Part shown: positions 1 to 8,700 of the stretch, piece by piece | Position numbering within the stretch: position 1 is the first letter of the stretch | Layout: the number at the start of each line of letters is the position of its first letter | Virus genome (UHGV): UHGV-1440302 | Strand: one strand, 5' to 3' | DNA length: 8,700 nt | Source of the DNA: a virus | The notes under the pieces: generated by a model | What the model was told of the DNA's origin: nothing | Seen by the model: the letters and a program-made list of their open reading frames with translations, nothing else | Databases searched by the model: none | Position numbers and translations under genes: made by a program

Positions 1-167
1 CATCCGGCAGTGGTGGTTCAGGTTCTGGCTCCGGTGGTTCATCCGGTAGCGGTGGCTCCGGCTCGGGCTCCGGCGGCTCATCCGGCAGTGGTGGTTCAGG
101 TTCTGGCTCCGGTGGTTCATCCGGTAGCGGCGGTTCAGGTTCAGGCTCCAGTGGCTCATCCGGCGAT
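1..167 (+). repeat. Coding tandem repeat, 39-bp unit encoding GGSSGSGGSGSGS (pIII inter-domain linker)
   Basis: About four imperfect 39-bp units (e.g. ggtggttcatccggtagcggtggctccggctcgggctcc) read in the gIII frame. Confidence 0.9.
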
Positions 168-641
168 AACAATGGCTGGCTTGATGGTGTTTTGGGCTGG
201 TTACAGCGTATTTGGGTTTCAGTGAATGATTTGAATAGTTTCTTTTCTTTTTCTCAGGCTGATGTAAATAACTCACTGAATACTTTTGATGGCCAGCTGT
301 CTGATATTGTTAAAAATGAATCGGGGGATTCATCAAATGATTATGATTCTTTAATCTCTGAGTTTATTGATAAGCTACCTAAGGAGTGGTTATTTATTGA
401 TTTTGACAAGTTGTTTTTTCCTGGTAATCAGCGTTTCGATAAGGCTCAGCCACTTGAGGTTGATTTTTCATTTTCTCTTCCGGTGATTGGGACTGTACAT
501 TTTACAGTTGATACAACCGATTTTTCATCAGCGTATGATTTGTTGTTAAGGCCTGTTCTGGAATATTTTATTTATGCACTTACTGTTCTTCGTCTTTATT
601 TTGTTTATCGCCGCGCCCTGATGCGTCATGCTGAGGTTTAG
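1..641 (+). CDS. gIII: Minor coat/adsorption protein pIII, C-terminal part (5' end beyond window start): Gly/Ser linker then C-terminal membrane-anchor domain
   Basis: Open frame (codons at positions divisible by 3) from position 3 to TAG at 639-641. Encodes GGSSGSGGSGSGS repeats, then ...DNNGWLDGVLGWLQRIWVS... and a hydrophobic C-terminal segment (LLLRPVLEYFIYALTVLRLYFVY). Same frame and repeat as the ORF running off the window end. Lies directly upstream of gVI as in Ff phages. Confidence 0.8.
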   Translation, partial: SGSGGSGSGSGGSSGSGGSGSGSGGSSGSGGSGSGSGGSSGSGGSGSGSSGSSGDNNGWLDGVLGWLQRIWVSVNDLNSFFSFSQADVNNSLNTFDGQLSDIVKNESGDSSNDYDSLISEFIDKLPKEWLFIDFDKLFFPGNQRFDKAQPLEVDFSFSLPVIGTVHFTVDTTDFSSAYDLLLRPVLEYFIYALTVLRLYFVYRRALMRHAEV

Positions 642-643
642 TT

Positions 644-1006
644 ATGGTTATTTTTATTAATTTCATTTATTCTTTTGTGCTCATTATTTTCAGGAGGTTG
701 CTACCTTTTCTCAGGAATAAGTTTCCTTCTGTTTTTTCTTACACGGGTACGTTAACGTATCTTTTTATGTCGATTTCTCTTGCTGTAAGTTTTATTATTG
801 CAGCAAACTCTGTTATTGATACTGTTTCTTCTTCTGCTGTCATGAACAGGTATCTTATTATTGCGTTCAGCTATTTGCCCCATAACTTTACATTTTGCGC
901 AAACCTCATTATCGCTGCTGATTTTCTTTCTTTTCTTTTTCACTCAAAGGATCGTATTTATCGATATATTCGCTTGTTTATCTCAGGAAAAATACCGGGA
1001 GGCTAA
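644..1006 (+). CDS. gVI: Minor coat protein pVI-like (small hydrophobic virion-end protein)
   Basis: ATG at 644 follows GAGG at 633-636 and lies 2 nt after the gIII stop; 120 aa, very hydrophobic; position between gIII and gI as in M13; stop TAA 1004-1006 lies 3 nt before the gI ATG. Confidence 0.7.
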   Translation: MVIFINFIYSFVLIIFRRLLPFLRNKFPSVFSYTGTLTYLFMSISLAVSFIIAANSVIDTVSSSAVMNRYLIIAFSYLPHNFTFCANLIIAADFLSFLFHSKDRIYRYIRLFISGKIPGG

Positions 1007-2221
<1,215 letters not shown>

Positions 2222-2240
2222 AGAGTTTAACTCGTCAAAT

Positions 2241-2287
2241 ACTAAATCGTGGGGCCCCGCTGGCCTGCCAGTGGGTTCCGATTTAGT
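2241..2287 (+). other. Nested GC-rich stem-loop in the gI-gIV intergenic region
   Basis: Outer 9-bp perfect inverted repeat actaaatcg (2241-2249) / cgatttagt (2279-2287) encloses an inner stem cccgctgg (2256-2263) / ccagtggg (2268-2275) with one G-T pair and loop cctg. No T-tract follows, so it is not a classical intrinsic terminator. Confidence 0.5.
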
Positions 2288-2373
2288 GATTGACGACACT
2301 CAGGAAAGATACCCTTGATGAGGGTGATGGTTCACGCAGTGGGCCATCGCCCTGCTAAGCGGGTTTTTCCTGA

Positions 2374-3606
<1,233 letters not shown>

Positions 3607-3662
3607 GTGCCGTCTGAGGTGGGATTATCAGGACGCGGCATCTCAATTTAGCTACTACAACG

Positions 3663-3760
3663 TCAGTGCGCATAATGTGACACGCGTTATGTTGAAAAGG
3701 CCGCTGCGATACTCTCCACCGCAGCGGCCTTTTTATACATAACGTCATTGTGCGCACTGA
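3663..3760 (+). other. Candidate XerCD-dependent attP: two inverted dif-like sites that can fold into a forked hairpin in the + ssDNA
   Basis: Site 1 (+): AGTGCGCATAA (3665-3675), 11-nt spacer TGTGACACGCG, TTATGTTGAAA (3687-3697); compare recalled E. coli dif GGTGCGCATAA-TGTATA-TTATGTTAAAT. Site 2 inverted (+ 3732-3758, read on - strand): AGTGCGCACAA-TGACG-TTATGTATAAA. Arms are mutually complementary (3665-3675 with 3748-3758, 10 of 11 pairs; 3687-3697 with 3732-3742, 9 of 11) with unequal unpaired centres, capped by a 10-bp GC stem. Confidence 0.7.
3695..3736. terminator. Bidirectional intrinsic-terminator-like hairpin (also the tip of the attP hairpin)
   Basis: Perfect 10-bp stem ggccgctgcg (3699-3708) / cgcagcggcc (3720-3729), 11-nt loop, AAAA on the 5' side and TTTTTA on the 3' side; lies about 90 bp after the gIV stop and downstream of the minus-strand gene cluster. 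Confidence 0.65.
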
Positions 3761-3763
3761 ACC

Positions 3764-3919
3764 TTAAAGGATTTCAGTGTCCTTACTTAGTTTGTTGTGT
3801 ATGGTCATCACCAACGGTGGGACAAGCGTTATCAGGCTGAATATTGTCATGCCTGTGATGCTGCCAACAACAAAATGCTTTATCAGCAGGTCAAGAATTA
3901 AGTCACTGGTTGTCTGCAT
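3764..3919 (-). CDS. Hypothetical small hydrophobic protein, 51 aa (MQTTSDLILDLLIKHFVVGSITGMTIFSLITLVPPLVMTIHNKLSKDTEIL)
   Basis: Hand-translated minus-strand ORF, below the ORF-track length cut-off; ATG at 3919-3917 immediately after repeat copy 1, stop TAA at 3766-3764; one predicted transmembrane-like segment; only a weak SD (GAAG). Confidence 0.25.
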   Translation of the reverse strand: MQTTSDLILDLLIKHFVVGSITGMTIFSLITLVPPLVMTIHNKLSKDTEIL

Positions 3920-3971
3920 ATTGCTTCTAGCAATCTTCGTATCGATAGGTAACTATAATGTTATTTTTTTG
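3918..3971. repeat. Direct repeat copy 1 (~53 bp) covering the stop codon and 3' flank of a minus-strand small ORF
   Basis: atattgcttctagcaatcttcgtatcgataggtaactataatgttatttttttg matches 4446-4502 with about 3 substitutions and 1 indel; contains palindrome TATCGATA and a TATAAT hexamer (+ strand). Confidence 0.85.
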
Positions 3972-4149
3972 TTGCATCCGTCTTTGCAAATTTCCTGTAG
4001 TCATCTTCTGTTATAGACTCCAGTCCTTTTGCGATTATCCATTCTAAAACTTTGGTATCTTTTACTGGTATTGCCAGTGTTGTTACCACTTTTACAGTTT
4101 CTTTCTCTACCTTTCTCCATAAAACATCGTTTATGTGCTTTGTTGGCAT
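3961..4149 (-). CDS. Small DNA-binding-like protein, divergent paralog of the two upstream ribbon-helix-helix-like ORFs (62 aa from ATG; 82 aa if GTG at 4209 is used)
   Basis: ATG at 4149-4147 preceded by GAGGT with 7-nt spacing; C-terminal segment VKDTKVLEWIIAKGL parallels LKPSEIVNHLIDNYL and VTWSEVVHFMIKNYL of the neighbours; ends KK-stop inside repeat copy 1. The alternative GTG start at 4209 overlaps the upstream ORF's stop by 4 nt. Confidence 0.5.
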   Translation of the reverse strand: MPTKHINDVLWRKVEKETVKVVTTLAIPVKDTKVLEWIIAKGLESITEDDYRKFAKTDATKK

Positions 4150-4205
4150 TTTTACTACCTCTGTTTGATCTTTGTCAGCCCGTCTGTTCGATGCCGGGAA
4201 AGGAA

Positions 4206-4418
4206 TCACATTGCTCTTTTTTTCTTAAGTTCTTCTCTGCTTATTAAATCTTTCACGGCCTCATCTAAGTAATTGTCTATTAAGTGATTAACTATTTCAG
4301 ATGGTTTTAGTATCTCACCGGTCTTATTGCCGATTTCTAGCACTCTTCGTTTTAGCTCCAATTTTCTGTCTTCGTTGATTCTTACAGTTGTGTCTCCGCG
4401 CTTTGTTTCTTTTTTCAT
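4206..4418 (-). CDS. Ribbon-helix-helix (CopG/Arc/MetJ-like) small DNA-binding protein, putative repressor, 70 aa
   Basis: ATG at 4418-4416 preceded by GAGGT with 8-nt spacing. TTVRINEDRKLELKRRVLEIGNKTGEILKPSEIVNHLIDNYL has the strand-helix-helix pattern of CopG/Mnt-type RHH proteins (compare recalled CopG ...LTITLSESVLENLEKMAREMGLSKSAMISVALENY). About 50% identical to ORF 4490-4672 over the helix region. Confidence 0.6.
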   Translation of the reverse strand: MKKETKRGDTTVRINEDRKLELKRRVLEIGNKTGEILKPSEIVNHLIDNYLDEAVKDLISREELKKKRAM

Positions 4419-4445
4419 CACAGTTTACCTCTATGTCCTGTCAAT

Positions 4446-4502
4446 ATATTGCTTCTTAGGAATCTTCGTATCGATAGGTAACTACTATGTTATTTTTTTT
4501 GG
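4446..4502. repeat. Direct repeat copy 2 (~53 bp) covering the stop codon and 3' flank of a minus-strand small ORF
   Basis: atattgcttcttaggaatcttcgtatcgataggtaactactatgttattttttttgg; see copy 1. The ORF 4490-4672 ends KK-stop at the equivalent position within the repeat. Confidence 0.85.
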
Positions 4503-4672
4503 TTTCTTTGGTGGATCATGTCTTGTTTTGCGTCGTTTAAGTAGTTTTTTATCATAAAGTGTACAACTTCCGACCATGTAACTATTTGCCCTGTTTTTTG
4601 GCTTATCTCAAGGGCTATCCTAGTAATATCCAGATATGTTGATTCTGTAATTGCTATTGCCTTTCTTTTCAT
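4490..4672 (-). CDS. Ribbon-helix-helix-like small DNA-binding protein, candidate phage repressor divergently transcribed from the Rep gene, 60 aa
   Basis: ATG at 4672-4670 preceded by GGAG with 8-nt spacing. IAITESTYLDITRIALEISQKTGQIVTWSEVVHFMIKNYL is paralogous to ORF 4206-4418 (shared KTG...SE.V...I.NYL...A..D). Its upstream region is the palindrome-rich divergent region shared with the Rep gene, an arrangement like rstR/rstA in CTXphi. Confidence 0.6.
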   Translation of the reverse strand: MKRKAIAITESTYLDITRIALEISQKTGQIVTWSEVVHFMIKNYLNDAKQDMIHQRNQKK

Positions 4673-4684
4673 TCGCTCATCTCC

Positions 4685-6787
<2,103 letters not shown>

Positions 6788-6817
6788 CTGAATTTTTAAC
6801 ATTGAGGAGTCTGATTT

Positions 6818-7243
6818 ATGAATCAAATTTATGACAGTTTTCCGTTTCCTTCCCCTGAGGGTTTTACCGCAGGTATGACAATGGCGGGATATTTTATTCA
6901 CGCCACTGTCATAAATGATGAGGAGTTAAAACCCACGGGTTCTCATTATAACCCTGAGGCCAAACCCAAATATGCCATTGTTATTGCCTATCCGTATGAG
7001 GACCGAAAATTAAAAGTCCGCCGTGAGGAGCATGAGCGCTTTTCCTGTACTGAGGAGGATTTTAAATTTTTTAATTCATGTCCTGATTTGCAGGGCAAAC
7101 CTGTTTATCTCACGGTGGATGTTAACTCATGGTCGACAGGCTCTGAACGTCATGGTGTCTGGTATCGTTTTATTTCCGGCTCCATGAAACGTTTTGACGG
7201 TCAGCCGCTGGGTGCACTGCCCGCTGGTAAAGAAAAAGGCTGA
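6818..7243 (+). CDS. Hypothetical protein in the gV position (possible ssDNA-binding protein), 141 aa
   Basis: Strong RBS GAGGAG (6804-6809), ATG 6818; located between the Rep gene and the small coat-protein genes where Ff phages encode gV. No sequence similarity to M13 pV recognised; assignment is positional only. Confidence 0.4.
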   Translation: MNQIYDSFPFPSPEGFTAGMTMAGYFIHATVINDEELKPTGSHYNPEAKPKYAIVIAYPYEDRKLKVRREEHERFSCTEEDFKFFNSCPDLQGKPVYLTVDVNSWSTGSERHGVWYRFISGSMKRFDGQPLGALPAGKEKG

Positions 7244-7247
7244 TGAT

Positions 7248-7388
7248 ATGTCTGACGCTGATTTTCTGAACTTTGTTTTATTTGCTGCTCCTGCAATGAT
7301 TTTATTTTCTTCAGGTTTTGGCATCGGAATAAAACTGATTCGCGCCTGTGACTCACAAAGCATTACTGTTCAGCGTTATTATGACTGA
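7248..7388 (+). CDS. Small hydrophobic protein, gVII-like minor coat protein candidate, 46 aa (MSDADFLNFVLFAAPAMILFSSGFGIGIKLIRACDSQSITVQRYYD)
   Basis: ATG 7248 lies 4 nt after the upstream stop; single hydrophobic segment; position upstream of gVIII as in Ff; stop TGA overlaps the next ORF's start (ATGACTGA). The ORF track frame begins earlier at 7194. Confidence 0.5.
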   Translation: MSDADFLNFVLFAAPAMILFSSGFGIGIKLIRACDSQSITVQRYYD

Positions 7389-7551
7389 ATTTGATTTCAG
7401 CGGTGTTTTATCCGCACTGAATTCTGGCGTACAGGACGGAGAGCTTTACTGGGCCGTTCTGTATGTCTGGATTGTCTGCTGGCTTCTTGGCTTTGGCCTT
7501 GGTGTTATTTTCACTCTGGTCTGCCGGATGTTCAGCGATGCTGTTAATTAA
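7381..7551 (+). CDS. Small hydrophobic protein, gIX-like minor coat protein candidate, 56 aa
   Basis: ATG 7381 overlaps the previous stop (translational coupling); hydrophobic segment LYWAVLYVWIVCWLLGFGLGVIFTLV; immediately upstream of gVIII. The ORF track frame begins earlier at 7348. Confidence 0.5.
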   Translation: MTEFDFSGVLSALNSGVQDGELYWAVLYVWIVCWLLGFGLGVIFTLVCRMFSDAVN

Positions 7552-7557
7552 TTTTAA

Positions 7558-7818
<261 letters not shown>

Positions 7819-7833
7819 TAGTTATTTAACGAC

Positions 7834-7857
7834 AGCGCCCTTCGGGGCGCTTTTTTA
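7834..7857 (+). terminator. Intrinsic (rho-independent) terminator downstream of gVIII
   Basis: Perfect 7-bp stem agcgccc (7834-7840) / gggcgct (7845-7851) with TTCG tetraloop, followed by a run of six T (7851-7856); same position as the strong post-gVIII terminator of Ff phages. Confidence 0.85.
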
Positions 7858-7877
7858 ATCATTTCAGGAGTTTTTGC

Positions 7878-8700
7878 TTGATTCGTCTTATTTTTCCGCT
7901 TCTGTTTTTGTTCTTTTCTTCGCTTTCTTTTGCTGAGGGGAAAAAAAATCCGGATGAATTTGTTGAGTGTTTTGGCCGTTTATCCTGCAGGACAGCTTAT
8001 TCAGACGCGGGGACATCGATTAAATTAGCCAGGGGAGCAGGTCATGTTTATTGTGGCTGGTCCAGTGTTGATGCATGTTCCGGAATAATTCATTATTGCG
8101 GCGACAATCCTTCAAAGGTTTCTGCCGCACCTTCTACCGTTGGGAATTTTGTTTCTGCCAAATGGCATGCATATAAAGTCTGGGATTTAGACAAGCAAGA
8201 GTGGCAAACCTGCGCCCTTGCTTTTCAGGGAGGTGAGGGTGATTTGACACCTGAATATAATAAGCCGGTTACCGAAGAAAATTGTCTTTCCCGTCCGGTA
8301 ATTAAGGACTTTTCATATTCTCTTGGTGATGTTGTCTGGGTTGATACGGGTAACGGGCAGGAATCTCAGTCCCTGGAAATTAATGGCTGTCGTTATTTGA
8401 TTGATTTTAACGAGTGTGATGACGACGGGAATTGTATCGCTCAGAGTATGCGTTCTGTTGGCGTGGCTGTCGCCAATAAAAATCCTGACGACAATACAGG
8501 GAGTGGCTCTGGTTGTGACGACGACAATTGCGATAATACGACAGGCTCTGGCGGTTCATCCGGCAGTGGTGGCTCCGGCTCGGGTTCCGGCGGCTCATCC
8601 GGCAGTGGTGGTTCAGGTTCTGGCTCCGGTGGTTCATCCGGTAGCGGTGGTTCAGGTTCTGGCTCCGGTGGTTCATCCGGTAGCGGTGGCTCCGGCTCGG
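7878..8700 (+). CDS. gIII: Minor coat/adsorption protein pIII, N-terminal part (signal peptide, Cys-rich receptor-binding domains, start of Gly/Ser linker); 3' end beyond window
   Basis: RBS AGGAG (7866-7870), TTG start at 7878 (no in-frame ATG nearby); hydrophobic signal LIRLIFPLLFLFFSSLSFA; open frame with no stop to position 8700; multiple Cys (CFGRLSC, YCGWSSVDACSGIIHYCG, CRYLIDFNECDDDGNC); enters the GGSSGSGGSGSGS repeats at about 8544. Not in the ORF track because it has no stop in the window. Confidence 0.8.
   Translation, partial: MIRLIFPLLFLFFSSLSFAEGKKNPDEFVECFGRLSCRTAYSDAGTSIKLARGAGHVYCGWSSVDACSGIIHYCGDNPSKVSAAPSTVGNFVSAKWHAYKVWDLDKQEWQTCALAFQGGEGDLTPEYNKPVTEENCLSRPVIKDFSYSLGDVVWVDTGNGQESQSLEINGCRYLIDFNECDDDGNCIAQSMRSVGVAVANKNPDDNTGSGSGCDDDNCDNTTGSGGSSGSGGSGSGSGGSSGSGGSGSGSGGSSGSGGSGSGSGGSSGSGGSGS
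8544..8700 (+). repeat. Coding tandem repeat, 39-bp unit encoding GGSSGSGGSGSGS (pIII linker), continuing beyond the window
   Basis: About four imperfect 39-bp units in the gIII frame, matching units at 1-167. Confidence 0.9.

Follow-up and report, generated by a model that had tools for sequence, protein, structure and literature searches.

A probable Ff/IKe-type minus-strand origin in the gI-gIV spacer of an Escherichia coli filamentous prophage

The virus genome UHGV-1440302, analysed here as a stretch of 8,700 nt (the window), raises the question why a filamentous phage should carry a long and structured spacer between its genes I and IV (gI and gIV). A preliminary description had pointed to a nested hairpin in this spacer and had suggested that it acts either on the plus-strand single-stranded DNA (ssDNA) or on the mRNA. 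We have analysed the structure of the spacer, its homologues in phages and plasmids, and the content of the same position in related prophages.

The prophage and its structured gI-gIV spacer

A filamentous prophage of E. coli is represented in the window by one unit (ca. 8,439 nt), which comprises gIII-like and gVI-like genes, gI, gIV, an intergenic region of 1.1 kb, a gene for a P2 GpA-type replication endonuclease (rep, 4766-6787), and small genes. The gIII-like gene, which codes for Gly/Ser linker repeats, wraps around the window ends. The corresponding 39-nt tandem repeats occur at 1-202 and at 8505-8680, which is 8,439 nt apart, and thus the window is slightly larger than one genome unit, reflecting either circular permutation or a tandem prophage. 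In 272 of the 5,426 complete E. coli genomes, similar prophages were detected; tandem arrangements are frequent, and hipA is the neighbour of one relative. The whole window did not match any entry of the phage collection by megablast, and its pI protein is at most 35% identical to that of any phage in this collection. With pI as query, no related locus could be confirmed in GTDB genomes, and a scan of viral contigs yielded 11 relatives, several of which end at the gI stop codon. The prophage family looks like the CUS-1/YpfPhi type, which integrates at dif.

Several repeats outside of the spacer were also recorded. Just after gIV, at 3663-3760, there is a very stable forked hairpin (-42.5 kcal/mol, z = -10). 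Its arms carry half-sites that resemble dif of E. coli: AGTGCGCATAATGT corresponds to the XerC side (13 of 13 positions for GTGCGCATAATGT), TTATGTTGAAA corresponds to the XerD arm in 9 of 11 positions, and inverted copies are found on the other arm. At the tip of the forked structure (3695-3733), 14 bp form a perfect hairpin that resembles a terminator. By its sequence, this element looks like an attP(+) of the CTXphi/YpfPhi type for XerCD integration at dif (PMC4266046). A 43-nt direct repeat (93% identical, 3928-3970 and 4457-4499, 529 nt apart) in the intergenic region upstream of rep could be regulatory or origin-related. Directly upstream of rep, an inverted repeat (TGTTAACAGTTTAACA / TGTTAACCTGTTAACA, 4687-4702 / 4739-4754) and a direct repeat (CTGTTAACA(G/C)TTTAACA) are candidates for an operator or for the plus-strand origin.

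The start codon of gIV is most plausibly ATG 2399, which has AGGTGAGG upstream; the mechanical ORF start is TTG 2383. With the start at ATG 2399, the spacer that follows the gI stop codon (2219-2221) has a length of 177 nt. It had rightly been called unusually long (ca. 176 bp), as f1, where gIV starts at 4220, has no comparable gI-gIV spacer.

The nested hairpin itself could be confirmed in the sequence. Its outer stem consists of 9 perfect pairs, ACTAAATCG (2241-2249) being the exact reverse complement of CGATTTAGT (2279-2287), the loop of the inner stem is CCTG (2264-2267), and no T-tract is found 3′ of 2287. The inner stem of 8 bp, formed by CCCGCTGG (2256-2263) and CCAGTGGG (2268-2275), is placed and paired as described, but is not strictly perfect, having 7 Watson-Crick pairs and one G2259·T2272 wobble. 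While the coordinates of the hairpin hold, they cover only part of a larger element. The outer stem extends further (2232-2238 / 2290-2296), so that the complete hairpin, termed [B] below, spans 2232-2296, and a second long hairpin, termed [C], follows at 2300-2373 with a 15-bp core (2321-2335 / 2339-2353).

The structure of the spacer exceeds chance, both as ssDNA and as RNA, which are the two foldings that had been proposed as a check. When folded as DNA, the hairpin at 2241-2287 has z = -3.2, with one of 200 shuffles being as good. None of 200 shuffles was as good for the full hairpin [B] (2230-2298, z = -5.2), for the region of hairpin [C] (2298-2375, z = -4.4), for the whole spacer as DNA (-36.4 kcal/mol, z = -5.7), and for the whole spacer as RNA (z = -7.1). 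A rho-independent terminator was rejected for hairpin [B] in accordance with the preliminary description: there is no T-tract after 2287, and the only call is a weak one at 2351-2363, followed by T5. The features of the region are listed in Table 1.

Table 1. Features in and around the gI-gIV spacer. Positions are those of the window.
Feature	Position	Strand	Evidence
Gene I, Zot-like assembly ATPase, 403 aa	1010-2221	+	ORF; Pfam Zot, E = 4e-9
gI-gIV spacer, 177 nt, two long hairpins	2222-2398	+	DNA and RNA folding
Putative exchangeable ssi module, probable Ff/IKe-type minus-strand origin, 141 nt	2229-2369	+	borders of plasmid match; blastn; nhmmer
Equivalent of hairpin [B]	2232-2296	+	fold z = -5.2; helices 88% and 99% paired among 18 homologues
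Previously described nested hairpin, upper part of hairpin [B]	2241-2287	+	sequence; z = -3.2
Lineage-specific tip extension of hairpin [B], GCTGG-CCTG-CCAGT	2259-2272	+	alignment
-35-like TTGACG, pairing with GTCAA 2234-2238	2290-2295	+	conservation
-10-like TACCCT, lower left arm of hairpin [C]	2310-2315	+	conservation
Core of hairpin [C], predicted primer template	2321-2353	+	32/33 identity to f1
Predicted RNA primer, ca. 18-20 nt, leftwards from opposite T2353	2334-2353	-	inferred from identity to f1 template
T-run closing the module	2364-2368	+	in most homologues
Gene IV, secretin	2399-3606	+	Pfam Secretin, E = 3e-24

Similarity to the minus-strand origins of Ff and IKe phages

Upon comparison to phages by sensitive blastn, the spacer was found to match the Erwinia phages PEar (E = 4e-21), IKe 6334-6457 (E = 8e-18), and f1/M13 5655-5750 (E = 5e-14). 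All matches are plus/plus, and the identity to the viral strand of Ff/IKe is 75-80% over 95-124 nt. In the GenBank record of IKe, two features are annotated as 'minus-strand origin stem loop' (6333-6385 and 6410-6438), separately from the morphogenetic signal (6141-6196) and from the viral-strand origin. The match to this annotated stretch identifies the initially noted hairpin as the upper part of [B], and the second hairpin as [C], of a minus-strand origin, ori(-), of the Ff/IKe type. Hairpin [B] would thus work together with hairpin [C], which is outside of the region that had been noted. The core of hairpin [C], AGGGTGATGGTTCAC-GCA-GTGGGCCATCGCCCT, is identical to f1 in 32 of 33 positions, and the sole difference is one base in the loop.

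We conclude that the spacer very probably carries the minus-strand (complementary-strand) origin of the phage, in form of a 141-nt module (2229-2369) homologous to ori(-) of Ff/IKe. A structured protein-binding site able to act on plus-strand ssDNA had been envisaged before, but its identity as a minus-strand origin had not been recognized. In a profile search (nhmmer), the module was detected as single copy in the window (E = 2e-38). An Rfam search of the window at E <= 1 gave no relevant family, the only match being a palindromic pseudo-hit at 3666-3757. Among the 16 viral-contig loci, the pattern-scan matches L013 and L024-L027 were considered to be chance matches and were discarded.

By every testable sequence-level criterion except the typical position, the element appears to be a member of the Ff/IKe ori(-) family. 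A location in the main intergenic region, beside the packaging signal and the plus origin, is typical but not defining for this family, and the module is instead found between gI and gIV. In IKe, in f1, and in the viral contigs L017 and L022, the element is located after gIV. A further, inovirus-like contig from IMG/VR (L016, 8,687 nt, with a GpA-type Rep that is 32% identical) has a homologous hairpin [B] and a different hairpin [C] at 1208-1350 on the minus strand, just downstream of an ORF with an HTH domain that follows the Zot gene. A secretin gene was not detected in this contig by tblastn with pIV from the window or by Pfam analysis of six of its ORFs.

The module is on the plus strand, as are all identified phage genes, and in inoviruses it is the plus strand that is packaged. 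Seven G·T pairs turn into A·C mismatches on the minus strand, three G·T pairs in the core of [C] hold this stem on the plus strand only, and the core breaks up when the minus strand is folded. The structure is therefore specific for the plus strand.

Conservation was analysed in an alignment of 18 sequences. Seven of these are viral contigs and six are copies on plasmids or islands, and the others are the window, IKe, f1, PEar1, and an M13-like variant. Pairs were counted for the fold of the window. The two helices of hairpin [B] are paired in 88% and 99% of the cells, and the core of hairpin [C] in 86%, with compensatory changes; in controls, with partners slid by 1-3 columns, 31-47% are paired. 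Among the 18 homologues, 27 pairs change on both sides, and compensatory changes include CTAAATCG/CGATTTAG to CTGAATCG/CGATTCAG and GGGTGATGG/CCATCGCCC to GGTGGTTGG/CCAACCACC. Five measures were applied to the whole structure. For four of these (percentage paired, pairs changed on both sides, cells changed on both sides, and covariation score), none of 500 shuffles reached the observed value, and for the fifth, further pair types, 5 of 500 did. Conservation with compensatory changes, which had been proposed as a test, is thus present. The outer stem of [C] (2300-2314 / 2361-2373), with 48% paired, was rejected as a conserved stem.

Several bases are fixed. The -35-like hexamer is TTGACN, TTTACN, or TTGATG in all 18 sequences, with T2290, T2291, and A2293 being invariant (18 of 18). 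Invariant are also GTCAA, which pairs with TTGAC (2290-2294), the AATCG/CGATT pair, and T2315, while their neighbours covary, and A2311 is at least 90% conserved; the -10-like element keeps the pattern TAnnnT. Around the predicted start, CCCTG (2350-2354) is conserved as CCCTG, CCTTG, or CACCTG in the 18 sequences. Fixed sequence inside of covarying stems fits sequence-specific recognition by a protein. At its tip, hairpin [B] is more variable. The inner stem noted initially consists of three conserved C:G pairs and of a five-pair extension (GCTGG/CCAGT) that is restricted to some lineages. This extension occurs only in the window, p1934, p2849, v18, and pEA18_5, and is absent from f1, IKe, and PEar, where the tip is CCCC-TTTG-GGGG or similar.

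A mechanism of priming can be taken by homology from the biology of Ff phages, from which we infer priming as such, its start point, its sensitivity to rifampicin, and its dependence on RNA polymerase. Upon entry of plus-strand ssDNA into the cell, SSB would coat all but hairpins [B] and [C]. In the folded DNA, a -35-like duplex (GTCAA/TTGAC) of [B] and, within the lower stem of [C], a -10-like TACCCT would become available, and the sigma-70 RNA polymerase holoenzyme would bind to these elements of the folded plus strand. From a start opposite T2353, the enzyme would then synthesize an RNA of ca. 20 nt, leftwards and with the right arm of [C] as template, and DNA polymerase III would extend this primer to generate the replicative form. 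The primer RNA of fd/f1, as reportedly described by Geider, Beck and Schaller in 1978, is pppAGGGCGAUGG..., and we take the reverse complement of the right arm and loop of [C], AGGGCGATGGCCCACTGCGT..., to be the same apart from the loop base. The -35 and -10 boxes of f1 ori(-) are said to have been assigned by Higashitani et al. in 1997. In the window, TACCCT is placed 5 nt upstream of A2321, and A2321 is paired to T2353, the predicted start. The linear distance from the -35-like to the -10-like element is 12-15 nt, compared to 17, and the analogy to a promoter thus depends on the folded geometry.

An ordinary double-stranded sigma-70 promoter (TTGACG...TACCCT) was rejected, as its spacer has 14 nt and the promoter scan made no call. 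On the minus strand, a promoter-like sequence (GTGCCA-17-TATAAT with TG extension, 10 of 12) occurs at 2422-2450, inside of the 5′ end of gIV. It points leftwards to the origin module and may be due to chance (0.4 expected per region). The predicted primer start is located inside of a conserved 5′-CTG-3′ (2352-2354) at the 3′ foot of [C]. CTG is the trinucleotide preferred by DnaG primase, and priming by primase instead of RNA polymerase is conceivable for some family members.

Occurrence on plasmids and replacement in related prophages

In complete E. coli genomes, matches to the spacer were found in 583 records, and 573 of the 601 places are on plasmids, leaving 28 that are chromosomal. In PLSDB, 1,450 plasmids from Escherichia, Salmonella, Klebsiella, and others carry the module. 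On plasmids of 1.9-2.8 kb it occupies non-coding DNA and has the same orientation as a Rep_1 rolling-circle initiator gene, as would be expected for the location of a single-strand origin. Further copies have repA or an antirestriction gene in their vicinity, or precede a mobC-relaxase operon, and the module also occurs beside conjugative or mobilisable leading-type regions. The E. albertii plasmid pEA18_5 (2.76 kb, RepL) has a 141-nt copy (2510-2650) that is 97.9% identical to the module in the window. The sharp borders of this similarity set the limits of the presumed functional module and indicate a recent exchange between phage and plasmid. Nearly all of the ca. 1,450 plasmid copies are unannotated at the module, and we found no paper that describes them.

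Relatives with a pI protein that is 87-98% identical diverge from the window directly after the gI stop codon, which thus forms the left border of a variable slot. In seven close relatives, with a pI identity of 87-97%, the gI-gIV slot is occupied by an unrelated cassette, CCGCTCGCCGCAG...GACCGAACGTAGTGAGCGA...GAGGAAGCGGAA, which is found at 8101-8218 in L010 and just after 4709 in L031, L034, L036, and L037. The similarity to these PAS-type relatives resumes at about TCTCCNGCATTTATTGTTGACCG, after the gIV signal peptide. As a consequence of this late resumption, the signal-peptide region of gIV has to be considered part of the swapped segment. In L033 (4710-5168) and L035 (4042-4500), the PAS cassette is halved by an insertion of ca. 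280 nt, and the sequence directly after the first PAS half is unrelated to gIV.

The cassette of the relatives has a match in ColE1 at 1308-1367, on the same strand as RNA II; RNA I (645-749) is on the opposite strand. With an RNA II of ca. 555 nt, the site in ColE1 would presumably be located on the template of the lagging strand, ca. 110-170 nt beyond the origin, as expected for ssiA/n'-pas. A second match of the cassette is located directly 3′ of rep in a plasmid that looks ColE2-like in its layout (rep, then site). The cassette was found at about 2,900 places, most of which are on plasmids. Its folding is not above that of shuffles (z = 0.17). For the window element, a primosome assembly site of the phiX174/ColE1 type was rejected, as it has no match on ColE1.

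The window module and the ColE1-like cassette are mutually exclusive, with exactly one of them per genome examined. All nine family members examined have one or the other ssi type in the slot, oriented so as to be active on the plus strand. Because a structured module is replaced by a weakly folding cassette of an ssi type, it is a complementary-strand priming signal, and not an RNA structure, that the family has in common at this position. We consider this replacement to be the strongest argument for an element that acts on ssDNA. By its occurrence in the same slot and orientation, the ColE1-type cassette is presumably the functional equivalent of the window module.

On balance, we favour the view that, in this dif-integrating inovirus family of E. 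coli, the junction between gI and gIV is a natural 'ssi cloning site', where non-homologous complementary-strand origins are swapped with plasmids. These would be of the RNA-polymerase Ff type in the lineage of the window and of the PriA-primosome ColE1 type in most relatives. If true, sister phages differ in the host priming pathway that they need, and one Ff-type module is common to inoviruses, rolling-circle plasmids, and conjugative or mobilisable elements. Such a natural swap mirrors laboratory practice, as M13 with a deleted ori(-) has been a classic vector to clone ssi signals from plasmids (references in PMC7690428).

Alternative explanations and comparison with known systems

A minus-strand origin is supported by homology, strand, conservation of structure, promoter-like bases, the sso contexts on plasmids, and replacement in the slot by another ssi type. 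Alternatively, the element might act mainly in the gI-gIV mRNA, as a partial terminator or attenuator, as a site for processing or stability, or in translational control of gIV. The very strong folding of the spacer as RNA would be in line with this, as would the weak terminator-like site of 5 bp with the subsequent TTTTT (2364-2368). Also, no plus-strand promoter was called in 2100-2500, so that the gIV mRNA must read through the element. However, homologues on plasmids are found in DNA that is neither translated nor part of an operon, others occur in the intergenic region of Ff/IKe, the weakly folding cassette in the slot of the relatives represents a known ssi type, the conserved bases are promoter-like DNA motifs, and neither of the long hairpins encloses the gIV Shine-Dalgarno sequence. 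We therefore consider it very unlikely that the primary role is at the mRNA level, and the options that the preliminary description had raised in this respect (processing, stability, translational control of gIV) are unsupported as such. Since the element is inside of the gI-gIV transcript, unlike in Ff, it may have an attenuating influence on gIV as a secondary role.

Even for a minus-strand origin, it has to be asked if the phage makes use of it. The module could be a plasmid-derived passenger without a role in the phage, the working ori(-) being located elsewhere, e.g. in the large intergenic region. The nearly identical copy with sharp borders on a small E. albertii plasmid is compatible with a passenger, and so is the low number of E. 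coli chromosomal places with the window-type cassette (only 28). Ff phages, according to what Kim, Hines and Ray are said to have reported in 1981, tolerate the loss of ori(-). Nevertheless, a passenger is highly improbable given that each of the nine family members examined has one ssi type in the slot in the plus-strand-active orientation, that no second copy of either cassette type was found in the window, and that the core is intact and nearly identical to the experimentally characterised template of f1. An additional, unrecognised ori(-) might be present in the 1.1-kb intergenic region (3607-4765). Finally, a hairpin that is long, imperfect, and located on the packaged strand resembles the packaging (morphogenetic) signal of Ff, and one might also think of another protein site such as a translational operator for pV. 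We regard this as extremely unlikely, since the alignment is with [B] and [C] of IKe/f1 and not with the morphogenetic-signal hairpin of IKe, and since the module occurs on rolling-circle and conjugative plasmids, which are never packaged.

Identity as a minus-strand origin would explain the otherwise puzzling structured spacer of 177 nt and would locate the complementary-strand origin for a family of E. coli filamentous prophages that has been little studied. It would extend the Ff-type ori(-) beyond phages that use F- and N-pili, as a mobile module that is present in ca. 1,450 enterobacterial plasmids. With RNA-polymerase-type and PriA-type origins in one and the same slot, the family offers a clean system to study effects of the priming pathway on host range, establishment, and sensitivity to host factors. 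With respect to annotation, such spacers in plasmids and prophages could carry an sso/ssi label. In a search that mostly did not extend to the older subscription literature, we found no paper describing a gI-gIV position of ori(-) or a natural origin swap. The position, and the swap between RNA-polymerase and PriA origins, are of modest specialist interest; the element family itself is already known.

A related principle has been described for Frpo from the leading region of the F plasmid (Masai & Arai 1997), where the host RNA polymerase meets -35 and -10 boxes in folded ssDNA and then synthesizes a primer (PMC7690428, PMC11541004). The window element is proposed to follow this principle, but homology to Frpo was not found when the nhmmer profile of the family was compared to F 45000-70000 (best E = 0.05). 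Frpo is a single hairpin of ca. 330 nt and has also been proposed to drive gene expression, whereas there is no gene downstream on the minus strand in the window. The sso/ssi sites of small enterobacterial rolling-circle plasmids (Rep_1, RepL, 1.9-2.8 kb) represent the same homologous module in non-coding DNA, with the difference that the module in the window would serve an encapsidated phage strand.

The ssiA of ColE1, an n'-type (PriA-dependent) site, is comparable by its occurrence in the identical gI-gIV slot and in the same orientation in close relatives, but it has no sequence similarity to the window element and folds weakly. Priming at ColE1 ssiA is by the PriA primosome and DnaG, in contrast to RNA polymerase for the Ff type. 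Closest in design are the ori(-) of the Ff phages f1/M13/fd and of IKe, which share with the window element the two-hairpin layout, the -35-like duplex with TT(G/T)AC, CCCTG at the predicted start, and the T-run after [C]. The window module differs from these by the extra 5-bp stem at the tip of [B] and by its position between gI and gIV instead of the post-gIV intergenic region by the packaging signal and plus origin, and its phage has a dif-type attachment hairpin and, for replication, an endonuclease of the P2 GpA type.

Follow-up and report, generated by a model that had tools for sequence, protein, structure and literature searches.

The window, by which we mean the whole stretch of 8,700 nucleotides that was analysed, is one complete circular genome unit (~8.7 kb) of a filamentous phage, an inovirus. 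We regard it as one circular unit because the pIII-like ORF crosses its end and because related loci span that join. By Pfam and PHROGs searches with all sizeable ORFs we identified a Zot protein, a secretin, a GPA-type Rep and a minor coat protein (Table 1). The Rep, which falls in PHROG 91 ('nicking at origin of replication'), is ~30% identical to the Reps of the Vibrio phages fs2 and VFJ. Nowhere in the circular unit did these searches find an integrase or any other recombinase, an absence on which the reading given to this locus in the initial annotation depended. Three small leftward ORFs occupy the same position as the leftward ORFs that lie beside attL in YpfPhi (PMC4266046). A 140-nt element with two hairpins (2229-2369) is also found on plasmids, ~620 bp downstream of IncFII repA; we considered it as an ERIC repeat and rejected this, the sequence of the ERIC2 primer having no match there.

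Among deposited phage genomes, a set in which YpfPhi and UPphi are absent as records, we found no match to the whole window by megablast or to a 111-nt hairpin query by blastn. A protein search of genome contigs with the Rep confirmed no relative, and we found no description in the literature of the phage of the window, with its GPA/fs2-like Rep. Parts of the phage match 272 of 5,426 complete E. coli genomes.

Table 1. Features of the phage genome unit and of its hairpin, with positions in the window, and the three junctions of a tandem prophage in E. coli strain 100416 (locus L002).
Feature	Position	Strand	Remarks
pIII-like gene, 5' part	7830-8700, continues at 1-638	+	circularised ORF of 503 codons, Gly/Ser linker
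Zot/pI-like assembly ATPase	1010-2221	+	Pfam PF05707
pIV-like secretin	2383-3606	+	Pfam PF00263; last + strand gene before the hairpin
Whole folded attP(+) hairpin (putative)	3663-3760	+	98 bases; conserved cassette core 3666-3757
Site 1 XerC-type arm, AGTGCGCATAA	3665-3675	+	10/11 against the E. coli dif XerC arm
Interval containing the strand-exchange point, GTGCGCATAATGT	3666-3678	+	13 nt common to phage and dif
Site 1 top-strand centre, TGTGACACGCG, 11 nt	3676-3686	+	TGT at 3676-3678 is the first 3 nt of the dif centre
Site 1 XerD-type arm, TTATGTTGAAA	3687-3697	+	9/11 against the dif XerD arm
GC clamp, 10-bp perfect stem	3699-3729	+	GGCCGCTGCG (3699-3708) pairs with CGCAGCGGCC (3720-3729)
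GC-clamp loop, 11 nt	3709-3719	+	
Site 2 XerD-type arm, TTATGTATAAA	3732-3742	-	lower strand of the hairpin's XerD duplex
Site 2 bottom-strand centre, TGACG, 5 nt	3743-3747	-	
Site 2 XerC-type arm, AGTGCGCACAA	3748-3758	-	lower strand of the hairpin's XerC duplex
Three small ORFs	3764-3919, 3961-4209, 4206-4421	-	converging on the hairpin; PHROGs of unknown function
Rolling-circle replication initiator, Phage_GPA family, fs2/VFJ-like	4766-6787	+	Pfam PF05840, 6e-49
Left junction, L002			...tttatgtt, host GGTGCGCATAA, then TGTGACACGCG TTATGTTGAAA, stem, site 2
Inter-copy junction, L002			...caacatc AGTGCGCATAA TGTGACACGCG, rest as at left junction
Right junction, L002			...caacatc, phage AGTGCGCATAA, then host TGTATA TTATGTTAAAT, giving the rebuilt dif AGTGCGCATAATGTATATTATGTTAAAT

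Downstream of the secretin gene lie two inverted dif-like sites, which the initial annotation had interpreted as the two sides of a forked single-stranded attP; on re-reading, every site sequence and coordinate that it gave within 3663-3760 proved correct. On the - strand, running from 3758 down to 3732, site 2 reads AGTGCGCACAA-TGACG-TTATGTATAAA. The canonical dif site of E. coli K-12 is GGTGCGCATAA TGTATA TTATGTTAAAT (PMC2731167), and the arm matches listed in Table 1 hold against this published sequence. As duplex DNA the two sites have centres of 11 bp (site 1) and 5 bp (site 2), compared to 6 bp in dif, and because of this abnormal length neither is a canonical duplex Xer substrate.

When folded as ssDNA, the region 3650-3770 forms a single hairpin with a predicted dG of -40.8 kcal/mol (z = -9.8), which is retained within a 600-nt context in MFE and centroid structures alike; shuffled versions of the region average -14.9 kcal/mol, and none of 200 shuffles was as stable. 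In this fold, bases 3663-3677 pair with 3746-3760 and bases 3684-3708 with 3720-3745. The XerC-type arms are paired with one T.G wobble, and the XerD-type arms with a one-base bulge. The pairing of arm with arm proposed for the fork is thus borne out, but its wholly unpaired centres are not: TG at 3676-3677 pairs with CA at 3746-3747, and (G)CG at 3684-3686 pairs with CG(T) at 3743-3745. Because these parts of the centre pair, the predicted fork is a one-sided bulge of 6 nt (3678-3683). The hairpin of the - strand folds at -36.8 kcal/mol. A search of Rfam returned no family at the gathering threshold.

Matches to the arms are no proof of a Xer site when taken alone. At up to two mismatches, XerC-arm-like 11-mers number 6 (2.3 expected) and XerD-arm-like 11-mers number 3 (3.1 expected), so single 11-mers of this sort are not rare and we dropped the arm matches as evidence. 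Chance is instead excluded by the paired inverted arrangement, together with the junction sequences and the conservation of the structure in ~50 loci.

The junctions were read in E. coli strain 100416, where two tandem copies of the phage are located between hipA and ydeQRS-type fimbrial genes. As the initial annotation had anticipated for prophages of this element, their ends are hybrid dif sites: the left junction reads G-GTGCGCATAATGT-GACACGCG and the right junction reads A-GTGCGCATAATGT-ATATTATGTTAAAT. The first base of the arm (G in the host, A in the phage) and the bases from position 4 of the centre onward segregate oppositely, so the exchange occurred within 3666-3678. The crossover therefore falls on the XerC side of site 1, where XerC is expected to cleave at 3675/3676, the nick itself not being resolvable from sequence. 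The whole hairpin region is kept at the left end of the prophage, and a regenerated dif stands at its right end.

The same outcome is seen in other loci. A rebuilt dif is present at the right junction in L001 and L005 as well as L002, and in 6 IMG/VR contigs. Canonical dif sites were found in 9 loci (9 sites), all 9 of them downstream on the same strand and none on the opposite strand. Tandem copies occur in L001, L002, L005, L034, L038 and L057. The order of sites is identical in all the arrays examined, and the 8 nt upstream of every inter-copy site 1 are the same as the 8 nt upstream of the terminal dif. No prophage in the opposite orientation, with site 2 junctions, was seen in ~50 loci. 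We found no integration away from dif with unrelated junctions either. One copy that is not at dif (L056) was examined as a candidate for alternative integration and rejected as a rearrangement remnant, being a truncated fragment that extends from Rep to a partial zot; it has no annotated secretin gene, matches the window over only ~4 kb (47%), and abuts an IS110-family gene and a truncated dinG. The phage thus integrates at dif by a crossover on the XerC side within the 13-nt interval, regenerates dif, and forms tandem arrays. This integrase-less filamentous phage of E. coli almost certainly inserts there through the host's XerC and XerD. With a stable hairpin, no integrase in the genome unit and no unrelated junctions elsewhere, the proposal in the initial annotation that the element exploits XerCD and targets an enterobacterial dif is supported on all three counts.

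We searched for related hairpins with a pattern in which the arms of site 1 were fixed and the spacer between them was free at 9-13 nt. It matched 10 genome loci and 40 IMG/VR contigs, and the genome loci include Y. pestis, Lelliottia, Phytobacter, two Erwinia, Rosenbergiella and Kluyvera. Three matches were discarded: L006 and L013, which are chance matches that have no hairpin, and L050, in which the cassette is truncated inside the GC stem. The GC clamp and an inverted site 2 are present in all the real matches, and both arms of site 2 are kept in 32 of 32 distinct cassettes; the invariance of the top-strand arms is uninformative because the pattern fixed them. Across the 32 cassettes, 96.4% of pair cells are standard, as compared to 26-58% when the partners are slid. 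The centres range from 9 to 11 nt in site 1 and from 5 to 6 nt in site 2. TGT at the start of the site 1 centre is invariant in the 32 distinct cassettes, although the pattern left it free, and the middle of this centre is hypervariable; no other part of the cassette varies as much, which is what an unpaired bulge should show. Most cassettes have a bottom centre that reads CGTCA on the + strand; in Rosenbergiella it reads TGTCA, with a compensating CA for CG in the top centre (pair 21/79). Because conservation of the cassette is so strong, covariation counts for little, both sides being changed in only 2 of 36 pairs, each in one sequence.

The cassette starts and stops where the hairpin has its base, exactly at the outer XerC-type arms. 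In all informative loci, site 1 is carried by the main coding strand, which in the Inoviridae is the strand that is packaged. The + strand folds better than the - strand in 32 of 32 cassettes, by a mean of 2.35 kcal/mol, with few independent positions underlying this asymmetry. Non-Watson-Crick positions on the + strand are G.T at 9 pair positions and A.C at 2.

The cassette occurs in very different phages. In ~35 otherwise unrelated inovirus loci, window 3666-3757 is the only sequence shared with this phage, and cassettes are found with three unrelated Rep families (GPA, gene II/X and Rep_trans) in several genera. Cassettes of the window's form, which we call type A, accompany GPA, Rep_trans and II/X Reps; those of type B accompany II/X, Rep_trans and other Reps; and one locus (L047) has an A/B hybrid. 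In L005, a phage with a Rep_trans-type Rep, the cassette and that of the window are 97% identical, down to the loop that otherwise varies, and the flanks are unrelated. Some arrays are heterologous–for example, in L016 the end of the upstream phage is unlike the phage's own end–and decayed halves of cassettes are present on IncF/ColV-type plasmids. At the nucleotide level the stem of the GC clamp is near-invariant across cassettes and the loop is variable, an invariance that could reflect a very recent spread or a sequence-specific reader. We suggest tentatively, at somewhat under even odds, that the attP cassette (~92-96 nt) is a self-contained unit that is exchanged horizontally, with a clamp that some factor of the host or the phage may recognise by its sequence and that may do more than stabilise the hairpin or terminate transcription. 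What is new here is that a ~92-nt cassette is the sole DNA common to many unrelated inoviruses of Enterobacterales.

The GC stem plausibly has a second role as a bidirectional terminator, as the initial annotation had suggested, and this role would be compatible with one in attP. The stem is flanked by AAAA and TTTTT, forming with these A/T flanks an inverted repeat of 14 nt that is 100% complementary, and the genes on either side of it converge (with ends at 3606 for the secretin gene and at 3764 for the leftward ORF). RNA folds of -29.3 kcal/mol (+ strand) and -30.1 kcal/mol (- strand) are predicted, followed by U-runs that correspond to 5 T (+ strand) and 4 T (- strand); the - strand run also belongs to the XerD arm. 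The T-run of the + strand is interrupted (TCTTTAG) in cassettes of type B. A consensus terminator scan made no call, which is uninformative because the 11-nt loop exceeds the scan's stated limit of 3-8 nt.

The closest mechanistic parallel is with CTXphi. In CTXphi, attP1 (AGTGCGTATTA TGTGGCGCGGCA TTATGTTGAGG) has a 12-nt centre and attP2 a 7-nt centre (PMC3089051). The two sites pair in the (+) ssDNA, and XerC alone exchanges one pair of strands, so that integration leaves one functional dif together with non-functional attP1 and attP2 (PMC3089051, PMC5357621). For integration to occur, the XerC exchange has to be stabilised by base pairing (PMC3089051), and the invariant TGT that we see here, which is how the dif centre starts, fits this rule. 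Like the CTXphi attP(+), the hairpin belongs to a phage with no recombinase of its own and consists of two inverted dif-like sites that are predicted to pair in (+) ssDNA. One centre is long (top strand; 12 nt in CTXphi, 11 nt here) and the other short (7 nt versus 5 nt), the top centre begins with TGT as the centre of the target dif does, and the XerD arm contains TTATGTTGA in both (the CTXphi attP1 arm is TTATGTTGAGG). In both, dif is regenerated at one junction, the full attP region lies at the other end, and tandem arrays form (PMC3089051); in the CTXphi-type class, new phage genomes arise from such arrays. The differences are in size (~98 nt with 34 nt between the sites here, versus ~150 nt with ~90 nt), in the apex, formed here by a perfect GC clamp of 10 bp whose A/T flanks are terminator-like, in the arms, which fit the enterobacterial dif (GCGCATAA) and not the Vibrio dif (GCGTATTA), and in the Rep, which is of GPA/fs2 type here and of RstA (Rep_trans) type in CTXphi. 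The hairpin has every sequence-level hallmark of the CTXphi attP class. We also considered the TLCphi-type class, which is defined by a degenerate XerD arm, XerD-first exchange and XafT, and rejected it on the basis of the 9/11 XerD arm and the crossover on the XerC side; in addition, no family match among the small ORFs suggests an XafT, though this is a weak point.

YpfPhi of Yersinia pestis and CUS-1 of E. coli O18:K1:H7 are listed as CTX-type elements; they are inoviruses of ~8.7 kb, arranged in tandem at dif, for which inverted XerC/XerD sites have been reported (PMC4266046, PMC4246890, PMC3089051). The phage of the window is likewise an enterobacterial inovirus of ~8.7 kb found in tandem at dif. 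We take the Y. pestis locus L009 to be YpfPhi. It has the same cassette, 84% identical over window 3666-3757; the arms of site 1, the GC stem and the CGTCA bottom centre do not differ. The variants differ in the top centre (TGTGACACGCG here, TGTACGACTCG in L009), the loop, and the arms of site 2 (TTTATACATAA and TTGTGCGCAC here, CTTTAGCATAA and TTGTGCGAAC in L009). Outside the cassette L009 has no nucleotide similarity to the window, and its Rep is of gene-II/X type versus GPA type here. We therefore rejected membership of the window's phage in the YpfPhi/CUS-1 group: only 3666-3757 matches L009, and the Rep families differ. The hairpin and the attP of YpfPhi are members of one cassette family, in different phages. 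An E. coli ST131 prophage (L003) has a Rep 100% identical to that of L009 and is therefore a CUS-1/YpfPhi-type phage. New copies of YpfPhi reportedly prefer to insert between those already resident, a preference not foreseen by the classical model (PMC4266046), and this counts against a CTX-type reading.

A further set of inoviruses integrated in tandem at dif is the UPphi901 group of E. coli, Salmonella, Klebsiella, Citrobacter and Yersinia (PMC7307601). The paper that described it (Shapiro and Putonti 2020) speaks of 'a copy of the dif site' and uses the words 'hairpin' and 'attP' 0 times (PMC7307601). This group is a different phage lineage from the window. Several IMG/VR contigs of ~7.5 kb that have a YpfPhi-like gene II carry a type-B cassette.

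We conclude, with a probability of roughly 0.8, that a CTXphi-type IMEX (integrative mobile element exploiting Xer) has its attachment site at 3663-3760. In the mechanism that we propose, the inverted dif-like sites would anneal in the packaged (+) strand, with the 10-bp GC clamp as nucleus, to give a XerC arm and a XerD arm, each of them duplex, around a mismatched centre in which 11 nt face 5 nt. The folded site would be bound by the host's XerC and XerD and brought into synapsis with the chromosomal dif, and XerC would swap one pair of strands at the border between arm and centre (3675/3676). The TGT in common with the dif centre would stabilise this exchange, and the rest of the centre, being unlike that of dif, would block exchange by XerD. 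The resulting pseudo-Holliday junction would be resolved by replication, leaving the hairpin region, now duplex and inert, at the left end of the prophage and a regenerated dif at the right end, where further copies could be accepted to build tandem arrays. XerC would probably be the only catalyst of the exchange, with replicative resolution, and integration is expected to be irreversible.

That the substrate is (+) ssDNA is an interpretation that the junctions do not dictate, because they would be identical if site 1 recombined with dif as duplex DNA on its own. It is favoured by the retention of site 2, the non-canonical centres, the invariant TGT, the position on the coding strand, the better folding of the + strand, and the cassette boundaries. 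[quoted passage not shown] VGJphi-type phages (VGJphi, VEJphi, fs2 and relatives) resemble this one in host XerC-mediated integration at dif with no phage integrase; fs2, whose Rep is the most similar to that of the window, is among the VGJ-type relatives (PMC4246890), and the stem with its A/T flanks does look like a terminator. The VGJ type, however, has one duplex attP of ~29 bp with a 7-bp centre, is excisable and leaves a prophage flanked by two usable sites (PMC5357621, PMC3089051), whereas the present hairpin has two inverted sites, whose centres are 11 and 5 nt long, and the site 1 centre of 9-11 bp is out of line with the 7 bp of VGJ-type attP (PMC3089051). Membership in that class is ruled against by the two inverted sites and the 11-bp centre at the left junction. 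Furthermore, a terminator needs no Xer-like arms at 20-45 nt from its stem, yet they are kept in 32 of 32 cassettes, all of which also favour the + strand fold, and the cassette ends exactly at the outer XerC-type arms. We therefore consider a VGJphi-type route to be unlikely.

The folded site could also be presented by extrusion of a cruciform from the supercoiled duplex replicative form, instead of by free (+) ssDNA. A near-perfect palindrome of 98 nt with a strong GC nucleus would suit such a process, and the - strand also folds well (-36.8 kcal/mol). Extruded - strand hairpins, however, would yield prophages in the opposite orientation, of which the ~50 loci contain none; the 11-nt loop and bulged centre probably make extrusion costly; and the asymmetry of + over - folding points to the packaged strand. 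Extrusion is in our view quite improbable. In Ff phages, the minus-strand origins and the packaging signals are ssDNA hairpins in intergenic regions. The structure at 3663-3760 might be chiefly a complementary (minus) strand origin or a packaging signal, with the dif-like arms secondary, and the unexpected invariance of the GC stem sequence would be in line with this. Against this idea, the crossover maps within the structure, the two-hairpin element at 2229-2369 is a better candidate for a minus-strand origin, and the cassette is common to phages with three unrelated Rep families, so we regard a primary role in replication or packaging as very improbable indeed.

The mechanism is already known from CTXphi and has been proposed for YpfPhi and CUS-1, and the hairpin is not new in kind; our finding leaves the understanding of the mechanism unchanged. 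It extends the CTXphi paradigm, the integration of ssDNA by means of hijacked XerCD, to another lineage of inoviruses that is fairly common in E. coli. The signature GTGCGCATAA-N9-11-TTATGTTGAAA-GC clamp-inverted site finds such prophages and sets their borders exactly, a point on which automated tools currently err, as do publications that describe 'a copy of dif'. The hairpin also offers an E. coli-native substrate of ~100 nt for the biochemistry of ssDNA Xer recombination. Finally, one compact cassette appears to serve many unrelated filamentous phages of Enterobacterales.

Copies of the phage and of its attP hairpin cassette are not always complete. At L056 (4992-10290), a non-dif locus from NZ_AP043633.1, we found a truncated phage copy extending from Rep to a partial zot, with no secretin gene annotated in it. 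This copy is immediately downstream of an IS110-family gene for an 'RNA-guided transposase', and it adjoins a truncated dinG. The same kind of truncated, non-dif copy was found again in O166:H15 and other strains. At another locus, L050, the cassette (4419 to ~4470) breaks off partway through the GC clamp, in its 5' half, and a canonical dif site is present 1.5 kb downstream; here a prophage at dif has decayed to a remnant.

Parts of the cassette are also found on plasmids. Plasmid NZ_CP062858.1 carries, at ~3995-4070 of locus L004, the right half of a cassette of type B (as distinct from type A, the form in the window). This half keeps some of the XerD arm of site 1, together with the GC clamp and site 2; it is equivalent to window positions 3688-3757, with 84% identity. 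Right half-cassettes are present on many large E. coli plasmids (484 plasmid places matched), and in the one plasmid examined the neighbors are an IS200C fragment and an STM4504-family gene. [quoted passage not shown] A type-B cassette is also present on a contig of a metagenome-assembled genome assigned to 'Candidatus Nanosynbacter' (JARKOR010000214.1). Its host flank is E. coli-like (TTTATGTT), and the contig has a YpfPhi-like gene II (86% identity). The contig probably comes from an enterobacterium and was mis-binned into the Saccharibacteria assembly.

Outside the cassette, three further features of the phage genome were delimited.

Positions of additional features in the phage genome
Feature	Window coordinates	Location	Details
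Element of ~140 nt with two hairpins	2229-2369	Between zot and the secretin gene	ssDNA fold
Inverted repeat TGTTAACAGTTTAACA / TGTTAACCTGTTAACA	4687-4754		Arms of 16 nt, 94% complementary, with 36 nt between them
Long Gly/Ser-rich repeat linker (GSGGSSGSGGSGSGSGG...)	8400-8700 and 1-300	pIII-like gene	

Both hairpins of the first element are predicted to be strong in single-stranded DNA (z = -5.9). The element has 98% identity to a stretch of 2.7-kb RepL plasmids of E. albertii, and more than 400 plasmids contain sequence ~81% identical to it; comparison with the ERIC2 primer sequence gave no match. Its counterpart in a Salmonella IncFII/FIB plasmid, the only one examined, is located ~620 bp downstream of repA, where R1/R100-type plasmids have a primase-dependent single-strand initiation 'G site'. 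Because of this position, the element may be the phage's complementary-strand origin. The inverted repeat is found a short distance upstream of where Rep starts (4766); it may be an operator or an origin element belonging to the leftward/rightward control region. Among E. coli copies, the Gly/Ser-rich linker shows the highest variability in the phage, and coverage of the window has gaps at 271-1001 and 8299-8544. Such variability has also been reported for g3p of the UPphi phages (PMC7307601).

Different phages also meet at dif. Locus L016 contains a heterologous array there (141 and 8385), in which another phage's end (…GCAATATG A) stands in front of the cassette, while the phage that carries the cassette has …TTACCATT G as its own end. 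In strain E300010, both GPA-type and Rep_trans-type replication genes fall within the matched region. A hybrid cassette occurs in IMGVR_UViG_2700989204_000003 (~5612, - strand): its top centre (TGTACGACTCG) and XerC-2 arm are of type B, and its XerD-2 arm (TTTTTACACATAA) is of type A. This mixture of types suggests recombination inside the cassette, and heterologous dif arrays could be a place where cassettes and modules are exchanged.

Follow-up and report, generated by a model that had tools for sequence, protein, structure and literature searches.

A dif-integrating inovirus of Escherichia coli with three probable RstR-type immunity repressors in a stack

Three small minus-strand genes of a dif-integrating (CTX-type) E. 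coli inovirus probably constitute a stack of RstR-type immunity repressors, which would be heteroimmune. The system is a known one, and its architecture, with stacked repressor alleles in one inovirus, is new. The window, meaning the whole stretch of DNA that was analysed (8,700 nt; UHGV virus genome UHGV-1440302), holds ORF1 (4490..4672), ORF2 (4206..4418) and ORF3 (3961..4149) beside the replication gene. Evidence for a stack is provided by the homologies of the three proteins, the modular architecture of the region, the pairing of each repressor family with its own operator motif, and the missing operator arrays for ORF2 and ORF3. A sequence-only reading of the same DNA had offered “stacked immunity determinants” as one option and had likened the layout to rstR/rstA of CTXphi; both suggestions gained support.

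The window is a CTX-type E. coli inovirus prophage, integrated at dif and adjoining hipBA. It encodes Zot, a secretin and a Phage_GPA-type replication endonuclease (Rep; 4787..6787, plus strand; Pfam PF05840, E 6e-49), annotated by PGAP as 2001-nt genes, and also carries a CTX-type attP (3663..3760). The attP, recognised from inverted repeats found in the window and from the sequence itself, consists of two inverted dif-like sites flanking a perfect 14-bp hairpin (3695-3733), which puts the cassette beside attL, at the left prophage end. The prophage was found in tandem at dif beside hipBA, and in genome E100341 attL adjoins hipA while attR reconstitutes GTGCGCATAATGTATATTATGTTAAAT. Megablast of the whole window against deposited phages returned no match. 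The three ORFs lie exactly where they had first been placed (4672-4490, 4418-4206 and 4149-3961), each preceded by a good Shine-Dalgarno sequence (GGAG or GAGG), and the region is indeed AT-rich (GC 0.34–0.39 across 3750-4800, compared to 0.50–0.58 in Rep). The only other ORF in 3760-4790 is ORF4 (3764..3919, minus strand), an unannotated hydrophobic peptide of 51 aa with neither a Pfam nor a PHROG match, whose ATG sits at the left edge of a repeat copy described below. Three related loci (L003, L004 and L008) keep its frame, their differences being concentrated at third codon positions (2, 2, 7), and it might be the final gene on the leftward transcript. A type II toxin-antitoxin reading, with the ORFs as antitoxins of the ribbon-helix-helix class, was rejected as there is no toxin-like ORF in 3760-4790; hipBA, close by, belongs to the chromosome, beyond attL.

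ORF1 and ORF2 fall in one PHROG and share 38–42% identity over their full length, less than the “about 50%” originally estimated. The kinship of ORF3 to the others escapes pairwise comparison (17% identity) and shallow profiles alike (hhalign probability 4.6%), and its description as a divergent relative was borne out only with a 65-sequence profile, which links its family to the ORF1/ORF2 family (hhalign probability 91%, E 1e-6; HMM cross-hits). The N-terminal segments of the three proteins differ (KAIAITES, TTVRINED and PTKHIND), and it is there that alleles vary most; together with the differing operator motifs, this gives indirect support to a dimer whose paired N-terminal strands would read the major groove. 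A ribbon-helix-helix (RHH) fold seems likely. The ORF2 monomer was modelled as coil at residues 1-16 and helices at 17-34 and 40-70 (pLDDT 82.6), and the ORF3 monomer as coil at 1-7 and helices at 8-25, 31-45 and 48-61 (pLDDT 89.2), the strand not being callable in either without a partner chain. Foldseek against the PDB gave no significant match for the ORF2 or ORF3 model, the three ORFs and their relatives had no above-threshold match in Pfam, RHH families included, and profile searches of PDB sequences yielded marginal hits only (TTHA0139 [5ytp], E 0.004; ParG, E 0.21). Compared with established RHH regulators (CopG/Arc/MetJ; ParG; the PrpA/ParD antitoxin domain), helix 2 of ORF2 is long (~30 residues) and the ORF3 model has a third helix. 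The sequence-only reading had set an RHH protein here against an HTH protein in CTXphi, a contrast that dissolves because the proteins are homologous to small CTXphi rstR alleles (calc and environmental).

ORF1 (60 aa), a member of an RstR-env-like family (phrog_2503 match, E 6e-27), is proposed as the cognate repressor. It is transcribed divergently from Rep at the prophage end next to attL, was left unannotated by PGAP in the genomes with the stack, and is the sole Rep-divergent gene in L004, L024, L025, L029 and L030. Against a diverged copy in L007, ORF1 has a dN/dS of 0.018, indicating purifying selection. The divergent control region between ORF1 and Rep (4673..4786) contains three GTTAAC-containing repeats around a TTGACC hexamer, located at 4688, 4740 and 4748 (TGTTAACAGTTTAACA, TGTTAACCTGTTAACA and TGTTAACACTTTAACA, respectively) and forming inverted and direct repeats. 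The window has five GTTAAC sites, three of them clustered here within 66 nt. The repeats are retained in L007 although the control region there is only 82% identical, and GTTAAC is conserved in the ORF1-type control regions of relatives. Based on these patterns, 4673..4786 is proposed to hold candidate operators and promoters of ORF1. A scan of 3600-4900 detected no consensus sigma-70 promoter for ORF1, no promoter-like site on the strand of the ORFs between the three genes, and no terminator-like site. Neither CGCATGCG nor a CTAAGA array occurs in 4673..4786, and the control regions of the window hold the GTTAAC set only. LexA control as in CTXphi-ET was rejected, the LexA box being absent from 4673-4786.

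ORF3 (62 aa, phrog_5219) is a homologue of RstR-calc, the RstR of CTXphi-Calcutta. The longest frame opens at a GTG at 4209, but every homologue begins with MPTKHI, which corresponds to a start at 4149. RstR-calc was recovered from L018, where both published primers and the 180-bp length identified it, and is 44% identical to ORF3 over 59 aa (full length, ungapped; E 4e-17). In L005, ORF3 is the only Rep-divergent gene, and the protein is identical (WP_033808723.1) in stacked and solo settings. The family comprises 89 clusters at 90% identity, with members divergent from four unrelated Rep types. Across 70 ORF3-family loci, the 160 nt upstream of the gene contain CTAAGA/TCTTAG at a density of 12.9 per kb, compared to 0.16 per kb elsewhere, an approximately 80-fold enrichment, with at least two copies in 54 of the 70. 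The cognate array is absent for ORF3 here, as the whole window has a single CTAAGA.

ORF2 (70 aa from its ATG, with an alternative GTG at 4421) is a homologue of the “environmental RstR”. It is 66% identical to the RstR annotated in GQ466611 and KR063268 (CTXphi-env and pre-CTX, labels that are annotation only) and 64% identical to the “RstR-like” gene of the Vibrio anguillarum phages VAI1/VAI2. For the ORF1/ORF2 family, clustering at 50% identity gave 106 representatives (E up to 0.001). The gene alone is divergent from Rep in E24377A (L006) and is Rep-proximal in L003, and at these loci (C)GCATGC(G) palindromes flank TTTACA-18-TATGAT; the GCATGC motif also accompanies relatives of ORF2 in Vibrio, Xenorhabdus and Arsenophonus. 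CGCATGCG is absent from the window. ORF2 has a dN/dS of 0.06 against diverged copies, consistent with purifying selection. What the window shares with the RstA-type phage of E24377A (4182..4446; blastn 88.7% to L006 2492-2756) is the gene, 24 nt downstream and ~25 nt upstream, the promoter and operators not being included. This homology stops at 4446, while that to the ORF3-only phage stops at 4166, and the ORF2 module is common to phages with a GPA-type Rep and with an RstA-type Rep. As ORF2 is nearer to the Vibrio CTXphi RstR than to its neighbour ORF1, and as each gene is the sole Rep-divergent gene in other phages, the three are separately acquired alleles and not the “duplicated and diverged” module first envisaged; duplication in situ was rejected because the closer relatives of each gene lie outside the stack. 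A repressor “plus additional regulators”, another early suggestion, found no support, since elsewhere every gene has its own operator set.

The stack is punctuated by a direct repeat of 53/54 bp. Copy A (3918..3970) comprises the last codons of ORF3 and downstream DNA, joined to the common left-end region, and copy B (4446..4499) forms the 3′ flank of ORF1, its left edge at 4446 forming a new junction with sequence upstream of ORF2. The copies are identical at 50 of the 54 columns of a gapped alignment (3 mismatches, 1 indel; local alignment score 86, maximum of 32 in 200 shuffles) and each carries the palindrome TATCGATA (at 3940 and 4469). ORF1 and ORF3 both terminate in KK-stop within a copy; the sequence-only reading had described the repeat, its palindrome and these gene ends. 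Comparison of the unit of ORF plus repeat across related prophages, which that reading had recommended, found each ORF solo and the repeat single: one copy with the same left flank is present in L005 (ORF3-only) and L004/L024 (ORF1-only), as well as in the two-gene L003 (ORF3+ORF2). L004 aligns to window positions 3667-3970 and 4446-5000 using one shared repeat copy, which leaves 528–529 bp (ORF3, ORF2 and one repeat) between the copies in the window. On the strength of such alignments, the repeat is taken to be the shared 3′ boundary of the immunity module, doubled through module stacking. Among the roles raised earlier, a junction or module boundary thus fits, while that of an operator was rejected, as the repeat carries none of the three operator arrays and is present as a single copy downstream of the repressor in single-repressor phages.

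Three complete genomes and three additional assemblies carry the full stack at 99.7–99.9% identity, and an assembly artefact was rejected given its occurrence in several independent E. coli genomes. Phages with the stack were found in strains from several countries, and E100341 carries the stack twice in tandem with both copies kept. Stacking is nevertheless rare: among 5426 complete E. coli genomes 3 have it, and none of 70 IMG/VR loci or 7 GTDB loci does. Other loci examined have a single repressor per phage genome, L003 with its two genes apart. In L003, L005 and L008, homology picks up again precisely at 4787/4788, where Rep starts, and the start codon at 4787 marks the right-hand limit of the exchangeable immunity module. 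The other breakpoints fall at the repeat (3970 and 4499). Outside the module heteroimmune relatives hardly differ, their homology breaking at the rep start and downstream of the repressor. Potential targets are at hand: E. coli harbours both ORF2-type and ORF3-type phages, and E300010 has, directly upstream of the stack phage, an RS1-like element whose repressor and operator are of ORF2 type.

Under the proposed explanation, ORF1, the repressor of the phage itself, would bind the GTTAAC repeats around the divergent promoters and turn off Rep, thereby shutting off replication. In CTXphi, RstR acts at ig-2/PrstA. ORF2 would recognise GCATGC-type and ORF3 CTAAGA-type operators, as repressors of two other immunity groups, and with no regulatory-region operators for either in the window both are orphan repressors. 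The two genes have lost their own promoter and operator regions but not their Shine-Dalgarno sequences, and they follow ORF1 head to tail, an arrangement for which co-transcription from the ORF1 promoter and action in trans only are most likely. Since just one repressor fits the control region of the phage itself, the remaining two probably keep rival phages silent; their targets would be Rep promoters in heteroimmune inoviruses or in RS1-like satellites, incoming or in the same dif array, and such silencing in trans would broaden superinfection immunity. The stack would have arisen via exchange and illegitimate joining of “repressor + operator” modules, probably in heterologous dif tandem arrays, with the 53-bp repeat as a conserved left module boundary that was duplicated as a by-product and could also mediate loss of the ORF2+ORF3 segment. 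Assembly could have been stepwise, from ORF3 to ORF3+ORF2 to ORF3+ORF2+ORF1, with only the operator-proximal part of the module replaced each time. The most novel form of this explanation, a “repressor array” in which two captured orphans are expressed purely against competing inoviruses or RS1-like satellites at the single dif site, is advanced tentatively, with slightly less than even confidence.

It is also conceivable, if rather less probable, that the stack is a neutral recombination scar in which ORF1 works and ORF2 and ORF3 are recent passengers with no selected function, likely to be lost via the repeat. Such a scar would be expected to be rare and nearly clonal, as the stack is, and to lack promoters and operators for its passengers; heterologous arrays in which it could form exist (e.g., E300010), and the repeat permits clean deletion to the ORF1-only, one-copy form that is at least as common among the matches listed. 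Against this, the ORF2 and ORF3 frames are intact, with strong Shine-Dalgarno sequences, an operon-like order and no terminator-like site, the stack is spread over strains from several countries and maintained in both copies of a tandem, and the two-gene intermediate of L003 suggests repeated retention as opposed to a single accident. The intact frames need to be read with the youth of the stack in mind, as 99.7–99.9% identity among three complete genomes means that they are no proof of selection, and the rarity of stacking is as compatible with a short-lived recombination product as with an adaptation.

The two remaining alternatives are both very improbable. A functional site required twice (an operator, a terminator, the point where the GPA-type Rep nicks or starts the plus strand, or an Xer or other recombination site) would account for conservation of the repeat among phages sharing the Rep type of the window (L003, L004, L005 and L024, partly L008) and for its palindrome, and copy B also contains one CTAAGAA half-site of the ORF3-type operator. 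The origin of CTXphi is situated in ig-1, downstream of rstR. Yet single-repressor relatives make do with one copy, L007 has none despite a GPA-type Rep with ~82% DNA identity over its start, and the lone CTAAGA in 8.7 kb is at chance level (0.16 per kb) and missing from copy A. Two direct rolling-circle origins would delete the intervening 529 bp each round, whereas the stack is stably propagated, even in tandem. A terminator or structured RNA was rejected, the repeat not being terminator-like and its RNA fold not significant (z −1.2 and −1.5). Scarcely any credence is given to one multi-component switch, with the three proteins jointly controlling the phage's own promoters as a repressor plus co-repressor, anti-repressor or heterodimers. 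The genes are tightly packed, all three proteins are related at the profile level, and a heterodimer of the paralogues ORF1 and ORF2 is possible in principle, but each gene suffices as the sole Rep-divergent gene in relatives with an almost identical Rep, in one genus after another every family is accompanied by its own operator motif, the window lacks the ORF2 and ORF3 operator arrays, and the N-terminal segments presumed to read DNA differ among the three.

The stack of immunity repressors, as the preferred explanation, suggests a function for two PHROGs families of unknown function, hypothetical in RefSeq and widespread in inoviruses. Both are tied to small rstR alleles of the cholera-toxin phage, with predicted operator motifs (CTAAGA, GCATGC and GTTAAC), and the “repressor + operator” module passes between inoviruses whose replication proteins are unrelated, and between genera (Vibrio to Escherichia). 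Should the two orphans prove active, the prophage would exclude or silence three immunity groups simultaneously, with a bearing on competition for the dif site, on tandem arrays in human-derived E. coli, including enterotoxigenic E24377A, and on the evolution of filamentous-phage immunity.

Among the closest known systems is the rstR/ig-2 module of CTXphi, reportedly a heteroimmunity module, with which the cassette shares a repressor divergent from rep, abrupt homology breaks, allele-specific operators and exchange between phages. In CTXphi each phage genome has a single repressor, and a strain with several rstR alleles owes them to several prophages (PMC11509585), unlike the three heterologous alleles found here within one phage genome. 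RstR-calc represses its own ig-2 promoter specifically in lux assays (PMC11509585), and ORF3 is of like size (62 aa compared to 59 aa), and in relatives that have it alone it likewise diverges from the replication gene, at the left-hand end of a dif-integrated inovirus. TCTAAGA-type repeats lie upstream of RstR-calc (L018) and of the E. coli, Shewanella, marine and Citrobacter relatives alike. RstR-calc is said to be the repressor of CTXphi-Calcutta. In contrast to it, ORF3 in the window is third in a stack, away from Rep and without a cognate operator array, in a phage with a Phage_GPA-type Rep in place of RstA (Rep_trans). The env RstR and ORF2 have an identical N-terminal segment (KRGDTTVRINE), and the loci of both have GCATGC palindromes in the divergent region, whereas ORF2 in the window is promoterless and operatorless; rstR-6 (192 bp), a tested allele, looks similar to the ORF2 family, judged from its primers only. 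The earlier statement that Ff phages have no equivalent needs correction, as the major intergenic region of If1 holds an intact, unannotated homologue. UPphi901, another dif-integrating inovirus of Enterobacterales, has three ORFs at the same place that vary between relatives, with their function unstated in its paper. A Citrobacter koseri inovirus has an ORF3-family gene at that place, next to a second, unrelated reverse ORF.

The window is a filamentous (inovirus) prophage with genes for a Zot-like assembly ATPase (1010-2221), a secretin (2383-3606), and a Phage_GPA-type Rep (4787-6787, plus strand; PF05840, Pfam E 6e-49). A weak G5P-like match (6818-7243; Pfam E 0.075, under the cut-off) occupies the site expected for an ssDNA-binding protein, and a putative coat protein (7558-7818), without a Pfam match, was assigned by position only. 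Near-identical DNA occurred only in E. coli chromosomes, adjoining hipBA and often as tandem copies. A CTXphi-type attP (3663-3760) comprises a pair of dif-like sites in inverted orientation, AGTGCGCATAA...TTATGTTGAAA and an imperfect inverse of it, flanking a perfect, 14-bp, GC-rich hairpin (3695-3733), which would have a second, putative role as a bidirectional terminator. In genome E100341, prophage DNA meets the chromosome at hipA on the left and restores GTGCGCATAATGTATATTATGTTAAAT on the right, an attL and attR that confirm integration at dif beside hipA. The dif-type attP and these junctions therefore show that the cassette of three minus-strand ORFs (ORF1, 4490-4672; ORF2, 4206-4418; ORF3, 3961-4149) lies at the left end of a prophage integrated at dif, with attL on one side and Rep on the other. 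The window is slightly longer than one phage unit of roughly 8.5 kb; its ends (1-225 and 8300-8700) are GC-rich (0.54-0.58), and in most cases the homology of relatives ends at about 172 and 8299.

All three ORFs were found as the sequence-only reading had described them, with Shine-Dalgarno sequences, KK-stop ends (ORF1 and ORF3), and low GC, as was the claimed ~53-bp direct repeat (copy A, 3918-3970; copy B, 4446-4499; 50 of 54 columns identical; alignment score of 86 compared to ≤32 in shuffles). The stack of three is real, occurring in full in three complete genomes (E100341 has two copies) and three further assemblies, and purifying selection was strong in diverged copies of ORF2 (dN/dS 0.06) and ORF1 (dN/dS 0.018). 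ORF1 was left unannotated by PGAP (RefSeq) in every stack-carrying genome (L001, 5027-5209; L002, 6731-6913; L108, between 12763 and 13132); the identical solo gene of prophage L004 is annotated (WP_021559714.1). ORF1 and ORF2 share 38-42% identity over their full length. No kinship of ORF3 to either was visible pairwise or by shallow profiles; a 65-sequence ORF1/ORF2 family profile, based on an exhaustive HMMER search (106 representative clusters), matched the ORF3 family in register (hhalign probability 91%, E 1e-6), bearing out at the family level the proposal that ORF3 is a divergent relative.

ORF1-ORF3 had no match in Pfam, and in PHROGs were assigned to function-unknown families (ORF1 and ORF2, phrog_2503; ORF3, phrog_5219). 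By tblastn against deposited phages, ORF2 shares 64-66% identity with RstR-annotated genes, namely the ‘environmental RstR’ of CTXphi strain IB1617, the pre-CTX RstR, and the ‘RstR-like’ gene of Vibrio anguillarum VAI1/2, all divergent from rstA. The rstR-calc forward primer (PMC11509585 supplement) translates to MATKHIKDST, the N-terminus of the ORF3 family, and was used to retrieve from IMG/VR a 180-bp gene, both ends of which fit both primers, with a product 44% identical to ORF3 (59 residues, ungapped). The ORF1/ORF2 family profile also matches RstR-calc-like proteins directly. Eight rstR alleles, among them the short alleles Calc (180 bp), 5 (204 bp), and 6 (192 bp), are each reported to repress their own ig-2 promoter specifically (PMC11509585). 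Given the ORF2 and ORF3 matches to RstR alleles, the products of the cassette are homologous to small repressors of CTXphi, and the contrast previously drawn with CTXphi (an RHH rather than an HTH protein) is not supported.

One further relative and one candidate came to light. Among PDB sequences, the ORF1/ORF2 profile matched best to 5ytp_A (TTHA0139 of Thermus thermophilus; E 0.004; residues 1-59, end to end), whose solved structure may be that of a distant family member; TTHA0139 has no Pfam family, and no paper on it was found in the literature searched. Phage If1 (NC_001954.1) has in its ‘major intergenic region’ an intact, unannotated minus-strand ORF, MATPKRTTMAIVAERKLKLERLAIDASHTAGRAITWTDIVNHLIDNYAKDTEKDLIHTTKSSE (871-1074 of locus L109, about 5119-5322 of the genome), whose sequence clearly marks it as a member of the ORF1/ORF2 (RstR-env-like) family; a neighbouring 147-aa ORF (L109, 362-805) resembles, by eye, an IS200/IS605-type transposase fragment.

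Among E. coli prophages sharing the GPA-type Rep (about 82-99% DNA identity over the Rep start), content between attL and Rep varied: ORF3 alone (L005), ORF1 alone (L004, L024, L025, L029, L030), ORF3+ORF2 (L003), a further ORF1/2-family allele (L008), or an ORF1-like gene with a DUF2726 gene (L007). The ORF2 module was also found in another kind of phage, whose Rep is of the RstA type (E24377A, L006). Homology among these phages broke off precisely where Rep begins (start codon, 4787/4788) and at the repeat, a common sequence downstream of whichever repressor gene is present, last codons included. It occurs once in single-repressor phages and was not found in L007, which has a related Rep. 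An ORF1-only phage aligns to 3667-3970 and 4446-5000 with one repeat copy; therefore, the two copies in the window bracket an inserted ORF3+ORF2 segment, and at its left edge (4446) copy B meets the region upstream of ORF2 in a novel joint, with microhomology of only 3-4 nt. From these comparisons the repeat is interpreted as a module boundary of which stacking produced a second copy. No operator array was found in it, and a terminator or structured RNA was ruled out by a non-significant RNA fold and the lack of terminator-like features. Adjacent to copy A, with its ATG at the left edge, is a conserved, unannotated, hydrophobic 51-aa ORF (3764-3919, minus strand; MQTTSDLILDLLIKHFVVGSITGMTIFSLITLVPPLVMTIHNKLSKDTEIL) without a family match in Pfam or PHROGs, whose frame is conserved in L003, L004, and L008, where differences favour the third codon position.

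In sequence comparisons, each repressor type was accompanied in the divergent region by a repeated motif peculiar to it: ORF1 by GTTAAC (kept in L007 though the region is only 82% identical), ORF2 by (C)GCATGC(G) palindromes flanking TTTACA-18-TATGAT in both Rep contexts, ORF3 by CTTAGAA/CTAAGAA around a canonical TTGACA-17-TATAAA, and the L008 allele by TGCACAATTGCAC. The pairing of protein family and motif holds far beyond E. coli: GCATGC precedes the genes of close ORF2 relatives in Vibrio, Xenorhabdus, and Arsenophonus, RstR-calc carries a CTAAGA-type motif, and across 70 IMG/VR ORF3-family loci the 160 nt preceding the gene held CTAAGA/TCTTAG at 12.9 per kb compared to 0.16 per kb elsewhere (at least two copies in 54 loci; control motifs scored zero). 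Within the window, three GTTAAC sites cluster ahead of Rep, CGCATGCG is absent, and CTAAGA occurs once in the 8.7 kb; thus ORF2 and ORF3 are orphan repressors in this genome. That lone site, a CTAAGAA half-site of the ORF3-type operator, lies inside repeat copy B (4453-4459), has a counterpart at the matching place in the one repeat copy that L003 and L024 each have, and is destroyed in copy A by a 1-nt deletion; it is a chance-level event at background density, or might alternatively be a relic operator.

We infer a mechanism in which ORF1 would control Rep of its own phage. Homology of ORF2 and ORF3 to their solo contexts stops 17-28 nt upstream of the start codons, so that their promoters were lost while the ribosome-binding sites were retained, and a scan of 3600-4900 gave no terminator-like site anywhere and, between the three ORFs, no promoter-like site on their strand; therefore, ORF2 and ORF3 are probably co-transcribed from the ORF1 promoter, and their products would act in trans on heteroimmune elements. 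Possible targets exist: an RS1-like element with an ORF2-type repressor adjoins the stack phage in E300010, and other E. coli genomes harbour phages of the ORF2 and ORF3 types. The series ORF3, ORF3+ORF2, ORF3+ORF2+ORF1 suggests a stepwise route in which replacement would be confined to the operator-proximal part of the module. The main rival explanation, that ORF2 and ORF3 are recent neutral leftovers, fits the rarity of stacks, with 3 among 5426 complete genomes and none at 70 + 7 other loci.

The protein families and the principle of heteroimmunity are already known from CTXphi. In the literature searched, no description was found of RstR-type families being identified in E. coli or other inoviruses, of a cross-genus pairing of protein family with operator motif, or of three heterologous alleles stacked in one genome. 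In E300010 (NZ_CM128601.1; L108, 9001-11750), a 2.9-kb RS1-like element lies between dif/hipA and the stack phage, with an ORF2-type repressor, a 198-nt ORF, an RstA-type Rep, and a 327-nt ORF but without structural genes; it may be an E. coli counterpart of the CTXphi satellite RS1. The UPphi paper describes three uncharacterised reverse ORFs at the position corresponding to the cassette, the same place, between attL and the rep gene, that rstR occupies in CTXphi.

Follow-up and report, generated by a model that had tools for sequence, protein, structure and literature searches.

A candidate accessory membrane-protein gene beside the attP hairpin of Escherichia coli filamentous prophages

Organization of the pIV-rep Interval

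The window (the whole 8,700-nt stretch of viral DNA analyzed here) is one unit of an Escherichia coli filamentous (inovirus) prophage and is 99% identical to a tandem prophage of strain E100341. Its plus strand carries small ORFs and a major-coat-like gene, a gene-VI-like ORF, Zot/pI (1010-2221), the secretin pIV (2383-3606) and a 673-aa replication endonuclease, rep (4766-6787). Two small ORFs between a 141-aa gene and the major coat gene occupy the gene VII/IX position. The interval between pIV and rep contains a long hairpin and four minus-strand ORFs, the last of which encodes the 51-aa product considered here.

The hairpin (3663-3760; inverted repeat I2) consists of two dif-like arms in inverted orientation, and single-stranded DNA from 3655 to 3770 folds at -40.8 kcal/mol (z = -10.8). 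It is presumably an attP of the CTX-phi style, formed by a folded single strand. In relatives hipA of E. coli lies directly past the hairpin, which is the chromosomal dif neighborhood. At one such site (L009, 4380-9355) a second, unrelated inovirus, with a pIV only 45% identical, follows straight after the attP of the first, an instance of heterologous tandem lysogeny at dif. Nested within attP is a GC-rich 14-bp stem (3695-3733; inverted repeat I3) flanked by U/T runs on both strands, whose RNA fold reaches -46 kcal/mol (z = -6.8). This inner stem is a candidate bidirectional terminator for the gene IV transcript and for the leftward transcript; the simple terminator scan missed it because its 11-nt loop is too long.

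About 900 E. coli records match the segment 3688-3757, which comprises the inner GC hairpin and the 3′ dif-like arm, with 81-87% identity. The matches include 484 plasmid places, for example near position 15,644 of many plasmids of 120-190 kb, which may represent a Xer-type site or an inovirus remnant.

The leftward string begins with a 60-aa ORF (4490-4672, minus strand), which matches phrog_2503 (E = 6e-27) and is 42% identical to its neighbor, an annotated 70-aa regulator-like gene of the same family (4206-4418, minus strand). PGAP makes no call for the 60-aa ORF in L001, a genome nearly identical to the window, and it is probably a second missed gene. A 62-aa gene assigned to phrog_5219 (3961-4149, minus strand; annotated in L001) follows, and the 51-aa ORF closes the string. 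The first-pass annotation described these neighbors as RHH-like, a label that finds no backing in a Pfam match or a PDB fold match, and the model of the 70-aa protein is a low-confidence two-helix structure. The small ORF is co-oriented with the small regulator-like genes: it is the last of the leftward string and is followed by the GC-rich hairpin. Co-transcription with the upstream genes, as the first-pass annotation proposed, is inferred from this gene layout.

Where the leftward genes and rep diverge (4686-4762; repeats D1 and I1), the DNA contains operator-like TGTTAAC...TTTAACA repeats, which are likely operators of a switch region; the leftward promoter is presumed to lie here as well, and promoter scans found no convincing promoter. 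The motif TGTTAAC(N)TTTAACA is present there in three close copies, direct and inverted, and a fourth, weaker copy lies at 4080-4096.

Upstream of the ATG of the small ORF lies an intercistronic spacer on the minus strand (repeat copy 1, 3920-3970, with the repeat reaching 3911; families D4, 3911-3928, and D2, 3928-3970). It contains the palindromes TATCGATA and ATTGCT-N3/4-AGCAAT, abutting the ATG, and offers no usable Shine-Dalgarno (SD) sequence; the palindromes may serve as a binding site or form a hairpin in the RNA. A second spacer copy (4439-4499, minus strand) is followed by the 70-aa gene, not by the small ORF. The order is thus the 60-aa gene and a spacer, then the 70-aa and 62-aa genes and a spacer. 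Relatives have a single regulator module with the small ORF directly after it. The window phage appears to be a hybrid with two regulator modules in series, and the acquisition of the extra module accounts for the second spacer copy.

The 51-aa ORF and Its Signals

The small ORF extends over 3764-3919 of the minus strand, with the ATG at 3917-3919 and the TAA at 3764-3766, and its coordinates, strand and 51-aa translation in the program-made ORF listing are identical to those of the first-pass annotation. The start had been placed at the edge of repeat copy 1. Contact with the repeat is confirmed, but the ATG actually lies inside the extended repeat, which reaches 3911. The stop had been placed 6 nt from attP, whereas the measured gap to the outer arm (3746-3760) is 3 nt.

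The weak SD reported for the window copy is real, its best anti-SD duplex being -1.0 kcal/mol, and values near zero are also found in the tested copies of groups B, D and E (defined below). Two other contexts of the window's own allele are moderate (-5.4 to -5.9 kcal/mol), and the two C-allele contexts tested have a strong, exposed SD (-8.5 and -8.3 kcal/mol). The length of the ORF by itself is not beyond chance: the window contains 40 ORFs of at least 51 aa, and the 1.16-kb gene IV-rep region yields 2.5 ± 1.4 of them when shuffled.

Small membrane proteins are routinely missed by annotation. The allele group of the window is present in 12 complete E. coli genomes, and RefSeq/PGAP calls the window's allele in none of them. 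In this respect the description of the ORF as unannotated is correct, but the exact 51-aa protein is recorded as “hypothetical protein” in GenBank/JGI on 55 contigs. PGAP calls neither the A nor the B alleles; RefSeq does list the 57-aa allele, for example as WP_001409659.1.

A Family of attP-Adjacent Small Genes

Profile searches, both word-indexed and exhaustive, were combined with exact look-ups and with scans of contigs from viruses and metagenomes. Together they gathered 30 copies in genomic DNA, with 19 distinct DNA sequences among them, and 35 distinct proteins. All protein variants are full length, the 43-aa entry P0033 being a shorter start call. Five allele groups can be told apart: A, the group of the window (51 aa), B, E, D (46 aa) and C (57 aa). 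Length differences amount to whole codons, D having three fewer after Met1 and C six extra ones at its C-terminus. BLASTP aligns the A and C alleles over 42 residues at 33% identity (E = 5e-9). The profile searches, one of them covering 1.84 billion representatives, brought back this family and nothing else (profile E 6e-24 to 1e-8), and the window protein shares its ILDLLxK motif, Gly23 and Pro35.

All 30 copies start with ATG, and in the 28 copies with downstream DNA the stop lies 3-12 nt before the same attP hairpin; the window ORF, too, is the last leftward ORF, ending within this distance of a dif-like attP arm. Small co-oriented phrog_2503 genes precede the ORF wherever upstream DNA was available and examined, and the immediately upstream sequence varies. 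Groups A, B and E share the spacer of about 50 nt ahead of the ORF, and across the allele groups at least five different contexts are found 5′ of the ATG; between contexts, homology starts exactly at the ATG.

The copies derive from dif-integrating inoviruses of E. coli that belong to at least three lineages. Three kinds of backbone carry the family, distinguished by the rep endonuclease, an RstA-like replication protein or other structural modules, and the same allele is found alongside different structural modules. In an inovirus whose replication protein is RstA-like, the 57-aa CDS WP_001409659.1 occupies the same place at the same hairpin. Of 5426 complete E. coli genomes, A or B is present in 12 and C in 22, and some strains contain up to 10 copies of the small ORF. 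In the collections searched the family is confined to E. coli. A tblastn search of a phage-isolate collection returned no small-protein relatives, and scans of the GTDB species-representative genomes by peptide pattern and by attP arm gave no matches.

Two records that might have passed for counter-examples were discounted. In L019, a 9.6-kb plasmid record, the ATG is replaced by ATA and the ORF is partly scrambled, but genes are fragmented throughout the record; in L039 the copy is 5′-truncated at the contig end.

Conjugative plasmids (L018, NZ_CP078136.1 89863-90036; CP099215.1; CP099211.1) carry an intact 57-aa allele with the attP hairpin among IS elements; this allele has five conservative substitutions, and no phage structural genes are annotated in the 6.1-kb stretch examined. 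GC-rich, repeat-like intergenic elements surround attP and lie upstream of the C and D alleles (L003, 3440-4030 and 4310-4600; L015, 240-480), and some of them are duplicated blocks, each about 130 nt long, that look like the stretch preceding attP.

Selection and Coding Strand

The suggestion that the ORF may be non-coding is opposed by the retention of frame, start and stop in five diverged allele groups on different backbones. Frame-disrupting indels were sought in otherwise intact relatives and none was found. Constraint is evident between the deep groups as well: for A-D1, changes have reached saturation at synonymous sites (pS 0.90) and have not done so at non-synonymous sites (pN 0.33; p = 3e-8). 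The ILDLL motif is written in different codons in each group, including switches between CTN and TTR leucine codons, and its residues are kept. Between A and D, protein identity is 47-48% at about 54% DNA identity, which excludes purely non-coding conservation. Within groups pN/pS is 0.4-0.74 and mostly not significant, and changes at the three codon positions number 17, 20 and 27 (third-position excess, p = 0.29); the protein therefore evolves quickly outside the motif.

These ratios show that the region is coding and do not tell on which strand. A plus-strand ORF of 79 aa (3777-4016) overlaps the gene with coincident wobble positions and thus gives equal ratios; dN/dS cannot choose between frames so arranged, a caveat that concerns the method as such. 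The plus frame is open in all allele groups, its amino acid identity is 0.41 against 0.42 for the minus frame, and its pN/pS is similar. Together with the weak SD of the window copy, the silence of PGAP and the frequency of ORFs of this size by chance, this could mean that the plus-strand ORF is the coding one, or that the attP-adjacent DNA or RNA has a function of its own to which the open frames are incidental.

Such a reading is highly improbable in view of how the two frames differ. BLOSUM62 sums over four groups are 586 for the minus frame and 401 for the plus frame, and the minus frame scores higher in all six cross-group pairs; in control windows of 45 codons from pIV and Zot this score ranks the true frame best in 26 of 26. 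Columns that keep Leu or Arg through first-position codon switches number six on the minus strand and two on the plus strand. The start of the plus-strand ORF is not conserved, being GTG, ATG or a position inside attP depending on the allele, and the ORF runs 16-208 nt into unrelated flanks and so acquires unrelated tails, whereas the boundaries of the minus-strand ORF coincide with the edges of the conserved block. The plus-strand ORF, which was judged not to be a gene, would also need transcription through the attP hairpin, and the protein identity between A and D speaks against a purely non-coding role. A codon-usage log-likelihood does not discriminate at 46-57 codons. The boundaries, substitution scores, sextet columns, SDs of other alleles, operon orientation with its hairpin, and membrane-like product all favor the minus strand, and on these comparisons of sequence the ORF is, with high confidence, a real protein-coding gene of that strand.

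Predicted Product

The first-pass annotation noted one transmembrane-like segment and read the product as a small membrane protein, and both points agree with the present analysis. Kyte-Doolittle hydropathy averaged over 19 residues peaks at 1.85 for residues 16-34, inside an uncharged stretch from 15 to 42, AlphaFold models a single helix over residues 2-50 (mean pLDDT 85.6), and the frame that encodes it is kept across the five groups. The family shows a single hydrophobic core of 16-28 uncharged residues, preceded by a short acidic N-terminal segment with ILDLLxK and followed by a variable, usually basic C-terminal tail. The N-terminal flank has a net charge of -1 or -2, and the C-terminal flank ranges from 0 in allele A to +9 in allele C, whose tail contains nine Lys/Arg. 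Residues I8, L9, K14, G23 and P35 are invariant and D10, L11 and L12 nearly so; the acidic N-terminal motif is better conserved than either the helix or the tail.

Hydropathy, flanking charges and structure prediction thus point with good confidence to a single-pass membrane protein, presumably of the inner membrane. The positive-inside rule predicts an N-out (periplasm)/C-in topology, weakly so for allele A with its uncharged C-terminal flank. By analogy with the Pf3 coat protein, the N-terminal tail is probably inserted without a signal peptide.

An Accessory Gene in a Variable Slot

A complete related inovirus (L051) has the same attP arm and lacks the small ORF, and the gene is therefore dispensable. 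Other dif inoviruses fill this slot with a Doc-family toxin, an STM4504-family protein or, in UTI89, a 369-aa protein, and a DUF2726 gene is found in the slot upstream of the C allele. The presence of such unrelated cargo indicates that the small ORF is likewise accessory cargo and not core machinery. The DUF2726 protein (L012, 4277-4843; also in hits H12 and H17) has 188 aa and an N-terminal hydrophobic segment and is encoded directly upstream of the 57-aa allele, with which it may form a two-gene cargo unit.

The ORF is very probably an accessory gene of E. coli filamentous prophages. Gene order further suggests, with somewhat better than even confidence, that it would be expressed together with the regulators.

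Possible Function

Known families offer little guidance. The small protein has no match in Pfam, PHROG or PADLOC, the PADLOC models gave none with nine family members, a PDB sequence search returned nothing useful, Rfam gave nothing credible, and a literature search with the small-protein accessions found no mention. The gene is nevertheless regarded as real and fast-evolving; it is partly missed by RefSeq, yet present in databases under the name “hypothetical protein,” and the family is undescribed. All observations considered, an accessory membrane-protein gene of E. coli dif-integrating filamentous prophages is the best explanation, and a reasonably probable one.

In the mechanism proposed, the leftward string would run from the operator-rich region near rep to the GC-rich hairpin nested in attP, with the small gene as its last cistron, on the strand opposite the structural genes. 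The prophage would in this way make a single-pass inner-membrane protein of 46-57 aa, which could interfere with the entry of further filamentous phages, for example at a TolQRA or pilus step. The block would be functionally analogous to PfsE of the Pseudomonas Pf phages. The protein matches no family, and its closest functional parallel is PfsE; the leading guess is therefore superinfection exclusion or entry block, though a tentative one. Exclusion could not be absolute, since strains carry up to 10 copies and different inoviruses in tandem. A more speculative extension, to which only a slim chance is given, is that the family represents a new class of inovirus factors that block entry or interfere with Tol or pili, with the diversity of its alleles reflecting an arms race of co-resident filamentous phages over the single dif site, or else that the attP linkage reflects a tie to the membrane-associated Xer/FtsK machinery.

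An unlikely, though not far-fetched, alternative to entry block is a membrane toxin resembling those of type I systems, which would depolarize or permeabilize the inner membrane and serve prophage addiction or abortive infection, its translation being kept low by the absent SD and by antisense read-through from the plus-strand operon. Its size and architecture, a hydrophobic helix with a charged tail, agree with this, as do the very weak SD of the window's own A copy and of the copies tested from groups B, D and E, and the convergent orientation toward the gene IV operon; however, the SD of the C allele is strong and exposed, a simple scan found no conserved antisense sigma-70-like promoter over the ORF, Rfam families are absent there, and conservation peaks in the acidic N-terminal motif instead of the helix or tail. 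The 57-aa allele has a weak NCBIfam match to the Fst family (16.7 bits, E = 0.0048), but this score is under the curated cut-off of 26 bits, spans only 19 hydrophobic residues and has no counterpart in the A, B, D and E alleles. Membership in that family (NF033608) was accordingly rejected, with 13.8-16.7 bits for the C allele only. The Doc toxin in the same slot of another dif inovirus and the intact copy kept on conjugative plasmids amid IS elements are in keeping with a toxin, and the lack of a PADLOC match is not.

Even less probable is a morphogenesis or virion-associated helper, coat-like or pVII/pIX-like, acting at the inner membrane. Leaderless inovirus coat proteins and their kin (Pf3 coat, Ff pVII/pIX) have an acidic N-terminus, a hydrophobic helix and a basic C-terminal tail, which the small protein recalls, most of all in the C allele with its nine Lys/Arg, and the tight linkage to the hairpin after gene IV suits such a role. 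Yet the tail of allele A is not basic, the strand is opposite to that of all structural genes, the VII/IX position is already filled by two small ORFs, and one allele occurs with different structural modules. The gene VII/IX or leaderless-coat class is defined by a plus-strand position, between gene VIII and the gene for the ssDNA-binding protein, and by presence in every complete genome, and it was rejected for a minus-strand ORF that is missing from the complete related inovirus L051.

Enterotoxigenic and other pathogenic E. coli commonly carry filamentous prophages at dif, which can alter host physiology, and we know of no superinfection-exclusion or membrane-toxicity factor of this kind described for coliphage-type inoviruses. 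Being conserved, phage-specific, accessory and attP-linked, the family is a cheap and well-defined candidate for superinfection-exclusion or membrane-toxicity tests.

Comparison with Known Systems

The closest entries are members of the family itself. The “hypothetical protein” WP_001409659.1 (57 aa) and GenBank entries such as EZK12665.1, EHV63830.1 and EHU27886.1 (“putative membrane protein”) share the hairpin-adjacent position and orientation and match with a BLASTP E of 5e-9 and a profile E of about 1e-24. They are only 27-33% identical to the window allele and differ from it by a longer, strongly basic tail, a strong SD and a phage with another replication protein.

The type I toxins of the Fst/Ldr kind (NF033608) are similar in combining a small hydrophobic helix with a charged tail on a mobile element. 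They differ in that the match is below the family cut-off and that a simple promoter scan and Rfam gave no antisense RNA for the small ORF; to our knowledge, the acidic N-terminal motif is not an Fst feature.

PfsE is encoded among the plus-strand Pf genes. It is a very small membrane protein made by a filamentous prophage and, for the role proposed here, the only precedent that has been well studied. PfsE (PA0721) of Pseudomonas Pf4 is a 30-aa inner-membrane superinfection-exclusion protein that binds PilC, a pilus platform protein, contains a conserved YxWGW aromatic motif and is reported to have its N-terminus in (PMC8764522). By contrast, none of the 35 variants of the present family contains YxWGW, their length is 46-57 aa, and their N-terminus is predicted to be out. 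The comparison is one of analogy, not homology.

The position itself has parallels in other phages. The end ORFs of Ypf-phi and CUS-1 and the h3-h5 ORFs of UP-phi are reverse-oriented, lie next to a dif-like site and vary between phages (PMC4266046, PMC7307601). Their slot in CUS-1 of UTI89 holds the 369-aa protein, not a small membrane protein. By description, these ORFs and the small gene of the window are alike in orientation, in adjacency to dif and in the variability of the slot that they occupy.

Follow-up and report, generated by a model that had tools for sequence, protein, structure and literature searches.

A 39-bp coding tandem repeat in the predicted gene III of a temperate filamentous phage of Escherichia coli

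The 8,700-nt virus genome UHGV-1440302 (the window, that is, the whole stretch of DNA that was analysed) begins and ends inside a single array of 39-bp repeats, and by far the most probable reading (about 85%, in our estimation) is that this array encodes a disordered Gly/Ser tether of the adsorption protein pIII, the length of which changes by slippage or recombination. By analogy with the Ff g3p, such a tether would join a receptor-binding head, composed of an N-terminal beta domain and an N1-like domain of the TolA-binding type, to a C-terminal domain that caps and anchors the virion tip, and would let the head extend and move freely while the phage infects. In DNA made of 13 codons repeated head to tail, the mispairing of slipped strands or an unequal homologous exchange would add or remove whole blocks of 39 or 78 nt in frame; the arrays themselves display this pattern, and it is from the pattern that we infer the mechanism. 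The mosaic genes and hybrid linkers found among related prophages show, in addition, that the repeats and their conserved flanks serve as crossover points at which N1-plus-linker cassettes and C-terminal domains are re-assorted.

The array and its units

At the 3′ end of the window (8544-8700, plus strand) TRF detects a period of 39 with 4.0 copies, 86% matches and a score of 195; at the 5′ end (1-164) it detects the same period with 4.2 copies, 81% matches and a score of 230, and this second stretch was also scored as a period of 78 (2.1 copies, 91% matches, score 279). There are no indels at period 39 in either stretch. Both share one long ORF frame and each full unit encodes GSGGSSGSGGSGS, of which the GGSSGSGGSGSGS given in the original prediction is simply a shifted register. 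A coding tandem repeat of 39 bp had thus been correctly recognized, and its limits (8544-8700 and 1-167) stand except for the last three bases: the array stops at 164 and bases 165-167 (GAT, Asp) are already part of the C-terminal domain. The 5′ part of the array (8544..8700) consists of four complete units, a b c d, plus one stray base; its 3′ part (1..164) opens with the final 26 nt of one unit, continues with d, e and f in full and closes on a partial unit g of 21 nt (GSSGSSG). Seven complete units are therefore literally present (four at the end, three at the start) and not the “at least 8” that had been counted across the boundary, a figure which does hold for the closed array described below.

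The complete units of the window differ pairwise at 0-9 nt, and third codon positions take all 115 of the 115 pairwise differences among the seven, so the array is not a chance match. Among nine distinct canonical units, 12 of the 13 third codon positions vary and none of the 26 first or second positions does. Since the units differ only at synonymous sites, the Gly/Ser composition of the peptide is under strong purifying selection. The free variation of the third positions also means that no second reading frame is constrained in the array. As had been anticipated, artefactual ORFs do occur here: one of 71 aa with a GTG start, read in a different frame of the GC-rich array (10..225, plus strand), and one of 89 aa on the opposite strand (8407..8676, minus strand).

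The contig and its closure

The window corresponds to an entire metagenome contig (L005), identical to ENA ERZ652531 NODE_663_length_8700, from a short-read, SPAdes-style assembly. It represents a circularly permuted filamentous phage genome, both ends of which break within the 39-bp array of gene III. Simple circular closure is excluded: no suffix of the contig equals its prefix, and a direct end-to-start join keeps the frame but leaves out 12 nt of one unit (GCTCCGGCGGCT). The minimal closure with a single genotype gives an array of 333 nt, or 8.5 units and 111 aa. A sibling contig, L004, which, leaving the array aside, differs from the window at only 2 of 8,379 nt, circularizes by an exact terminal overlap of 247 nt, and this too results in a 333-nt array. 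The L004 array contains both window ends exactly, window 1-164 being an exact suffix of it once closed, and some 7.7 contiguous units are carried at one end of L004. The unit order of L004 and the window is a b c d e d e f g.

The gene carrying the array

The array lies in the slot of gene III: the genes follow one another as g8-like, gene III, g6-like, g1 (Zot) and g4 (secretin), the order that would be looked for around pIII. All are on the plus strand. Directly upstream of gene III is the g8-like major coat gene (7558..7818; phrog_2186, virion structural protein), which one annotation calls at 7576-7818, and downstream are the g6-like gene (644-1006; phrog_1944), g1/Zot (1010-2221; Pfam Zot, phrog_1675) and the g4 secretin gene (2383/2398-3606; Pfam Secretin, phrog_1012). 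The 5′ part of gene III occupies 7878..8700, as judged from the ORF frame and the start candidates, and runs off the contig end; it opens with a TTG preceded by AGGAG, and the same TTG start is used in the RefSeq record of AST205, a genome with related prophages. The translation has a pIII-like layout: after a signal peptide (aa 1-19; LIRLIFPLLFLFFSSLSFA followed by EG...) come N-terminal domains rich in Cys, then a single long stretch of Gly/Ser, and last a C-terminal domain that ends in a hydrophobic anchor (...PVLEYFIYALTVLRLYFVYRRALMRHAEV just before the stop). On these sequence grounds the gene appears to be the equivalent of pIII/g3p, the minor coat (adsorption) protein, as originally proposed; its role in adsorption is assigned by homology and by analogy with g3p.

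Homology to g3p is seen most clearly at the level of the family. A family profile (alignment A1) matches the g3p N1 structures of IKe, fd and IF1, including the N1-TolA complex, with E-values from 4e-13 to 6e-7 (4eo1, 1fgp, 2g3p, 8b3o, 1tol, 1g3p and 2x9a). Relatives match PF05357 (Phage_Coat_A) at 31-44 bits (cut-off 20.8), the N-terminal region of these being ~58% (type B) or ~27-30% (type C) identical to that of the window. The CLSRP motif and four cysteines (C136, C171, C180 and C186) are invariant across the family alignment. In the window the corresponding segment, identified by the family profile and by Foldseek, is a divergent g3p-N1-like domain of the TolA-binding type, the “A” variant (8265..8468, plus strand). 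The best Foldseek matches of its AF2 model are the g3p N1 domains of IF1 and fd (probability 1.00, TM 0.75, rmsd 2.6 Å, E 0.02); pLDDT is ~85 in this part, for a model that may be biased by the true N1 homologues in its input alignment. Taken by itself, the N1-like segment has no Pfam match even at E ≤ 10, its pairwise BLASTP comparison with the type-B N1 is not significant (E = 0.12), and a PDB sequence search with the N-terminal part of the window protein alone gave only matches at chance level. The A variant fails all of the N1 sequence tests.

Ahead of the N1-like domain is a beta-rich N-terminal domain (aa ~20-117, 7935..8228, plus strand, delimited by alignment; AF2 pLDDT 75-90), closed by a short GGEG hinge (8229-8240). 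It is ~60-83% identical in relatives with other N1 or linker types, and a search with its AF2 model gave no convincing fold match in the PDB; we presume it to be the module that binds the primary receptor. Between the N1-like domain and the array the translation shows an acidic, Cys-containing spacer (8469..8543, the KNPDDNTGSGSGCDDDNCDNTT region), which is modelled with low pLDDT.

The C-terminal domain (165..641, 158 aa, with the stop codon at 639-641), defined by translation and alignment, starts with a conserved GWLxxxLGWL and contains a predicted beta-hairpin; at its C-terminal end a hydrophobic helix and the RR after it make up a putative virion/membrane anchor. Pfam and PHROGs searches with both halves of pIII found nothing beyond a weak match of this domain to phrog_17820, a PHROG of unknown function. 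It has no sequence similarity to the Ff pIII CT, and a profile of seven C-domain types against the PDB, with the f1 pIII cap structures included, gave nothing better than E = 0.5. The AF2 model of the domain is unreliable (pLDDT 47), although its succession of a helix, a beta-hairpin and a long terminal helix is like that described for the f1 CT.

Affiliation and integration of the phage

The phage is, to judge from its genes, not a member of the Ff group (M13/fd/f1, genus Inovirus), because its Rep is of the P2 gpA type (PF05840, 167 bits; the G2P-type family stays below threshold), no deposited phage, Lineavirus entries included, has a pI more than 35% identical to its own (30% for f1 protein I), and megablast of the window against 50,697 phage records gave no match. 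Membership of the UPφ/IKe/I2-2 group is likewise excluded by this low pI identity, by the lack of any match to the intact gene III in a tblastn search of deposited phages and by a different repeat unit; the resemblance to that group is one of behaviour only. Scans of the GTDB species-representative genomes with the pIII N-domain and with Rep produced no confirmed relative, and an Rfam scan of the window found no family.

The window does carry a site resembling the XerC arm of dif. Its positions 3665-3678 (AGTGCGCATAATGT) coincide with nt 1-14 of the dif copy of AST205 and match the E. coli dif consensus at 13 of 14 positions; an inverted partner lies at 3731-3758. In AST205 two tandem prophage copies adjoin hipA; the hybrid sites are at 1005 and 9583, and a dif with 1 mismatch is at 18161. 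Strain 100416 also has two tandem prophage copies. A weaker match among E. coli genomes, NC101, is confined to ~90 nt around the attP region. We conclude that this is a temperate filamentous phage of E. coli whose relatives integrate at dif.

Linker length among relatives

In 120 homologous pIII proteins of E. coli the linker ranges from 17 to 161 aa and is built of 13-aa, 5-aa, 9-aa or SSSSG-type units (GGGSS, GGGNS, SGGSSGGST and SSSSG all occur in the same position), so that a linker of the present length is not unusual in the family, contrary to what had been supposed. Length is only loosely constrained; the 5-aa type covers a wide and almost continuous range of 17-112 aa within otherwise similar proteins, with 27-112 aa in proteins from complete chromosomes of ~5 Mb. 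The variation in copy number predicted for such an array is therefore real for the family as a whole, but for the 13-aa type it is far less evident, since in every complete genome examined that array is nearly fixed at 249-255 nt. These lengths are reached by five different unit orders; both tandem copies of AST205, for instance, read a b c d e f g. Six complete genomes, five of which come from five different countries, share one identical allele, WP_050488172.1. Given this uniform length and this shared allele, the 13-aa array type may be fairly stable, and a change in its length is firmly supported only as ~6.5 versus at least 8.5 units.

Could linker length and unit type have been selected to fit the host surface or a co-receptor, with copy number acting as a host-range switch? 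A longer tether could, for example, carry the N1-like domain past a capsule or O-antigen to TolA. It is true that, of all the genes, variation is greatest in that of pIII and, within it, in the linker, that N1 type and linker type co-segregate, and that the arrival of five unit orders at 249-255 nt could reflect an optimum of length. Nevertheless, the range of the 5-aa type in otherwise similar proteins looks like weak constraint, and the naturally longer Gly-rich region of IKe gave no selective advantage, according to the summary by the UPφ authors (PMC7307601). Adaptive tuning is thus an unlikely explanation.

Assembly of the array

The existence of the array might itself be doubted, or at least its length of 8 or more units, if a short-read assembler had created a repeat loop or merged variants. 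The window is an SPAdes-style contig that breaks in the array at both ends, and its first 55 nt equal 8596-8650. Moreover, a mix of shorter variants in the sample could equally yield its two ends: as we infer from the unit maps, the genotypes a-b-c-d-e-f-g and a-b-d-e-f-g together would do so. Since the repeat exceeds the k-mer size of such assemblers, contigs break or may collapse there, and the assembly ambiguity that had been foreseen is plain to see: three sibling contigs end inside the array as the window does, one scaffold has an N-gap at this place and proteins from draft genomes stop there. Some short-read contigs have arrays of 3.5 and 5.5 units, but at k ≤ 63-66 these can be threaded through the array of 8.5 units; they may for this reason be assembler shortcuts or collapses, and we have dropped them as proof of polymorphism. 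The reconstructed proteins of 491, 465, 452 and 426 aa have no exact match in the protein collection.

Against an artefact, this type of array is uninterrupted, at 249-255 nt, in complete chromosomes and in both copies of a resolved tandem prophage. In addition, ~7.7 units are contiguous at one end of L004, which closes by its own exact overlap, and collapse shortens arrays and never lengthens them. For these reasons the existence of the array is secure and an artefact quite improbable, although the precise number of units that this sample carries is not certain.

It is most improbable that the Gly/Ser stretch is a functional repeat domain (adhesive, phase-separating or a substrate for modification) and not a passive tether: the amino-acid sequence of each unit is strictly conserved with synonymous sites near saturation, but Gly and Ser have four-fold codons in which third-position changes are silent, so conserved composition suffices, while a make-up of Gly and Ser only, with low model confidence alongside, fits disorder, and the quite different units in the same position of relatives argue against a sequence-specific function.

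Recombination within gene III

Gene III is mosaic among the prophages. The N and C halves of pIII are found separately, at 99% identity, in different genomes, and in several prophages similarity to the window runs only from 172 round to 8299, leaving out just the N1-A domain and the array. Strain 100416 has a triple-mosaic gene III, one crossover of which falls within the linker, and P0050 and P0051 have hybrid linkers too. Such mosaic genes and hybrid linkers place the crossovers inside or beside the linker. The type of N1 and the type of linker go together, N1-A always being found with 13-aa units and N1-B with 5-aa or 9-aa units.

It is perhaps possible, and we offer it tentatively, that the arrays, along with the invariant stretch coding for CLSRP on their upstream side and that coding for GWLxxxLGWL on their downstream side, are preferred crossover joints of a cassette system. 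If this were true, prophages residing together in tandem at dif would re-assort a co-receptor-binding N1 variant and its matched linker with other N- and C-terminal modules, and the repeat DNA of pIII would, besides encoding a tether, be a portable homology for the shuffling of host range. A connected idea is that N1-A may bind a co-receptor other than TolA.

Comparison with other filamentous phages

The linker units of Ff phages are of 4-5 residues that include Glu, and G2 has ~39 aa. The present array resembles the G1 and G2 linkers of the Ff g3p in being a flexible Gly/Ser-rich repeat between N-terminal domains and a C-terminal anchor, in a gene located between gVIII and gVI, and the N1-type domains are related at the family level. 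The Ff linkers are flexible, are invisible in cryo-EM and have been proposed to give N1-N2 their reach (PMC10175506). Unlike Ff, with its two linkers (N1-G1-N2-G2-CT), this protein has one long linker, placed after the N1-like domain, and a 13-aa unit without charged residues, its length going from 83 to at least 111 aa. The Ff layout, which the original prediction cited for comparison, does not apply to this phage.

One parallel, in behaviour, is UPφ. These enterobacterial filamentous prophages stand in tandem at dif; gene III varies more than any of their other genes, mostly through how many Gly-rich repeats join its N- and C-terminal domains, and it is chiefly by this repeat number that 229 prophages differ (PMC7307601). 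A naturally longer Gly-rich region of gene III is reported for IKe (PMC7307601). UPφ has a 5-aa unit, GGGES, and a genome of ~7.5 kb related to IKe/I2-2 (PMC7307601), whereas the window phage has GSGGSSGSGGSGS (39 nt), a genome of ~8.7 kb, a gpA-type Rep and no close deposited phage. Hybrid linkers and the exchange of N1-plus-linker cassettes were not found in the consulted portion of the UPφ account (PMC7307601). A second parallel, by description, is with YpfΦ, CUS-1 and CTXφ. A review (PMC4266046) presents YpfΦ and CUS-1 as dif-integrating filamentous prophages of 8.7 kb in Y. pestis and E. coli K1, and the likeness extends to the genome size of ~8.7 kb, the modular order, the regulatory genes on the opposite strand, the use of XerCD at dif and tandem copies with an intact dif rebuilt at one end and hybrid sites between them. 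No linker array is described for the receptor-binding protein (puvA) of CUS-1/YpfΦ in the sections of the review that were consulted (PMC4266046).

Variable Gly-rich repeats in gene III have thus already been published for UPφ and IKe; the array is an ordinary one and not a new kind of element, and it leaves the current understanding of pIII unchanged. It does explain why the assembly of this phage yields a contig with both its start and its end in a single gene. Short-read assemblies of E. coli and of gut metagenomes often have a gene III that is truncated or possibly collapsed, and copy numbers taken from such data are not trustworthy without long reads. The array adds a 13-residue, charge-free type of unit to the variable Gly-rich linkers of filamentous-phage adsorption proteins. 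Moreover, the hybrid linker and the triple-mosaic gene III are concrete cases in which modules of the receptor-binding protein have been exchanged among dif-integrating E. coli prophages, an exchange that may shape their host range.

The array-bearing gene and its product

The array ORF of the window lies in the order Rep of the P2 gpA type (PF05840) – 141-aa protein (phrog_30648) – small ORFs – g8-like coat gene – array ORF – g6-like – g1/Zot – g4 secretin – minus-strand regulatory block. It begins at TTG 7878, the same start as in the RefSeq annotation of strain AST205, and its product opens with a signal peptide and a beta-rich N-terminal domain. A GGEG hinge then leads to a Cys-containing domain whose start is an invariant CLSRP motif, and an acidic spacer joins this domain to the Gly/Ser array; the 158-aa C-terminal domain ends in a hydrophobic helix followed by RR. 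The window's own array-ORF sequence has no Pfam match; PF05357 (Phage_Coat_A, the g3p N1 domain) scores above threshold in both type B and type C homologues, whose N-terminal regions are ~58% and ~27-30% identical, respectively. Among solved structures, the family profile matches g3p N1 of IKe, IF1 and fd/M13, the last also in its N1-TolA complex (E = 4e-13 to 6e-7), and the four Cys of the N1-like domain are invariant across the alignment. When the N-terminal part was modelled with AlphaFold2 (mean pLDDT 74, rising to ~85 in the N1-like domain), the structures that Foldseek ranked highest were the g3p N1 domains of IF1 and fd (target-normalised TM 0.75, rmsd 2.6 A, E 0.02, probability 1.00). 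For the C-terminal domain, the profile search detected no sequence relative among solved structures, and the model was too poor for use. We conclude that the array-bearing gene is the pIII/g3p equivalent and that its N1-like domain (8300-8543), which we name N1-A, is a variant that has diverged strongly: CLSRP and the four Cys are retained, but the PF05357 and pairwise tests both fail. Its co-receptor might be other than TolA.

Gly-rich linkers are a feature of Ff g3p. In the window, Tandem Repeats Finder reports a period of 39 without indels both at 8544-8700 (4.0 copies, 86% matches, score 195) and at 1-164 (4.2 copies, 81% matches, score 230), the latter alternatively as a period of 78 (2.1 copies, 91% matches). 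Both halves share the reading frame of the long ORF and translate into repeats of GSGGSSGSGGSGS, which confirms the coding array of the original prediction, whose peptide unit is the same one in a shifted register. Codons in the array are confined to Gly (GGT/GGC) and Ser, and its G+C content is 67%, against 47% in the remaining window. This in-frame repeat specifies a segment of Gly and Ser only between the N1-like head and the C-terminal anchor. By analogy with Ff biology (PMC10175506), the segment would be a disordered tether that gives the head reach.

The window's seven complete units differ pairwise by 0-9 nt, and all of these differences (115/115) are at third codon positions. Across all loci, the nine distinct full units encode an identical peptide, with 12 of the 13 third positions variable and all 26 first and second positions invariant; a Gly-to-Ser change is confined to terminal units. 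Such variation, at third positions only, shows that the composition of the tether has been strongly maintained while its DNA copies diverged. The array does create the expected artefactual ORFs, in another frame at 10-225 (+) and on the opposite strand at 8407-8676 (-). A constrained overlapping gene in another frame of the array is ruled out, since third positions vary freely.

Contig ends and assembly

The window is identical to the contig NODE_663_length_8700_cov_14.87 of ENA ERZ652531 and thus represents an entire metagenome contig from short reads, of a circularly permuted element; at both ends the contig breaks within the array. None of its suffixes matches a prefix; joining end to start keeps the frame and leaves 12 nt of one unit absent. 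The sibling contig L004 (8,959 nt, from a different sample) has an exact terminal overlap of 247 nt, giving a closed size of 8,712 nt and an array of 333 nt (8.5 units, 111 aa). With distinct units lettered, the closed array has the order a b c d e d e f g, of which a b c d stand at the window's end and d e f g, preceded by part of e, at its start. The 157-nt end and the 164-nt start of the window are an exact prefix and suffix of the L004 array, with GCTCCGGCGGCT absent between them. The predicted assembly ambiguity is borne out: four contigs (the window, L004 and the siblings L006 and L007) end inside the array, the scaffold L009 has an N-gap there and draft-genome proteins of 223-240 aa terminate right at it. 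The practical importance of the array is as an assembly hazard.

Linker length among relatives

In a survey of 120 pIII homologues, mostly from E. coli, the linker measures 17-161 aa and is built from several unit types. Linkers of the 5-aa type (GGGSS/GGGNS) span 17-112 aa in many lengths, with steps of 5, those of the 9-aa type (SGGSSGGST) 66-161 aa, and one protein has an SSSSG-type linker of 37 aa. The 13-aa GSGGSSGSGGSGS type measures 21-34 aa among the 120 homologues and 83-111 aa in the complete-genome loci and sibling contigs. When the 5-aa type is restricted to proteins from ~5-Mb chromosomes its range is still 27-112 aa; length polymorphism in the family is therefore robust.

The predicted copy-number variation thus holds for the family at large, but not for the 13-aa type in the complete genomes examined, where length is near-constant (249-255 nt) and unit orders vary. 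Six complete E. coli genomes (L014, L015, L016, L019, L020 and L021) share one identical allele, WP_050488172.1 (469-aa pIII), with a 249-nt array. Five of these genomes come from Japan, Mexico, China, Pakistan and Mali, and the array allele is thus stable in a prophage lineage of wide distribution. The array measures 255 nt in E300010, in 600029 and in each of the two tandem copies of AST205, and the hybrid linker of strain 100416 has 252 nt. Such near-constancy across five unit orders might hint at a length optimum.

Outside the array (8,379 nt), four metagenome contigs have 0-2 substitutions relative to the window. Their arrays as assembled measure 3.5, 3.5, 5.5 and 8.5 units and differ by the clean loss of either whole units or the 78-nt d-e pair. 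The 3.5- and 5.5-unit arrays can be threaded fully through the 8.5-unit array at k <= 63-66, and may therefore be de Bruijn shortcuts. What is firm for the 13-aa type is the contrast between ~6.5 units in complete genomes and at least 8.5 in the window and L004. L006 and L007 come from one metagenome (JGI 3300045988), have 0 and 2 substitutions relative to the window outside the array, and close with 5.5 and 3.5 units in the array; either array length was heterogeneous within the sample or the assembler collapsed the repeats.

Phage lineage and integration

The window phage is not Ff. None of 50,697 deposited phage genomes has a DNA match to it, its pI reaches no more than 35% identity to any of theirs, and only 5 of 5,426 E. 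coli genomes cover at least 80% of the window. Its replication initiator (4766/4787-6787; PF05840, phrog_91) is of the P2 gpA type rather than the Ff pII type, which is unusual beside an otherwise Ff-like morphogenesis module. Close relatives in complete E. coli genomes form two tandem copies adjoining hipA. In the AST205 locus (L001), a hybrid site, AGTGCGCATAATGT followed by GACACG..., occurs at the left end and between the copies (1005 and 9583), and an intact dif with 1 mismatch at the right end (18161). The same hybrid site is found in the window at 3665, within an attP-like structure (3665-3758) in which AGTGCGCATAATGT (the XerC arm of dif) and an inverted partner at 3731-3758 flank a GC-rich hairpin. 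The relatives share the XerCD/dif lifestyle of CTXφ, YpfΦ and CUS-1 (PMC4266046). Two phage-carrying contigs, L010 (3806-7459) and L011 (5472-7420), continue into chromosomal fimbrial usher, fimbrial-subunit and FimH-like genes, the arrangement downstream of dif in AST205. L010 has 0 mismatches to the window phage over 3,514 nt; the window phage therefore also exists integrated in some samples.

Two further features were seen in the window. The segment 2229-2369, between g1/Zot and g4, is an 83-94% match to unannotated DNA of many small E. coli plasmids (1.7-4 kb) and of ~90-kb EHEC-type plasmids; it matches no Rfam family and could be a single-strand initiation or packaging hairpin common to plasmids. 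The minus-strand regulatory region has a 43-nt direct repeat (3928-3970 and 4457-4499, 93% identical, TAGCAATCTTCGTATCGATAGGTAACTA...), possibly operator or promoter duplicates.

Variable linkers and cassette exchange

The window array behaves like the known variable gene III linkers of UPφ and IKe. According to the UPφ study (PMC7307601), the number of Gly-rich repeats in gene III is the main variation among 229 UPφ prophages, variable repeats are also noted in IKe, and the longer natural Gly-rich region of IKe is said to give no advantage. In contrast to UPφ, IKe and Ff, the array of the window has an uncharged 13-aa unit, a different length and a place as the single linker after an N1-like domain, and its phage comes from an E. 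coli lineage that is undeposited, has a gpA-type Rep and includes relatives integrated at dif. Units would be gained or lost through slipped-strand mispairing as the DNA replicates, whether by rolling circle or in the chromosome, or else through unequal exchange, either from unit to unit or between the tandem copies of a prophage.

Array variants differ block-wise, and mosaic breakpoints lie in or beside the array. Its two flanks are found separately, at 99% identity, in different genomes: 13 match only the 5' (N-terminal-side) flank, five (two of these weakly) only the 3' (C-terminal-side) flank, and AST205 alone matches both. In several E. coli prophages the match to the window is continuous from 172, just past the array, round to 8299, at the CLSRP codons; the unmatched stretch (8300-8700 plus 1-171) is N1-A and the array. 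N1-A is always paired with 13-aa units, N1-B with units of 5 or 9 aa. In these sequence comparisons, N1-A and its 13-aa linker behave as a swapped cassette. In strain 100416, gene III is a mosaic of three parts. The first (nt 1-422) has 97.9% identity to strain 600029, the second (nt 423-667) encodes N1-B with 5-aa units, and the third, from nt 668 onward, has 13-aa units and another C-domain type and is 99.0% identical to E300010. These boundaries therefore place one crossover inside the linker, and P0050 and P0051 have further hybrid linkers. The biological interest of the array is modest, and lies in the evidence that it provides for cassette exchange.
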